A DNA stretch of 64,000 nucleotides from Spirochaetales bacterium (GCA_018433865.1 JAHDQJ010000002.1:383592-447591); one strand, 5' to 3'; shown: positions 1 through 64,000, numbered from the stretch's first letter. Numbers and translations are program-made. The notes: a model not told the origin generated them from the sequence alone.

Positions 1-1709
1 AGATTGATCTCGAGGATCGGGGTGCTTTCGGGCATGTCGCTCTGTCCCATCGACTTGAGTATCTGCTGCATCTGCACCGTCATGTCATTGTCATCCACGA
101 CGACGACCGCAGGGGCATCTACCAGGCGAGAGGAGACGACCACGTCCTTCACACGTTCGCCGAGCGCTTTCTTGATCTTCTTGATGACATCCTTGCCCTC
201 TTTCTTTTTCTTCTTGCTCTCATCCTTGTCCAGTTCATCGACGGCTCCCGCCTTGTTGATGGCCTGGAGCGTCTTCTCCTGGTAGGTTCCGATGGAGGGA
301 ACGACGATATCGTCGATATCATCGGTCATGAGCAGGACCTCGATGCCTTTTTTCTTGTACCCTTCCAACAGGGGCGAACGACGGATGGTCTCCTCATTCC
401 CGCCTGCGAGATAGTAAACATGCTTCTGGTCCTCTTTCATCCGCTCGACGTAGGATGCAAGGCTGGTGTAGCCTTCCACCTCGGAACTTTTGAACCTTAC
501 CAGCTCGAGCAAGTTCTCGCGGTTCGCATAATCGCTGTAGAGGCCCTCCTTGAGCGGACGGTTGAACTGATCGACGATCTTTCCATACAGCTCGGGATTC
601 TGCTCGGCGACTTTCTTCAGCTCTCCGAGGATCTTCTTCACCGATGCTGTCCGGATATTCCCCATGATCCGGTTCTGCTGGAGGATTTCCCTGCTCACGT
701 TCAGCGGCAGGTCCTCGCTGTCGATGACACCGCGGATGAACCGCAGGTAGGTGGGAAGCAATTCCTTCTCGTCATCGGTGATGTAGACCCGCTTCACATA
801 GAGTTTCACGCCCGGCTTGTAGTCGGCATGATAGAGGTCATAGGGAGCTTTCGAGGGGATATAGAAGAGTGTGGTGTAGTTGTTCGCCCCTTCAGCCTGG
901 GTGTGGATATACAAGAGGGGATCTTCCGTATCGAAGGAGGTGTTCTTGTAGAACTCATGATAATCCTCGGCGGTCAGCTCGTTCTTGGAACGTCTCCACA
1001 GGGCAGCCGCGCTGTTGATCTGTTCGACCTTGTGGGTCTTCTGCCCCTTCTTCTTCCCCTTGTCATCATACTCCTCTTCGTCATAGGAGATGAAGATGGG
1101 GAACGCGATGTGGTCGGAATAACGCTTCACCAGACGATCGAGCGTCCAACGGCTGGCATACTCATGCCCTTCCTCGTTGAGAGACAGCGTAATGGTCGTC
1201 CCCTGGCTCTCGCGCTCGGCTTCTTCGAGGGTGAACGTGCCCTTGCCGTTCGAGGACCATTTCCACGCCTCTTCCGAACCGGCTTTCCTGCTGACGACCT
1301 CGACCTTCTCGGCAACCATGAAGCTGCTGTAGAAGCCGACACCGAACTGTCCGATGAGGTTTGAATCCTTCTTCTGGTCTTCGGTGAGGTTCTTCAGGAA
1401 GTTCTTGGTCCCGGAACGGGCTATCGTTCCCAGGTCATCGGCGAGATCGTCATGGCTCATCCCGATGCCGTTGTCGCTGATCACCAAGGTCTTCCCGTGT
1501 TCCTCGTCGGTGAACGAGATGTCGATGCGCGGGGAGAACTGCAGCTCCTTGAACGCGGGATCGACCAAGGTCAGGTACTTCAGCTTGTCCAGCGCATCGG
1601 ATGCGTTGCTGATCAGTTCCCGCAAAAAGATTTCCTTATGGGAGTAGAGCGAGTGGATAATGAGGTGCAAGAGCTCAGACACCTCTGTCTTGAATTTCTT
1701 TTGTTCCAT
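1..1709 (-). CDS. htpG: Molecular chaperone HtpG (Hsp90); C-terminal end runs off the window
   Basis: Absent from the ORF track because it is open at the window edge. Reverse translation from ATG at 1709 gives MEQKKFKTEVSELLHLIIHSLYSHKEIFLRELISNASDALDKLKYL, the Hsp90 N-terminal signature. GGAGG lies 5 nt upstream. Confidence 0.9.
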   Translation of the reverse strand, partial: MEQKKFKTEVSELLHLIIHSLYSHKEIFLRELISNASDALDKLKYLTLVDPAFKELQFSPRIDISFTDEEHGKTLVISDNGIGMSHDDLADDLGTIARSGTKNFLKNLTEDQKKDSNLIGQFGVGFYSSFMVAEKVEVVSRKAGSEEAWKWSSNGKGTFTLEEAERESQGTTITLSLNEEGHEYASRWTLDRLVKRYSDHIAFPIFISYDEEEYDDKGKKKGQKTHKVEQINSAAALWRRSKNELTAEDYHEFYKNTSFDTEDPLLYIHTQAEGANNYTTLFYIPSKAPYDLYHADYKPGVKLYVKRVYITDDEKELLPTYLRFIRGVIDSEDLPLNVSREILQQNRIMGNIRTASVKKILGELKKVAEQNPELYGKIVDQFNRPLKEGLYSDYANRENLLELVRFKSSEVEGYTSLASYVERMKEDQKHVYYLAGGNEETIRRSPLLEGYKKKGIEVLLMTDDIDDIVVPSIGTYQEKTLQAINKAGAVDELDKDESKKKKKEGKDVIKKIKKALGERVKDVVVSSRLVDAPAVVVVDDNDMTVQMQQILKSMGQSDMPESTPILEIN

Positions 1710-1812
1710 GGGTTCCTCCGAATCGTGGTTGTACCAGAGATAACATAGTCAAAAATCTGCCTGTCGGCAACGTTTTGATTAACATTCAGGCCATTCTGGG
1801 CTATGCTTGGGC

Positions 1813-2970
1813 ATGCACTTCTCGCAACCGACCGCGGCGCGGCAGATCAACAGGCTCAGGACGCTCAACCTCATCGCCATGCACGAGGATCTTTCCCGTG
1901 CCGACGTGGCGAGGACGCTGGGGTTGAACAAGGTCAGCACCAGTGAGATCGTCGACCTGCTCCTTGCCGAAGGGATGATCATGGAGACGGGCACACGTGC
2001 CACCGCTGCGGGAAGACGCCCGGTATCGCTCGAGCTCAACAAGGATGCCAAGATGGTGCTGGTCCTCGACATCGGGACGAGAAACACCTCGGTGGCCCTG
2101 ATCAATCTCGCAGGGGAGATGCTCCGGTTCGAGCGCTTTCCGACGGCAAGGAAACCCTCACCTGAGCAGATGGCTGCCACGATCATCCTCCAGACACAAA
2201 AGTTCCTCTCCAGGATGAAGGATCCCGCACTCGTCAGCGGGATGGCCATATCGATCAGCGGGGAGGTGGAACCAGCCACCGGGACGATCCTCCGACAGGG
2301 CGATTGGGAATGGGAATCTGTACCCTTGGCCTTCGCCCTCTCCAAGCACCTGAAGTTTCCCTTGATCGTCGAGAACAATGTGAAGTCCATGATCCTCGGG
2401 GAACGATGGTTCGCGGATATCAACGCAGAGACCACCTATTTCTATGTGAATTGGGGTGAGCATATCGGAGCCGCCTATCTCGCAGAGGGGAAGATCCTCA
2501 GCCATGACTGTCAGTTCGGCCACATTCCCGTCGCGAGGTCGGGAACCTGCCGCTGTGGAGCGATCGGGTGCCTGGAGACGTTGGCTGCAGGGTGGGCCTT
2601 GGTGGAGAATTTTCCGCAGATCACCTCGGTGAAGCAGCTGTGCACACTCGCCGAGAACGACAGTTCTGCCGATTCCGACCTCTTGCATGCAGCCGAATCG
2701 ATGGGATTGGCCTTGGTCTCCGCCTCTGCGATCCTCATGCCGCAGCGGATCATCATCGGCGGGGGGATAGCCGCCCTGCCCGACCGCTATTTCACCGCGC
2801 TGCGTGAAACTTTCCAAAGGGCCGCTCCTCCCGTGATCCGCGAACGCACGACCATCCAGCGTACCAGTCTGGGTGAAAGGGCGGGCATCCTGGGGACCGC
2901 TGCGATGGCTCTGGATGAATTTGTCTTCAAGAGAACGTTGCTGGACCAGCTGAAACATCAGAGGGTATAA
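1813..2970 (+). CDS. ROK family transcriptional regulator (NagC/XylR-like)
   Basis: N-terminal wHTH (NRLRTLNLIAMHEDLSRADVARTLGLNKVSTSEIVDLL) plus a sugar-kinase-like fold with the CRCGAIGCLE zinc motif. Start could be TTG 1807 or ATG 1813. Confidence 0.75.
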   Translation: MHFSQPTAARQINRLRTLNLIAMHEDLSRADVARTLGLNKVSTSEIVDLLLAEGMIMETGTRATAAGRRPVSLELNKDAKMVLVLDIGTRNTSVALINLAGEMLRFERFPTARKPSPEQMAATIILQTQKFLSRMKDPALVSGMAISISGEVEPATGTILRQGDWEWESVPLAFALSKHLKFPLIVENNVKSMILGERWFADINAETTYFYVNWGEHIGAAYLAEGKILSHDCQFGHIPVARSGTCRCGAIGCLETLAAGWALVENFPQITSVKQLCTLAENDSSADSDLLHAAESMGLALVSASAILMPQRIIIGGGIAALPDRYFTALRETFQRAAPPVIRERTTIQRTSLGERAGILGTAAMALDEFVFKRTLLDQLKHQRV

Positions 2971-3000
2971 AAAAACCGCTTCCCTTTTGGGGGAAAGCGG
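2969..3000. terminator. Hairpin with an A-run on the plus strand (T-run on the minus strand)
   Basis: ccgcttccc/gggggaaagcgg stem (one bulge) directly after the ROK stop. The T7 tail is on the minus-strand side, so it may also stop the secreted-protein transcript. Confidence 0.4.
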
Positions 3001-3146
3001 CACCTCCTTCAGAGCATAAGGAGCGACCTTATCTCCATGCATCCCTGAGCAGCTTCCGCACTGCCCGAGAGCAACCACAGATTTGATTATTGCATGGTTT
3101 CATTCAGTTGAAAAGCTTTTTTTTTCGAAGTTTTCGCGTGCTTTTT

Positions 3147-3683
3147 TTATTCAACAGAAAGCGATACAAGAATATCGGATCGATAGGTATCGGTCGCCGC
3201 GGCGACCAAGGCGGCTGAGTATCCGGCATCGGTAAGACGCGCTGCAAATATCTTCGTGACCGCTGAAAGCGCACTTCCCGCACCGACTGTGATGTTCACG
3301 AAAGAGTCGCTCACACGGATGACCGGATCGTCATCGCCCTCCTCCGGCCGCTCGAGCAGCTCGAAGGCAATTTCGTCATCTATCGTATCGAGGGTACTGC
3401 GAAGCGGTTCGAACACATAGGATACCTTGAACGTGGTGGCCTCGATCGGAGGATTGTCCACCCGGAGTGTCCATGTCCCGATATCGACACCGGGATTGCC
3501 CGGCTGCATCGTCTCGGAAAGCAGGTCCACCGAACCGTCATTCAAAGGAGCGACGGAGAAATAGGGCCGGCTTTCGATGAACCCGGTGAATACGATGGTA
3601 CCGGTCTCCGCCGGTGGATCCGCAACAACCAGGGAGGAGAAGATGAACATGGTGAGGAATGTGAGAAGCAAGCTCTTTTTCAT
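3147..3683 (-). CDS. Secreted hypothetical protein, paralog A of the five-member family
   Basis: Start taken at MKKSLLL (GGAG 8 nt upstream). Signal peptide MKKSLLLTFLTMFIFSSLVVA|D. Shares blocks with 3760..4281 (GTWTLRVDN/GSWTLVTNN, SYVFEPLRS/EYVFGPLTS, C-terminal YRSDILVSLSVE). Confidence 0.7.
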   Translation of the reverse strand: MKKSLLLTFLTMFIFSSLVVADPPAETGTIVFTGFIESRPYFSVAPLNDGSVDLLSETMQPGNPGVDIGTWTLRVDNPPIEATTFKVSYVFEPLRSTLDTIDDEIAFELLERPEEGDDDPVIRVSDSFVNITVGAGSALSAVTKIFAARLTDAGYSAALVAAATDTYRSDILVSLSVE

Positions 3684-3716
3684 GTCATGTCTCCACATGC
3701 GGCACCCGATATGAGA

Positions 3717-3736
3717 AAGCACCCCGTAGGGTGCTT
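3717..3736 (-). terminator. Intercistronic hairpin between paralogs B and A
   Basis: aagcaccc-cgta-gggtgctt, an 8-bp stem followed on the minus strand by TTTCTCAT. It lies 24 nt after the stop of 3760..4281. Confidence 0.45.
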
Positions 3737-3759
3737 GATCTCATGTATAACGAAAGGAA

Positions 3760-4281
3760 TCAGGACCCGGAAGTAAGATTGATAGTGATGGTCGAAGTGA
3801 AGTCGCTTGCAGGGTCGGCAGTAGCCACAGCAGTCGTAGCGTCTGCGGTAAGCTTGACACGCACATCACGAGTCAAACTGGTATTGCCAGAGGCTGGATC
3901 ATACGTGGTTTCTCCTCCTGTAGAAAGAAAAGTGGGAGTGGTACCATTCATCTCCACAACCTGATAGGCAAGAGACTGACTGGTGGTCGCACTCGTGAGT
4001 GGCCCAAATACATATTCAAGGGTATAGGACTCGGTACCCACGTGATTGTTCGTCACGAGTGTCCAGGAACCGACCTTCACACCATTTCCGCCGCTATGTA
4101 CGTTCACATCGTCCTTCAAGTTGATGTTAACAGCGGGTGTTACTTCGGTAACAGTGAATACATGGGAAAGCTCCGGTGCCAAGATATATCCGTTCACGGT
4201 CAAGGTGCCGGTATCCAGGGCAAACAGGGATGCGCTGGCAATTATGGAAATAGCAACCAAAACAATAAGTACTTTCTTCAT
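3760..4281 (-). CDS. Secreted hypothetical protein, paralog B
   Basis: Signal peptide MKKVLIVLVAISIIASASLFA|L. GAGAGG SD upstream. Thr/Ser/Val-rich beta-type composition. C-terminus DFTSTITINLTSGS. Confidence 0.75.
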   Translation of the reverse strand: MKKVLIVLVAISIIASASLFALDTGTLTVNGYILAPELSHVFTVTEVTPAVNINLKDDVNVHSGGNGVKVGSWTLVTNNHVGTESYTLEYVFGPLTSATTSQSLAYQVVEMNGTTPTFLSTGGETTYDPASGNTSLTRDVRVKLTADATTAVATADPASDFTSTITINLTSGS

Positions 4282-4314
4282 ACATATACCTCTCTCAGCC
4301 GAAGCTGTATGTAT

Positions 4315-4343
4315 AATCTAGTACCAGTTAGCACTTATGTCAA
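4315..4343 (-). promoter_or_regulatory. Sigma70-type promoter of paralog B
   Basis: Minus strand reads ctaTTGACAtaagt, then a 17-nt spacer, then TAGATT. This predicts a leader of about 27 nt carrying the SD. Confidence 0.6.
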
Positions 4344-4598
4344 TAGATGATGTATTATTTTCATGCATTTTTTCAGATTTTCAAATATTTTATTTCTTTT
4401 CTTTATATAACATACATTTATATATTTCCAAACACTCTCAATCATGTGACATCTGAATAGAATTGGGGAGTTCATACTCCCACCATACTGATATATCGAG
4501 CTGGTATGATTGCTGCATCACGTCTCCTCATATGACAAAAGCTACAGGAGAGCCCTGCATAAGTGCATGAGAAGCGTGGTACGACTGGCGAGAGGATG

Positions 4599-5141
4599 TC
4601 AGAGGGCTTCGAGAATCAGCTGGACGGTCGTCTGATAGGCGTCAAAGGGAGGATAGGTATTGGCATCGATCCGCTGGAGGTAAACCGGTCCGTTGTTCTG
4701 CTCGGGCTTGTAGGTTCCGCCATTGCGCACCAAAGTCGCGAACACATCGCCATCATAGACCCAACCGTTGCCGTTATTGATACGGTAGGGAATCCTGACC
4801 GGCTGATCATTCACCGTCGCATTGAAGGTTCCCACGATTTCGCCACCATCGACAGTCGCATAGGCTGCAGGATGTTGGAGCCGGAGGACCAAAGCGGAAG
4901 AACTGTTTGATGAGACAGACCACTGCCCAACTTCAATACCAATCCCTCCTGCAGAAAGAAGGATATCTCCTTCATCAAGGCGAACTGCGTTGGGTAATAT
5001 ATCGAAGCTCCCTGAAAGGTCAAAGAGAGATTTCGATGCAACAACTCCACTGAGGGTCAAGGATGTAGAATCTATGGTATCGGCCACAAGTGATGACGAA
5101 AGTATGCAAAAAATCAGTATGATAGGCAGCATCTTTCTCAT
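4599..5141 (-). CDS. Secreted hypothetical protein, paralog C
   Basis: Start at MRKMLPII (GGAGGG 4-5 nt upstream). Signal peptide ends SSLVA|D. Blocks TSLTLSGVV, IEVGQWSVSSNS, and C-terminal AYQTTVQLILEAL. Confidence 0.7.
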   Translation of the reverse strand: MRKMLPIILIFCILSSSLVADTIDSTSLTLSGVVASKSLFDLSGSFDILPNAVRLDEGDILLSAGGIGIEVGQWSVSSNSSSALVLRLQHPAAYATVDGGEIVGTFNATVNDQPVRIPYRINNGNGWVYDGDVFATLVRNGGTYKPEQNNGPVYLQRIDANTYPPFDAYQTTVQLILEAL

Positions 5142-5173
5142 CCGTCCCTCCATCCTCTCAAGTTTATTGGATA

Positions 5174-5202
5174 AGTGTAATCATTCAACGGACATCTAGC
5201 AA
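5174..5202 (-). promoter_or_regulatory. Diverged promoter of paralog C
   Basis: Minus strand reads ctgTTGCTAgatgt, a 17-nt spacer, then TACACT. It matches 10 of 14 positions of the B/D/E promoter module. Confidence 0.35.
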
Positions 5203-5371
5203 CAGTCGAAATCTACACCTCCAAAACGCTATCTCTTGCATACCAAGATTAAATAATGAACTTTATTCAAAATTCTTTAATATAACAAATATTCTGACAT
5301 CATACTCTTAATGCAAACACTTTATCTTAAAAGCCATCCCCAGGCAGCATCTTTTCCAATGCCTGCTGGCC

Positions 5372-5415
5372 AAAAAAAATTGATGCCATGAGTAATATAA
5401 AACTCACGACATCAA
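5372..5415 (-). terminator. Rho-independent terminator after paralog D
   Basis: 14-bp stem (ttgatgccatgagt / actcacgacatcaa, two non-Watson-Crick positions) followed on the minus strand by T8 (plus-strand a5372-a5379). Confidence 0.6.
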
Positions 5416-5431
5416 TAATTTTGTCTTTTAT

Positions 5432-5965
5432 TTAATTTGTAGCTAAGTTAACAGTCCAAGTAGTTGAATAGGTCCCTGATTCCGCCAGATCCCAATCAGC
5501 TTTCGACATCGCAATGGTAAACTCTTTCGAGCTGAAACGCAGACCTGCCGTAGCCACAATACTATTAAGAGTTATCGGTACATCAGAAGATGAACTCAGA
5601 ACCGAAAAAGTAGAACCTCCCAACGGAGTAACAGTGTATCCAATTTTAGTAGTTACTCCCGATGCAATCATAGGATTAGCCAAGACAGTAACCGTATATG
5701 CACTATTCTTGTTTGTCATCAGATGAACTTCCAAAGATTTCGAAAGAGCAGTGTCAGTAAAAACAATCGGGGATCCGGATGTTCCAACAGGAGTAAGCTC
5801 AGCGAACTCCAACTTATTGGTTGGATCGGCAGATGGGGTAGTGATAACCACACCAAACTGGTCACCAACTGCAGTCTGTAAATATAAATTCGTAGATGCA
5901 TCATTCGCACCAAACGCCACACCGGCCACGAGAAGCACCAACAAGATTGCTAAAGCCTTTTTCAT
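5432..5965 (-). CDS. Secreted hypothetical protein, paralog D
   Basis: Start at MKKALAIL with a strong AGGAAGGAG SD. Signal peptide ends VAFG|A. C-terminus SGTYSTTWTVNLATN. Confidence 0.75.
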   Translation of the reverse strand: MKKALAILLVLLVAGVAFGANDASTNLYLQTAVGDQFGVVITTPSADPTNKLEFAELTPVGTSGSPIVFTDTALSKSLEVHLMTNKNSAYTVTVLANPMIASGVTTKIGYTVTPLGGSTFSVLSSSSDVPITLNSIVATAGLRFSSKEFTIAMSKADWDLAESGTYSTTWTVNLATN

Positions 5966-6035
5966 TTTATTCTCCTTCCTGACTATCATGTCTTTTTCGT
6001 TTTCTGTTTCAACCACCTTCCCGGTGGATGGTCAT

Positions 6036-6064
6036 ACACTACTATTACTCCAAACTTATGTCAA
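6036..6064 (-). promoter_or_regulatory. Sigma70-type promoter of paralog D
   Basis: Minus strand reads ctaTTGACAtaagt, a 17-nt spacer, then TAGTGT. The -35 module is identical to that of paralog B. Confidence 0.55.
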
Positions 6065-6281
6065 TAGATAAACAAAAAAATTTGTAGAAAATTTCAAAAA
6101 ATTTTTAAGAAATTTTTATTTTATTATTATATATTGAGTTACTCATTTATAATTCTTTTCATCTTGTGACATTTTATGTCTGTTCTGTCTGATTATTGTC
6201 CTAAGTTGGACGAATTATGCTTTATACATGCTACTTTCAGGGGTTGGAAACTGCCAGCTTATGTCAAACCTTTGTCAATCC

Positions 6282-6315
6282 GGAGAAGAAGAGGACCCGG
6301 CTTGCACCGGGTCCT
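6282..6315 (-). terminator. Terminator after the flavodoxin-like gene
   Basis: Perfect 9-bp stem aggacccgg-cttgca-ccgggtcct, followed on the minus strand by a pyrimidine-rich CTTCTTCTCC. Confidence 0.5.
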
Positions 6316-6338
6316 GACATAGTACGAAACTTCTTACA

Positions 6339-6932
6339 TCACTCGGTCTTCACATAAGAAGCGAGCGTATCAACATAGGCTGCCAGGACATCCCCGAGCT
6401 CCTGGGAAGGCCTGATCGTACTGTCCTTGCCCGCGAGGTGGACGATTCCGCTCACCGGCTGGTTAGCCCGCGCGAGATTGCCGTGCATGCCGAGCGGGAT
6501 GTGGATCAGTCCCATGGTCTGTGCATAGTGGACCAACGAGTCGATGCAGAACGCACCTTCCGCGATACTGTTGTCGCAGCTGGTGAAGCACGCGAAGTAC
6601 CGTCCCTCGAGACTCCTGTTCATTGCCAGCTCATACGTAGAATCCATGAACGCCTTCATCTCCGCCGAGACGTTTCCGAACGTCGTGGGGCACCCGAGGA
6701 TCACCATTCCGCTCTTGAGCAGGGTCGACTCATTCGCCACCGGCAGAGCCTGTATCTCTTCATAGAAGTCATTGGCAGCATCCGACTTGTTCGCCCAGAT
6801 ATGCAAATCGGCATCTTCTACCCGATAGAGCCTGGCATCTACCCCCCGCTCAACAAGAAGCTCCTGCAGGAATGTCGCGATGATGTAACTGTTTCCGTTC
6901 ACGCTGTGGACTATGATGGAACACCGATCCAT
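6339..6932 (-). CDS. Flavodoxin-like fold / NAD(P)H-dependent FMN reductase family protein
   Basis: Start at MDRCSIIVHS (GGAGGG SD). Pattern IIVHSVNGNS...VILGCPTTFGNVSAEMKAFMD is typical of WrbA/flavodoxin-like proteins. Confidence 0.6.
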   Translation of the reverse strand: MDRCSIIVHSVNGNSYIIATFLQELLVERGVDARLYRVEDADLHIWANKSDAANDFYEEIQALPVANESTLLKSGMVILGCPTTFGNVSAEMKAFMDSTYELAMNRSLEGRYFACFTSCDNSIAEGAFCIDSLVHYAQTMGLIHIPLGMHGNLARANQPVSGIVHLAGKDSTIRPSQELGDVLAAYVDTLASYVKTE

Positions 6933-6990
6933 GGCACCCTCCTCTTGGCGACGAATCGCCTTCTTGTATCCAATATACAATCTGGAGTGC

Positions 6991-7776
6991 TCAACACCAA
7001 GCGTTAAATCGTCCTTCCCGCTCGGAGAGGAAAATCCGGGTGCCGTAGGCCTCGCTGAGTAGCTCTTCCGAGAGGACATCACGCTTCGGTCCGTCCGCGA
7101 TGATCCTCCCTTGCTTCAACACCACGACCCGCCCGATCTCACCGATGATCTCCGAAAGATCGTGCGTCACCAGGATGATCGTACGCCCCTCATGCGCGAA
7201 CCGCTCGAGCGATTCACGGTAGCTCTTCTTCGCGGGAAGGTCGAGATTCGAGACTGCTTCGTCCAGGAGCATCACCTGCGGGTCGTGAACCGTCGCCCTG
7301 GCAAGGAGGACTCGCCGAGCCTCACCGGAGGAGAGCGATCGCATCGGCTTCTCGGCGAGATGCAGCACCCCTTGCTGCAGAAGGCACTTGCCGGCAGCCT
7401 CTTCCATCGCCTCGGTGACCTGATGGTGGAAATCGAGGCCGATGCTGCTGAAATACCCGGAGAGGACGATATGGCGTGCAGGATAGCTGGTCGTACAGAG
7501 ATATTGCAACGCAGCGGAAACGATTCCCATCCGCTTGCGCAGCTCCAGGACCTGCCATCGGGAGCTGCCGAAGAGGATCCGGTGACTATCGGGGGACCAC
7601 AGGGGGTGGACCTCCTCGCTCATCACCTGGACCAGCGTCGACTTCCCCGCTCCGTTGGCACCGATGATCGCCACATGCTCTCCCGCGCGAATGTCCAGGC
7701 TGACCGCATCGAGGGTGACTCTTCCGGCTCGGCGGACGGTGATGTTCTGCAAGCTGATGATCGGTTGTCCACACAT
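6991..7776 (-). CDS. Stand-alone ABC transporter ATP-binding protein (no permease partner nearby)
   Basis: Walker A GANGAGKST, signature LSSGEARR, Walker B MLLDEA, H-loop VTHD. Confidence 0.8.
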   Translation of the reverse strand: MCGQPIISLQNITVRRAGRVTLDAVSLDIRAGEHVAIIGANGAGKSTLVQVMSEEVHPLWSPDSHRILFGSSRWQVLELRKRMGIVSAALQYLCTTSYPARHIVLSGYFSSIGLDFHHQVTEAMEEAAGKCLLQQGVLHLAEKPMRSLSSGEARRVLLARATVHDPQVMLLDEAVSNLDLPAKKSYRESLERFAHEGRTIILVTHDLSEIIGEIGRVVVLKQGRIIADGPKRDVLSEELLSEAYGTRIFLSEREGRFNAWC

Positions 7777-7780
7777 GAGA

Positions 7781-7818
7781 AAGCCTCCGTCAGTCCAGCA
7801 TACGGAAGGCGGAGGCTT
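7781..7818 (-). promoter_or_regulatory. Hairpin whose 3' arm contains the SD of the ABC ATPase gene
   Basis: aagcctccg / cggaggctt 9-bp stem. On the minus-strand RNA the GGAGG in the 3' arm sits 8 nt before ATG 7776. Confidence 0.4.
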
Positions 7819-7838
7819 CTTGCAAGCGCAGAGTGTAC

Positions 7839-8615
7839 TCAGGCGAGGGCGAACTTGCTCGTTTTCTCTGCGTGGGCGGAGATCTTCTTCTTCAGATCGG
7901 TGAGGTTCACCAGCACCAAGGCGACCGCGAGATCGGTCTGGCCATTTTGCAACGCCTCAGCAATGTACTGGTACTCACGGACCTTCTTCTCATACTCCTC
8001 GTAGCTCATCGCGGAGTAGGCCAGGCTCTCGTCGAGCAGGGGGGAGAGGTTCTCGTAGATCGCATCGAGTATGATGTTGTCATTGGAACGGACGAGGACC
8101 TTGTGGAACTCGCCTTCGCTGACGCGGAATTCTTCGATCGCTTTCGACTCACGTGCCTGGATACCCCGCAGCGCCTTCTCCATCCGATCGGAGGTGACAC
8201 GGAGGTCCTTGACGATCTCCTTCCTGCGAGGGTTGCGCGAGAAATCGCGGGCAGCGGAGACTTCGACGCTGGTACGGACCTGCACGAGGTCGAGCATCAG
8301 CTTGGTATCGCTGCTTCCGCCACGAAGGATCGAATCGGTGAGAGACTCGACGAACTGATCAAGATTGTTGCACTTCACACAGGCACGCCTGCCCTGGCTT
8401 ACCGTGAGCAGACCCTTGGCCTCAAGCTGCTTGAATGCCTCCCGGATCGACCGGGAACTCGCATCGAACTTCTGTGCAAGCTCCTGCTGCGAGGGCAACA
8501 GCTCCCCCGCACTCAATTGTTTTGAGAGGATCAGGTCTTCCAGATAATTTGCAATCCGTGCCGATTTCGTGCGGCCGGGCAGTTTGTGTTGGGGAATCCT
8601 TTCGATGGTGTCCAA
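7839..8615 (-). CDS. GntR family transcriptional regulator with FCD (FadR-type) C-terminal domain, copy 1
   Basis: wHTH block LPSQQELAQKFDASSRSIREAFKQLEAKGLLTVSQGRRACV. TTG start with AGGAGG upstream. Confidence 0.85.
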   Translation of the reverse strand: MDTIERIPQHKLPGRTKSARIANYLEDLILSKQLSAGELLPSQQELAQKFDASSRSIREAFKQLEAKGLLTVSQGRRACVKCNNLDQFVESLTDSILRGGSSDTKLMLDLVQVRTSVEVSAARDFSRNPRRKEIVKDLRVTSDRMEKALRGIQARESKAIEEFRVSEGEFHKVLVRSNDNIILDAIYENLSPLLDESLAYSAMSYEEYEKKVREYQYIAEALQNGQTDLAVALVLVNLTDLKKKISAHAEKTSKFALA

Positions 8616-8640
8616 CTTCCTGGACCTCCTGATTTTGATA

Positions 8641-8676
8641 ACTTATGACAGAATACATTTTGGTGTTGTCATAAGT
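8641..8676. promoter_or_regulatory. Perfect 10-bp inverted repeat (candidate GntR operator)
   Basis: ACTTATGACA-N16-TGTCATAAGT, located between the predicted promoter and the start codon of GntR copy 1. Confidence 0.5.
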
Positions 8677-8685
8677 AAAAACGAT

Positions 8686-8714
8686 ATCTTACTAAAATAG
8701 TGTACTACATTCAA
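8686..8714 (-). promoter_or_regulatory. Promoter of GntR copy 1
   Basis: Minus strand reads TTGAAT, a 17-nt spacer, then TAAGAT. Confidence 0.5.
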
Positions 8715-8817
8715 GTTCTTTTGGCAAGTGCCACTAATAACGAATTATCTGATGACATGAGTATGGAATAAGTATGACATCACTTCATACAAATAAGACA
8801 ATCCCCATACAATACGA

Positions 8818-8847
8818 ATGACGCTTGGAATTGCTTCCAAGCGTCAT
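8818..8847 (-). terminator. Terminator after GntR copy 2
   Basis: Perfect 12-bp stem atgacgcttgga-attgct-tccaagcgtcat, 25 nt downstream of the stop at 8872, followed by a T-rich TCGTATTGTAT. Confidence 0.6.
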
Positions 8848-8871
8848 CACGGACCCGTTTGCGGGAGAGAC

Positions 8872-9603
8872 TCAGACTACCGTCGCCTCGAGCTTGCCGC
8901 GTATGGCGGTCAGGTGCACGAGAGCGAGTGCTACCGCAAGGTCTGTCTGGCCTTGCTCGAGCGCCTCGACCAGGTACCGGTGCTCACGGGTACTTTTCTC
9001 CAGCTCGCCGTACGTGTTGGATATCTGGTCCATGCTCGAGTAGAGCAGTGGGGAAAGATTCTCGTAGATGGCGGTGAGTATCACATTGTCGTTCGAATCG
9101 ATCAGGGTCTTGTGGAAGTTGAAGTCGTGGCCGTTCCACTGGCTCATCGCCTCCGGCTCCCCCGCTTGCAACCTCGGGAGCAGCAACTCCATCTTCGTGG
9201 TCAGATTGTCCAGCGACCTGACGAGCATGCTGCGCTGTTCGCTTCTCGAGAGCTCCCTTGTCGCCGAGACTTCCACCGTGGTCCGCACTTGCATCAGATC
9301 GAGCAGGAGCTTCTTGTCGGTGGTATGGTTGCTGATGAGGGTCGAAGAGAGGGAGGCGACGAACTGCTCGAGGTTGTTCGACTTGACCATCGCCCGCTTT
9401 CCTTGGCTTATCTCCACCAGTCCCTTCGCCTCGAGCTGCTTGAACGCCTCGCGGATCGAACGGGAACTCGCATTGAACTCTACGGCGAGATCCTGCTGCG
9501 AAGGCAGCGGCTCTCCCGCCTGATATGTTTTATTGAGGATCATCTCCTCTATCTGACGTGCAATCTGTGCCGATTTCGTCTCTGAGCTGAATGATGTGAT
9601 CAT
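8872..9603 (-). CDS. GntR family transcriptional regulator with FCD domain, copy 2 (tandem paralog)
   Basis: Start at MITSFSS (GGAGAA SD). LPSQQDLAVEFNASSRSIREAFKQLEAKGLVEISQGKRAMV is collinear with copy 1 over the full length. Confidence 0.85.
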   Translation of the reverse strand: MITSFSSETKSAQIARQIEEMILNKTYQAGEPLPSQQDLAVEFNASSRSIREAFKQLEAKGLVEISQGKRAMVKSNNLEQFVASLSSTLISNHTTDKKLLLDLMQVRTTVEVSATRELSRSEQRSMLVRSLDNLTTKMELLLPRLQAGEPEAMSQWNGHDFNFHKTLIDSNDNVILTAIYENLSPLLYSSMDQISNTYGELEKSTREHRYLVEALEQGQTDLAVALALVHLTAIRGKLEATVV

Positions 9604-9895
9604 ACTTGCATATTCTCCTATGACAAATACATAATGCCACATTTTTCTCCGAAAGGATACCTACTTTGTCTGCTTCCCTGTAAGAACCTCCAAAAACCTC
9701 TATCTTTTGACACAAGAACAGAAAATTTGGCGAAGAAGCTGTGAGATGCCCCATGAATTGCAAATTCAGCGTACTCTTTCATTACCTGACACGTCACCCA
9801 TACAATCTTTGTATATTTTTGTATCATAATAAACTATGTATAGCATAGCAGAAAATGAAAATCATTTTCCTGAATTTTATTGTGTTCGGTAACTA

Positions 9896-9924
9896 TTGAC
9901 ACAAGTAAACCACATGCGTATCAT
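9896..9924 (+). promoter_or_regulatory. Sigma70-type promoter of paralog E
   Basis: ctaTTGACAcaagt, a 17-nt spacer, then TATCAT. The -10 ends 7 nt before ATG 9931. Confidence 0.6.
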
Positions 9925-9930
9925 GAGGGC

Positions 9931-10476
9931 ATGAACAGGTTTATGCACGGAAGCAAAGCACAGACATCCGGTCGCCTCGCGGTCATTCTGATCATCATGA
10001 TCCTCCTTTTCGGAGTATCGGGACTCTACGCGGAGACGCTGCTTTCCACCGATTATCTCTATCTGAATACCAGTATACCCTCGAACAGCAGTTTCATCAT
10101 CAACGGGGCTGATCCTGACAACAATGTCGTGCTCACCTTGGGACAACCTTCTCCCCCATTGAGCTATGTCTTCACCTATACCGGGACGAACATCGTCAGC
10201 ATCACCATCACCAGCAGCAACGGAACGGGTTCGCAGATGCGTCTGAAACACTTGGAGGCTGATGCCTATATCCCATACCAGATGAAGTTCGACTATGATG
10301 GTCAGGGACTGTTGCCAGCCGAGACCGTGGTGAACGGAACCGCCCGAGACCTGGTGAAGTACAACGGCAATTACAACGAGCTTTCCGGAGGCATCCAGTT
10401 CATCACACCATCGGACGACAGTTATCTTGCCGGAGACTACAAGGACACGATCACCTTCTCGTTTGTAGGAATCTGA
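9931..10476 (+). CDS. Secreted hypothetical protein, paralog E
   Basis: Start moved to MNRF because the promoter lies inside the longer ORF. Signal peptide ends GLYA|E. C-terminus AGDYKDTITFSFVGI. Confidence 0.7.
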   Translation: MNRFMHGSKAQTSGRLAVILIIMILLFGVSGLYAETLLSTDYLYLNTSIPSNSSFIINGADPDNNVVLTLGQPSPPLSYVFTYTGTNIVSITITSSNGTGSQMRLKHLEADAYIPYQMKFDYDGQGLLPAETVVNGTARDLVKYNGNYNELSGGIQFITPSDDSYLAGDYKDTITFSFVGI

Positions 10477-10479
10477 GGC

Positions 10480-11385
10480 TCATGAACGGCTGAAACGCTG
10501 CGCCATCCACTCCCGCCACCGCTTGAACCACCCTTTGCCGAACCGGATCTTGAAATCCTTGGAGGCCTTCTCTATCGTCACGTCCTGCTCGACTCCCTGT
10601 TTCAGGAAATCCCAGTGGCGTACGATCCACAGGTAGAGGTCCCCGTACGTCTTTCCCGGGAAGGTCCTGAGCAGCCGATCCTCCCTGATTTGCATGACGA
10701 TCGGGAGGAATACATGCATATACCAGGAACGCGCGGCATCATCGAACGGAATCTCGTCCTTCCTGTCCTGGTTGATGAAGTACTTGTGCACTTGGATATG
10801 GTTGACAATCTCGGGATACATGCCGGGAGAAGAGAACTTGACCAAATCCATGTCCATGAACCGATCGAGTTGATACTCATCCAAGAAACGTTGCCGCTCA
10901 TAGGAGACGACGCGCTTCACCAGCTGCATCCTGGTCATTCCGGGTTCGAGCGGAATCTCGCTGTCGAGCTCGACCACCTCGGCGTCGATGAACTCGACAC
11001 CCTGTGCTTTTGCGACGGAGACCCGATGGTTCCCATCACGCACGAAGTAGCTGTCCCCCAATTTGTAGACGCTGATCGGGGGAAGGATCACTTGGTGCAG
11101 ATGTGCTTCGTCTATGCTCTGCCAGCGGGAACGCAGCATCTCCTTGCGAGGGAAGAACGCCAATGTGAAATCGTGGTACCGCCCCTCGCTTCCGATCACC
11201 TTTTCCAGCGGGATCGCCATGAGCCCGCGATACGTCTCGAGCTTCGGCTTGATCAGCTTGGTCACCTCATAGAACGAGAGCAGTTCGTTGTTCTTCCACT
11301 GCAATGTGGAGAGCAGCTGTTGCATGCGTCCCTTGGACCGGGCCCTCGCGAAATCTTCCCTGCTGGTGAATTGGGAAATACTCAT
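10480..11385 (-). CDS. ParB/Srx-fold N-terminal domain protein with a C-terminal DUF4032-like domain
   Basis: YFVRDGNHRVSVAKAQG is the ParB-like DGxHR motif. Start at MSISQF (GAGGAAG SD), 8 nt after the upstream stop. Confidence 0.65.
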   Translation of the reverse strand: MSISQFTSREDFARARSKGRMQQLLSTLQWKNNELLSFYEVTKLIKPKLETYRGLMAIPLEKVIGSEGRYHDFTLAFFPRKEMLRSRWQSIDEAHLHQVILPPISVYKLGDSYFVRDGNHRVSVAKAQGVEFIDAEVVELDSEIPLEPGMTRMQLVKRVVSYERQRFLDEYQLDRFMDMDLVKFSSPGMYPEIVNHIQVHKYFINQDRKDEIPFDDAARSWYMHVFLPIVMQIREDRLLRTFPGKTYGDLYLWIVRHWDFLKQGVEQDVTIEKASKDFKIRFGKGWFKRWREWMAQRFSRS

Positions 11386-11392
11386 ATCTTCC

Positions 11393-12067
11393 TCAGGAAT
11401 CTTGCAGCACATGGCTGCTGAATACATTGATCACCTCGGTCTCCCGGTATCGGGAGATCCTCGGTGCATTCATGTCGATCAAGTGTACATGGCCATGGAC
11501 CAGGTACCGTGGCTTGAAGGTCCGCATGAACCAGAGGAATGCCTTGAAGCCGGTATGGCAACGGTCCTCGCCGTCCCCGATTCCCCTAGGCGGCGCATGT
11601 GCCACCAAGATATCGAGCCAGCGACCGTAGCGAAGTCGGTTCCAGGACAGTTTCGGCACGAGGCCGAGGATGCGCAGGAACATCTCGAATTCGGTATACT
11701 GGTGCTCCCCCGAATTGTAGCGCATCGAACCGCCCAATCCCGCTAGCAACAGTCCGGTGGCCTTGTCACGCACAACCCTTCCCTCGAGGCACTCTCCTCC
11801 GATGCCGAAGAGCAGGCGACCACGGTCGAATTTCATGGAAAAGGAATCGTCGATCGCCGAGCTTTTCCGGTACCGGTGAAGATCCTCGACATGGTGGTTA
11901 CCGAACACGAAGTAGAACGGCTTGTTCAGCGATGACACGATGAATTCATAATAGCGCATCGGCAGGTCCCCTGCGCTGATCACAAGCTCGACATCCGAGT
12001 ATCGTTCGGCGATGTTGGCGGAATAGACCAGTTGGTCCTGCTCATCCGCGATGCAGAGGATCTTCAT
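11393..12067 (-). CDS. Metallophosphoesterase (calcineurin-like)
   Basis: Motifs ILCIAD, SAGD, FGNHH and VHGHVH. ATG 12067 lies just after the SDR stop and has a GAGGTG SD. Confidence 0.75.
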   Translation of the reverse strand: MKILCIADEQDQLVYSANIAERYSDVELVISAGDLPMRYYEFIVSSLNKPFYFVFGNHHVEDLHRYRKSSAIDDSFSMKFDRGRLLFGIGGECLEGRVVRDKATGLLLAGLGGSMRYNSGEHQYTEFEMFLRILGLVPKLSWNRLRYGRWLDILVAHAPPRGIGDGEDRCHTGFKAFLWFMRTFKPRYLVHGHVHLIDMNAPRISRYRETEVINVFSSHVLQDS

Positions 12068-12069
12068 CG

Positions 12070-12834
12070 TCACCTCATGCCATACCCGCAGTCCGCGGTC
12101 ATGATCTCGCCAGTCATGGCGCTGGAGGCCCCTGAGGCCAAGAAACAGACGATCGAGGCGATCTCCTCCGTCGTGACAAGGCGCCCGAGCGCGGCTCGCG
12201 AGCGATAACGGCTCACCAGGTCGGGGGTATGCTCATGCAAAGAGGGTGCATCGATGAGGCCGGGAGCCACGCCGTTCACCCTGATGCCGAACGGTGCGAG
12301 TTCGGATGCCAAGGACCGGGTATAGGAAACCAGCGCTCCCTTCGAGGCATCATAGTGGGCAGTGCCCCCGAATCCTGGCCGGAATGCATTGATGCTGCAG
12401 ATGTTCACGATCGTGCCGCGTACCTGCATCAGATGCACCAGTGCCAACCGGCACATCCGCCACACCCCCTTGATATTCGTATCCATCACCGCATCCCACG
12501 CCTCCTCGGTCAGGTCCTCCTGTGAAGAGACGCTGAAGATGCCTGCGTTGTTCACCAGGATATCTGGTTCTCCGAGTTGTGACACCGAGAGTTCGATGGC
12601 ATCATGTACCGACGCTTCGCTTCGTACGTCGGCGAGAACAGCTAGTGCCCTAACCCCATCGAGGCAGGCAAGGCGTCGAGCGAGCGATTCGGTGCGTGCC
12701 CGGGAATGTTCCGAGCCGTAGAAGAGCCCGACAGAGGCCCCTTGCATCGCCAGCGCACTCGCGATCGCTCCGCCCAGGTTTCCAGAGGCTCCGGTGACCA
12801 AGGCTACCTTGCCACGCAATCCGAAATCGATCAT
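12070..12834 (-). CDS. SDR family oxidoreductase (FabG-like)
   Basis: Start at MIDFGLRGKVALVTGASGNLGGAIA (TGxxxGxG). YDASK catalytic motif. ATGA overlap with the upstream gene. Confidence 0.85.
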   Translation of the reverse strand: MIDFGLRGKVALVTGASGNLGGAIASALAMQGASVGLFYGSEHSRARTESLARRLACLDGVRALAVLADVRSEASVHDAIELSVSQLGEPDILVNNAGIFSVSSQEDLTEEAWDAVMDTNIKGVWRMCRLALVHLMQVRGTIVNICSINAFRPGFGGTAHYDASKGALVSYTRSLASELAPFGIRVNGVAPGLIDAPSLHEHTPDLVSRYRSRAALGRLVTTEEIASIVCFLASGASSAMTGEIMTADCGYGMR

Positions 12835-13355
12835 CGGGAGGCTCCTTCCGCTTGAGACGCAAGAAACGGTTCGAGAAGCGCTGCCGCAGGGGAGTCTAAT
12901 CCACGCAGGAACAGGCGATCGGCCAAGATGAAATCCTGTGCATCGAACGCAGGACTCATCACCGTACTGCACAATGCATACCCATGCCGTATCGGTCGTG
13001 CCAGCCGTGATGCCTGCCACGAACCTCCCGGCACCACGGATACCGGCTGGGCACCCTCAGCGAACCCGAGGGTGTACTGACGGACGGATCGGTCGGCATC
13101 TGCCACCACCTGCGTGACCAAGTCCCCCGCAATCCACGTCCAGACCTCGTTCCCCGCCAGATAGTGCAAGGCGGAGAAACTTTGCTCGGTCATCAGGTAG
13201 TAGATGACGCTCGTCAAGGGCAAGCGTTCCTCGGTGAAATTCCCGAGGGATCCGGTTTCCACCATGGCCTCCTCGACGAAAATCCTCCTGAAATATCCTC
13301 CCTCTCCCTCGAGAGGCTCGAGGGAGAGCTGGCGGATCACTTCTGCACCCGTCAT
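12831..13355 (-). CDS. Cupin superfamily protein (DUF985-like)
   Basis: LEPLEGEGGYFRR...IYYLM...SALHYL...EVW pattern. ATGA overlap with the punA stop. Confidence 0.6.
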   Translation of the reverse strand: MTGAEVIRQLSLEPLEGEGGYFRRIFVEEAMVETGSLGNFTEERLPLTSVIYYLMTEQSFSALHYLAGNEVWTWIAGDLVTQVVADADRSVRQYTLGFAEGAQPVSVVPGGSWQASRLARPIRHGYALCSTVMSPAFDAQDFILADRLFLRGLDSPAAALLEPFLASQAEGASR

Positions 13356-14182
13356 GCCGGCCAAGCTGCGGTGATCGCCTTCACGAGCGCAGAGAAGGAG
13401 GATTTCACCCGCTCTCCCGTCTCCAGCACCTCATGATGGTTCAACGGCTGATCGAGTATCCCGGCGGCCATGTTGGTCAGGCAGGATATCCCGAGGACCT
13501 CCATTCCCGCGTGGCGGGCGGCGATGACCTCCGGTACGGTGGACATCCCCACCGCATCGGCTCCGCAAGCGCGTGCGAAGCGTACCTCCGCGGGAGTCTC
13601 GAACGAAGGTCCGGTGAAAAGCTGGTAGACCCCTTCCCTGAGTGTCATACCAAGCCGGGAAGCCTCCTTGCGTGCCATTGCACGGAGTCGCTCAGGATAC
13701 GCGGTGCTCATGTCGAAGAATCGCTCGCCCAACTCTTCGATGTTCGCACCTCGCATGGGGTTGTCTGCGATCAATTTGATATGGTCGCAGATCAGCATGA
13801 GATCGCCAGGTTGCCACGCGGTGTTCACACATCCGGCGGCGTTGGTGACCAGCAGGTTCGTGATGCCCATCACACGCATCATCTGCACGGGGAACACCAC
13901 GGTATCCATAGAGTAGCCTTCATAGTAATGGAAGCGCCCCTGCATGACCAGGACACGTTTGCCTGCCAAGGTTCCCGCGACCAGCCGTCCTGCATGTCCC
14001 GGTACGGTGGAGACGGGAAAGTGGGGTATCTGCCGATAGGGTACGGCGATCGCATCGGTCAGTTCGTTGGCAAGGTCCCCAAGCCCCGAACCGAGGATCA
14101 TGCCGATCGCGGGAACCTCCTTCCCTATCTTCGATTCCACATACGAGGCCGCCTCACGCAGCCGAGCCATCACACCATCCAT
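13352..14182 (-). CDS. punA: Purine nucleoside phosphorylase (PNP-I family)
   Basis: GSGLG...VPGHAGRLV...MQGRFHYYEG...GMSTVPE motifs. AGGAGG SD before MDGVMARL. Confidence 0.85.
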   Translation of the reverse strand: MDGVMARLREAASYVESKIGKEVPAIGMILGSGLGDLANELTDAIAVPYRQIPHFPVSTVPGHAGRLVAGTLAGKRVLVMQGRFHYYEGYSMDTVVFPVQMMRVMGITNLLVTNAAGCVNTAWQPGDLMLICDHIKLIADNPMRGANIEELGERFFDMSTAYPERLRAMARKEASRLGMTLREGVYQLFTGPSFETPAEVRFARACGADAVGMSTVPEVIAARHAGMEVLGISCLTNMAAGILDQPLNHHEVLETGERVKSSFSALVKAITAAWPA

Positions 14183-14203
14183 GTTCTCTCCTCCTTTCAC
14201 GGA

Positions 14204-15232
14204 TCAGAACGGTTCTCCGGCTGCCTTCGGAGCAGCCGAACGCTTCGAGAAGGCGACCAAGGCCAAGAGGGTCACCACATAGGGGAATACCTTGAAGATC
14301 ACCGGAGGGATCACGCCGAACTGGGGAATGACCTGCGATACGTTCGCGATGGTCGTCGCGGTACCGAAGAAGAAGGTCGCCCCCAAGATGCCCAGAGGTT
14401 TCCACTGTCCGAAGATCAAGGCTGCGATCGAGAGGAATCCGAGTCCCGCGACCGTTCCGTTGAACTCTCCCGAGTAGGTGATCAGGATGATCGATCCGCC
14501 CAACCCGGCCAGCGCTCCCGACATGGTGACGCCGAAATAGCGCATCCGGTACACATTCACTCCCGCACTGGCGACAGCCGAGGGGTGCTCTCCGCACGCC
14601 CTGAGACGAAGCCCGAACGAAGTCTTGTACAGGAGGAACCACGACGCTCCCCACACGGCCAAGGCCACCCACGTGCTCCAGTAGGATTGGGTGAAGAACA
14701 ACGTTCCCAAGCCCGGGATGCTCGAGAGGAGGGGAACGTCCTGCCGGACGATGCCGAGCATGATCCGGACGTTTCCGCTTCCTGCGATCGTTCGTGCAAG
14801 GTAGACGGTCAATGCACTTGCGAGCATGTTGATCGCCGTTCCGCTGATCACCTGGTCTGCCTTGAGATTGATCGAGGCGAAGGCGTGCAGGAGCGAAAAG
14901 AGTGCTCCCGCGAGCACGCCCATCAGAAGTCCGAGCGGCAACGCCGCGGTGAGAAGCGTCTGTTCGGTCAGGCGGATCGTCAGCGCACAGGCGAAATAGC
15001 CGACGAGCATCAGTCCTTCGAGTCCGAGGTTCGTCACGCCGCTGCGCTCACTGTACAATCCGCCGAGGGCGGTCATGAGCATGGGAATCGTGTAGGCGAT
15101 CGCATAGGGCATGATCAGACGTATCAGATGGCTGGTCGAAAAGAGGGCGAGCACCACGAGGGCAAGCACCACGTAGATGAGCATTGCCAAGGGGCTGGCG
15201 AACTTGTTTTGCTTCTGTTCTCCATTACGCAT
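14204..15232 (-). CDS. ABC transporter permease (BMP/nucleoside family, YufQ-like)
   Basis: Multi-TM protein with ERSGVTNLGLEGLM motif. Start MRNGEQ overlaps the upstream stop by 8 nt. Confidence 0.85.
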   Translation of the reverse strand: MRNGEQKQNKFASPLAMLIYVVLALVVLALFSTSHLIRLIMPYAIAYTIPMLMTALGGLYSERSGVTNLGLEGLMLVGYFACALTIRLTEQTLLTAALPLGLLMGVLAGALFSLLHAFASINLKADQVISGTAINMLASALTVYLARTIAGSGNVRIMLGIVRQDVPLLSSIPGLGTLFFTQSYWSTWVALAVWGASWFLLYKTSFGLRLRACGEHPSAVASAGVNVYRMRYFGVTMSGALAGLGGSIILITYSGEFNGTVAGLGFLSIAALIFGQWKPLGILGATFFFGTATTIANVSQVIPQFGVIPPVIFKVFPYVVTLLALVAFSKRSAAPKAAGEPF

Positions 15233-16322
15233 TGCCAGCCTCCTTTGCACTCGCTTCCCGTTTCGCATCGAGGCGTTTTTTCTTCCGCTTGCCCAATGAA
15301 TCCCAGAAGCGGCTGAAGAGAACACTCGTCGCGGTGAAGTAGATGATCGTCGCGATGATCGTATCGGCGATCTCGGGAGGAACATCGGTCATCGCATTCA
15401 TGAAGCCCTTGCCCGATTGCAACATTCCGAAGAAGAGCGCCGAGAGAAGGACACCGATCGGGTTGCTCGCACCGAGCAGGGCGACCGCGATACCGTCGAA
15501 CCCCATGGAGGGCATCACCCCGATCTGGATATTCCGGGAATACCCGGTATAGAAGGTCATCCCGGCCAAGCCTGCGAGCCCTCCGGCGATCATCATCGAG
15601 ATGATCACGTTCCGGTTCACCCGGATTCCGGCATACTCGGCACAGAACCTGTTGGAACCGACTGCCTTCAGTTCAAAGCCCAAGGTGGTCTTGTCCAGCA
15701 CATACTTGATGATGAATACCGCGGCTATGGCGAAAAAGATACCAAGGTTGATATAGCCGCCTCCGAAGATCTTCGTCAACCACGGAGATCGGAGCGTCTG
15801 CTCGATCGCGATGGATTTCGATTCCGTCTCCAGGGAAGGTCCCTTGAGATATGCAGGAACGAAATAGTAAACGGACCAGTAGGCGATCCAGTTCATCATG
15901 ATGGTCGCGACGACCTCGTGTACATTGAACCGTGCCTTGAGCAATCCGGGAATCACACCCCAGAGCGCTCCTCCGGCGAAAGCGCAGAGGATGATGACCA
16001 ACAGGTAGAACGGCCGGGGAAGGAACACATAATGGGCGACCAGTGTCGCACAGAGTCCTCCGACCAGCATCTGTCCGGCCGCCCCGATATTGAACAAACC
16101 GGTCTTGAACGCGAAGGCGACCGAGAGCCCGACCAGCATCAAGGTGATCGCCGTGGCGATCGTGTTCCCCACACGCTCCATGTTCATCAGTCCGCCGCGG
16201 AAAAGGTAGAAGAATCCCTCGAACGGGTTGCTTCCGATCGCAAGCATCAGGATCCCGCCCGCGATCAGTCCGAGGATCACCGCGGAAACGGCGATCAGGA
16301 AGGCATTGCTTTTCACTCTCAT
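15225..16322 (-). CDS. ABC transporter permease (BMP/nucleoside family, YufP-like)
   Basis: Multi-TM protein with FKTGLFNIGAAGQM motif. ATGA overlap with the ATPase gene. Confidence 0.85.
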   Translation of the reverse strand: MRVKSNAFLIAVSAVILGLIAGGILMLAIGSNPFEGFFYLFRGGLMNMERVGNTIATAITLMLVGLSVAFAFKTGLFNIGAAGQMLVGGLCATLVAHYVFLPRPFYLLVIILCAFAGGALWGVIPGLLKARFNVHEVVATIMMNWIAYWSVYYFVPAYLKGPSLETESKSIAIEQTLRSPWLTKIFGGGYINLGIFFAIAAVFIIKYVLDKTTLGFELKAVGSNRFCAEYAGIRVNRNVIISMMIAGGLAGLAGMTFYTGYSRNIQIGVMPSMGFDGIAVALLGASNPIGVLLSALFFGMLQSGKGFMNAMTDVPPEIADTIIATIIYFTATSVLFSRFWDSLGKRKKKRLDAKREASAKEAGNA

Positions 16323-17839
16323 CGGGCGGCCTCCTTGGTTTTCACACCGGCCATCATGAGTCCGACCTCTTCCTCGTTCGTCTTCTTGGTCTCGACGACA
16401 TCGATAAGCTCACCACTGTTCATGACCGCGATGCGGTCGGAGAGGTTGAAGATCTCATCAAGTTCGAAAGAGACCAAGAGCACCGCCTTGCCCTTGTCCC
16501 GGTGCTCTACCAATCGCTTGTGGATATATTCGATCGCTCCGACGTCGAGCCCCCGTGTCGGTTGCACGGCGATGATCAGGTCCGGCTCAAGCGCCATCTC
16601 CCTTCCTACGATCGCCTTCTGTTGGTTTCCTCCCGAAAGCTTTCCGGCAAGCGAGAGGATGCCCTCGCCGGAACGGACATCGAACGCATCGCAGATATCC
16701 TGTGCATGCTTGTCGATGACAGGCTGTTTCAAGATTCCGTTCTTGCTGAATGGCGGGCGGTAGTACTCCTTGATCACCATGTTCGAACCGAGCGGAGCGC
16801 TCATCACCAAACCGCGCTTTTGCCGGTCCTCGGGAATGTGTCCGATCCCCGCCTCGTTCCGCTCTCGGATCGAGGCATGGGTGATTGCCTTCCCGTTGAG
16901 CAGGACGGCTCCCGATACGGCAGGACGCAATCCCGTGATGGCCTCGACCAATTCGGACTGTCCGTTGCCGTCGACTCCCGCGATTCCTACGATCTCGCCT
17001 GCACGGACCGCGAGGGTAAAATCCTTGACCGCAGGCACTTTCTTGTTGTTCAGCACCCTGAGCGATTGTACCTCGAGAACAGGTTTGCCCGCTTGCATAT
17101 CCTGCTTGGCAACCTTGAAGTTGACCGGGCGTCCCACCATCATCGCAGCCATTTTCGCCTGGCTCGTCGAGGCGACATCGACCACCCCGACCATCTTGCC
17201 CCGCCTGATGATGGTACAACGGTCGGCAACCGCCTTGATCTCATCGAGCTTGTGGGTGATGAGGATGACCGACTTGCCCTCCTTGACCATGTTACGCATG
17301 ATCTGCATCAGCTCATCGATCTCCTGGGGGGTGAGGACTGCCGTCGGTTCGTCGAAAATGAGTATCTCCGCATCCCGATAGAGCATCTTGAGGATCTCGA
17401 CGCGCTGTTGCATCCCGACAGTGATGCTTTCGATCACCGAATCGGGGTTGATGCTCAGCCCGTATTGTTCGCTGAGGGCCTTGATCCGCTTGGCCGCGGA
17501 CTTGCGGTCGAGTACGAACGACCCCTCCTTGCCGAGAATGATGTTCTCGGTCACGGTGAACGTCTGGACAAGCTGGAAGTGCTGGTGGACCATACCGATT
17601 CCCAAGTCGGTAGCATCATTGGGGGAGTTTATGCGAACCTCCTCGCCCCGTACCTTGATGACTCCCCGGTCGGCATGATACAGGCCGAACAGGATGCTCA
17701 TCAGGGTCGATTTCCCTGCACCGTTTTCCCCGAGAATGGCGTGGATCTCGCCCTTCTCCACCTGCAACGTGATATCATCGTTCGCAACGATGCCGGGGAA
17801 TTCCTTGCGGATATGCAACATCTCTATGACGTGACTCAT
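16319..17839 (-). CDS. ABC transporter ATP-binding protein with two fused ATPase domains
   Basis: GENGAGKST, LSGGNQQK and a second nucleotide-binding domain. 506 aa is typical of sugar/nucleoside importers. Confidence 0.9.
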   Translation of the reverse strand: MSHVIEMLHIRKEFPGIVANDDITLQVEKGEIHAILGENGAGKSTLMSILFGLYHADRGVIKVRGEEVRINSPNDATDLGIGMVHQHFQLVQTFTVTENIILGKEGSFVLDRKSAAKRIKALSEQYGLSINPDSVIESITVGMQQRVEILKMLYRDAEILIFDEPTAVLTPQEIDELMQIMRNMVKEGKSVILITHKLDEIKAVADRCTIIRRGKMVGVVDVASTSQAKMAAMMVGRPVNFKVAKQDMQAGKPVLEVQSLRVLNNKKVPAVKDFTLAVRAGEIVGIAGVDGNGQSELVEAITGLRPAVSGAVLLNGKAITHASIRERNEAGIGHIPEDRQKRGLVMSAPLGSNMVIKEYYRPPFSKNGILKQPVIDKHAQDICDAFDVRSGEGILSLAGKLSGGNQQKAIVGREMALEPDLIIAVQPTRGLDVGAIEYIHKRLVEHRDKGKAVLLVSFELDEIFNLSDRIAVMNSGELIDVVETKKTNEEEVGLMMAGVKTKEAAR

Positions 17840-17899
17840 TGGGCAGAAGCCTCCTTGAGGGCACGGTCCGGACCGTGCATCGAATCAGCCGAATTTGAC

Positions 17900-17923
17900 A
17901 AGAGCCGCCCGGAGGCGGCCCTT
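17900..17923 (-). terminator. Possible partial terminator between the SBP and ATPase genes
   Basis: GC-rich 10-bp stem aagagccgcc-cgga-ggcggccctt in the 113-nt gap after the SBP gene. No clean U-tail. Confidence 0.35.
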
Positions 17924-17952
17924 GTACATCGTGGAGGACCTTTCGTCCCCGC

Positions 17953-19107
17953 TTACTTGAACAGTCCGGGAAGCTGGGTATCGGCAACCTTCACTTCGCC
18001 GTTCTTCAACTTTCCATAGAGCTCCTGGACCTTCGCCATCACGTCGGCAGAAAGGTTGGGGTTCTGTACGGGGATACCGATGCCATCGTTGGTCGCATCG
18101 AGGTTGAGTTTCTGTCCGCCGGGGAAGGTTCCCGCCAGCTCGTGCTTGATCATGTCGTATGAGGCACGGTCAAGATACTTCATGGCGCTGGTGAGGATGA
18201 CCGACTTGCCAGTAGGGAGCATGCCATCAGGATACTGGTCCACGTCGACTCCGACGATCCAGACATCCTTTCCTGCGGTCACACGGGCCTTCGCCTCGTT
18301 GATCGCACCGACACCGACTCCGCCGGCTGCGGCGAAGATCACGTTGACACCCTTGTCAAACATGGAGGCTGCGATCTGCTGGCCTGCTGCCACGTTGTCG
18401 AAGGAACCCTGGTAAAGATAATTCTCCGCCAGCATGGTGATGTTGGTTCCGAGATTCTCGTTGGCATACTTGACGCCCTGCTGCCAGCCCCAATTGAACT
18501 TCTGGACCGCAGGAATCTCCATGCCGCCGATGAACCCGAAATTGCCCGTCTTCATCTGCAACGCAGCGGCGATTCCGGCAAGGAAACCAGACTCATGCTC
18601 TGCCCAGAACACGGCGACGACGTTCTTCTCGGTCCTGAATGTCGCGTAGTCTGCAGTGTGCGGCTCCCCATCGAGGATGACGAACTTGGCGGAAGGATAC
18701 TTGTCCTGTGCCTCATAGATGGAGGTCTCGAACTTGTATCCGGGGGTGATGATGAACCTGTACCCGGCGTCGTAGAGGTTTCCGATCTCCTTCAGGTAAT
18801 CGGCCTCTGTCGTTCCGGAGGGCTTGAGATACTTGGCATCGACGATGCCCTCGTTCTGAGCCTTCAGGATGCCTTCCCAAGTCCCTTGGTTGAACGACTT
18901 GTCATCGATGGTTCCTGCATCGGTAATCATGCCGACCTTCAGCTTCGCAGCCGGTTTCGCCGCAGGAGCTGCCGGGGCAGGCTGCGTGACGACTTGCGCG
19001 GGTGTGGCTGCAGGCGTTGTTGCCGTCGCGGACTCCTTCTTTCCACAAGAAACCATGACAAGGGCGATTGCCAATACCATCAACCCTACATACAGAGCTT
19101 TCTTCAT
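17953..19107 (-). CDS. BMP family (PnrA/Med-like) ABC substrate-binding lipoprotein
   Basis: Lipobox LVMVSC|G. Pro/Ala-rich linker followed by the basic-membrane-protein fold. Confidence 0.85.
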   Translation of the reverse strand: MKKALYVGLMVLAIALVMVSCGKKESATATTPAATPAQVVTQPAPAAPAAKPAAKLKVGMITDAGTIDDKSFNQGTWEGILKAQNEGIVDAKYLKPSGTTEADYLKEIGNLYDAGYRFIITPGYKFETSIYEAQDKYPSAKFVILDGEPHTADYATFRTEKNVVAVFWAEHESGFLAGIAAALQMKTGNFGFIGGMEIPAVQKFNWGWQQGVKYANENLGTNITMLAENYLYQGSFDNVAAGQQIAASMFDKGVNVIFAAAGGVGVGAINEAKARVTAGKDVWIVGVDVDQYPDGMLPTGKSVILTSAMKYLDRASYDMIKHELAGTFPGGQKLNLDATNDGIGIPVQNPNLSADVMAKVQELYGKLKNGEVKVADTQLPGLFK

Positions 19108-19217
19108 GTGATTGTCTCCTTACCAAAAAATAGTATTTCGGTCTTGATAAGCTTAGCCCATCCCCATTGAATTGGCAAGATTAATCCCTTGGAGACTCCC
19201 ACATTGTCCGAGATTCG

Positions 19218-19849
19218 TCAGATCAGGGCATCAAGCCGGTACAACTCCGCCAGTGCAAGGATGAAGGGTCCTACACCCTTGAAATCATCGGTGGCGACAG
19301 CCGAGGAGACATAGTAGGAGAAAGAACCGTCGCGGTACGGCTTCCCTCCCAACCCTGCCACCGAACAGGTGTCGACAAGATGGAGACGGTCCTCACGATC
19401 CACGACGGTCTTCAATTCGGCGAGCGCACGCAGCGCACGCTCGATCGGTGTATACGGACCACCTTGCTTTTCGGAGCGGATGCGATTGCGGTATTCCCAC
19501 CATCTCTGTCCCCGTCCATCGATGGTGCCCTCTCCTGCGATCGATACATGGTGTGCGTCCCGCGCTTGGATACACGGTTGCATCGCATGGTATTCGACAC
19601 CCTCCCAGCGCGTCCACACCGGTCTGTACCGTTCGAATTCATCGATGAAGGCTATCGTTGCCTTTTCTCAATCATGAGCGTGCCATGTGAGGGAATGGTG
19701 ATCAGACCGGTTTCCCACACCCCCGCGGTTACTGTGAGCGTTCCTCCTCCATGCTGCCGCAGATGATCGAGCGCACGGAGGAACGCTTCGCTGTTGTCGT
19801 TTCCCACGCCGGCGTTTCCGCCGAACTGTTCAAGCGTGCAACCCACCAT
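19218..19849 (-). pseudogene. Chimeric remnant: GH28-like N-terminus (frameshifted) fused to a GH88-like C-terminus
   Basis: 19849..19652 encodes FGGNAGVGNDNSEAFLRALD..GGGTLTVTAGVWETG. After a frameshift the reading continues RWEGVEYH...IAGEGTIDGRGQRWWE. It then switches to GLGGKPYRDGSFSYY..DDFKGVGPFILALAEL. Confidence 0.6.
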
Positions 19850-19898
19850 CTCCGAAGCCTCCTTTACAGATCCGATGCCGTCCCCCTATACTTTGCTC

Positions 19899-20768
19899 AT
19901 GATGCAATTCGGTTTTCGTGCCCATGATTTCGGCCGCATGCCGATCGAGCGCCTCGCACGCACGCTGCACGTCTTCGCGCCGGTGACGATCCAGCTTGCC
20001 TTGACGAAAGCACTTGATGCATATCCGGATGCCGGGCAGTTGAGTCCCGGATACGCACGCAGGATCCGGAAGGTCCTCGAGTCCCACGACATCGACATCG
20101 CAGTGCTGGGTTGCTACATCAATCCCGTACATCCCGATGACCAGCTGTTGGATCGTGCGCTCGCACGGTTCGAGGAACATCTGGTCTTCTGTGCCGATTT
20201 CGGATGCCGCCTGGTGGGAACCGAGACGGGTTCGTGCAACCCGGACGGATCGTTCCATCCGGAGACCGCAAGCGAGAAGACCTTCGACCGCCTGACCCGA
20301 TCCGTCGAACGTCTGGTCAGGACCGCGGAGAAATTCGGAGCTCTCGTGGGGATCGAACCGGTGGCCGACACGCATGTGATCGGCTCTGTCGCTTCGATGG
20401 CACGCCTGCTTGCCAGGATCGATTCGCCCAATCTCCGGGTGATCCATGATCCGGTGAACCTGCTTCCCTCCGCCAGTCCGTTCGGACCGGAAGGTCCTGA
20501 TGGAAATCAGCAACGCAGCATCTTCCTCGAGGCATTCGATGCCATCGGCGAGAAGATCGCCGCGGTGCATCTCAAGGACTTCACCTACCACGAGGGGATC
20601 AAGTCCGCCGCGCTGCCCGCGTTGACCGGGCACATGGATGTGCCTGCGCTGCTCTCGATCATCAGTGAACGCAAGGGGGGGATCGACATCCTGTTGGAAA
20701 ACACCCAGATGGATACGGCTGCGCTCACGCTCGGAGCGCTCAAGCGCATGGCGACCCTGGTGCAATGA
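19899..20768 (+). CDS. Sugar phosphate isomerase/epimerase (xylose-isomerase-like TIM barrel)
   Basis: Start at MMQFGFRAHDF. Family-typical pattern FCADFGCRLVGTETG ... GIEPV ... HDPVNL ... HLKD. Confidence 0.7.
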   Translation: MMQFGFRAHDFGRMPIERLARTLHVFAPVTIQLALTKALDAYPDAGQLSPGYARRIRKVLESHDIDIAVLGCYINPVHPDDQLLDRALARFEEHLVFCADFGCRLVGTETGSCNPDGSFHPETASEKTFDRLTRSVERLVRTAEKFGALVGIEPVADTHVIGSVASMARLLARIDSPNLRVIHDPVNLLPSASPFGPEGPDGNQQRSIFLEAFDAIGEKIAAVHLKDFTYHEGIKSAALPALTGHMDVPALLSIISERKGGIDILLENTQMDTAALTLGALKRMATLVQ

Positions 20769-20864
20769 TCGAAGCGGCAGACGAACTCCCATGATCCCAG
20801 TGTGAAATGCCCGAAGATGCTTCGCAAGAGGGGAAATCGGACAGTTTTTGGATTATTCCGACCA

Positions 20865-22019
20865 TCAGTCCAATGCGGTGAGCAGAGGTTGGTCGAACGA
20901 GACGGGTCGCAGGTTGTCGCTGAGGACCTTCGTCATGTAGTTCCTGTCCAGTTCCAAGTCATAGACCAATCGCACCAGCAGGTCCTCCGCAAGAAGGTTC
21001 TGCTCGCAGAAGAGGTATATGAGCGCCTTCTCTGCCAAGCATCCGCTCTTGAGCGCATTCATGTAGATGCGTGCGTCGGGTCTTTCCCCGTATCGTCTCG
21101 CCATGTGCCGGTACAGCTCGGAAGAGCTCACGTCATGCTTGAGTGCCCGCATCTCCTCGCGCAACGGCCCGATATCTGAGCGCGAGGCACGTTCTCCGAG
21201 CGGCTTGAGGTGGAAGAAGGTGTACTCCTTCGCCGGCAGATAGTGGTGTTCGTCGCAGCGGGAACAATAGTTCGGGCTGAGCGGATCCTCCTTCTGGGTA
21301 TCCCCTCCGACGATGATCAGCGGATCGAAGTAGAGCGCGGGACATTCCTGACCGTCAACCGTGTAATACCGATAGGTATAGAAAGCATCTTTCATGCAGT
21401 CGGGATGCTCGCAATAGGCAGTCAGGGGAATGACATCGGTGGCGATGTCGAGCATGAGCCGCGCGGTGGAATTGAAGATGTCCCGGCGGAAATTGAGGAT
21501 CAAGGTCGGAAAGATGAAGAGGATCCCCCGTTCCAGGCTATGGTTGCGCACCACATAGGCAATCCGTTCGTCGAAGAACGAAGCCTCGTCGATGATGAAG
21601 GTACCGACATCGGGATGGTCGGCGAGCACTTGTTCGAGACCGAAGGAGTCCCTGATGCGTGCGATATTCTCCCCGCACCGGATGTATCCGTTGCGGTAGG
21701 CCAGCGCATCGACCGGGTATTCGCGGAAACGCTCGCCGTCGATCTCGCTGCGGACGAAGAATACCTTCCTCCTGTCCACTCCGTCGGTGCTCGTCATGCG
21801 GCGGATGACATCGCTTTTCTTCTGTGCGATTGCCGCGTCCCTCCACACCCTGGCGGAAAACTCGGTTTTGCCGGAACCCATCGGACCGATGACGAGCACG
21901 CGTCGCCCCGGCAACGTGAAATCAAAGTGAGTGAAGGTCTGGTGGACCGTGATCGAGGGGAAGCCGAGGCTCTTGAGAAAGTCGTCGGGCAAGGTGTCCT
22001 GCTTCTCAGTACGCGGCAT
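20865..22019 (-). CDS. Thymidine kinase (TK1)-like P-loop protein with N- and C-terminal extensions
   Basis: [10 protein letters not shown] (P-loop), [10 protein letters not shown], and a four-Cys lasso-like region CEHPDC...CSRCDEHH. 384 aa against about 190-200 for TK1. Start overlaps the deoC end by 14 nt. Confidence 0.6.
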
Positions 22020-22680
22020 GGGATGTCGCTCCCTGCACGATCGCAATCCCACTGCTTGTCCCGAGGCGTGTCGCTCCCGATGAGATCATCGCCACTGCGG
22101 TCTCGTAGCTGCGGATTCCTCCGGAAGCTTTCACTCCTACCGAATCTCCGACCGTAGCCCGCATGAGTGCCACATCCTGCTCGGTTGCCCCTCCGGTCGA
22201 GAATCCTGTCGAGGTCTTGACGAAATCCGCTCCGGCTTGCACCGCGAGGCGGCACGCCTCCCGCTTTTCCTCATCGGAAAGGAGACAGGTCTCGATGATT
22301 ACCTTCAGCAGATTGCCGGCACAGGCCTCTTTCACCATCCGGATGTCTTGCTCGACCGCGTCCGACTTGCCTGCTTTCAACCACCCGATATTCAGCACCA
22401 TGTCGATCTCCTGCGCACCGTCACCGACGGCTGCGGCCGCTTCGAAAGCCTTGCTTTCGCTCTTCATCGCACCAAGCGGAAAACCGACGACCGTACAGAC
22501 CTTCACTTGGGCACCCGCGAGCAGCGTACCGCACAAAGCCGTCCAGCAACTGTTCACGCAGACGGATGCGAAATTGTGGCGCACCGCTTCGTCGCACAAC
22601 TGCCTGATCTTGTCTTCGGTGGCATTGCTGGCCAAGAGCGTGTGATCGATATAACCGGCAAGTTCCTCGGGTTTGAACAT
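22006..22680 (-). CDS. deoC: Deoxyribose-phosphate aldolase
   Basis: IDHTLL...[10 protein letters not shown]...EIDMV...VKVIIET...FVKTSTGF...VKASGGIR. Confidence 0.9.
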
Positions 22681-22813
22681 AGGAATCTCCTTCTTGTTTC
22701 GATGGCCTCTGTAGAGTATCCCATTCGTCGGGACTTCGCAACTGAACTCTCACGCACAGGCCATCCTGTGGGCGACCTTGATTTTTCCGAAAGTGCACGG
22801 TACTGTCAACACC

Positions 22814-23734
22814 ATGATACTCGAAACAATCGCTGACAAATACCTCTGGTTCCTGATTGCCATCCTCGTAGTGAACATGTACCAACGGAAAGGTGGCGCC
22901 CGCAGCTATCGCAAACGGACTGCCACGCTGATCATCGCAAGCCTCGCGATGGTCTGGCAGGTTTTCATCGTCATCATCCTCAGCCGGGGATGGCCGCATT
23001 GGCTTGCGATCCCCGCCCTGGCGTTGGCACTTGCCATCGGCATCCCGTTCAGGAAGCGTATTCTCCTGTTCAGGGGAACTTGCGTGCAATGCAGCGCGAA
23101 GCTTGCCGTGACCGCGATCATCAACCACGATGACAATCTCTGCGACTCCTGCTGGGCAAAGGAACATCCCGAGCAGGCCGCACCGAAAGAGGCCGAGAAG
23201 ATCGTCGGGGAGACCGTTGCGCAACCAACTGATGCACGGAATGTCGATGATATCGATTGGGACAGCTGGGAACCGACGGAGACGGCGGTCCTGTGCTATC
23301 TGTTCGACAAGGACCGCGTCCTTCTGATTGACAAGAAGACAGGCTTGGGCAAGGGTTTGGTGAACGCTCCCGGCGGACACTTGGAGGAGGCGGAGACGGC
23401 CAGCGAGGCGGCGATGCGGGAAATCGCCGAGGAGACCGGCATCAGCGTTCCTTCGGTCACCTACATGGGTAAGCTGGAGTTCCAATTCACCGACGGCCTG
23501 GCGATGCGCGGACACGTGTTCTTCGCGCATGAGCATTCCGGAACCTTGACGGAAACCGATGAGGCCCGTCCCTTCTGGTGCGAGGTCAAGGACCTTCCCT
23601 ACGATCGGATGTGGGAAGATGACAAGCTCTGGCTCCCCATAGCTCTCGAAGGAAAACGGTTCAGTGGAAGGTTCGTCTTCGAAGGCGAGAAGATGCTGAG
23701 CCACCAGGTCACGGAAGAGTCCGACGAAACGTGA
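22814..23734 (+). CDS. Membrane-anchored NUDIX hydrolase (MutT-like) with a CxxC...CxxC insert
   Basis: N-terminal TM helices, CVQCSAK...CDSCW, then the NUDIX box GGHLEEAETASEAAMREIAEETG. Confidence 0.7.
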   Translation: MILETIADKYLWFLIAILVVNMYQRKGGARSYRKRTATLIIASLAMVWQVFIVIILSRGWPHWLAIPALALALAIGIPFRKRILLFRGTCVQCSAKLAVTAIINHDDNLCDSCWAKEHPEQAAPKEAEKIVGETVAQPTDARNVDDIDWDSWEPTETAVLCYLFDKDRVLLIDKKTGLGKGLVNAPGGHLEEAETASEAAMREIAEETGISVPSVTYMGKLEFQFTDGLAMRGHVFFAHEHSGTLTETDEARPFWCEVKDLPYDRMWEDDKLWLPIALEGKRFSGRFVFEGEKMLSHQVTEESDET

Positions 23735-24669
23735 GCTCCCGTTGTGCACTCGGATTGGGATGCTGGGCATTCGGAGCCGATTATTGGCACGACCAAAGAC
23801 GTGAGGACTCCGTGAGGACCCTCCACGCTGCCATCCGGGGGGGCATCAGGCATTTCGACACCGCACAGGGGTACGGGAAGGGAATGTCCGAGCAATTGCT
23901 CGGACAGCAGTTGCGCCGTTTCAGGAACGAGCTTCACAGGTCGGACTATACGATTGCGACCAAGATGTTCCTTCCTTCCGATCCAGCGGAAGTAGCTCCT
24001 ACCGTTTCCGTCTCCCTCAGACGCCTGTGTACCGACCGTATCGACATCCTCTATATCCACTGGCCCGACTCGAAGCGTGATTGCCGCCCCTATCTCGAGC
24101 AGATGGAAACACTGCGCAGGCGTGGGATCGTCGGTTCGATTGGAGTCAGCAATTTCACTCCCGCCCTCCTGCAGTCGGCGTCGGAGGTGACCGAGATCGG
24201 GTACTGCCAGTTTCCCCTCTCACTCCTCTGGATGAAGAGCCTCGAGAGGCTTTCCCCGCTGTGCGCGGTACGGAAGATCAAGACGGTAGCCTACAGTCCC
24301 TTGGCCCTCGGACTGTTGTCGGGACGATACCGAAGTGCGGCCGACCTGGCAGAAGGAGATCGGAGAAGATCGCTCTTCCCCTTCTCGGAACCTTGCCACC
24401 ACGCGTTCCTCGACCTGCTTGAGGCACTCGGGGTGCTGGCCTCGCAATCAAAAACGGACATGGCCACGCTCGCATTCCTGTGGGTCCTCGCACAGGGCGC
24501 CGACATCGTACTCACCGGCGCACGGACAAAAGAACAGCTGGAACGTGTTCTCTTGTCTGTCGAAAGCCACGTGGACTCTCCGGTGTTCGACGAGTTGACC
24601 GAGATCGCACGATCGTTCGGCCGTTGCATCGAAGAGCATGAGGACAACCCCTTTTTCCATCGTTGGTAA
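23731..24669 (+). CDS. Aldo/keto reductase
   Basis: HFDTAQGYGKGMSEQLLG and IDILYIHWPD motifs. GTG start overlaps the upstream stop. Confidence 0.85.
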   Translation: MSSRCALGLGCWAFGADYWHDQRREDSVRTLHAAIRGGIRHFDTAQGYGKGMSEQLLGQQLRRFRNELHRSDYTIATKMFLPSDPAEVAPTVSVSLRRLCTDRIDILYIHWPDSKRDCRPYLEQMETLRRRGIVGSIGVSNFTPALLQSASEVTEIGYCQFPLSLLWMKSLERLSPLCAVRKIKTVAYSPLALGLLSGRYRSAADLAEGDRRRSLFPFSEPCHHAFLDLLEALGVLASQSKTDMATLAFLWVLAQGADIVLTGARTKEQLERVLLSVESHVDSPVFDELTEIARSFGRCIEEHEDNPFFHRW

Positions 24670-24687
24670 GCGTGCTAGGATACGGGC

Positions 24688-25278
24688 ATGAGAATACCGA
24701 TCGCTCCCTACAGCACCGAACTGGAAGTGAAGAGATCACGGTTCATCGCGATCGCAGAGTTCGCCGCAGACTCCGAGACGGTGAAAGCGAGGATTGCCGC
24801 GACCCGTGCGGCGCATCCCCAGGCGAACCATGTGGTGCACGCCGCAGTACTTGGAGAACAGGGAACGCAGTTCAGCTTGAGCGATGACCATGAGCCCAAG
24901 AACACCGCAGGAAGACCGGTCCTCGAGGTACTCAAAGGGAGCGGGATCACCAACGTACTGGTGATGGTCGTACGGTATTTCGGTGGCACGCTGCTGGGGA
25001 CCGGAGGATTGGTCAAGGCGTATGGAGATGCGACGAAGATTGCGATTGATGGCTTGAAAACAGAAGAACTCATAGAAAAAATAGATATCAGGATCACCAT
25101 GGGATATGATATCTACGAACAGGTGAAAAAGCTGATCATCGAGGCAGAGGGCACCTCAACCGAGGATTTTGCGACCGAGGTCACCGTTTGCGCCACCGTT
25201 CCCAAGAGCGCCTCGAGCCAACTGGTCTCGCGCATCACCGACTTGAGCAGTGCACGGGCACGCATCGAGATGCTCTAG
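24688..25278 (+). CDS. yigZ: YigZ/IMPACT family protein (UPF0029)
   Basis: KRSRFIA...HVVHAAVLG...SDDHEPKNTAGRPVL...VVRYFGGTLLGTGGLVKAY. Confidence 0.75.
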   Translation: MRIPIAPYSTELEVKRSRFIAIAEFAADSETVKARIAATRAAHPQANHVVHAAVLGEQGTQFSLSDDHEPKNTAGRPVLEVLKGSGITNVLVMVVRYFGGTLLGTGGLVKAYGDATKIAIDGLKTEELIEKIDIRITMGYDIYEQVKKLIIEAEGTSTEDFATEVTVCATVPKSASSQLVSRITDLSSARARIEML

Positions 25279-26546
25279 GATTCGTCGGAAAGTGCATCCA
25301 CCTGTTCGATGAATCGGATCGCTATCGAAAGGGTTTGCTCGACTGCCATCGGGTCGATCGCCTCAGGAAGGTCATCGGGGGTATGGTATACATTCGATCG
25401 TTGCCGGTTGTCCCACGGCATTGCCATGAGGCTCACCGCTTCATGACCCGCACGCGCGGCTTCGGCAGCATCGGTCCCGCCGGTCAGGAATGCGATGGGT
25501 TGGCTGAAGGCTTGGTATCCCATGGATTTCGCGATTCCGACACACTTGGTCGCCATCTCCTGGGAGAGCTTGATGCTTCCATTGATATCGCTCGTGAGGA
25601 AGAACATGTCCTTCGCCTGATATGGGCAATCGACGTTGAAGTTCCACACCTTGCCCTGCAACACCGTCTCATCCCCAGCGTGTCTCCTGTAGAACTCGCG
25701 TGCACCTCGCAAGCCTGCTTCCTCGGCGTCGAACGAGGCGAGCACGACCCGCGTGTGCTGCAGCGGAATCCCCTGTTCGCTGTTGTTCCTGAAATACCGG
25801 GCGATCTGGACGGCCATCGCCGATGAGATCAGGTTGTCACCTGCTCCCGGAGTCCCCTCTTTCGATGCGAAGTTCCACAGCTTCCATACCATCGGAACCG
25901 CGACGGTCAACAGGGTCAGGATCACGATGTAGCCTACGGAAGGAAGTTGTACCGTGAACGGAGCACCGCCGATGATGGAGGTGATCGTCTGCACGAGGCT
26001 GAGAAACATCAATGCCACATAGGAGCCCAAGCCGGAGCCTACGCGCATCAGATACAGATGGGGTTTTTCCGTATAGAAGTTGAAGATACGGGCACTGTCA
26101 TGATGACCGCTGAACACTACCGTCCGCTTTACAGCTCCTGCCGGTTCCACCACGCCGAAGACATTCACTCCTTCCACCTTCGGATACAGGCGATCGATGG
26201 TCTCACGATAGAGGAAGAACTCCGCCGTCATGATCGCCGCTCCGGCACTCATGAGCAGAAGTGAGATGACCGGGAGGGAAATCCACGAGAAAAACAGGCT
26301 GATCGGATACAGGATCACGAGGATCCTGATCCAACCGAGGAACGCATCGGGATGTACGTCGAAACTCTCGGTGGCGACCCGGTCGCAATGACTCTCCAAT
26401 GCTTCTTGCAGTTCCTGTGCTGTCTTCTTGCAGGACTCGCTACCGGTGAGCCGGCTACCGTGCCGTTCCACCAACTCAGACACCATCTGCAGTGCCTGCT
26501 TTGCCATTCGTGCACCTTGCAGTTTTTCCATCCGTATCTTGCTCAT
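25275..26546 (-). CDS. M28 family metallopeptidase with TM segments
   Basis: VVFSGHHDS, GAGDNLISSAM and ASFDAEEAGLRGAREF motifs. Start at MSKIRMEK (GGGGAGG SD). Confidence 0.7.
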   Translation of the reverse strand: MSKIRMEKLQGARMAKQALQMVSELVERHGSRLTGSESCKKTAQELQEALESHCDRVATESFDVHPDAFLGWIRILVILYPISLFFSWISLPVISLLLMSAGAAIMTAEFFLYRETIDRLYPKVEGVNVFGVVEPAGAVKRTVVFSGHHDSARIFNFYTEKPHLYLMRVGSGLGSYVALMFLSLVQTITSIIGGAPFTVQLPSVGYIVILTLLTVAVPMVWKLWNFASKEGTPGAGDNLISSAMAVQIARYFRNNSEQGIPLQHTRVVLASFDAEEAGLRGAREFYRRHAGDETVLQGKVWNFNVDCPYQAKDMFFLTSDINGSIKLSQEMATKCVGIAKSMGYQAFSQPIAFLTGGTDAAEAARAGHEAVSLMAMPWDNRQRSNVYHTPDDLPEAIDPMAVEQTLSIAIRFIEQVDALSDES

Positions 26547-26632
26547 GGGACACCTCCCCATCATCATGGGCATAGCGATTGATCATGTCAAGTTTCCTCC
26601 AGAGAGGCGCTTTTCTCCATTTGCCGGTTTAC

Positions 26633-26661
26633 TTGACAAAGAGGGAGGCCATCAGTATAGT
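26633..26661 (+). promoter_or_regulatory. Promoter of the tRNA / SRP RNA cluster
   Basis: TTGACA, a 17-nt spacer, then TATAGT. The -10 ends 13 nt before the first tRNA. Confidence 0.65.
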
Positions 26662-26674
26662 GGAAATCCTGATT

Positions 26675-26759
26675 GGAGAGATGTCCGAGCGGTCGAAGGA
26701 GGCGGTCTTGAAAACCGTTGAGGCGCAAGTCTCCGGGGGTTCGAATCCCTCTCTCTCCG
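26675..26759 (+). tRNA. tRNA-Ser (anticodon TGA)
   Basis: Hand-folded. Acceptor ggagaga/tctctcc, anticodon loop cTTGAaa, long variable arm, T-loop ggttcgaatcc. Confidence 0.85.
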
Positions 26760-26809
26760 CTAGAGAATTTTTCCGATCAGGTGCTCAGTCTACCTGTCGG
26801 TAGCTCCCT

Positions 26810-26896
<87 letters not shown>

Positions 26897-26928
26897 TTTT
26901 TTTGGTTTTTTGACACGCGTATTTTTTT

Positions 26929-27002
26929 GTAGCCATAGCTCAGCTGGATAGAGCATCAGATTGCGGATCTGGAGGTCGGAGGTTCGAATCCTCTTGGCTA
27001 CA
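26929..27002 (+). tRNA. tRNA-Arg (anticodon GCG)
   Basis: Acceptor gtagcca/tggctac. D- and T-arms nearly identical to E. coli tRNA-Arg(ACG) as I recall it. Anticodon loop ttGCGga. Confidence 0.75.
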
Positions 27003-27020
27003 TACGGCGAATACCCGCCT

Positions 27021-27108
27021 GGAGAGATGTCCGAGTGGTCGAAGGAGACGGACTCGAAATCCGTTGTACCGTCTGACGGTACCGAGGGTTCGAATCCCTC
27101 TCTCTCCG
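27021..27108 (+). tRNA. tRNA-Ser (anticodon CGA)
   Basis: Anticodon stem acgga/tccgt, loop ctCGAaa, long variable arm. Confidence 0.85.
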
Positions 27109-27133
27109 ATTTGTTTTTTTTTGCATTGACCTT

Positions 27134-27221
27134 GGAGAGATGTCCGAGTGGTCGAAGGTGCACCCTTGGAAGGGGTGTGAGCTCTAACCGGGCTCCGAGG
27201 GTTCGAATCCCTCTCTCTCCG
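27134..27221 (+). tRNA. tRNA-Ser (anticodon GGA)
   Basis: Anticodon stem caccc/gggtg, loop ttGGAag, long variable arm. Confidence 0.85.
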
Positions 27222-27228
27222 TAATGTT

Positions 27229-27351
27229 CCCCCTTGGTGTTGATGGTAGATTCTGTGCTATCGCTCTTCGCCCAACCCCGTCAGGACCGGAAGGTAGCAG
27301 CGGTAAGCGATTGAACGATGAGCCACAGGCGATGTATCGGAGCCAGGGGGG
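27229..27351 (+). ncRNA. ffs: Signal recognition particle RNA (small 4.5S type)
   Basis: Conserved domain IV core GTCAGGACCGGAAGGTAGCAGC. 5' ccccttggt pairs with 3' agccaggggg. T5 follows at 27352-27356. Confidence 0.8.
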
Positions 27352-27412
27352 TTTTTCATGTCGGCAGGCCCGTGGTATAGTCAACCTATCCCGATCGGAC
27401 ACTGGAGCGGCA

Positions 27413-29074
27413 ATGGCATATGAAGTGACTGCTACACGGAAACGTCCCCAACTCTTCGACAACCTGGTCGGTCAGCAGTTCGTGGTCTCGACGATCAAGA
27501 ACGCGATCGAACAGGGAAGAACCGCACATGCATACCTCTTCAGCGGTCCGCGTGGCGTTGGAAAGACCTCCTCCGCCCGGATACTCGCGAAAGCGCTCAA
27601 CTGCGAACAGGGGCCTACGCCCTATCCGTGCGGAGTCTGTTCGAATTGCCGGGAGATCACCGCGGGCAATTGTACCGATGTGATCGAGATCGACGGTGCG
27701 AGCAACACCTCGGTGAACGACATCCGTGTCATCAAGGACGAGGTCCTCTTCCCTCCCACCACCTGCCGGTACAAGATCTATATCATCGATGAAGTGCACA
27801 TGCTTTCCACCAGTGCCTTCAATGCACTGTTGAAGACCATCGAGGAACCGCCGGAGTATGTCATCTTCATCTTTGCCACGACAGAGACCCAGAAAGTTCC
27901 CGCGACCATCCGGAGTCGCTGCCAACAGTTCCACTTCCAGCTGATTCCGCTCGATACGATCAAGACAGTCCTCGCCGACACCGCCCGGGAAATGGGAATA
28001 CCTGCCGAGGATGAGGCGCTCTTCTGGATCGCGAAGGAGTCTACCGGTTCCATGCGCGACGCATACACGCTCTTCGACCAGGTCGTCTCTTTCAGCAGCG
28101 GGAACATCACGATGGAGCAGATCGAGATGAAACTCGGTCTCGCGGGCTTGGACAAGATCTCCGCGATCATCGGATCGGTGGCACACGAACAACCTGAACA
28201 GGCATTGCAGGCGCTTGGGACATTGCTCGACTCGGGCATCTCGGTCGAACAGTGCATCAAGGACCTCGCGCAGTACATGCGCAACCTCCTGCTGATCAAC
28301 CGTGGCATAGTGCAGGAGTCGACGCTCGGCATCCAGGCGTCCCAGATCCCGCAGGAGATCCGGGAAGCCTATACCGACGAACAGCTCGAGGCTGCCCTGG
28401 AGCTCTTCTTGCGACTCTATCGCGACATCAGGTTTTCCCTCAGCCCCAGGTTTGAGCTCGAGCTGGCGATCAGCAAGCTGACAGGCCTGCGATACATGGC
28501 CTCCTCCGTTACCTTGGTACGGAAGATGGAACAGCTCAAGGAACAGCTGCTCAGCGGCGACATCACCCCGACTATCCGGAACATCCCGATCCAAGCCACC
28601 AAGACGATACCGCAAAAAGCTCCTGAGAAGCCTGTTTCCCCTCCTGTACCCGTAGAACAGGATATCATTGAAGAGAAGCCGGCTGTGGTAGCGCCTAAGA
28701 TCGTACCGGAGCGCCCGCCCGTGATCGCGCCGCCGGGAAAGGAGATCACGAAGGACCTGCTTCCCGAGCTGATCCAACAACTCGCCGCGGAGCGGGACCC
28801 GGTGGGAATCGTACTCAGCCAGGTGATCGACGTGACGCAAGACAGCACGGGGGTGCACTTCATCTTCGCCTCGAAGTATGCGATGGATACCGCCAAGCAG
28901 AACGGCGAGCGGCTTCGCAATCTGGTGGCACGCCACACCGGGTACGACGGCCCCATGAGCTTCGAGCGGATCCAAGAGGCGGAGAAGGAACCGAAGGCAG
29001 AGAAACGTTCGACTGACGAGCTGGCACAATCCATCGCCTCGATGTTCAGGGGCGAGGTGCTGCAATCACCATGA
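27413..29074 (+). CDS. dnaX: DNA polymerase III subunit gamma/tau
   Basis: Start MAYEV (GGAG SD). GPRGVGKTS, the CGVCSNC zinc module and IIDEVHML. The longer ORF from 27224 overlaps the SRP RNA. Confidence 0.9.
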   Translation: MAYEVTATRKRPQLFDNLVGQQFVVSTIKNAIEQGRTAHAYLFSGPRGVGKTSSARILAKALNCEQGPTPYPCGVCSNCREITAGNCTDVIEIDGASNTSVNDIRVIKDEVLFPPTTCRYKIYIIDEVHMLSTSAFNALLKTIEEPPEYVIFIFATTETQKVPATIRSRCQQFHFQLIPLDTIKTVLADTAREMGIPAEDEALFWIAKESTGSMRDAYTLFDQVVSFSSGNITMEQIEMKLGLAGLDKISAIIGSVAHEQPEQALQALGTLLDSGISVEQCIKDLAQYMRNLLLINRGIVQESTLGIQASQIPQEIREAYTDEQLEAALELFLRLYRDIRFSLSPRFELELAISKLTGLRYMASSVTLVRKMEQLKEQLLSGDITPTIRNIPIQATKTIPQKAPEKPVSPPVPVEQDIIEEKPAVVAPKIVPERPPVIAPPGKEITKDLLPELIQQLAAERDPVGIVLSQVIDVTQDSTGVHFIFASKYAMDTAKQNGERLRNLVARHTGYDGPMSFERIQEAEKEPKAEKRSTDELAQSIASMFRGEVLQSP

Positions 29075-29085
29075 CCGGAGGAAAG

Positions 29086-29382
29086 ATGAACCCGTTCGAC
29101 TTGATGAAGAACATGCAGAACATACAGGCCCAGATGCAACAGATGCAATCGAAGCTGGAGCACATGCGCGCGAGCGGAAGTGCCGGCGCGGGGATGGTCG
29201 AGGTGACCGTGAATGGGAAGATGGAGGTCCAATCCATCCATATCGCACAGGAGATCGTCGATCCCTCCGATGTCAGCACCCTTGAGGTCCTGGTCGCATC
29301 CGCATTCAACGCGGCGGTCAAGGACGTGCAGGAACGCTTGAAATCGGAAGCGATGTCACTGACAGGCGGCATGCACGTATGA
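29086..29382 (+). CDS. ybaB: YbaB/EbfC nucleoid-associated protein
   Basis: MNPFDLMKNMQNIQAQMQQMQSKLE...VEVTVNG. GGAGGAAAG SD before ATG 29086. ATG 29071 is an alternative start. Confidence 0.85.
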   Translation: MNPFDLMKNMQNIQAQMQQMQSKLEHMRASGSAGAGMVEVTVNGKMEVQSIHIAQEIVDPSDVSTLEVLVASAFNAAVKDVQERLKSEAMSLTGGMHV

Positions 29383-29972
29383 CCAGCCTGGAACAACTGG
29401 CAAAGCAGCTCACCCGCTTGCCTGGCATCGGGCCGAAGAGCGCCTCCCGCCTGGCATACCACCTGATCAAGAGCGACCCGCAGTACAACAAGCAACTGGC
29501 AGAATTGATCGCATCCATACAGGATCTCGTGTTCCCCTGCCCCATCTGCGGCAGCTTCACCGAGACCGATCCCTGTCCCGTCTGTGCCGATCCCAACCGT
29601 GACCGGAGTGTGTTGTGCGTGGTCGAACAGCCACAGGATGTGGTGACGATCGCAGCGAGCGGAGCCTACGACGGGCTCTTCCATGTCCTTGGTGGAGCAC
29701 TCTCCCCGCTAGAGGGGATCGGTCCCGACAAGCTCGATTTCGCCCGGTTGTTGCAGAGGATCGAGAAGGAATCGTTTCATGAGGTGATCATTGCCACGAA
29801 CCCTACCGAAGAGGGTGATACGACGGCGATGTACCTGAGGCACTTGCTGAAAGGAAAGAAACTGACGATCTCTCGACTCGCATCGGGCCTTCCTATCGGC
29901 GGGGATCTTGAGTATGCGGACAGACTTACATTGGCACGGTCACTCAGGGGACGGGTAGACTTCGCCGACTGA
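29379..29972 (+). CDS. recR: Recombination protein RecR
   Basis: LPGIGPKSASRLAYHL, the C4 zinc finger CPICGSFTETDPCPVC, and a Toprim domain. Confidence 0.92.
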   Translation: MTSLEQLAKQLTRLPGIGPKSASRLAYHLIKSDPQYNKQLAELIASIQDLVFPCPICGSFTETDPCPVCADPNRDRSVLCVVEQPQDVVTIAASGAYDGLFHVLGGALSPLEGIGPDKLDFARLLQRIEKESFHEVIIATNPTEEGDTTAMYLRHLLKGKKLTISRLASGLPIGGDLEYADRLTLARSLRGRVDFAD

Positions 29973-29977
29973 GACCG

Positions 29978-30763
29978 TCAGACGATGTTCCGTTCCTTGC
30001 GAATGGTGTCGTATGCCTCTTGGATCGAGCGAAATTTCTCGGTCGCAAAGGTAGTGAACTCTTCGGGAAGTCCTTTCGAAGCGACGGTGTCGGGGTGGAA
30101 CTCGATGCTCAGCTTGCGGTAGGCCTTCTTGATCTCCTCGACTGTCGCATCCTTCTGCAACCCCAGTACCGCATAGGCTTTCGCCGAGCTGACGACCATG
30201 GATCCGTACCGCTGCTTGATGGAAGCCAACAGGGGATCGGAGATCCTGAAGATCCGTGCAGCGCTCGAGACCAGCCGTTCCTCCGCCTCGTTCACACTAC
30301 CGTCGGCGATAGCTACGCGTATGAGGATGTCGATCATGAGTTCGAGCAACGCCGGCTCGTGTGCGAAATTCTGGTAAAACTGGGTTGCGAACTGCTCGAA
30401 CGTTCCACCACCGGTCAATGCGGCATGGAACACGCGCAGGGCGGCTTGCCTGCCCTGGGGATCGAGTTTCAGGTCACGTTGGATGAACTCCTCAACCTTC
30501 TGCTGCTCCTCGGGAACCATCCGCCCATCTGCGGTGGCCATCCTTGCAAGCATGGAGAAGGCCCCCACGAAGAAGACCATCTGGGACTGTTGCTCAGTCG
30601 AAAGCCGCGAACCCTGTACAAACGGGTCAGGACCCTCTTGGTTCGTGGAGAATTGGCCTGCCCTGTCGAAGAGGTTTCCAAAGGCGATTCCTGCAATCAT
30701 GCCCAAGGGTCCGCCGATTGCAAGACCCATCGCACCTCCGATCAGTTTTCCTATCCAACCCAT
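29978..30763 (-). CDS. DjlA-like co-chaperone (TerB-like domain plus C-terminal J domain)
   Basis: Gly-rich membrane N-terminus, TerB-like middle, and [29 protein letters not shown] (J domain HPD). Confidence 0.7.
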
Positions 30764-30771
30764 GTGAGTTC

Positions 30772-32199
30772 CTACAGTTTGTCGATCAGCATCGAGCATT
30801 TGCCCGAAGGAATCGGAAGTGTTTTCTTCTTCTTGTCAGCGAGTATCTCGATCGTGAAGTAGTAGAGCTTCTCCGACTCGAGCCTGATCTCCCAACCTCT
30901 CGGCTGCTTGTTGCTGAGGATCGTGATCATGTTCCGCTTCAAGGAGAGCCCCTCGATACCCATCGCCTCCATCGTCGTCATCGTCCAGTCGACCGTCTTC
31001 CTGGGAAGCGAGATGACCAGCCCGATGATATCCTCGATCATCAGTGTGATGGTGATCACGCCGACCATGGGGAGGAATCGTCTTCTCGGGAAATCGGGAA
31101 GGTCTCCGGCTTGCGAAGGTCCTTCCTTCATCGGCAGGTACGCTTCCCAGATATCACCGGTCTCCTCCCCATCGGGATGGAGCGTGTCGAGAATGAAGTA
31201 GAGATGCCGGATCGCACACTCGCGCGCGAACTCGAACCTGCCGTACTGCTCAAGGCCCTTCACCACCATATAGGTGTTGAACGGAATGACACCGCCCCGG
31301 TATCCGTCACCTTTCTCCGAAAAATCGGGGGACGAAACGGGAATCGTCGGGAACGGGTTCTCGGTACCGAACATTTCGGGATCGGAAAGGTGGCCGATGA
31401 AGCCGTCCGCACGTTCTTCGTTCGGGATTTCGGCGAGCAAGGTCCAATAGGCACCGACATGCTTGCGCTTGACCTGCTTCTCCTTGATATCGAGATCATA
31501 GTAGAAGCGATCCTCGGGATCCCACATGAGGGAGTTGATCCTGGTCTTCAACGAGAAATAGAGCCGCTTGTATCGGAAGCTCAGCTCCTTGTCATTCAGG
31601 ATATCGCCGATCGCTGACAGATACAGTGCATTGACCGCAAGCTGTGCGTTGAAGTCGACAGGATAATACATCGGCTCCCTCGGAACGTTTCCGCTCATGC
31701 AAGCCGACAGAGGAACGGAATACAACCCATTCTCCCTGAGGAAATGCTCTTTCAGCCAATCGAAGTGACGCTCGAGTACGGGCACGATCTCCTTCAACCG
31801 CTTCTTGTTGCCGATCTTGTGGTAGAATCCGTGCTCGACATACGCGAAGATCGGAGGACAGACACCCTCAGGATTGTCCGGCGTAAGCACCGTCGATCCG
31901 TCCTCAACCGAGTAATCGCTGCGAATCGCACCCGACTCCTCCTGTTTTTCGTAAAAAAAGTCGAGCATCGGGAACGGGGAATAGTTCTGATTGCTATATA
32001 CGAGGAACAGCGCTGCCATGCAAGAATGGAGCTGATTGAAAGTTTTTTGCCCAGGGTAGCTGAGATAACCGCCTGAAAAGCCGTTATCCTTTGTCCCCTG
32101 GGTCCAATATTCGTCTATCCATACCCAAGTCCTGTCGTACATGTCGACGAAGTCCTGGTCATAAAAGTGTACCGACGGTACCATATCCTTGATCAACAC
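30772..32199 (-). CDS. (alpha/alpha)6-barrel glycoside hydrolase, GH63/MGH1/trehalase-like
   Basis: Patterns [14 protein letters not shown] and [21 protein letters not shown] resemble clan GH-G enzymes. Assigned from memory only. Confidence 0.55.
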
Positions 32200-32285
32200 A
32201 AACTCCTCGTAGGCTCAATCGGGAAAAATACAAAAACACGCACTGTAAACAATACACCGACAAGTCGCATTAGTCAAATTAATGA

Positions 32286-33242
32286 CTAACTTTTTCGGAT
32301 GAATTTCAATTGTCCGGGGAAAAGCTTCACCTTGATCGATCCGCACCCGCGGGAAACGGCCTCTCCGTCCGTATGGCACACCAGGGAATCCTCTTGGGCA
32401 GTCACGCTGACTTCGGTCGTCCTGAACATCGAGAACCGTTCGGTCTTCAGCTGGCTGCCGGAAAAGAAACGCACCGCGTAACGCAGGATCTGCGACCCCT
32501 TGATCGGCTTGTTCGCATACACGACATCGAGCAATCCGTCATCCAGCTCCGCCTGCGGTCCCATGATGAAGGTCGAGCCCATCCTCCGTCCGTTGCAAAT
32601 GGATATCTGCTGGGTATCGATCGTGATTTCTTCCTGATCCGTACGGATGCGGACACTGACCGGTTTCGGGTAGTGGATCATGATCTTGAGAAATCCCAAC
32701 AGATAGCTCAGCATTCCGCTCACCCGCTTGAACTCTGAGGCGACGAAATTCACCAATGGCTCGAATCCGATGCCGACGCCGTTCACGAAACACCGGCCTT
32801 CGGGGAAACGGCCGCCGAACAGCTCTCCGTAATCAATCGCATCCCATTTGCCGCCCGCGATCAATGAGCAGGCCTCACCAACGTCCTTGGGAACCTTCGC
32901 GAACCAGGCGAAGTCATTGCCTCTTCCGATGGGAATCAACCCTACCACGGGAGAGTCCTCGAACGAAAGTCCCAGTTGCCTTGAGGCCCTGACCACTCCG
33001 TCGACCACCTCATTGACCGTACCGTCTCCGCCGGCGGCGATGATGGTCCGTGATCCGGCAAGAACTGCCTCCCGTGCGAGCTCGATCGCATCGAACGGGC
33101 GCTCGGTCAGCACCATCCGGCACGCTATCCGGCGTTCCGAGAAGTATCGTTCTATCGCATCACGTTGGGAGAGGGCCCTCCCTTTCGCCGCGTTCGGATT
33201 CAACACTATGAAGACTTCATTACTCTGCGCAAGCTGGGGCAT
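32286..33242 (-). CDS. Diacylglycerol/lipid kinase family protein (YegS/BmrU-like)
   Basis: FIVLNPNAAKG, AAGGDGTVNEV and PIGRGNDFA. Confidence 0.8.
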   Translation of the reverse strand: MPQLAQSNEVFIVLNPNAAKGRALSQRDAIERYFSERRIACRMVLTERPFDAIELAREAVLAGSRTIIAAGGDGTVNEVVDGVVRASRQLGLSFEDSPVVGLIPIGRGNDFAWFAKVPKDVGEACSLIAGGKWDAIDYGELFGGRFPEGRCFVNGVGIGFEPLVNFVASEFKRVSGMLSYLLGFLKIMIHYPKPVSVRIRTDQEEITIDTQQISICNGRRMGSTFIMGPQAELDDGLLDVVYANKPIKGSQILRYAVRFFSGSQLKTERFSMFRTTEVSVTAQEDSLVCHTDGEAVSRGCGSIKVKLFPGQLKFIRKS

Positions 33243-33326
33243 GGGCGGTTCCTTAGGGTGGAATGGCATTCAAGCGCGTATGATATCCTATTTACACTCA
33301 GTTTTCAATCCAATATAGTACTTTGC

Positions 33327-35237
33327 ATGAATGGAGAGAGACCGTTTCTCCCACTTGGACGCTCCGAAATGGAGCAGAGAGGATGGGACGCCGTAGACAT
33401 CGTCTTCGTATCGGGAGACGCCTATGTTGACCATCCATCCTTCGGCCCTGCGCTGCTCGGGCGTCTCATGGAGTCGCATGGGTTTCGTGTCGGCATCGTC
33501 GCACAGCCGCGTTGGGACCGGACCGACGACTTCCTCGTCTTCGGCTTGCCCCGGCTCTGCTGCATGGTCTCCTCGGGGAACATCGACTCGATGGTCAGCC
33601 GCTATACGGCAAACAACAAGGTGAGGAACGATGATCCCTACTCCCCGGGAGGCATCGGAGGCAAGCGCCCCGACAGGGCGCTCATCAGCTATACCGCGAG
33701 AGCCCGCCAGGCGTTCGGCAAGGAGACTCCGATCATCATCGGAGGACTCGAAGCCTCGCTGAGACGATTTGCACAGTACGATTTCTGGAGTGACAAGGTG
33801 CGCAGGAGCATCCTTTTGGACGCAAAGGCAGACCTGCTCGTCTACGGAATGGGTGAGCTGCAGACCCTCGAGATCCTCTCTCGGTTGCGAAAAGGCACCC
33901 CCATCGGTGAGATCACGGACATCCCGGGAACTGCCATCAACATCTCCTCGAAAGATGAAGGGAAGCTCCTCGCGACTCGCGAGGGATGGGAACCCATCTG
34001 GCTGCCCTCCTTCGAGGAGGTCTCGGACCGTGACCGGAAAAGCAATACCCCCACACCACAGAGCCTGCAGGCCTATGCCTCCTCGGTGCAACAGCAGCTG
34101 CTCCATGAGAACCCCTTCGAACGGGCCGTGCTCGCACAAAGAAGTGCAGACCGGACGATACTCGTCAATCCACCCATGCGACCGCTTACCCAAGAGGAGT
34201 TCGATGCAGTACAGGAACTTCCCTATGCCAGAAGGTGGCACCCCTCCTATGACCAGTCGGGAGGAATCCCCGCCCTTGCTGAGGTCCAGTTCAGCATCAC
34301 GAGCAACCGCGGGTGCTTCGGATCCTGTTCGTTCTGTGCGATCACCAGTCACCAAGGACGCATGATCACCAATCGTTCGATAGCCTCATTGCAACATGAG
34401 ACCAAAGAAATCACCTCTTTGGCTAACTTCAAGGGCTACATTCATGATGTCGGGGGGCCGACCGCAAACTTTCAGGACACTGCTTGCGAGCGACAGAGGA
34501 GCGTCGGTCCTTGCCAGAGGAAACTCTGTCTTTGGCCTGAGCCCTGCGCAAAGCTGCGTGATTCGCACCCCGCATATATCGAGCGGCTTGAGGCGATAGA
34601 GCGAATGCCGAAAGTGAAGAAAGTCTTCATCCGTTCCGGCATCCGCTATGATTATCTTATGGCAACCGGAACCGCGGAGAGCCGGGCCAGGTTCCTTGAT
34701 CGATTGGCTTCGCGACATACGAGCGGCCAGCTCAGGGTCGCTCCCGAGCACATGGATCCGACGGCCCTGCATGCGATGGGAAAACCGAAGGTAGAGCTCT
34801 ACGAGCAATTCATCGACGACTTCCTCGAGGCCTCCGGAAGGGCGGGCAAGGAACAGTACTGCATACCGTACTTCATCGCCGCCCACCCGGGAACGACACT
34901 CGAGGCTGCAGTCGCCCTGGCCGAATATCTGTTCAGGAGCAAGTTCATCCCCGAGCAGGTACAGGAGTTCTACCCGACACCCGGAACCGTGGCCACGTGC
35001 ATGTACTTCACCGGACTCGATCCGCGGCCAGGCATGGGATTCGCTGCGGTCCATGTCCCGAAGGGAAGGGAGCGCCACATGCAACGCGCGCTCTTGCACT
35101 ACCACAAACCGGAACATGCCCCGTTGGTCCGGGAGGCTCTGCTGCGTACGGGAAGGAAGGATCTGCTTCCTCTATTGCTCAGGCCATCGGCCGACAGGTT
35201 GCCACGAACCGGCAAACGTGGTACAGCTCGATCATGA
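33327..35237 (+). CDS. ygiQ: YgiQ family radical SAM protein
   Basis: FVSGDAYVDHPSFG N-terminal domain and SNRGCFGSCSFCAI (CxxxCxxC). Confidence 0.8.
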   Translation: MNGERPFLPLGRSEMEQRGWDAVDIVFVSGDAYVDHPSFGPALLGRLMESHGFRVGIVAQPRWDRTDDFLVFGLPRLCCMVSSGNIDSMVSRYTANNKVRNDDPYSPGGIGGKRPDRALISYTARARQAFGKETPIIIGGLEASLRRFAQYDFWSDKVRRSILLDAKADLLVYGMGELQTLEILSRLRKGTPIGEITDIPGTAINISSKDEGKLLATREGWEPIWLPSFEEVSDRDRKSNTPTPQSLQAYASSVQQQLLHENPFERAVLAQRSADRTILVNPPMRPLTQEEFDAVQELPYARRWHPSYDQSGGIPALAEVQFSITSNRGCFGSCSFCAITSHQGRMITNRSIASLQHETKEITSLANFKGYIHDVGGPTANFQDTACERQRSVGPCQRKLCLWPEPCAKLRDSHPAYIERLEAIERMPKVKKVFIRSGIRYDYLMATGTAESRARFLDRLASRHTSGQLRVAPEHMDPTALHAMGKPKVELYEQFIDDFLEASGRAGKEQYCIPYFIAAHPGTTLEAAVALAEYLFRSKFIPEQVQEFYPTPGTVATCMYFTGLDPRPGMGFAAVHVPKGRERHMQRALLHYHKPEHAPLVREALLRTGRKDLLPLLLRPSADRLPRTGKRGTARS

Positions 35238-36637
35238 AACCATCGCCCACAGCAGAGTTGCCAGGAGCCAAGCAGGAGTTCCTTTCCCGTCTTGTGTTCC
35301 TCGCGCTTCCGATCATGCTCCAGAATCTCCTCGCTTCCTCGGTCTCCTTCATCGATACGATCATGATCGGTGTCGTGGGAGAGGATGCACTCGCGGCTGT
35401 CGGCCTGGCAAACCAGATGTTCTTTTTGATCACCCTCTTCTTTTTCGGCGTGAGCAGCGGAGCCGCCATATTCGTCGCACAATACTGGGGAGCACAGGAC
35501 CGCACCTCGATGCACAGGGTCATGGGCATCGCGCTGGTGATCAGCCTTGTCGGAGCGATTGCCAGTTCGATCCTCTCCCTCACCGTTCCCAGTACCATCA
35601 TGCGCATCTTCACCGATGACCCGACCGTGGTACGGCGCGGAACCGAATACCTTTCCGTGGTAGCGGTTTCCTATGTCTTCACCGCGGTGGTGATGATCTA
35701 TTCGACCGCCCTGCGCAGCACAGGTGATGCACGGACTCCCCTCTATATCTCTCTGCTTGCCATGAGCCTCAATGTGGTGTTGAATTACCTGCTGATCCTC
35801 GGCAAGTTCGGATTCCCCCGGATGGAGGTCCGCGGCGCCGCCCTGGCTACCGTGATCAGCAGGGCTGTCGAGGTCGGACTCCTGCTGCTTTTCGTCTACG
35901 TGAGGAAGAGCCCCGTCGCAGCTCCCATCAGGCATCTTGTCTCGTTCAACCGGGTCCTGGTGAAACGTTATCTCATCACCTGTCTTCCGGTGATCCTCAA
36001 CGAGATGTTCTGGTCCTTGGGCATGACGACTTACAAGATCGCCTATTCCCGGATGGGCATCGAGGTGATCGCCTCGGTGAATGTGAGCGAGTCGATCCAG
36101 AACCTGTTCTTCGTGGTGCTCATGGGAATCAGCAATGCCAGTGCGATCATGATCGGAAACCGGATCGGAGAGAACAGGATGGACCTGGCCAGGCTCTATG
36201 CCAGGAGGTTGCTTGCCATCGGCTTCTTCACCGGGGCCATACTGGGGGCCTTGCTGGCCCTCCTTTCCCCGTGGTTGCCGATCCCGTTCAACCTCAGCGA
36301 TACCGTCGCGCTCATGACCACCCTGTCTCTCGGAACCTTGGGGATCATGATTCCGATCAAGGCGTTCAACATGGTTTTGGTCGTGGGAGTGCTCCGTTCA
36401 GGCGGGGATACCCGATTCTCCATGTTCGCGGAACTTGCAGGGGTATGGTTCATCGGCGTACCCGCGGCTTTCCTCGGAGCCTTGGTGTTCGGCATGCCGA
36501 TCCACATCCTCTACCTTTTCATCGGGCTTGAGGAGGCTTTCAAGTTCGTCATCGGGATGATGAGAATCAGAAGCGGAAAATGGATAAACAGACTGACAGA
36601 GGATGCCACCGGACCGACAGCAGGCGCGATTGCTTGA
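35234..36637 (+). CDS. MATE family efflux transporter
   Basis: 12-TM profile. LALPIMLQNLLASSVSFIDTIMIG. ATGA overlap with ygiQ. Confidence 0.85.
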   Translation: MKPSPTAELPGAKQEFLSRLVFLALPIMLQNLLASSVSFIDTIMIGVVGEDALAAVGLANQMFFLITLFFFGVSSGAAIFVAQYWGAQDRTSMHRVMGIALVISLVGAIASSILSLTVPSTIMRIFTDDPTVVRRGTEYLSVVAVSYVFTAVVMIYSTALRSTGDARTPLYISLLAMSLNVVLNYLLILGKFGFPRMEVRGAALATVISRAVEVGLLLLFVYVRKSPVAAPIRHLVSFNRVLVKRYLITCLPVILNEMFWSLGMTTYKIAYSRMGIEVIASVNVSESIQNLFFVVLMGISNASAIMIGNRIGENRMDLARLYARRLLAIGFFTGAILGALLALLSPWLPIPFNLSDTVALMTTLSLGTLGIMIPIKAFNMVLVVGVLRSGGDTRFSMFAELAGVWFIGVPAAFLGALVFGMPIHILYLFIGLEEAFKFVIGMMRIRSGKWINRLTEDATGPTAGAIA

Positions 36638-36681
36638 CCGCAGCCCGCATCCGGCCATATATTTCCCTTTAGGAGGGACAC

Positions 36682-37863
36682 ATGGCAAGTACCGTCCTGA
36701 CAAACGGAACCATCATCACGGGGTCGGCCAAGCTGCATGATTGCGGCCTCTACATCGACGCCGAGGGGAATATCGGGGACATCTTCAACATGAAACGCTT
36801 CAGCCAGAAGCGATTCCCGCAAGGAACACAGGTCATCAACGTCAACGGTGCCTACATCACCCCAGGTTTCATCGACACACATCTGCACGGCATCGGTGGA
36901 TACGGAACGGAAGACGCGGATCCGAAATCGATCCTCGGCATGTCGGAACGGCTCGCCGATTTCGGTGTGACCGGATTCTTTCCCACCGTCTATACCGACT
37001 CGACAGAACGGATGCTCGCCTCCATCAATGCGATCACAGAGGCGATCGGGGATGAACAGGGAGCGCAGATCCTCGGTATCCATGTAGAGGGTCCGTTCAT
37101 CTCACCCCAAAGATTGGGTGCACAAAATCCCGAGGGGGCCAAACCGGTCGACATCGCGTTGTTCGACACCATCATCGCAGCGGGGAAAGGCCATATCGTC
37201 TGCATGACGGTAGCCCCTGAACTGAAAGGCATGCGTGAATTGGCACTCAATGCCATCAAGAAGGGCATTGTTTTGCTTGCTGGGCATACGAACGCCACCT
37301 ATGAGAACATCATCGAAGGCATGCAGGTAGGCATTTTGCATTCCACACATTTTTTCAATGCGATGAGCCGGTTGCATCACCGGAATCCCGGAACCGTCGG
37401 AGCCATCCTCATCGAGCAGGACATGCAGTGCGAGGTGATCGCCGATGGGGTACATGTGCACCCTGAGCTGGTGAAGCTGCTCTTGAAGGAGAAGGAGGCG
37501 AGGAATGTGGTCTTGGTGACCGACTCCCTCCGACCGACGATGCAGAGCGACGGGACATTGATTGCAAACCACGAGATCGCGATCCTCTCCGAGGACGGTG
37601 CATTCCACAAGGCCGACGATCCGGATACGATGATGGGATCGTCCCTGACGATGTTGCAAGGGGTCAGGAACCTGGTCGAATGGGAGGTTCCCATCGAATC
37701 GGCGATCCAGATGGCAACGGCAAACCCGGCACGGATCTACGACTTGTCGATGATGGGTCGGCTGACCCCAGGGTATCTGGCGAATATCGTGGTATTCGAT
37801 GAGGAATTTGCCGTCAAGGGACTGTTCATTCGTGGTAGAATGATACGAGACAATTTTTCATGA
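36682..37863 (+). CDS. nagA: N-acetylglucosamine-6-phosphate deacetylase
   Basis: PGFIDTHLHGIGG, GIHVEGPF, AGHTNAT and HFFNAM. Confidence 0.85.
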   Translation: MASTVLTNGTIITGSAKLHDCGLYIDAEGNIGDIFNMKRFSQKRFPQGTQVINVNGAYITPGFIDTHLHGIGGYGTEDADPKSILGMSERLADFGVTGFFPTVYTDSTERMLASINAITEAIGDEQGAQILGIHVEGPFISPQRLGAQNPEGAKPVDIALFDTIIAAGKGHIVCMTVAPELKGMRELALNAIKKGIVLLAGHTNATYENIIEGMQVGILHSTHFFNAMSRLHHRNPGTVGAILIEQDMQCEVIADGVHVHPELVKLLLKEKEARNVVLVTDSLRPTMQSDGTLIANHEIAILSEDGAFHKADDPDTMMGSSLTMLQGVRNLVEWEVPIESAIQMATANPARIYDLSMMGRLTPGYLANIVVFDEEFAVKGLFIRGRMIRDNFS

Positions 37864-39356
37864 GCATGCAGGAGGTACCCATGGCATCGTCCGATCCTTC
37901 GCGCCAGGCAATCGAAGGCCTGGCTCCCGAACGTCTTTGGAACTTCTTCTTGGATCTCTCCAGGATTCCCCGCGAGTCGGGCAACGAGAAGCAGGTCCGC
38001 ACCTATCTGGTGAACTTTGCGAAGCAGCATGGGTTTGCCTATCACGTCGACACGGTCGGCAACCTGATCATCAAGGCTCCTGCGACCAAGGGGATGGAAC
38101 ACGTTCCCTCGCTCGCGCTTCAGGGACACATGGACATGGTATGCGTGAAGGATGAGGGGGTGGATCACGACTTCGCAACCGATCCCCTCACCTTGGTACG
38201 TGAGGGAGATTGGCTGAAAGCGAAAGGAACGACACTCGGAGCTGACAATGGCATAGCCATCGCCCTGATGCTCGATCTCCTCACCGACGAGACGGCACAA
38301 CACGGGCCGATCGAAGCGATCATCACCGTATCCGAGGAGACGGGACTCGAAGGCGCGTTCGGGCTCGATGCCTCGAAGATCGACAGCAGGAAGATGCTCA
38401 ATCTCGACAGCGAGGAGGAGGGAGTCTTCTACATCGGGTGTGCCGGCGGTGTCGAGACCAACGCCAGCATTCCGCTCGAGAGGACTCCATTGCAAAACGG
38501 GGAAATCCTCTGCGAAGCGACAGTCGACGGACTTCACGGCGGACACTCGGGCGGAGACATCCACCTCCAGAGGGCAAACTCCATCGTCAGCTTGGCTCGT
38601 TTCCTGCGCGCTGCAGCAGACGAGATGGAACTGCGCCTCGTATCGATCAACGGAGGAACGAAGAGAAATGTAATCCCGAGCGTATGCAAGGCCGTCGTTG
38701 CGATCCGTCCCGCAAAGCTTGGTCGAATCATGGAGATAGCCGCTGCAACCGAGCTGGTGCTGAAGAAGGAGTACGCACACGCAGAGAGCGGATTGCGCCT
38801 TTCCTGCAATCCCTCCCGGATCCAGGCAACCGATGCGTGCACCGTACACCAGAGCCTCTCGGTCATCAATGCGTTGCTTCTCGCTCCGCATGGTGTGGAG
38901 AGGATGAGCCAGACGATCGCGGGCATGGTGGAAACTTCAAGCAATCTCGCTTCGATCAGGACGACCGACTCGTCGTTCAACATCGTCACGAGCCATCGCT
39001 CATCCGTCATCACTTCGCGGGACATGGTGGCAAGAAAGGCAGTCCTGGCATTCGAGACGGCAGGGGCGAAGTGCAAGATGGAGAATCCGTACCCGTCCTG
39101 GACTCCGGATCCCTCATCGCCCCTCGCAGGATTCTGTGCCGAGGCTTGGGAGACCCACATGGGGGGGAAAGCGAAGATCACCGCAATCCACGCGGGGCTG
39201 GAGTGCGGCATCATCAACTCACTGGTGGAAGGGATGGACTCGGTGTCGCTCGGACCCACGTTGCACGGGGTACACTCGACGAAGGAACGCGTCTCGATCT
39301 CCTCCACCGAGAAGATTGCGAAGTTCCTCAGGGCCCTCTGTCCTACGATAGCCTGA
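37860..39356 (+). CDS. pepD: Aminoacyl-histidine dipeptidase (M20C, PepD)
   Basis: IPRESGNEK...LQGHMDMV...GTTLGADNGIA...TVSEETGLEGA. Confidence 0.8.
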   Translation: MSMQEVPMASSDPSRQAIEGLAPERLWNFFLDLSRIPRESGNEKQVRTYLVNFAKQHGFAYHVDTVGNLIIKAPATKGMEHVPSLALQGHMDMVCVKDEGVDHDFATDPLTLVREGDWLKAKGTTLGADNGIAIALMLDLLTDETAQHGPIEAIITVSEETGLEGAFGLDASKIDSRKMLNLDSEEEGVFYIGCAGGVETNASIPLERTPLQNGEILCEATVDGLHGGHSGGDIHLQRANSIVSLARFLRAAADEMELRLVSINGGTKRNVIPSVCKAVVAIRPAKLGRIMEIAAATELVLKKEYAHAESGLRLSCNPSRIQATDACTVHQSLSVINALLLAPHGVERMSQTIAGMVETSSNLASIRTTDSSFNIVTSHRSSVITSRDMVARKAVLAFETAGAKCKMENPYPSWTPDPSSPLAGFCAEAWETHMGGKAKITAIHAGLECGIINSLVEGMDSVSLGPTLHGVHSTKERVSISSTEKIAKFLRALCPTIA

Positions 39357-39361
39357 GAATC

Positions 39362-39391
39362 ATGAGAGCCCGTGGATTCACGGGCTCTCAT
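39362..39391. terminator. Bidirectional hairpin between convergent pepD and the flavodiiron gene
   Basis: Perfect 13-bp stem atgagagcccgtg-gatt-cacgggctctcat. Confidence 0.5.
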
Positions 39392-39396
39392 CACAT

Positions 39397-40617
39397 TCAG
39401 GAGTCTGACCACTCCTTTACGCTCTTGGCGAGCGCCTTCGCGACGGCAACAGCCTTGCGTTTGTCCTCCTCGGTCGGAGCTCCTTGGTACTCGATCACAC
39501 CCAGGCAATCCCACTTCAAGGCCTCTACGAAAGGATCGAACTGCTTCTGCGCACCACCCGACCATCCATAGGAACCGAACCGCATCACCTTCCGGTTGTT
39601 CACATGACTTCGCTCGAGCACGTCGAGGATGTGGTACATCGGAGGGAACATGCGATATTCGTAGGTGGGCATCCCGATCACCAATCCGCTGGACCGCCAC
39701 GCAGAGGAGAGGACGAACGAGGCGTGATCCTTCGGAACCTCATGGAGACGGACCGTCAGGTGTTCCTCCTCGAGCGCTTGCTTGATGATCGGCACCAGCG
39801 CCGCAGTATTGCCGTACATGCTGCTGTACACGAAGGTAATCTCCTTCTCCGCCGGACCGTTCATGTACCGGGCCAACTTGAGATAGAGGTCGATGACCTT
39901 CGCGGGATCCTTCCTCCAGACCACTCCGTGGCTGGGAGCGATCATCTTGATCTCGACTCCCGCGAGTTTTTGGATTCCCCGCTGCACGAACTGACTGAAC
40001 GAGGAGACGATATTCGCATAGTAGCGTTCGGTCTCTGGGATCAGCAGGTCCCACTCCTCTTGCGTCAGCTCATCATCGAAGCAGTGTGCATACTGTCCGT
40101 AGGAACCGAACGCGTCGCAGGAGAAGAGCACCTTGTCCTCGGGGACATAGGTCATCATCGTCTCAGGCCAATGGATATTCGGAGTCTCCTCGAACACAAG
40201 TGTCTTCCCCCCGAGATCGACACTCTCCTTGGAAGCCACTGCCCGTACGTTCTTTTCGATGCCGTAGAAAGCCTTCACCAAAGGAACCGCCTTCTTGGTA
40301 CAGAGAATCTGCATCTGCGGGTTCTCCTCGCACAGTTGGGCCAAAGATCCCGTATGATCGGGTTCCATGTGGTTCAGCACCAGATAATCGATGTCCTTGA
40401 ACGAGAGACCGAGACTCGCCATCTGCTCCTTGACCGAGCCGACCGCCCCCTCCCAATCCTTCACCAGGTCGATGAATGCAGTCTTCGCAGAACCCTGCAC
40501 CACATATGAGTTCAACAGCACGCCGTGCGGAATCGGCCAGATCCCCTCGAACAGATCCCTGTCTCCGATCCTTGCATACACCCGATGGATACCGGGAACC
40601 AACATATCCGGTTTCAT
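39397..40617 (-). CDS. FprA-type flavodiiron protein (metallo-beta-lactamase plus flavodoxin domains)
   Basis: LNHMEPDHTGS, FSCDAFG, and the flavodoxin part YSSMYGNT. Confidence 0.8.
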   Translation of the reverse strand: MKPDMLVPGIHRVYARIGDRDLFEGIWPIPHGVLLNSYVVQGSAKTAFIDLVKDWEGAVGSVKEQMASLGLSFKDIDYLVLNHMEPDHTGSLAQLCEENPQMQILCTKKAVPLVKAFYGIEKNVRAVASKESVDLGGKTLVFEETPNIHWPETMMTYVPEDKVLFSCDAFGSYGQYAHCFDDELTQEEWDLLIPETERYYANIVSSFSQFVQRGIQKLAGVEIKMIAPSHGVVWRKDPAKVIDLYLKLARYMNGPAEKEITFVYSSMYGNTAALVPIIKQALEEEHLTVRLHEVPKDHASFVLSSAWRSSGLVIGMPTYEYRMFPPMYHILDVLERSHVNNRKVMRFGSYGWSGGAQKQFDPFVEALKWDCLGVIEYQGAPTEEDKRKAVAVAKALAKSVKEWSDS

Positions 40618-40704
40618 GTCTCCTCCTTGTCGCCCAATCCATTCCCTTATACCACAAAAGGACCCTGATTGGTAGATTCTGCCGCTCGGACTTCCGAGCC
40701 TCGT

Positions 40705-41427
40705 TCACAATCCGGAGCTTCTGATCCGCAACCGAGCCATCTCCCGTTCCCGCTGTCGCCAATCTTCCATGTGGGCATGCAGGAATCGCTTGAATGAGGA
40801 TCCATGATCAAAGTGGACCAGATGAGCGACCTCATGGAGTGCAAGATACTCGATCAGGCGCATCGGCAGGGTAAGCGAACGGACGGCGAACATCAACCTT
40901 CCATCCTTGGAGCAACTGCCCATCCGTCTCCGGTACGGTGCCATTCCCACTTGGGGGATGAACGGAAGGGCGAGTTCCAGCACCCACCGTTCCACCAGTG
41001 CCCGGTACAGTTGCTCTCCGTAGGCAGCATACCATGCATGTATGGACTTTTTGATCGTGACTTCTTTCGCACGGGGACTTACATGGACATGCAACAGCTG
41101 GTCTTCGAGCGTACAGTGGGCTTCAATGCCACGGACTCGCTGCACCCGCAACCCGATGATGTTTCCAAGCAGCAGGAATGTATCTCCATCCGCATAGGTA
41201 TGAGCTTCCAATGGTTGCGGGAGGGACCTGACCAAAGCCAGCTTTGCATCGATCCAGTCGGTCTTGCTTTGCACAAACCGTTCGATCACAACCGCGGGAG
41301 TTCTCTTCGGAGCGCTCACCACCACCTGCGCATCATCGGTGATACGGATGGCGATGCGCTTCCTCTTCGGCCTGCGGACAACCTCATACTGTACTTTCCC
41401 TGCTGTATTCACTACACTGTCACGCAT
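40705..41427 (-). CDS. YgjP-like M48/DUF45 metal-dependent hydrolase
   Basis: MGSCSKDGRLMF...YLALHEVAHLVHFDHGSSF (HExxH). Confidence 0.75.
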   Translation of the reverse strand: MRDSVVNTAGKVQYEVVRRPKRKRIAIRITDDAQVVVSAPKRTPAVVIERFVQSKTDWIDAKLALVRSLPQPLEAHTYADGDTFLLLGNIIGLRVQRVRGIEAHCTLEDQLLHVHVSPRAKEVTIKKSIHAWYAAYGEQLYRALVERWVLELALPFIPQVGMAPYRRRMGSCSKDGRLMFAVRSLTLPMRLIEYLALHEVAHLVHFDHGSSFKRFLHAHMEDWRQREREMARLRIRSSGL

Positions 41428-41437
41428 GAACACCCCC

Positions 41438-41866
41438 ATGAAACTGCATCTCCAACAGCGTATCACATATCATCGTGCAGTGGAGCATGTACCGCAGTGC
41501 GATATGATGTTCGATCGCATGACAAAGACGCTCGACAGGTGTCCGGTAGGAAGCGAGGGAATCTTGGTCATCGAATCCGAGCTGACCGATGAGCTCTGTC
41601 TCCTCTCGTGCACCGGGGCTGCCTACCGCTTGCCATCCGAAACCGAGCCTCACATCCTCTCGATCGAAGCAGGATCGCACCTCTTCTTGCAGCTAGCCTT
41701 CGCTCCTGCAAACGGGGCCGCGCTCATCCCCTTGCTGAACCGTTTTGCCATGACGCCCGATTATCGGAAAGGGACAACGAGACGGATGTTCCTCAGGCTC
41801 TACAAGGAAAAGCAGTTCGAGATCGCGATCCAATGCATCGCCCCTATAGATACCACAGCGGAATGA
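41438..41866 (+). CDS. Hypothetical protein
   Basis: The only ORF filling an otherwise 377-nt gap. No recognisable motif. The upstream part of the track ORF is antisense to ygjP. Confidence 0.35.
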   Translation: MKLHLQQRITYHRAVEHVPQCDMMFDRMTKTLDRCPVGSEGILVIESELTDELCLLSCTGAAYRLPSETEPHILSIEAGSHLFLQLAFAPANGAALIPLLNRFAMTPDYRKGTTRRMFLRLYKEKQFEIAIQCIAPIDTTAE

Positions 41867-42764
41867 GGAACGGAGCGAACAGCGTCATGATCACGCCGTG
41901 GGAGATTGCGAGCGGAACCACCGAATCTCCCAAGCTCTTCTTCAACAGCGGGAGAGTGACATCCATGCTGGTCGCCCCGGCGATGCTGATGGAAGAGAAT
42001 GAGGCGTGCGATACGGTCGCCAGCAACGGGATGAGCAAAAACGAGAACGATTCCCTGAACAGGTTGCTGAGGAAGGAGACTGCCCCGAGCTGAGGATCTC
42101 CCAAGCTGCTGATCAGCACCCCCGAAAGCGAGTACCATCCGAACCCCGATACCAGTGTCAACGATTCGGTCAGCGTGTAGGAACTGACGAGCGGGAAAGC
42201 CAACGCTCCCAAGTATGTTCCGAGGACCGTGGAGATCGGAAGCAACAGCATCATCGGAGACTTCAGCAGGGGGACGAGATCCACCTCATGCTGTACCATC
42301 TGCATGCCGACGAGAAAGAGAAGCAGGTAGAGGATGTAGGTGATCATGGATCCTTCGAACCAATCGAACAATCCGGTGGTGATGGCCGCGACGATTCCTG
42401 CCACCACGATCAGGATCATCAACAGGGGAGTCTTCAACCGCTCCCAGGTGATCCGTTGCCTGACCCGTTCCGAGGGATTCACCTTTTTCCTGACCAACAA
42501 CCCCAACAGGCTTGCGGTGATGATGCACCCGATGACCACCAACACGGTAGCCAACAGGGCATCGAGTCCCATCCGCATGATCCGCTCCTTGATATCGGGG
42601 ATCTTCGCGGTGTTCACTCCCATGAGAAAGAGAAGCGCATAGAGGACTGCATCCAATGCGCGTGCGGTAGGAAGATGCCAACGCTGTTTGCCGGCAAGGA
42701 AAGCAAAGAGCGCACCGAGGCCGAGACTGAGGAACAACTGTACGAGATACCACACCGTCTGCAT
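41844..42764 (-). CDS. LysO-family (DUF340) membrane protein
   Basis: Two-fold repeated multi-TM protein. GFGWYSLSG motif. Confidence 0.6.
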   Translation of the reverse strand: MQTVWYLVQLFLSLGLGALFAFLAGKQRWHLPTARALDAVLYALLFLMGVNTAKIPDIKERIMRMGLDALLATVLVVIGCIITASLLGLLVRKKVNPSERVRQRITWERLKTPLLMILIVVAGIVAAITTGLFDWFEGSMITYILYLLLFLVGMQMVQHEVDLVPLLKSPMMLLLPISTVLGTYLGALAFPLVSSYTLTESLTLVSGFGWYSLSGVLISSLGDPQLGAVSFLSNLFRESFSFLLIPLLATVSHASFSSISIAGATSMDVTLPLLKKSLGDSVVPLAISHGVIMTLFAPFLIPLWYL

Positions 42765-42853
42765 GCCTACAGACTAGCGCAAAGCTCCTCTCTTGCTCAA
42801 GCAAGTCCTTGTACCTTTGCCGCATCATAGCTATATTTGTATGGACGCGGAGG

Positions 42854-44053
42854 ATGATGGTGACAGTCGAACGGATCAGCGATACCATGCAGCGGCTCAT
42901 ATGTGCCGACGGAAAGGAAATTACCCTTATCGGGACGGCACACGTGTCGCAGGACAGCGTGGATGAGGTTGCACGGGCGATCGATGAAATCGGCCCCGAC
43001 CGGATCTGTGTCGAGCTTGACGAGGGCAGGTACCGTTCCCGGACTGAGAAACAGAACTGGGAGAACCTGAACATCAAGACCATCCTCAAGGAAAACAAGG
43101 GGTTCCTCATGCTCGCCAACATGGCCCTCTCCTCCTACCAGAAGAAATTGGGAGAGCAGATGGGTGTGTCCCCGGGTGATGAGATCATGCGTGCGGCAAC
43201 CCTCGCCACGGAGAGGAACATTCCCCTCTCGCTCTGTGACCGGGAAATCCAGGTCACTTTCAAGCGTGCGTGGAGACTCTCGAACGGATGGAACAAGATC
43301 AAGCTCATCTCGAGTTTGCTGAGTGCGGTATTCAGCGACGAGAAGATCAGCAACGAGGAACTGGAAAAACTCAAGGAGACCAACGTCCTGCAGTCCATGC
43401 TCGATGAGATGGCCAAGGAGCTGCCCACGATCAAGCGGGTGCTCATCGATGAGCGGGACCAGTTCCTCGCCTCCAAGATCTATGCGGCCCAAGGAGAGCG
43501 GATCGTCGCAGTGGTCGGTGCAGGCCACGCTCCGGGTCTGGTCGCCCACATGGAGCGGCTTGACAGGCAGGAGGTCTCGACCGACACGGAAAAGATCACA
43601 ACGGTCCCTCCCCCGTCGCAGGTCGGAAAGATTCTCTCATGGGCTGTCGTGATCGCCATCATCGGCATCATCGCTGCCGGGTTCATCCGCAGCGGATGGA
43701 ACCAAGGGCTTGAGATGTTCCTGTACTGGTTCCTGTTGAACTCCTCCCTGACCGGACTCGCCGCCATACTTTCGCTTGCCCATCCGGTGACGATCATCCT
43801 CTCGATGCTCGCCGCTCCGGTGACCGCCCTCAGTCCCACCTTGGGAGTAGGCATGGTCGCCGGCATGCTCGAGGCCTCCATGAGAAAACCGCGGGTCAAG
43901 GATTTCGAGCAGGTCTCCGAGGATATCTCACGCTTCAAGGGATGGTTCTCAAACAGGATCATCCATGCGCTGATGATCTTCATGACCACCAGCATCTTTG
44001 CCTCGATCGGTACGTTCATCGCCTTCCCCCTCTTGATCAGCAAGCTCGGCTAG
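42854..44053 (+). CDS. TraB/GumN family protein
   Basis: ITLIGTAHVSQDSV, VELDEGR, GAGHAPG and a C-terminal TM bundle. Start is uncertain by about 6 nt. Confidence 0.75.
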   Translation: MMVTVERISDTMQRLICADGKEITLIGTAHVSQDSVDEVARAIDEIGPDRICVELDEGRYRSRTEKQNWENLNIKTILKENKGFLMLANMALSSYQKKLGEQMGVSPGDEIMRAATLATERNIPLSLCDREIQVTFKRAWRLSNGWNKIKLISSLLSAVFSDEKISNEELEKLKETNVLQSMLDEMAKELPTIKRVLIDERDQFLASKIYAAQGERIVAVVGAGHAPGLVAHMERLDRQEVSTDTEKITTVPPPSQVGKILSWAVVIAIIGIIAAGFIRSGWNQGLEMFLYWFLLNSSLTGLAAILSLAHPVTIILSMLAAPVTALSPTLGVGMVAGMLEASMRKPRVKDFEQVSEDISRFKGWFSNRIIHALMIFMTTSIFASIGTFIAFPLLISKLG

Positions 44054-44094
44054 GCCTTCACGAAGCTCTTGTCCACCACCGAAAGGCTTGTTTC

Positions 44095-44123
44095 GCAATT
44101 GGTAAGGATTCCTTACTAATTGC
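44095..44123. repeat. 13-bp-stem hairpin built from two inverted copies of CTTAC[CT]AATTG
   Basis: gcaattggtaagg-att-ccttactaattgc. The same 11-mer recurs at 44323 and 45545. Confidence 0.5.
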
Positions 44124-44313
44124 CGTTCTCCCGTGGGTATCGCTTTCCGGCATCAATCGGACAAGGCTCCCCGGATACATAGGAACGCATTCCCATCGAA
44201 TGCCCTGCAAGAGCATCGGGAAAAGGGAAACACGGGGTGAACATCGATGCCGATACTGGCAGGATACTTCCGAGACCCTTGAAATTGAGAGGAATTGAAG
44301 GCTTTACTATTTG

Positions 44314-45699
44314 TTAGGGATGCTTACCAATTGTGCGTGGGAGCTTTTCCAGCTTTCCGACGGCCTCATCGATCCGTTCGCACCGCAACATCGACGCATG
44401 ATGCTCCAGCGGCATGGACGAAGGTGCGAGGATCGTTGAGAAGCCCATGTCGATGGCCCCCTTCACCCGCTTCTCCCCATAGCTGACTGGTCGAACTTCA
44501 CCTGCAAGGCTCAGTTCGCCCATGCTCACCAAGGTCGCGGGAAGCGGGCGGGAGGTTGCTGCGGAGTGGATGGCAAGGGCAAGCGGAAGCTCGATCGATA
44601 CTTCGCTGAGCTTGATTCCCCCCGCGACATTCACGTAGATATCCTTGTCCGACAGGGTCAGTCCCGCATGCCGTTCAAGGACCGCGGCCACACGGGTCAC
44701 ACGAGCGGTATCGATCCGCTCCGAGTAGACTCGCGAGTACCCGCTCTTCGCCGGTATCACGAGGGCCTGGATCTCCACCATGAAGGTCCTGGACCCTTCC
44801 ACGACCGCCGTGAACGAGATTCCGGCTGGCAGCGAACCTTCGGTCCTTTCGCTGAGAAAGAATCCTGCGGGATCGGGAACGGAGACAAGGCCTTTCTCCG
44901 TCATGAGGAAGATACCGATCTCATCCACGCTTCCGAACCGATTCTTCACGGCACGCACGATCCGGACTCCCGATCCTGCTTGTTCGAAATAGAGTACGGT
45001 ATCGACAATATGCTCGATCGCCTTCGGCCCTGCGATCTGCCCTTCCTTCGTGATATGGCCTATGAAAAACAGGGCACTTCCCGCCTTTTTCGCCGCATCC
45101 ACCAGCTCCATGGTACAAAGTCTCAGTTGATTCACCGACCCCGCGGCGGAAGGGAGTTCCTCACTGGAAAGGGTCTGCAAGGAATCCACGACCACGACAT
45201 CGTAGCGGTCACGCGAAAGTATCTCCTGCAGCGGCTCGAGCCTGGTATCATTGAAGAGGGAGACCGAATCGAGCGGCACGCCGATCCTCTGTGCCCGTGA
45301 GCGGACTTGTCCGGGAGACTCCTCTCCCGATACATAGAGCACGCTGCGATTCTTGATCGATCCAAGCAACTGCAGCATGAGCGTGGACTTGCCGATACCC
45401 GGCTCACCGCCGAGCAGAACCGTTCCCCCACGCATGATACCGCCTCCGAGCACTCGATCGAATTCAGAAATTCCTGAACTGTAACGGAAATCTTCACCAA
45501 TCTCAATTTCTGACAAGGCAACAGTTTGGTTTTTGTTAGTATCACTTACTAATTGCTTCTTACCCGACTTTCCCTGTTTCTTGACCACCTCTTCGGTGAA
45601 CGAGTTCCACGAGCCGCAATCGGGGCAACGGCCGAGCCATTTCACCTCGATGCGGCCACACTGGGAACAGACATATCGGGTAGTGAGCTCTTTCATCAT
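44314..45699 (-). CDS. radA: DNA repair protein RadA/Sms
   Basis: Zinc finger [27 protein letters not shown], the KNRFG motif, and a Lon-like C-terminus. Confidence 0.92.
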
Positions 45700-46652
45700 G
45701 CTCCCTTGAAGTCGATCAGTTCCACGTCGAACACCAGGTAGGAATTCGGAGGAATCACTCCGGGATACCCTTGCTTTCCGTATCCGAGCTCGGGAGGAAT
45801 GATGAGGGTCCGTTTCTCACCTTTCGTCATGGTCACGAGGGCTTCGTTCCATCCCTCGATCACTTGACCGATCGCGAACTGGGCAGGTTCTCCACGACGC
45901 ACCGAGCTGTCGAACATCTTTCCATCGAGCAGTGTCCCCGTGTAATGTACGGTCACGGTAGTCCCCACTCGAGGTGATTTTGTTCCTTTTCCTTCCTTGG
46001 TAACGACATAACGCAATCCGGATTCGGTCTTCACCGCATTCGGCCAGCGATTCGCCAATTCCTGGTCCAACGCCTTCTGCAGTTTCTCCAGCTTGGCATT
46101 CTCCTTGTCCTGCGCAATCACCACTTCATTCGCAAAGCTCTCCTTGGTTACGATGAATTGCTCAGCTTCCTCTCCTACGCGAAGGATCTTCACACTGTCG
46201 ATCACGTCCCCCTGCTCGATGGAATCGACGATCTGTTGACCGTTGACGACCTTGCCGAAGACACTGTGCTTGCCATCAAGCCACGGAGTCGCCACATGGG
46301 TGATGAAAAATTGGCTCCCGTTCGTTCCCGGGCCTGCGTTGGCCATCGAAAGCACTCCAGGGCCTTCATGACGAAGGTCATCGACGAATTCATCAGGGAA
46401 CGTATACCCTGGTCCGCCGGTACCCGTTCCTTGAGGACAGCCTGTCTGGATCATGAAATCGTTGATGACACGGTGGAACTTCAGCCCATCGTAGTACGGA
46501 GTTCCCGGTTCTTTCAGGTTCAACACCCCTTCCGCGAGACCTACGAAGTTGGAAACCGTCATGGGTGTCTCCCGATATGCAAGTGAGACAAGGATATCGC
46601 CACGATTCGTGGCTATCTGTGCATAGAGACCGTCTTGTAATGTATCTGCCAT
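45696..46652 (-). CDS. Dual-family peptidyl-prolyl isomerase (cyclophilin N-terminal, FKBP C-terminal)
   Basis: [31 protein letters not shown] (cyclophilin) followed by [31 protein letters not shown] (FKBP). Confidence 0.85.
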
Positions 46653-46676
46653 TTTATTTCCTTTCAATATATAAAT

Positions 46677-47606
46677 TTATAATTCTATAGATTCTTCTTG
46701 TGCAAGCAATCGGTAGATACGTTCGAGATCCTCCATGGAATGATAGGTGATCTCAAGCTTCCCCTTGTTGAGTGTTCCTTTCAGTTGGACCTTCGTGCCG
46801 CAAGCTTCGAGAAACTTCTGTTCCAGGACCATCAGGTCGATAGGTCGTTCCCGGTATGCGTGCTGTTGCTTTCCGCCGATCGCACGCTTGCCCTTGTTCA
46901 ACTCTCCTGCAAGTTTCTCTGCCTTTCTCACCGACAGCTCTTCATCAAGGATCTTTTGGTAAAGATACTGCTGGTCCGCAGGGTTGACAACCGAAAGGAT
47001 AGCCCGTGCATGCCCCGCAGTGTAATCACCGCGAAGCAACGACTCTTGCATCTCCTTGGGCAGTTGGAGCAACCTGATGCTGTTAGCGATGGTGGAGCGC
47101 TTTTTCCCTACCCTTTCGGCAAGCTCTTCCTGCCGAATCTCGGCTTGCTCGAGGAGAAACAGATACGCTTTGGCTTCCTCGATGGGATTGAGATTCTCTC
47201 GCTGGATATTCTCGATGAGGGAGACCTCGAGCCGCTGCATGTCGGTGAATTTTTTCACGATCACCGGAACTTTTTCAAGTCCGATGGAGAGTGCGGCACG
47301 ATATCTGCGCTCACCGGCGATGATCGCATACTCCTGGTCATTGATTTTTTCCACCAAGAGAGGCTGAAGGATTCCTTGGGTCTTGATCGACTCGGCCAGT
47401 TCATCGAGGGTTTCCTGATCGAATTGCTTACGAGGTTGATGAGGGTTGGGATGGACCCGATTGATATCGAGCAACAACAAGTTCCCGCCTTCGAATGCTC
47501 CGGTTCCATTTCCTTCACTATGCTTGAAAGCAGCTTCGAAGGAATAATCATCCATCAAAGAACTGATCCCTTTCCCCAAACCATGTTTCTTGCTTATGCT
47601 AGACAC
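46677..47606 (-). CDS. parB: Chromosome partitioning protein ParB/Spo0J
   Basis: NPHQPRK, IIAGERRYRAA and an HTH. Start is GTG 47606 or TTG 47612, overlapping the parA end. Confidence 0.88.
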   Translation of the reverse strand: MSSISKKHGLGKGISSLMDDYSFEAAFKHSEGNGTGAFEGGNLLLLDINRVHPNPHQPRKQFDQETLDELAESIKTQGILQPLLVEKINDQEYAIIAGERRYRAALSIGLEKVPVIVKKFTDMQRLEVSLIENIQRENLNPIEEAKAYLFLLEQAEIRQEELAERVGKKRSTIANSIRLLQLPKEMQESLLRGDYTAGHARAILSVVNPADQQYLYQKILDEELSVRKAEKLAGELNKGKRAIGGKQQHAYRERPIDLMVLEQKFLEACGTKVQLKGTLNKGKLEITYHSMEDLERIYRLLAQEESIEL

Positions 47607-48357
47607 GGGCAATCACCTCCTCTGCAAGGCTTTCATACCCCAGGGCTCCGCTGCTGGAAGCATCATACAGGTTGATGGGCAATCCGTGAGACGGTGCTTC
47701 AGAGAGCCTGACGTTACGCGGGATCTTTGTCTCAAAGACCTTGTCCGCGAAATATGAAGTCACATCATCCACCACATCGTTGGCCAGACGGGTCCTCGTC
47801 GTATACATCGTGAAGAGGATTCCGAGAATCTCCAGCCTAGGATTAAGCTGCTTCTTCACATTGCCGATGGTCCTCATCAAAAGATTCAATCCCTCCATGG
47901 CAAAATATTCACACTGCATGGGAATGATCACATACTTTGCCCAACACATCGCATTGATGGTCACCAGTCCGAGGGAAGGGGGACAATCGATCAGGATGAA
48001 ATCCCATTCTTTCTCTATGGGAGCCAAGGCATTCTTCAGGAAAAATTCGCGGGCAAGCTCATTCACCAACTCGACACTGAGGCCTGCGAGATCTATGCCA
48101 CCTGCAATCGCAAAGAGGTTTTTCACCGGTGTTTCCTGATACGCATCCTGTGGAGTACATTTGCCGACGATGACATCGTAACTTCCGGGCTTTCTTTGAT
48201 CCGCGGAAACGGCACTGGACATATTGCCTTGTGAGTCTAGATCCACGAGAAGTACCTGATGGCCTTTCTGTGCCAGGTATGCACCAAGATTAACAGCGGT
48301 AGTTGTCTTGCCTACGCCACCCTTCTGGTTTGAAAAGATTATTTTTTTTGCTGCCAT
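47599..48357 (-). CDS. parA: Chromosome partitioning ATPase ParA/Soj
   Basis: Start MAAKKI. Deviant Walker A NQKGGVGKTTT. LVDLDSQGN. Confidence 0.9.
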   Translation of the reverse strand: MAAKKIIFSNQKGGVGKTTTAVNLGAYLAQKGHQVLLVDLDSQGNMSSAVSADQRKPGSYDVIVGKCTPQDAYQETPVKNLFAIAGGIDLAGLSVELVNELAREFFLKNALAPIEKEWDFILIDCPPSLGLVTINAMCWAKYVIIPMQCEYFAMEGLNLLMRTIGNVKKQLNPRLEILGILFTMYTTRTRLANDVVDDVTSYFADKVFETKIPRNVRLSEAPSHGLPINLYDASSSGALGYESLAEEVIARV

Positions 48358-48466
48358 GGATACACTATACATAAACACGTCCGATATGTCACCCGATACT
48401 TCGGGTATTGACCATCAATTCCCTCTAGGGTATCTTGGTCAAAGCTAGTGTGAGGAGGCCAATCAA

Positions 48467-48688
48467 ATGATTGATAAAGTTAAAGCTGCGATCGAGAATA
48501 TTCGTCCCGATCTGCAGAATGACGGTGGAGACATCGAATTCGTGAGCATGAATGGAAATGATGTGATCGTTCGTCTTGTCGGTTCTTGTGCCGGATGTCC
48601 CATGTCCCAGATGACATTGAAGAATGGTGTCGAACGGTATATCAGAAGCGTCGTAGACCCCAACATCAATATTATCTCTGAAAATTGA
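48467..48688 (+). CDS. NifU C-terminal-domain-like Fe-S cluster protein
   Basis: IRPDLQNDGGDIEFV...GSCAGCPMSQMTLK. Confidence 0.8.
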   Translation: MIDKVKAAIENIRPDLQNDGGDIEFVSMNGNDVIVRLVGSCAGCPMSQMTLKNGVERYIRSVVDPNINIISEN

Positions 48689-48694
48689 TCGCGA

Positions 48695-48710
48695 TGTTTC
48701 ACGTGAAACA
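48695..48710. promoter_or_regulatory. parS site 1 (perfect consensus palindrome)
   Basis: TGTTTCACGTGAAACA read directly from the sequence. Confidence 0.85.
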
Positions 48711-48749
48711 TCGGCACTGTCCGGTGGTAAGCGTGAGGCAGAAGATCAT

Positions 48750-48765
48750 TGTTTCACGTGAAACA
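48750..48765. promoter_or_regulatory. parS site 2 (perfect consensus palindrome)
   Basis: TGTTTCACGTGAAACA, 39 nt after site 1. Confidence 0.85.
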
Positions 48766-48768
48766 AAT

Positions 48769-48791
48769 AGCCACCCCGATCTGGGGTGGCT
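48769..48791. terminator. Bidirectional terminator between the NifU-like gene and gyrA
   Basis: 9-bp stem agccacccc/ggggtggct. TCTCTTTTCT follows on the plus strand. Confidence 0.6.
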
Positions 48792-48812
48792 TCTCTTTTC
48801 TGCCGGGGATTC

Positions 48813-51293
48813 TTATTCTTCGGTCTCTTGTTCACCCTCAGAATTCTCATCCTCTCCGTTCCTGTCGGCCTCTGTCTTAGCAATGGCCACGATGGTATCT
48901 CCTTCCTTGAGCTTGGTGATGCAGACACCGGAGGCGTAGGCCTTCTGGATCGAGATGTCCCTGACGGGAATCCTGATCGACTGTCCCAAGCTGGTGATGC
49001 AAACCACATCATCGTCATCGTCAACAGCCAACGTACTGACTATGTAGCCGGTCTTGTCTCGGAACGTGTAGATTTTCTGACCCATCGTACCACGACCATG
49101 GGGTCTGAACTCATCGAAATGGATTTGCTTGCCTTGTCCGTTCTCCGTGATGATGAGGATTCTCTTGTCGTCATCGACCTTCAGCAGCCCAGCCACTTCA
49201 TCATCATCGATCAACCTGATACCACGGACACCGCGGGAAGCTCTTCCCATGGATCGGACATCCGATCCGATGAACCGCAAAGCTTTTCCCTTTCTGGTGA
49301 TGATCATGCAATCATCATCTTCGTTGACCAGCTCGCAGTTCACCAAGACATCTTCCTCATCAAGGAATATTGCGGTGATGCCTCGTGTCTTGGCATTCCT
49401 GAAGAGCGAGAGATTTACCTGTTTTGCTACGCCAAACTTTGTTACCATAAAGAGATACAGGTTCTCATCAAACTCCTTGAAGTTGATGATCGAGGTGATT
49501 TCCTCACCATCTTGCAACGGAAGCAGCTTCTTGATGCTCTCACCTTTGCTGGTTTTCGAACCGACAGGCAATTCATGCACCTTGAGCCAGTAGGCCTTTC
49601 CTGCGTTCGTCACCACCATCACATAATCGTGTGTGGAAGCGACGAAGAGGTGTTCAATGAAATCTTCCTCACGGAGTGTCGCACCCCGCACCCCTCGTCC
49701 GCCACGGCCCTGGCTCCGATACTCTTCGGTCGGGACCCGCTTGACGAACCCCTTGTTGGAGATCACGACGACTACATCCTCTTCCTTGATGAAGTCCTCG
49801 ATATTCATGCCTCCAAGTTCCTCGTTGGTGATCTCGGTCCGTCTTCTGTCTCCATACTTGGTTGCCACTTCGAGCAACTCCGTCTTGACGACCTGTAAGA
49901 TTTTCACCGGATCTGATAATAAATCTTTATAGTAAATAATTTTAGCATTAAGTTCTGCCAATTCTCCAAGGATTTTTTCCGTCTCAAGGTGACTCAAGCG
50001 GCCCAATTTCATATCTATGATAGCTTGAGCCTGGATGTCGGAGAGCCCGAAACGGGATTTCAGCCGGTCCTGCGCCTCAGTGTTGTCCTGCGCTTCCTTG
50101 ATGATCTTGATGACTTCATCGATGTTCTCAAGACCGATCTTCAGCCCGAGCAGGACATGCGCCCGTTCCTCAGCCTTGCGCAGGTCGAAGCGCGTCCTGC
50201 GCTCGACGACGACTTGGCGGTGATCCACATAATGCTTGATCATGTCGATCAAGCCCAACTGCTGTGGCCGTCCGTTGACCAGAGCCAGATTGTTGATATT
50301 GAAATTGGTCTGCAGGGGGGTGTGGAGGAACAGGAGGTTCACCACCACCCGTGCCACTGCTCCCTTCTTCAGCTCGACCACCAATCGGATTCCGTCGCGG
50401 TCCGACTCATCCCTGACCTCGCTGATTCCCGTGATCACGGTCTTCTTCAGTTCGGCGATACGTTTCACCAGCTCGGCTTTGTTCACCTGGTAGGGCAACT
50501 CGGTGAAGATGATCTGGTCTTTTCCTCCATCGCCCTCCTCGATCTCATAGCGCCCCCGTACGACAACCTTGCCCTTTCCCGTCTCGAATGCCTGGAGGAC
50601 GCCGCTTCTGCCGCAGATGATGCCTGAGGTTGGGAAATCGGGCCCCTTGATATACTCCATGAGCTGCAGCAACGAGATTTCCGGGTCATCGATATAGGCG
50701 GCAATTCCGTTGCAGACTTCCGTGAGGTTGTGGGGTGCCATATTGGTTGCCATGCCGACGGCAATACCGCTGCTCCCGTTGACCAAAAGGAACGGGAAAG
50801 CCGCGGGAAGCACCTGAGGTTCCTGAAGCGAGTCGTCGTAGTTCGGACCGAAATCGACTGTCTCCTTCTGGATGTCGTTCAGCATCTCCTCGCCGAGACG
50901 ACTCATCTTCGCCTCGGTATACCGCATGGCGGCTGCCGGATCACCGTCGATCGATCCGAAGTTTCCCTGCGGGTGCACTACCGGATACCGGAGGGAGAAG
51001 TCCTGTGCCAAGCGGACCAGGGCATCGTAGACGGAGCCGTCTCCATGCGGGTGGTACTTGCCGAGGACGTCTCCGACGATCCTTGCAGCCTTCTTGAACG
51101 AGGTGTTGTACTTCAGTCCCATCTCGAACATGCCGTAGAGGATTCTCCGGTGGACCGGCTTCAATCCGTCCCTGACATCAGGCAGGGCCCTGCTCACTAT
51201 GACCGACATGGCATAATTGAGGTATGAGGTCTTCATCTCATCCCCGATGTTTGCCCGAAATATCTTTCCTGTTTGTTCTTCCATCATACTCAT
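48813..51293 (-). CDS. gyrA: DNA gyrase subunit A
   Basis: [24 protein letters not shown]. Beta-pinwheel C-terminal domain with an acidic tail. Confidence 0.95.
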
Positions 51294-51302
51294 CAACCGA
51301 CC

Positions 51303-53282
51303 TTATACATCCAGGTTCGAAACGTACATTGCGTTCTCTTCGATGAAGTTCTTCCTGGGTTCGACTTCCTCACCCATCAACATGGTGAAAATCTCGTCAG
51401 CCTCGACTGCATCCTCCAGCGTCACCTGTGTCAGGCTCCGCGTATCGGGATTCATCGTGGTTTCCCACAGCTGATCGGGATTCATCTCTCCGAGACCCTT
51501 GTACCGCTGGATGGGAATCTTGCTGACATCACCTTCCTTCGCGTTCTCCTCGAGGATCCGCTTCCGTGCATCCTCGTCGTACGCATAGTAGGTCTTCTTG
51601 CCGATGGTGATCTTGTACAGGGGCGGCATGGCGAAGTACACGTATCCCGCTTCGATCAGCGGTCGCATGTATCGGAAGAAGAAGGTGAGGAGCAAGGTCC
51701 TGATATGTGATCCGTCGACATCGGCATCAGCCATGATGATCACCTTGTGGTATCTGACCTTGTCGGTTTCGAAGTGTGCTCCCAGTCCTGCACCGAGAGA
51801 GGCGATGACGGGCTGGAGCTTGTCGTTCCCGAGCACCTTCTCTTCCCGCGCTTTCTCCACATTGAGCATCTTTCCCCAAAGCGGGAGGATGGCCTGCGTG
51901 GAACGATCGCGTCCCTGCTTGGCACTTCCTCCTGCCGAGTCGCCCTCGACGATGAAGATCTCGCACTTCGCGGGATCCTTTTCGGAACAGTCCGCAAGCT
52001 TTCCGGGAAGCCCGGCACCCTCGCTGCTCTTGCGGATGCGCATGCGTGCATCCCGAGCGGCAAAACGGGCCTTCGCGGCGAGAATCGCTTTGTCGAGGAT
52101 CGCCTCGATGACCGCAGGATACTCGTCGAAGAAGTCGTTGAACTTCTCATAGACCATGGAGGCGACGATGCCTTGTACCCGGGGATTGCCAAGCTTCATC
52201 TTCGTCTGGCCTTCGAACTGGGGGTCGGGAATCTTGACGGAAACCACCGCGGTCATGCCCTCCTTCAGGTCGTCGCCGGTCAACGAGTCGTCGAACTTCT
52301 TGGCAAGCTTCGATTTCTTCAGCTGTTCGTTCATGACACGCGTCAGACCGCTCCTGAAACCGGCGAGGTGCGTGCCTCCCTCGCGGGTGTTGATGTTGTT
52401 CACGAATGTGAAGAGCACCTCGTCGTAACGGTCGTTGTACTGCAGGGCAATCTCCACCTTCACATCATCCTTCTGGCCGTCGAAGTAGATGGGCTCCTCG
52501 TGGACAGCCCGCTTCGAACTGTTCAGGTGCTGGATGAAGGACTTGATCCCCCCTTCGAAGTGGAATGTCTGCTGACGGAGGGTCTCCCCACGCTCATCGG
52601 CGATCGAGATCACGATCCCCTTGTTCAGGAATGCCAGCTCCCTGAACCGTTCCGTCAGGACGCCATAGCTGTACTGATCGGTCTCCAGGATCGTGGTGTC
52701 GGCCTTGAACCGGACTACCGTACCGGTCTTGTCGGTCTCTCCGATGATTTCGACCGGTTTGTCCGGGATGCCCCTTCTGTAACGTTGATAGTGGATTGAA
52801 GGATCGCGATGCACGGTCACTTCAAGCCACTCGGAAAGAGCGTTGACGACCGAGACGCCGACTCCGTGCAATCCTCCCGAGACCTTGTAAGTGTCGTTGT
52901 CGAACTTTCCGCCGGCATGAAGCTGCGTGAGGACGACCTCGAGAGAGCTGATCTTCTCCACCGGGTGGAGCTCGACGGGGATTCCACGCCCGTTGTCTTC
53001 CACGCGGATGATATTATCCTTCTCGATCGTGACCGAGATGATGTCGCAGTACCCTGCCATGGCCTCATCGATGCTGTTGTCAACCACCTCATAGACCAGG
53101 TGGTGAAGGCCGTCGGGACCAGTGGATCCTATGTACATTCCCGGCCGCTTCCTGACTGCCTCGAGCCCCTTGAGCACTTGTATGTTGTTTGCAGTGTATG
53201 ACCGTGCCCCGGCTCTTCCATGCGCAGTGTCATGATGAACCGCAGTGTCTGCAGGCACTCCCTCGAAAACGCTTTCAACCAT
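51303..53282 (-). CDS. gyrB: DNA gyrase subunit B
   Basis: [14 protein letters not shown], Toprim [18 protein letters not shown]. Confidence 0.95.
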
Positions 53283-53483
53283 ATTACTATGTCCTTATAA
53301 GATATAAAAATGAAATCACCTGATATAGTACCATTTTTCATCGTTTATGTAAAGGGTTCACACCGAATTTGATTGAATATCATCTCTTTTCAATATAATG
53401 GTTTATCAATTATTTCCCGAGATCCCCGTTCCCTTTTTCACGGACACTTGCCAATCACCCTTGGCTGAGATAAGATAGCATGT

Positions 53484-54893
53484 ATGCCGCAAGAAAAGTG
53501 GAACTACAATCCCTTCTGGGACGAGGTCGTCTCACGCATGCAATCCTCGATTTCGGAACAGGAGTTCATCACCTGGTTGAACCGGATTTCCTATGCCGGA
53601 TCGGAGGATCACAAGCTGGTCCTGGCCGTTCCGTCCCTCTTCATCCGGGACTATGTGATGACCCAATACAAGCCGACGATCCAGACGATGCTCAACGAGT
53701 TGACCGGTGAGCCGGTCGTCGTCGATATCGTCGTGAAGAAGGTTGCCCAGGCGTCTGCACACCCTACGGAAGGCACGAAGGACCACACACTGGATAAACC
53801 GGCAAGAGCACATCACAGTGCTGCCCAGATGCCGAAACCCCAAGAGAAACCGAAGGATCCGAACATCAACTCCGGCTACCAGTTCGACTCCTTCGTCGTT
53901 GGCGACAACAGTGCGTTCGCCTACAACGTAAGCATGGCGATTGCAAAGAATCCCGGGGTCAGCTATAACCCGTGCCTCATCTACGGAGGTGTAGGATTGG
54001 GCAAGACCCACCTGATACAATCGATCGGAAACTATATCCAGGAGAACACTCCGGAGCTCCAGGTCGTCTACGTGACCGCTGAAATGTTCACCAATGAGTT
54101 CATCCAGGCCATCGGAGAGGAAAAGACCCCTCAATTCAGGAACAAGTATCGCAAGGCCGATGTCTTGCTCATAGACGACATCCACTTTCTCCAGAAAAAG
54201 GCCTCGACCCAGGAAGAGATGTTCCATGTATTCAACAACCTGTTCGAGGCAAGCAAGCAGTTGGTCTTCACGTGCGACCGCCCGATCAATGAGTTGCAGG
54301 ATATTGCCGACAGACTGAAGAATCGCTTTACCAGGGGCATCAATGTCGATCTGCAACCACCCGACTTTGAGACCCGGTTGGCGATCCTCAGGCGAAAATG
54401 TGACGGAAAAGCCTGCCACATCTCCTCAGAGGTGCTCGAGTATATCGGCAGGAGCGTGAATACCAATGTCAGGGACCTCGAGGCAAGCCTCACGAAGCTG
54501 ATTGCCTACAGCAATCTTCTCAACAAGGAAATCACCCTCGACATCGCCCGTGAGCAGTTGAAAAGCACCTACTCGATGTCCAAGGACCAATCCATGTCGA
54601 TCGATTCCATCATCAGGGTGGTCGCCGACTACTTCAACATATCGCCGTACGAGATCAAGGGAAAGAAGAGGACCAAATCGGTCGTTCTTCCCCGGCAGAT
54701 CGCCATGTATATCGCAAGGACCATCACCGATTATTCCACCACCGAGATCGGCTACGAATTCGGCGGGAGAGATCACACCACGGTGATGCACTCGGTACAG
54801 AGGGTAGAGGGGATGATCCAGAGCGATATCGCGGTGAGCAATTCGATCCAGAATCTTATCCGCCAGGCACAGAATTTCAAGCGCGAAAAGTGA
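53484..54893 (+). CDS. dnaA: Chromosomal replication initiator DnaA
   Basis: GGVGLGKTHL, IDDIHFL, and C-terminal GGRDHTTVMHS. Confidence 0.95.
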   Translation: MPQEKWNYNPFWDEVVSRMQSSISEQEFITWLNRISYAGSEDHKLVLAVPSLFIRDYVMTQYKPTIQTMLNELTGEPVVVDIVVKKVAQASAHPTEGTKDHTLDKPARAHHSAAQMPKPQEKPKDPNINSGYQFDSFVVGDNSAFAYNVSMAIAKNPGVSYNPCLIYGGVGLGKTHLIQSIGNYIQENTPELQVVYVTAEMFTNEFIQAIGEEKTPQFRNKYRKADVLLIDDIHFLQKKASTQEEMFHVFNNLFEASKQLVFTCDRPINELQDIADRLKNRFTRGINVDLQPPDFETRLAILRRKCDGKACHISSEVLEYIGRSVNTNVRDLEASLTKLIAYSNLLNKEITLDIAREQLKSTYSMSKDQSMSIDSIIRVVADYFNISPYEIKGKKRTKSVVLPRQIAMYIARTITDYSTTEIGYEFGGRDHTTVMHSVQRVEGMIQSDIAVSNSIQNLIRQAQNFKREK

Positions 54894-54903
54894 TGAGACA
54901 AGT

Positions 54904-55078
54904 CGGGGATAAGTTCGGGAAAACTTGTTGACGGGTGTGGATAAGTTTTTTTGCCTGTGGATGAGTGTGGAAGGATAGTGGACAAACAGGTTGTTCCATC
55001 CACAGGATCAAGATTTTTATGAAGCGTACTGCAAAAGAATTATTGTCGTTTTCCACAGTATACATGATACTATTACTA
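54904..55078. other. oriC candidate: DnaA-box cluster in the dnaA-dnaN spacer
   Basis: TGTGGATAA 54936-44 (perfect). TGTGGATGA 54956-64 and TTTTCCACA 55049-57 (1 mismatch each). Four further boxes with 2 mismatches (54904, 54966, 54977, 54996). AT-rich tract downstream. Confidence 0.7.
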
Positions 55079-55116
55079 CGACTGCTGAATGTATATGAAC
55101 CAATAGGAGTGATCAG

Positions 55117-56220
55117 ATGAAGTTTGCCTGCCAGAAAAATACATTGCTCAGGGAGATCGTTCTTGCCCTTGATTTCACCAGCCAGAGAAACACCCTTTCC
55201 ATCGTCTCGAACGTCTTGTTGGAAACCTATGGGAACACGTTGGTCATCAAGGCTACCGACCAGAAAGTCGGCTTCAGCTCCACGATTCCCGTAGAGACGA
55301 TCGAAGAGGGTTCCACCACGGTCTTCTGCGACAAATTCCTCGGTATCCTCCGTACGCTTCCCGACGAGAACATCATCTTCGAGGAACTGGGTGACAAGCT
55401 CTTCATCCACCCTGAGAAGAAATCGATCGACTTCGAGTTGCGTACCATCGCCGCTGACAAATATCCTGCACTCGAGGATGCAGCGAAACATGAGTACTTC
55501 GCCCTGTCCCAGAAAGACCTGTTCGACATGATCGATCAGACCATCTTCGCCATCAGTGATGATGAGACCAGATATTTCATGAACGGAGTCTACTTGGAAC
55601 AGGAATCGGATGGATTGGTGATGGTGGCTACCGACGGAAGACGGCTCTCCTACATCAAGCGAAAACTCGACCAAGCGGTTCCTTCGTTCACCCCGGTGAT
55701 CATCCCTGCGAAATTCCTCACGTTGCTGAAGAAGGCGGGTACCGGGGAGGGACAGATATTCCTGTCGGTAAGTGAATCGGTCATCTTTGCGAAGTTTGGC
55801 AGCCAATTCATGTACTCCACCCTTATCAAAGGGCAGTTCCCCAATTACAGGCGAGTCATTCCCGCATCCCAGAGCAATACATGCAAGCTTTCGATAGCGG
55901 AGATGAACGAAGCATTGAAGCGCGTTTCGCTGTTGGTGGAGAACAAGGCAAAGAGGATGTATCTCGATATCGAAGCAGGCGGCATCACGATCAGCTCGGA
56001 GGAGAGCGACTTTGGTCAGGCGAAGGAAATCATCCGGTGCGACTATGCCGGAGATCCGTGCAGGCTTGCGATGAACTATTCCTACCTGGTCAGTCCGCTC
56101 CGTGTGATGGAGGGAGATAGTTGCGCCATCTGTTTCACCGAATCGAACAAGGCGGTGACCGTGAAGCCCGATCCTGAAAAGGATTACTTCCACATCATCA
56201 TGCCCATGCAGATAGACTGA
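55117..56220 (+). CDS. dnaN: DNA polymerase III beta sliding clamp
   Basis: 367 aa in the canonical position after dnaA. Carries the family pattern MVATDGRRLS. Confidence 0.92.
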   Translation: MKFACQKNTLLREIVLALDFTSQRNTLSIVSNVLLETYGNTLVIKATDQKVGFSSTIPVETIEEGSTTVFCDKFLGILRTLPDENIIFEELGDKLFIHPEKKSIDFELRTIAADKYPALEDAAKHEYFALSQKDLFDMIDQTIFAISDDETRYFMNGVYLEQESDGLVMVATDGRRLSYIKRKLDQAVPSFTPVIIPAKFLTLLKKAGTGEGQIFLSVSESVIFAKFGSQFMYSTLIKGQFPNYRRVIPASQSNTCKLSIAEMNEALKRVSLLVENKAKRMYLDIEAGGITISSEESDFGQAKEIIRCDYAGDPCRLAMNYSYLVSPLRVMEGDSCAICFTESNKAVTVKPDPEKDYFHIIMPMQID

Positions 56221-57305
56221 TGCGATTCCGTTCGCTCGGGTTCCACTATTTCAGGAATCTGGCAGATTCGATGGTCCCGACCGATGCCGAACATGTGGTG
56301 TTGGTCGGCAACAATGGACAGGGCAAGACCAATTTCCTCGAGGCACTCTACGTCCTGTGTTACGGTTCTTCATTTCGTGCCAGCAATGCAAAGGACATGT
56401 GCAGACATGGGAAACGTGAATTCTCTCTGTCAGCGATCGTCGCCTTGGATGATGGTACCAACCAGCAGATACTGTTCCGATTCGGTGAGGGAAAGCGGGA
56501 GATACGGATCGATGGCAAGGAAATTCGGGACAGAAGGGACCTGATCTACAATGTTCCCTGCATTGTCTTCTCACATGATGATATCGAGTTCATCCGCGGG
56601 ACTCCCGAGAGCAAGCGCAAATTCTTCGACCAGACGATGTCGATGTATGATCCCCTGTTCTTCGATGACCTGAGAAGATATCGCAGTGTGCTCAGACAGC
56701 GGAACGCAGCGATCAAGGACGGCTATGCCTCGTTGATTCCTGTCTACGATGTGCAGCTTGCGAAGCTTGGCATGGCTATCCAGAAGCGGAGGGCCGAAGA
56801 GGTCGTGAAGTTCAATGAATTGTTCGTCAAGTTGTATCAAGCGGTATCCCAGACAGATGAGAGGATGTACATAGCCTACAAGCCATCCTGGGGCGACTGT
56901 ACCACCGAGGAAGAGGCCAGGGACAAGCTCTCCAGGACACTCGAGCGGGACTTGCGCATGCAGACCACTGCAAGCGGCATACACCGGGACCAATTCATCG
57001 TGATGCAGGATACTGCCAACTTCGCCTCGAGCGGATCGACAGGGCAGATGAGACTGGCGTCCCTGATATTCAGGATCGCCCAGGTCCACTCCTATCGCAA
57101 GAATACGGGCAAGGAACCAATCCTCCTGGTGGATGATGTCCTTCTTGAGCTGGATATCCGGAAACGAGGCTTGTTCCTCTCGCTTCTCGAAGGCTACAGC
57201 CAGGCATTCTTCACATTCCTTCCCGAAGAAACCTATTTTTCCAAGGTCTCGGGACAGGATGGATTGACCTATGCGGTTGAGGATGGCACATTCCAAGTAC
57301 CATGA
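56220..57305 (+). CDS. recF: DNA replication/repair protein RecF
   Basis: GNNGQGKTNFLEA Walker A, SGSTGQMRL signature, LLVDDVLLELD. Confidence 0.9.
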   Translation: MRFRSLGFHYFRNLADSMVPTDAEHVVLVGNNGQGKTNFLEALYVLCYGSSFRASNAKDMCRHGKREFSLSAIVALDDGTNQQILFRFGEGKREIRIDGKEIRDRRDLIYNVPCIVFSHDDIEFIRGTPESKRKFFDQTMSMYDPLFFDDLRRYRSVLRQRNAAIKDGYASLIPVYDVQLAKLGMAIQKRRAEEVVKFNELFVKLYQAVSQTDERMYIAYKPSWGDCTTEEEARDKLSRTLERDLRMQTTASGIHRDQFIVMQDTANFASSGSTGQMRLASLIFRIAQVHSYRKNTGKEPILLVDDVLLELDIRKRGLFLSLLEGYSQAFFTFLPEETYFSKVSGQDGLTYAVEDGTFQVP

Positions 57306-57595
57306 AAGAGAAATCGACCAAGGAACTGTTGGACATGCTTCTCTCCCGTCTCAATATTGATGAGCAGGGACCCCTCGCGACAGTACATCGCGAATGGATG
57401 GAGATTGTCGGTCCCGACATCGCCGTGCACGCGAAAATCCTGGATATCCGGGGGAAGGTGCTGATCATCGAATCGGACCACCCCACGTGGTCCTCGATGA
57501 TCCACATGCGGAAGAAGCAGATCATAGGAAGGATCGCCCGCCAATTCCCGGAGTTGGGTATTTCACAAATCCAGGTTCGGGTACGGAAAGATTAG
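57302..57595 (+). CDS. DUF721 (DciA-like) protein
   Basis: 97 aa, ATGA-coupled to recF, which is the usual position of DUF721 genes. Confidence 0.7.
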   Translation: MKEKSTKELLDMLLSRLNIDEQGPLATVHREWMEIVGPDIAVHAKILDIRGKVLIIESDHPTWSSMIHMRKKQIIGRIARQFPELGISQIQVRVRKD

Positions 57596-57715
57596 CATCG
57601 ATTGCAGGAAAACATGCCGATCGTATTTTTCGGTCATTCTGCATCGGATGCCGCCGGATGATGGATTTTCTTTCGATACGGACCAAATGTCCTGACCTTT
57701 CTTGTGATGCTTGGC

Positions 57716-57743
57716 TTGACATGCACTCGGTGTGACCTATATA
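57716..57743 (+). promoter_or_regulatory. Promoter of rpmH-rnpA-yidC-jag
   Basis: TTGACA, a 16-nt spacer, then TATATA, about 75 nt before rpmH. Confidence 0.55.
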
Positions 57744-57817
57744 CTGCCCCTTCGGGAGAGTATTCCCGCAAAACAGATAAAATCCGCGTAAAGCGATACA
57801 TATTTGGAGATTTCCCC

Positions 57818-57973
57818 ATGAAGAGAACGTACCAACCCAGCAGGACCAAGAGAAATAGAAAATTCGGTTTCCGTGCGCGCATGGCAACAAAGGGTGGGCG
57901 TCTTGTCCTTGCCAGAAGAAGGGCAAAGGGCAGGAAGAAGCTTACCGTCTGCGATGAGAAAAAGCCTTACTAA
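57818..57973 (+). CDS. rpmH: 50S ribosomal protein L34
   Basis: [51 protein letters not shown]. Confidence 0.9.
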
Positions 57974-58304
57974 GCAAGAAATTGTAAAAAAGAAGCCAGA
58001 AATCGATGCGATATTCCGCAAAGGTAAGAAATTCTCCTGCCCAGGGGTGCGACTCATGGTCGCACCTAACGGCCGCAGTGTGGACAGGATCGTCGTCATT
58101 CCTGTCAGGCACTACGGCAATTCCGTCGAGAGAAACCGCATAAGGCGGCAGATCAAGGAAATCTGGAGAAATGAAAAGCCGAGTTTTCGGCCTGGCTTCG
58201 ATTTTGCATTCGTGGTGTATCCAGGGAAGGTTTTGGATCATGAAACACAGAGGAAGCAGTTGACCGATTTGTTTTCCCAGGCAAAAGTCTATCTGAACGA
58301 CTAG
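57954..58304 (+). CDS. rnpA: Ribonuclease P protein component
   Basis: Start [10 protein letters not shown]. Basic RNR-like motif [12 protein letters not shown]. Overlaps the rpmH 3' end by 20 nt. Confidence 0.8.
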
Positions 58305-58359
58305 TTCCATATTCCTTTCCTGTTCACACCTCTTCGCCGTTACACAATCAGGAGTGGAT

Positions 58360-60165
58360 ATGGATAGAAACACCATCCTCGCAATCGTACTCTCCGTAAT
58401 CGTAATATCTGTGGGTTTGACCATCCAGACTACGTTTTTCGCCCCGGAACCGGTTGCTCCGACGCAACAGGATCCTGTTGCCCTGCAGTCCGCAGATACG
58501 GATGGTCAGCTTGCCGCAGGAGCTCCCGTTGCCTTGGCAAAGCCTTCGCAGGCTTGGGACAGTGGAGTTCCGGGTTCTTTCACCCAGGTAGGTCCTGCGG
58601 GTACGACACAACGGTTCACCTTTGAGACTGACATGTTCATCGTGGAGTTTGATCCTGTGGGAGCCGGAGTATCCAGCCTCCGCCTGAAGCAACACCTCGA
58701 CAAGGGATCTCCTGTCGAACTGATCTTCAATGATGGTTCCTATCCCGCGGCATTCTCCCTCTACGCAGGCAACGACGTGGAGAATCCGATCAACGCCACA
58801 TTCAATTACCGCATCCTTTCCAATGCAGTTGAGTTCTCCCAAGTATTCGCGGCGATCGGCGAGGACGGCAATCCGACCGACGAGCAGTTCACCTTGGTGA
58901 AGACCTACCGGTTCGCGCCGGAAGACTATCTGTTCGAGATTTCCGTCGAGTTCAAGAACTCCCAGAACAAGGCGGTTCCCCTCAACTACAACGGGTTCGC
59001 GTACACCCTCGCGTTCGAACCGCAGCTCGGTCCCTCCTTCCATGAGACTCCCGATGGCAACTATACCTATCGCAAGTTCTATGTCGAGTCGAACGGGAAG
59101 AAGAGTACCCCCAAGCTCCGCGACGGTATCTATGAGACCAGCGACTACATCACATGGACGGCGATCGCAAGCAAGTACTTCTCGATCATAGGAATTCCCG
59201 ATGCCACGCGCTACACCGTACGTCTTGCCGAGGCGAAGTCCGATGCGATTCCCCTCGAATCGAGAATCTATTTCTCACGCCCTGCATACAAGACCTCAAG
59301 CGGAAAGGATGTATTCCGGTTCTACATCGGACCCCAGCTGAAACATCACATGGCAATCTACAACGAGGCCAGCCAGAATGGGTTCGGACTCTCCGACTTG
59401 CACCTTGAGAAGGCACTCGACAGCAGTTCGTGGCTCGGGTGGCTGGAGGCTATCCTCAAATGGTTGCTCCAGTTCTTCTACGGGCTCATTCCCAACTACG
59501 GAGTCGCCATCATCCTCCTTACGATCCTGATCAAGGTCGTGCTCCAGCCATTCAGCAAGAAGAGCATGGAATCGACTTCGAAGATGCAGGCGCTCGGACC
59601 GCAGATGGAGGAACTGAAGGCCCGCTACAAGGACAATCCCACCAAACTGAACCAGGAGATGGGAGAACTCTACAAGCGCGAGAAGATCAATCCTCTCGGC
59701 GGATGCTTGCCGATGCTGTTCCAGTTCCCGATCTTCATTGCACTCTACGGATTGTTGAACAAGCACTTTGAGTTGCGGGGAGCCATGTTCATCCCCGGCT
59801 GGATCGAGGACCTTTCGCTGCCCGAGTCGATCCTTCACTTCGCTCCCGTATCGCTGCCGTTGATCGGAAGTGACATCAGGCTGTTGCCGATTCTCTACGG
59901 AGCTTCGATGATCTTCTCGTTCAAGATCAGCCAAGCCGGTACGCAGCAGAGCGGCATGACCGGAAAATTCATGATGTATGGAATGCCCATCATGTTCTTC
60001 TTCATCCTCTACAACGCTCCCTCCGGATTGCTCCTCTACTGGATGGTCATGAACTTCATATCGATCGGACAGCAGATTTTCGTCAACAAGCGTCGGAAGC
60101 GGAAACAAGAGAAGCAAGCTGCAGCAGCTGTGGTCTTCACCCCGCTGAAAGGAAAGAAGAAATAA
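58360..60165 (+). CDS. yidC: Membrane protein insertase YidC
   Basis: Large periplasmic domain followed by GVAIILLTILIKVVLQP...GCLPMLFQFPIFIALY. Confidence 0.9.
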   Translation: MDRNTILAIVLSVIVISVGLTIQTTFFAPEPVAPTQQDPVALQSADTDGQLAAGAPVALAKPSQAWDSGVPGSFTQVGPAGTTQRFTFETDMFIVEFDPVGAGVSSLRLKQHLDKGSPVELIFNDGSYPAAFSLYAGNDVENPINATFNYRILSNAVEFSQVFAAIGEDGNPTDEQFTLVKTYRFAPEDYLFEISVEFKNSQNKAVPLNYNGFAYTLAFEPQLGPSFHETPDGNYTYRKFYVESNGKKSTPKLRDGIYETSDYITWTAIASKYFSIIGIPDATRYTVRLAEAKSDAIPLESRIYFSRPAYKTSSGKDVFRFYIGPQLKHHMAIYNEASQNGFGLSDLHLEKALDSSSWLGWLEAILKWLLQFFYGLIPNYGVAIILLTILIKVVLQPFSKKSMESTSKMQALGPQMEELKARYKDNPTKLNQEMGELYKREKINPLGGCLPMLFQFPIFIALYGLLNKHFELRGAMFIPGWIEDLSLPESILHFAPVSLPLIGSDIRLLPILYGASMIFSFKISQAGTQQSGMTGKFMMYGMPIMFFFILYNAPSGLLLYWMVMNFISIGQQIFVNKRRKRKQEKQAAAAVVFTPLKGKKK

Positions 60166-60188
60166 GCATCCTCCAGGAGAAATTGATA

Positions 60189-60869
60189 ATGGTAAGAGAA
60201 TTCGAAGGAAAGACGGAACAGGAGGCCATCGCGATGGCGATGACTGAGCTCCAGCTCGAACAGGACGAATTGGATATAGAGATCGTGGATGCCGGCAAGA
60301 GAGGGTTGTTCAAGAAGAGCAACGTCCGGATCCGGGTCTATCTTGCCGACGACCTGCAAGAGAGCGAATCGAGCGTTGCCCAGGAGGGTCTCGATGAGTA
60401 TGAGCAACAGGTCATCGATTTCCTGACGGTCCTGCTCGACAAGATGGGGTATCCGGGATTCGTGAAGATCACCCATCGGAAAGAGGGCAAGCTTGCGCTG
60501 GATGTGGTCTCGGATCACTCCTCCATCATCATTGGGAAGAAGGGCAAGAACCTCGATGCGATCCAGTTGATCGTGAACGTCTATGCGGGTCAGTTGAACC
60601 CTTCCGTGAAGGTCATCATAGACAGTGAGAATTATCGGATGCGGCATGAGGAGCAGCTGGTGAAGCTTGCCTATCGGGCAGCAGAGCAGGTGAAGAGGAG
60701 CGGGCGTTCGAAATTGCTCGAGCCGATGAACCCGTTCGAACGCAGATTGATCCATACCGCCCTGAACGGAATCGAGGGCGTCACCACCAAGAGCGAGGGA
60801 GAGGGCCTCTTCAAGCAGGTCCGCATCACGATCGATGAGGATCTGCCTCCCTTGCGCAAGGAACATTAA
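60189..60869 (+). CDS. jag: Jag/KhpB RNA-binding protein (Jag-N, KH, R3H)
   Basis: GKTEQEAIAMAMTEL, IIIGKKGKNLDAIQ (KH) and ERRLIHTAL (R3H). Confidence 0.8.
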   Translation: MVREFEGKTEQEAIAMAMTELQLEQDELDIEIVDAGKRGLFKKSNVRIRVYLADDLQESESSVAQEGLDEYEQQVIDFLTVLLDKMGYPGFVKITHRKEGKLALDVVSDHSSIIIGKKGKNLDAIQLIVNVYAGQLNPSVKVIIDSENYRMRHEEQLVKLAYRAAEQVKRSGRSKLLEPMNPFERRLIHTALNGIEGVTTKSEGEGLFKQVRITIDEDLPPLRKEH

Positions 60870-60884
60870 GGTTGGAGTGAGTGT

Positions 60885-62039
60885 ATGTTGAGACATGGCA
60901 GGCAGCTGTTCACCAGTGAATCGGTAAGCGAAGGACACCCGGACAAGGTATGCGACCAGATCTCGGATGCGGTCCTTGATACGTGTCTTGCCCAGGATGC
61001 CTTGTCGCGTGTCGCGTGCGAGACGCTCGCCACCACCGATACGGTCGTGGTCAGCGGAGAGATCACCACGGGTGCGAAGATAGATATCGAGCTTCTCGTT
61101 CGGGAGGTGGTCAAGGAGATCGGATATGTGTACGAAGGTACCGGATTCGATTACAAAACACTGAACGTCCTGCAGTTCCTCCACCAGCAATCCTCGGATA
61201 TCGCGATGGGCGTCGATGCCTCCAGCAGTGCATTCGGCATGCAAGGTGCGGGAGACCAGGGGATGATGTTCGGGTACGCTTGTACCGAAACCCCGGAGTT
61301 GATGCCCGCTCCTGTCATGTTCAGCCATCGTATCCTCCAACGTGCGGCATTCTTGCGCAAAAGTCATGATGTCACCTGGTTGAGACCTGATGCGAAAGCG
61401 CAGGTGACCGTCGCATACGAAGCGGGAAAGCCGATCGGAATCGACACTGTGGTCGTATCGCACCAGCACGACGAGCACGTCTCCAGGGAAGAGCTTGAGA
61501 CCTACATCAGGGAACAGGTGATCCAACCCTCACTCGGTGCATCGGGACTGCTTTCGGAGCGAACCAAGTACCATATAAATCCGACCGGCCGATTCGTCAT
61601 CGGAGGACCTACCGGCGATACCGGATTGACCGGAAGGAAGATCATCGTCGATACCTACGGAGGCATGGGTCGTCACGGAGGCGGAGCATTCAGCGGCAAG
61701 GATCCTTCGAAAGTCGACCGCTCGGCAGCCTATATGGCACGGTTCGTGGCCAAGAACCTGGTGGCATGGGGCTTGTGCAGCCGATGCGAGGTACAGTTCT
61801 CCTATGCGATCGGAGTCCCGGAGCCGGTCTCCATCCTGGTCGACACGTTCGGGACCGGGACTGTCGGGGATCAGGATCTTGAGAGTCTGGTCATGCGTGA
61901 GTTCGATCTCTCTCCCGCGGGCATCATCGAGCAGCTCAACCTGCTCAGGCCCATCTATCGTGCCCACATGAACTATGGACATTTCGGGAAATCGGGAGTC
62001 CCTTGGGAGCAGGTGCTTCCGAAACCCTCCCTATGCTAG
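60885..62039 (+). CDS. metK: S-adenosylmethionine synthase
   Basis: [34 protein letters not shown]. Confidence 0.95.
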
Positions 62040-63041
62040 GATGAATGTCCGTTCCAGATGTGAACGGACCTCCATCGCCTTCTCCTTCGAGAACTGAGCC
62101 CCCCTCTGTCGGATGATCATCCCTGCAAGGTAGGAGGCTGCGTATCCCGCCTCTGCGACCGCAAGACCTTTGCACAGTCCGTAGATGAACCCCGCTGCAT
62201 AGATGTCTCCCGCACCCGTGGTGTCGGTCGGCGTCACCGGTCCTTGGACCGGAATCTTCATCACCGTCCCTTGGTGAGAGATGAACGAACCCAACTTTCC
62301 GTTCTTCACGATCGCAGTCTCGCAGAGCTTTCCCATCGATTTGCAGCACTCGTACGCATCGTAATTCTCGAACAGTATCCGGGCTTCTTCGCTGTTGGCG
62401 AACACGACATCGGCGTGGTCCGACACCAATCGCAAGAACTCATCCCTGTTCCTTCCCACTGCGAACGGATCCGCGATATCGAAGGTGACCTGTACTCCCG
62501 TGGACTTGGCTATCTCGAGCGCAAGCTTCACCGAGGATTTCTGTGCAGGGGTATCCCACATATATCCTGTGAAGTGGAAGTAGTCGGCGTTCCGTATGGA
62601 TTGCTCGATGACATCCTCGCTTCCGTACATGCGGTTCGCCCCGAGATAGGTGTTCATGGTCCTTTCGGAGTCGGGCGTGATCAGGATGATGGAGGACCCT
62701 GTCGGTTCGGAACAGGTGACCAGTTCGTCGTGCACGCCAAGCTCGCTCAGACGTTTCCGATAGATGTGCCCGTATTCATCCTCACCGACCTTTCCCGCGA
62801 GGGTTGCATCCACTCCCAAGCCGGCGAGGGTTATGATGGTATTCGGACACGATCCTCCGCAAGAGAATGAGGCGGGTTTCCCCTTGATGTGCCCGAGAAG
62901 CTGTTTCCTCCTGTGCTCATCGATCAGGTGCATCGCTCCCTTGTGGATTCCCAGGACATCGAGGTCGTGCTCGGTGACCTGCACGATGATGTCGATCAGC
63001 GGATTGCCGATACCGTGGACCTTTGGGCGCTTCTCTTCCAT
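62031..63041 (-). CDS. PfkB family kinase, adenosine-kinase-like
   Basis: GGSCPNT and [13 protein letters not shown] motifs. Converges on metK with a 9-nt overlap. Confidence 0.7.
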
Positions 63042-63116
63042 GCACCTATGTTACCCGTCTTTCCCCGTTGCTTCAACTGGATTGTAAATTGGGACATTCC
63101 CCTGTACCATGGGGAC

Positions 63117-64000
63117 ATGGGCTCCTATATAGTGGACGGTGCAAGACCGCTCGAGGGACACATCACGATCAGCGGCAACAAGAATGCCGCGCTTCCCTGT
63201 ATCGCCGCGAGTCTGCTCACCGATGATCCGGTGATTCTTCACAACGTCCCCATGATCGAGGATGTCTCGGTCATGCTCGATCTGTTGCGCTTCCTTGGTT
63301 CCGAGGCGACGTGGATCGATTCGAACAGCCTGAGGATTGTCTCCTCAGGTATTTCCCAGCGCAAGAACGACCTGCTCCCTCCACACTTGGTGGATGCCAT
63401 CCGCGCCTCCATCCTGCTCGCTGGCCCGCTCGTCGCACGGGTTGGTTCCGTGCAGCTACCTCCTCCAGGAGGGGATGTCATCGGATTCAGGAGGCTCGAC
63501 ACCCATTTCTTGGCGTTGGAATCGCTCGGAAGCTCCTGCCGGATCAGCAGCGACGGCTACCTCGATATCAAGGCGCAGCGATTGATCGGGAACGCGGTCT
63601 TTCTCGATGAAGCCTCGGTCACCGGTACGGAGAATGTGATCATGGCAGCGGTCCTTGCAGAAGGGACGACAACCATCAGCAACGCTGCGAGCGAGCCTCA
63701 CGTACAGGACCTCTGCCTGATGCTGGTCTCGATGGGCGCGCGGATCGCGGGCATCGGCTCCAACCTGCTGACCATAGAGGGGGTCGGACGCCTTTTTGGG
63801 ACCGACTACCGAATCGGTCCCGATTATATGGAGGTCGGTTCTTTCATCGGCCTTGCCGCGGCGACCAAGGGAGAGATTGTCCTTGAGGGTGTGGATCCAA
63901 GGCACCTGAGCATGATCTCCAAGGGTTTCGGGCGCATCGGGGTGGGGTGGCAGGTGACCGGACCCTCCACGCTGTTGATTCCGAAAAAACAGAGCCGGGT
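63117..64000 (+). CDS. murA: UDP-N-acetylglucosamine 1-carboxyvinyltransferase; 3' end off the window
   Basis: Not in the ORF track (open at the edge). Own translation: [34 protein letters not shown]...[15 protein letters not shown]...[18 protein letters not shown]. Confidence 0.88.

Follow-up and report, generated by a model that had tools for sequence, protein, structure and literature searches.

A conserved box overlapping the −35 elements of secreted-paralog promoters as a candidate operator of two adjacent GntR regulators in a Sphaerochaeta-like spirochaete

The promoters of three paralogous genes for secreted proteins share a 14-nt sequence around their −35 elements, which raises the question of whether this sequence belongs to the promoter itself or is the site of a regulator. 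The locus was analysed within a window of 64 kb, the whole stretch of DNA examined, and compared with related loci of the Sphaerochaetaceae. The box was best read as a well-conserved but conventional local gene switch of a Sphaerochaeta-like spirochaete. With a probability of about 0.62, it would be the operator of two adjacent FCD-type GntR regulators that repress the paralog promoters and the promoter of the first regulator, GntR1. The genes concerned were the following.

3147–6016, minus strand: paralogs A–D (A 3147–3683, B 3760–4281, C 4599–5141, D 5432–5965), secreted proteins of about 175 residues with a β-sandwich fold
7839–8615, minus strand: GntR1, a winged-helix GntR domain plus an FCD domain (FadR subfamily), with a TTG start
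8872–9603, minus strand: GntR2, a paralog of GntR1 (55% identity) whose recognition helix is identical
9931–10476, plus strand: paralog E, a secreted protein of about 175 residues with a β-sandwich fold

The 14-mer CTATTGACAYAAGT had exactly three matches in the window, at 4333–4346 (minus), 6054–6067 (minus), and 9893–9906 (plus), and none in any of 100 dinucleotide-preserving shuffles. Each copy was located at a TTGACA-17-TAnnnT promoter of one paralog (B, D, and E), and the σ70 layout, with a TTGACA-like −35 element, a spacer of 16–18 nt, and TAnnnT, was present at all three. A preliminary description had placed the 14-mer at these −35 elements; the copies were real and the position at E was correct, but those at B and D (4330–4343 and 6051–6064) were displaced by 3 nt. 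The 17-nt spacers and TA-initial −10 elements that it had listed for the three copies were recovered, as were the 10/14 version at paralog C and a second TTGACA next to a distal copy upstream of D. The shorter string TTGACAYAAG occurred five times, always between 4.3 and 9.9 kb, against about 0.1 expected. The two copies beyond the B, D, and E trio were located at 6258–6267 (minus) and 9707–9716 (plus); both had been noticed before, the latter at 9706–9715. The boxes and the associated promoter elements were arranged as follows.

4332–4348 (centre 4340), minus strand: −35 box of paralog B, ATCTATTGACATAAGTG, with −35 TTGACA at 4338–4343 and −10 TAGATT at 4315–4320
4441–4457 (centre 4449), minus strand: weak auxiliary box upstream of B, TTCAGATGTCACATGAT, 9.3 bits, 109 bp from the −35 box
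4527–4543 (centre 4535), minus strand: distal auxiliary box in the B upstream region, AGCTTTTGTCATATGAG, 195 bp away from the −35 box
5174–5202, minus strand: promoter of paralog C with a degenerate box, CTGTTGCTAGATGT, TTGCTA at 5197–5202, a 17-nt spacer, and TACACT at 5174–5179
6053–6069 (centre 6061), minus strand: −35 box of paralog D, ATCTATTGACATAAGTT, with the −35 element at 6059–6064 and −10 TAGTGT at 6036–6041
6161–6177 (centre 6169), minus strand: middle auxiliary box in the D upstream region, ATAAAATGTCACAAGAT, at a distance of exactly 108 bp to the −35 box in five species
6191–6207 (centre 6199), plus strand: weaker, reverse-oriented box among the D auxiliaries, GATTATTGTCCTAAGTT, with counterparts in loci L004 and L012
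6256–6272 (centre 6264), minus strand: distal auxiliary box in the D upstream region, AAGGTTTGACATAAGCT, 95 bp beyond the middle one; it corresponds to the copy at 6258–6267, which the second TTGACA (6273–6278) adjoins
8640–8656 (centre 8648), minus strand: box in the GntR1 5′UTR by the ribosome-binding site, GTATTCTGTCATAAGTT, about +45 from the predicted transcription start
8661–8677 (centre 8669), plus strand: second, inverted box in the GntR1 5′UTR, TGGTGTTGTCATAAGTA, about +24
8699–8727, minus strand: predicted GntR1 promoter, TTGCCA at 8722–8727, a 17-nt spacer, and TACACT at 8699–8704
8747–8763 (centre 8755), plus strand: box upstream of the GntR1 promoter, ATCTGATGACATGAGTA, about −63
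9702–9718 (centre 9710), plus strand: distal box in the GntR2–E intergenic region, ATCTTTTGACACAAGAA, preceding the E −35 box by 189 bp; this is the copy at 9707–9716 and belongs to the most palindromic site class
9891–9907 (centre 9899), plus strand: −35 box of paralog E, AACTATTGACACAAGTA, with the −35 element at 9896–9901 and −10 TATCAT at 9919–9924

The B-type orthologous promoters of other loci also carried the box. Paralog A begins 77 nt after B without a box of its own, so that B (start at 4281) and A probably form one operon. The C orthologs of other species retained CTGTTGACATAAGT with TACACT. The ATG of paralog E (9931) lies 6 nt past the −10 element, which implies a leaderless mRNA; the same distance of 6–7 nt was observed in the E orthologs and in the C-type genes of L004 and L008. 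Since this arrangement makes sense only for leaderless transcripts, it supports the promoter calls independently.

In the DNA scanned, the box was essentially confined to this locus. In the window, the weight matrix gave 11 hits that reached 11 bits, all of them between 4340 and 9899, against about two per 64 kb in shuffled sequence, and the remaining 57 kb of the window contained no weight-matrix box. When locus DNA and flanks of ten loci were scanned at 13 bits or more with a matrix trained on seven of them, the 71 kb of locus DNA contained 101 hits and the 158 kb of flanks just one. For the three loci outside the training set, there were 30 hits inside and none outside.

The invariant core was TGWCAYAAG. 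At the best sites it formed part of a 17-bp imperfect palindrome, ATCTnTTG-W-CAYAAGwT, whose midpoint coincides with base four of the −35 hexamer, at about −32. The 14-mer was therefore not the unit it had been taken for, although its overlap with the −35 element held. It is best explained, from sequence comparison, as two overlapping signals, a σ70 −35 hexamer (TTGACA, 17-nt spacer, TAnnnT) and an operator core TGWCAYAAG. All 24 promoter boxes from seven species read TTGACA, with W as A and T at position −3, whereas among the 30 non-promoter boxes W was T in 17 and A in 13 and position −3 was T, C, or A; in both classes the bases TG.CA.AAG were preset by the search pattern. Many of the non-promoter boxes showed TGTCA, ATG, or CTG where promoter boxes have TTGACA, and they lacked a −10 element. 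One DNA element thus displays two legible constraints, where the sigma factor would fix T−3 and A0 and the regulator the rest. The palindromy was moderate, and in non-promoter boxes the left half was weakly conserved and particular to each site class. The boxes upstream of any one paralog all shared an orientation, which a symmetric dimer site does not require and which counts against a GntR operator.

It is very improbable that RNA polymerase itself reads the extended identity as part of the promoter, with no separate regulator involved, whether as an extended −35 element for a special sigma factor or as a generic context of strong −35 elements. The three exact copies are indeed true −35 elements with correct spacing, but more than half of the conserved boxes lie away from promoters, many of them lacking TTGACA and any −10 element, and two lie inside a 5′UTR. 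Other TTGACA promoters of the window (26633; 26910, before a tRNA-like sequence; 57716) had no CTA/YAAGT flanks, and the 158 kb of flanking DNA with its lone box must contain promoters as well.

In comparisons of up to ten related Sphaerochaetaceae loci, the box stood out as the intergenic block with the highest conservation. In E-type promoters of seven species, the pairwise identity was 0.97 in the box, compared with 0.32 upstream, 0.29 across the spacer, and 0.59 near the −10 element; for D-type promoters, box and spacer gave 0.95 and 0.65, respectively. Tandem paralogs whose promoters were once copies could in principle have kept the 14-mer as a leftover of promoter duplication or gene conversion, and separately the GntR1 repeat, which immediately precedes the ribosome-binding site in the 5′UTR, could form a 10-bp stem, a translation-controlling RNA hairpin. 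This pair of explanations is barely credible. The paralogs are only 17–26% identical to each other at the amino-acid level and the DNA beside the box has diverged to about 30%, so that the box is not a duplication relic. The flanks were conserved among orthologous promoters and not among the paralogous promoters of one genome, which excludes gene conversion. In the GntR1 repeat, both arms of which consist of TGTCATAAGT (8641–8650 and 8667–8676), as had been noticed for the conserved flank, the W base varied independently between the arms; in L008 and L015/L016 the arms mismatch at this base, which speaks against its being selected for RNA pairing. By these sequence comparisons, the box appears to be kept by selection and not by ancestry.

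The distances between boxes were conserved as well. Spacings of 94–95 and 108 bp (D), 86 and 109 bp (B, recurring in L004 and L025), 185–189 bp (E, in eight loci), and 84–86 and 21–22 bp (GntR1) recurred in species with diverged intervening sequence, and the distances of auxiliary boxes were conserved within 1–2 bp. The copies at 6258–6267 and 9707–9716 had been regarded as decayed. Their sequence, orientation, and distance to the −35 copy were conserved in other species, however, and they look like functional auxiliary sites instead of relics. An operator on the core promoter, accompanied by conserved auxiliary ones whose fixed distances range from tens to hundreds of bp, resembles the LacI, GalR, and DeoR systems. 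Looping is here inferred, and several spacings are not whole helical turns: 21, 95, and 189 bp correspond to 2.0, 9.0, and 18.0 turns, but 86 and 108 bp to 8.2 and 10.3.

The likeliest binders would be GntR1 and GntR2, which are encoded in the cluster and have one recognition helix between them. GntR1 is the first gene of an operon that also encodes an orphan ABC ATPase (6991–7776) and a WrbA-like FMN reductase (6339–6932). In both regulators PF00392 and PF07729 exceeded the gathering scores, as expected of the GntR/FadR-subfamily architecture with its N-terminal winged helix-turn-helix and C-terminal FCD domain, and the helix ASSRS[IV]REA[FY]KxLEAKGL was common to GntR1, GntR2, and orthologs down to 52% identity. 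NanR was the best NCBIfam match of both, below the cut-off, and their scores were far under the NCBIfam cut-offs for FadR, PdhR, NanR, LldR, and GlcC. The GntR1 promoter, whose two hexamers were conserved in a six-species alignment, was bracketed by three conserved boxes in all six species, which is the usual sign of autoregulation. The upstream box was 84–86 bp from the next one in the six species, and the two 5′UTR boxes were 21 bp apart in seven species (22 in L004). In L023 and L024, the GntR pair and the boxes stayed together though the flanking genes differed and the gene order of L024 was rearranged.

The box could also be the operator of another regulator, such as the NagC/Mlc-like ROK regulator beside paralog A (1807–2970) or a factor encoded elsewhere. 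A ROK/MarR-type gene adjoins the cluster in most loci, the GntR proteins are tied to the box by position only, and the box does not fit the canonical GntR/FadR consensus. Even so, such a regulator is rather unlikely: no box was found near the upstream region of the ROK gene itself, L023 and L024 have the boxes and the GntR pair and no ROK gene within the fetched stretch, the GntR1 promoter is the one bracketed by conserved boxes, and the GntR recognition helix is invariant over the same species range as the box.

The canonical GntR consensus is NyGTNxACNy, and FadR-subfamily boxes are of the type TKGT/ACMA, TKGT-N2-3-ACMA (PMC4494728). The present box has a TG-W-CA core with TTAT/ATAA-like arms and no GT...AC pair, so it departs from the GT-N2-3-AC core of most FadR-subfamily sites. 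If bound by a GntR protein, it would be a non-canonical motif like those of BioR, NanR, and SdhR. There is literature precedent for GntR-family motifs with TTAT/ATAA arms or GACATAAGA, namely TTATMKATAA for BioR and TCTTATGTCTTATATAAGACATAAGA for SdhR (PMC4494728). The form cTTATG-W-CATAAg has the TTAT...ATAA arms of BioR and the string GACATAAGA / TCTTATGTC of SdhR, and these likenesses indicate that winged helices of the GntR type are able to recognise sequences of this kind. The proteins are comparable at the family level, SdhR belonging to the HutC subfamily. Its site is a double palindrome of 26 bp, whereas BioR recognises 10 bp, and neither BioR nor SdhR sites are known to coincide with a −35 hexamer. 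E. coli NanR is likewise an FCD-type GntR protein and was also a PDB sequence match of these regulators. It is reported to be a repressor on (GGTATA)3, a non-canonical directional repeat on which several dimers bind cooperatively at the promoter (PMC8012715). Unlike these adjacent hexamers, the present boxes are units of 9–17 bp placed 21 to about 190 bp apart, and the sequences are unrelated.

A regulator bound at −32 would take the place of sigma region 4 and keep the otherwise strong promoters of B (with A), D, and E off; in other species the promoter of paralog C may also be silenced in this way. The auxiliary boxes (D 95 and 108, B 86 and 109, E about 189 bp) probably steady binding through protein–protein contacts across AT-rich DNA. 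Autorepression of GntR1 would act through the box at about −63 together with the pair in its 5′UTR, whose members are 21 bp apart. A small ligand of the FCD domain may free the regulators, and all secreted paralogs would then be switched on together. The earlier proposal of a regulator site that overlaps the −35 element and unites the paralogs in one regulon was thus strongly supported in its core by the conservation, the non-promoter boxes, and the near-confinement to the locus, whereas GntR binding and repression are what we infer.

Members of the FadR family are capable of activation, E. coli FadR at fabA being an example, and a GntR protein bound at the box might activate here, or act both ways like FadR, by aiding RNA polymerase at weak −10 elements. 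The −10 elements are indeed poor (TAGTGT, TAGATT, and TACACT) and the upstream auxiliary boxes look like activator arrays, but activation is quite improbable. The box is centred within the −35 hexamer, where a winged-helix dimer would compete with sigma region 4, whereas known activators overlapping the −35 element sit near −41.5. A perfect TTGACA at the optimal 17-nt spacing needs no help, and boxes at about +24 and +45 of GntR1 can only hinder transcription.

Repression by the two GntR proteins would share several features with E. coli FadR, which also combines a winged-helix GntR domain with an all-helical ligand-binding domain and has roughly palindromic operators of about 17 bp overlapping core promoter elements. 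FadR repression is relieved by a small ligand, and a similar relief is proposed here by analogy. Unlike FadR, the present system comprises a tandem pair of paralogous regulators with 11 boxes within a single 5.6-kb locus, and its targets are secreted, structural-looking proteins and not metabolic genes.

The paralog family was found only in Sphaerochaetaceae and had no Pfam or NCBIfam match. An AlphaFold model of a paralog (pLDDT 83.5) matched FimG, FimF, Csu, and PapA weakly (E 2e-4 for the best match; TM about 0.33–0.46 for the pilin matches), and no chaperone or usher gene was found within the locus; on both grounds the paralogs were not assigned to the chaperone–usher pilins. A further-reaching scheme is doubtful: homo- and heterodimers of GntR1 and GntR2, with different ligand domains, on about 11 operators of fixed spacing might integrate two signals and switch on, together or selectively, Sphaerochaetaceae-specific pilin-like secreted proteins that form a surface fibre or layer without chaperone–usher in spirochaetes lacking flagella, the operator core having evolved as the −35 element itself. 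If the core is the −35 hexamer in this sense, each strong promoter of the paralog family would be born repressed.

The outcome is a concrete, testable regulon that comprises 11 boxes, the promoters of four paralogs and of GntR1, and two candidate repressors; the spirochaete family concerned is free-living, non-motile, and has received little study. It would add a non-canonical motif to the GntR/FadR catalogue and leave the general principles unchanged. It also provides a handle on an uncharacterised family of secreted β-sandwich proteins, and the ligand of the FCD domain would reveal when the cell makes them.

The locus comprised five paralogous secreted-protein genes (A–E) and a pair of GntR regulators with an FCD domain.

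3147–3683, minus strand: paralog A, with signal peptide
3760–4281, minus strand: paralog B, with signal peptide
4599–5141, minus strand: paralog C, with signal peptide
5432–5965, minus strand: paralog D, with signal peptide
7839–8615: GntR1, GntR regulator with FCD domain
8872–9603: GntR2, GntR regulator with FCD domain
9931–10476, plus strand: paralog E, with signal peptide

The mutual amino-acid identity of paralogs A–E was 17–26%. They matched no family in Pfam or NCBIfam, a family profile search of the window retrieved these five and nothing else, and their homologs came almost entirely from Sphaerochaetaceae. The AlphaFold model of paralog A (pLDDT 83.5) gave weak Foldseek matches to the chaperone-usher pilins FimG, Csu, and PapA (TM ~0.33–0.46), and no chaperone or usher gene was located near the paralogs. 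A pilin-like β-sandwich is the most that can be said of these proteins from the model. The interval between D and E contained a WrbA-like FMN reductase, an orphan ABC ATPase, GntR1, and GntR2. GntR1 was apparently co-transcribed with the permease-less ABC-type ATPase and the WrbA-like NAD(P)H:FMN reductase (6339–7776, minus strand), and this trio was kept in all related loci. GntR1 and GntR2 were 55% identical and had the same recognition helix.

The 14-nt module CTATTGACAYAAGT, claimed in the preliminary description for the promoters of B, D, and E, was confirmed by exactly three matches in the 64-kb window, at 4333–4346 (minus), 6054–6067 (minus), and 9893–9906 (plus), and none in 100 dinucleotide-preserving shuffles. 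The E copy had been placed correctly, whereas the first two had been given 3 nt too low. Each exact copy was followed, as described, by a 17-nt spacer and a TA-initial −10 (TAGATT, TAGTGT, or TATCAT), and the 10/14 version reported for paralog C was also present, with TTGCTA at 5197–5202 and the −10 TACACT at 5174–5179. The shorter TTGACAYAAG occurred five times in the window, all inside 4.3–9.9 kb (expected, 0.1), and both arms of an inverted repeat (8641–8650 and 8667–8676) read TGWCAYAAGT.

The site overlapping the −35, with the core TGWCAYAAG, is hereafter called the box, and its positions are counted from the central W (0). In the window, a 17-nt weight matrix gave 11 matches of at least 11 bits. 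All fell within 4340–9899, leaving the other ~57 kb without a match, and shuffles scored with the same matrix gave ~2 matches per 64 kb. When ten loci were scored, 101 matches of at least 13 bits lay in 71 kb of locus DNA, versus a single match in 158 kb of flanking DNA; for the three loci outside the training set, the counts were 30 inside and none outside. A generic strong −35 context as the explanation was rejected within the DNA examined, given the lack of boxes in flanking DNA and the absence of the CTA/YAAGT flanks from three other good TTGACA promoters of the window (26633, 26910, and 57716).

The locus was compared with syntenic loci of nine other Sphaerochaetaceae or Pleomorphochaeta genomes (L numbers are their handles), in which GntR1 identity ranged from 83% to 57%. 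The box was found at the −35 of orthologous paralog promoters in all nine. In E-type promoters, the mean pairwise identity among seven species was 0.97 for the box (positions −8 to +8), 0.32 upstream of it, 0.29 in the spacer, and 0.59 around the −10. In D-type promoters, the box reached a pairwise identity of 0.95 versus 0.65 for the upstream spacer. Flanks were alike among orthologous promoters and not among paralogous promoters within one genome. Since the flanks follow orthologous class rather than genome, the identity of the box is held by selection; an origin of the identical 14-mers by gene conversion or recent duplication was rejected on the grounds of these class-specific flanks and the low identity of the paralogs. 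A recombination or inversion site was rejected, with no recombinase gene and an identical gene order in at least eight species. In L012 (GCA_002900445.1), the GntR1 and HSP90 genes were each in two reading frames (2232–3011 and 12206–13837), representing either real pseudogenes or assembly frameshifts, and in L004 a run of N interrupted the D-type gene at ~8600.

The box unit was derived from 54 TGWCAYAAG sites of seven species, with TG.CA.AAG preset by the search pattern in both site classes. Preferences beyond the searched 9-mer were A−8, T−7, C−6, T−5, and T−3 on the left and W+7 and T+8 on the right. As read from these sites, the unit is ATCTnTTG-W-CAYAAGwT, an imperfect 17-bp palindrome with asymmetry mainly at −3 and +3. 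Palindromy was moderate overall; the left half of non-promoter sites was weak and particular to each site class, and some sites of more distant loci were good palindromes, such as TTATTATGTCATAAGTA (L024). TTGACA was present in 24/24 promoter-class sites, whereas in the 30 non-promoter sites W was T (17) or A (13) and position −3 was T, C, or A. Exactly the bases that sigma-70 needs were free to vary at the non-promoter sites. This pattern is what would be produced by two overlapping readers of one sequence.

The boxes were arranged at fixed distances from the promoters.

D boxes: centres 6264, 6169, and 6061; spacing 95 and 108 bp
B boxes: centres 4535, 4449 (weak), and 4340; spacing 86 and 109 bp
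E boxes: centre 9710, 189 bp upstream of centre 9899
GntR1 promoter, conserved, predicted: TTGCCA-17-TACACT, 8727–8699
GntR1 boxes: centre 8755 at ~−63; inverted pair with centres 8669 (~+24) and 8648 (~+45)

The D-type spacing (94–95/108) likewise occurred in L008, L016, L017, and L025, and the B-type spacing (86 and 109 bp) in L004 and L025. The distance from the distal to the promoter box of E was 185–189 bp in eight loci, and the GntR1 box distances of 84–86 and 21–22 bp recurred in seven species. The extra copies, earlier regarded as decayed, are instead conserved auxiliary boxes that look functional, while the proposal of an operator and a single regulon was supported to the limit of sequence comparison. 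The spacers separating auxiliary from −35 boxes at 6068–6160 and 4349–4440 had an extremely high AT content and contained A and T tracts; across species their length was kept to the base pair despite sequence drift. The promoter of paralog C (5174–5202, minus strand) had a degenerate box, TTGCTAGATGT, where C orthologs elsewhere retain TTGACATAAGT; in this strain, paralog C may have escaped common control or may be weakly expressed.

In E (9919–9933) and its orthologs in L004, L008, L012, L014, L016, L023, and L025, the ATG lay 6–7 nt past the −10 without a ribosome-binding site. The same placement was found in C-type genes of L004 (8544–8578) and L008 (8455–8489), whereas B and D had ordinary leaders with a ribosome-binding site. 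The E orthologs and some C-type genes are thus probably transcribed as leaderless mRNAs, which independently supports the promoter assignments. A conserved block upstream of GntR2, TGTGGCATTAT (9632–9642, minus strand), has the appearance of an extended −10 promoter (TGn + CATTAT) without a −35. This would place the closest box, centred at 9710, near −85, so that GntR2 may not be autoregulated in the apparent manner of GntR1.

The inverted repeat in the GntR1 5′UTR could also be read as an RNA hairpin. This reading was not favoured, since the W base varied independently in the two arms and mismatched in two lineages, which speaks against a stem kept by selection at the RNA level. Among known RNA families, the region gave only one sub-threshold SAH-riboswitch match, inside the ABC ATPase gene. 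A hairpin, TCCACCgggaaGGTGG, was observed in the paralog D 5′UTR downstream of its promoter (~6010–6032, minus strand), and hairpins with different stem sequences occupied the same place in other species, suggesting that a 5′ stem-loop is conserved there; the hairpin, which had been identified visually, was absent from the RNAalifold prediction for a roughly aligned set of D leaders. Where paralog A and the ROK gene converge (~3015–3045), another hairpin, ATGCATGGACATAAGGTcgctCCTTATG..., had a weak box-matrix score. With counterparts in L008 (10674), L016 (12064), L017 (7126), and L025 (15762), it has the look of a shared terminator whose likeness to the box is fortuitous.

The GntR1/GntR2 pair is the best candidate for binding the box, because both genes lay inside the cluster in all loci, boxes bracketed the GntR1 promoter in every species, and the recognition helix ASSRS[IV]REA[FY]KxLEAKGL was invariant over the species range of the box. 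Moreover, the pair and the boxes stayed together in L023 and L024 despite changed neighbours, the ROK regulator gene being absent from the fetched stretch of both. With its centre at ~−32, a winged-helix dimer would keep sigma region 4 off the perfect TTGACA, and the boxes in the GntR1 5′UTR would be able only to obstruct; hence, repression is the likelier sign of regulation. The constant distances of the auxiliary boxes suggest that the bound proteins cooperate or loop the DNA, although the spacings of 86 and 108 bp are not whole helical turns. The identity of the binder, the repression, and the cooperativity or looping are what we infer from these arrangements.

By domain content, GntR1 and GntR2 were members of the FadR subfamily, and they scored far below the cut-offs of the NCBIfam NanR, PdhR, LldR, GlcC, and FadR models. 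A literature search found no paper tying Sphaerochaeta to GntR, to the paralog proteins, or to the box motif. The box did not fit the canonical GntR consensus NyGTNxACNy, i.e., TKGT/ACMA boxes, but resembled the recorded exceptions, BioR (TTATMKATAA) and SdhR (TCTTATGTCTTATATAAGACATAAGA) (PMC4494728). NanR is a precedent for an FCD regulator that works through directional repeats and the cooperation of several dimers (PMC8012715). On the evidence of sequence, the system is best read as a local GntR/FadR-type regulon with predicted regulation through a non-canonical motif that has merged with the −35.
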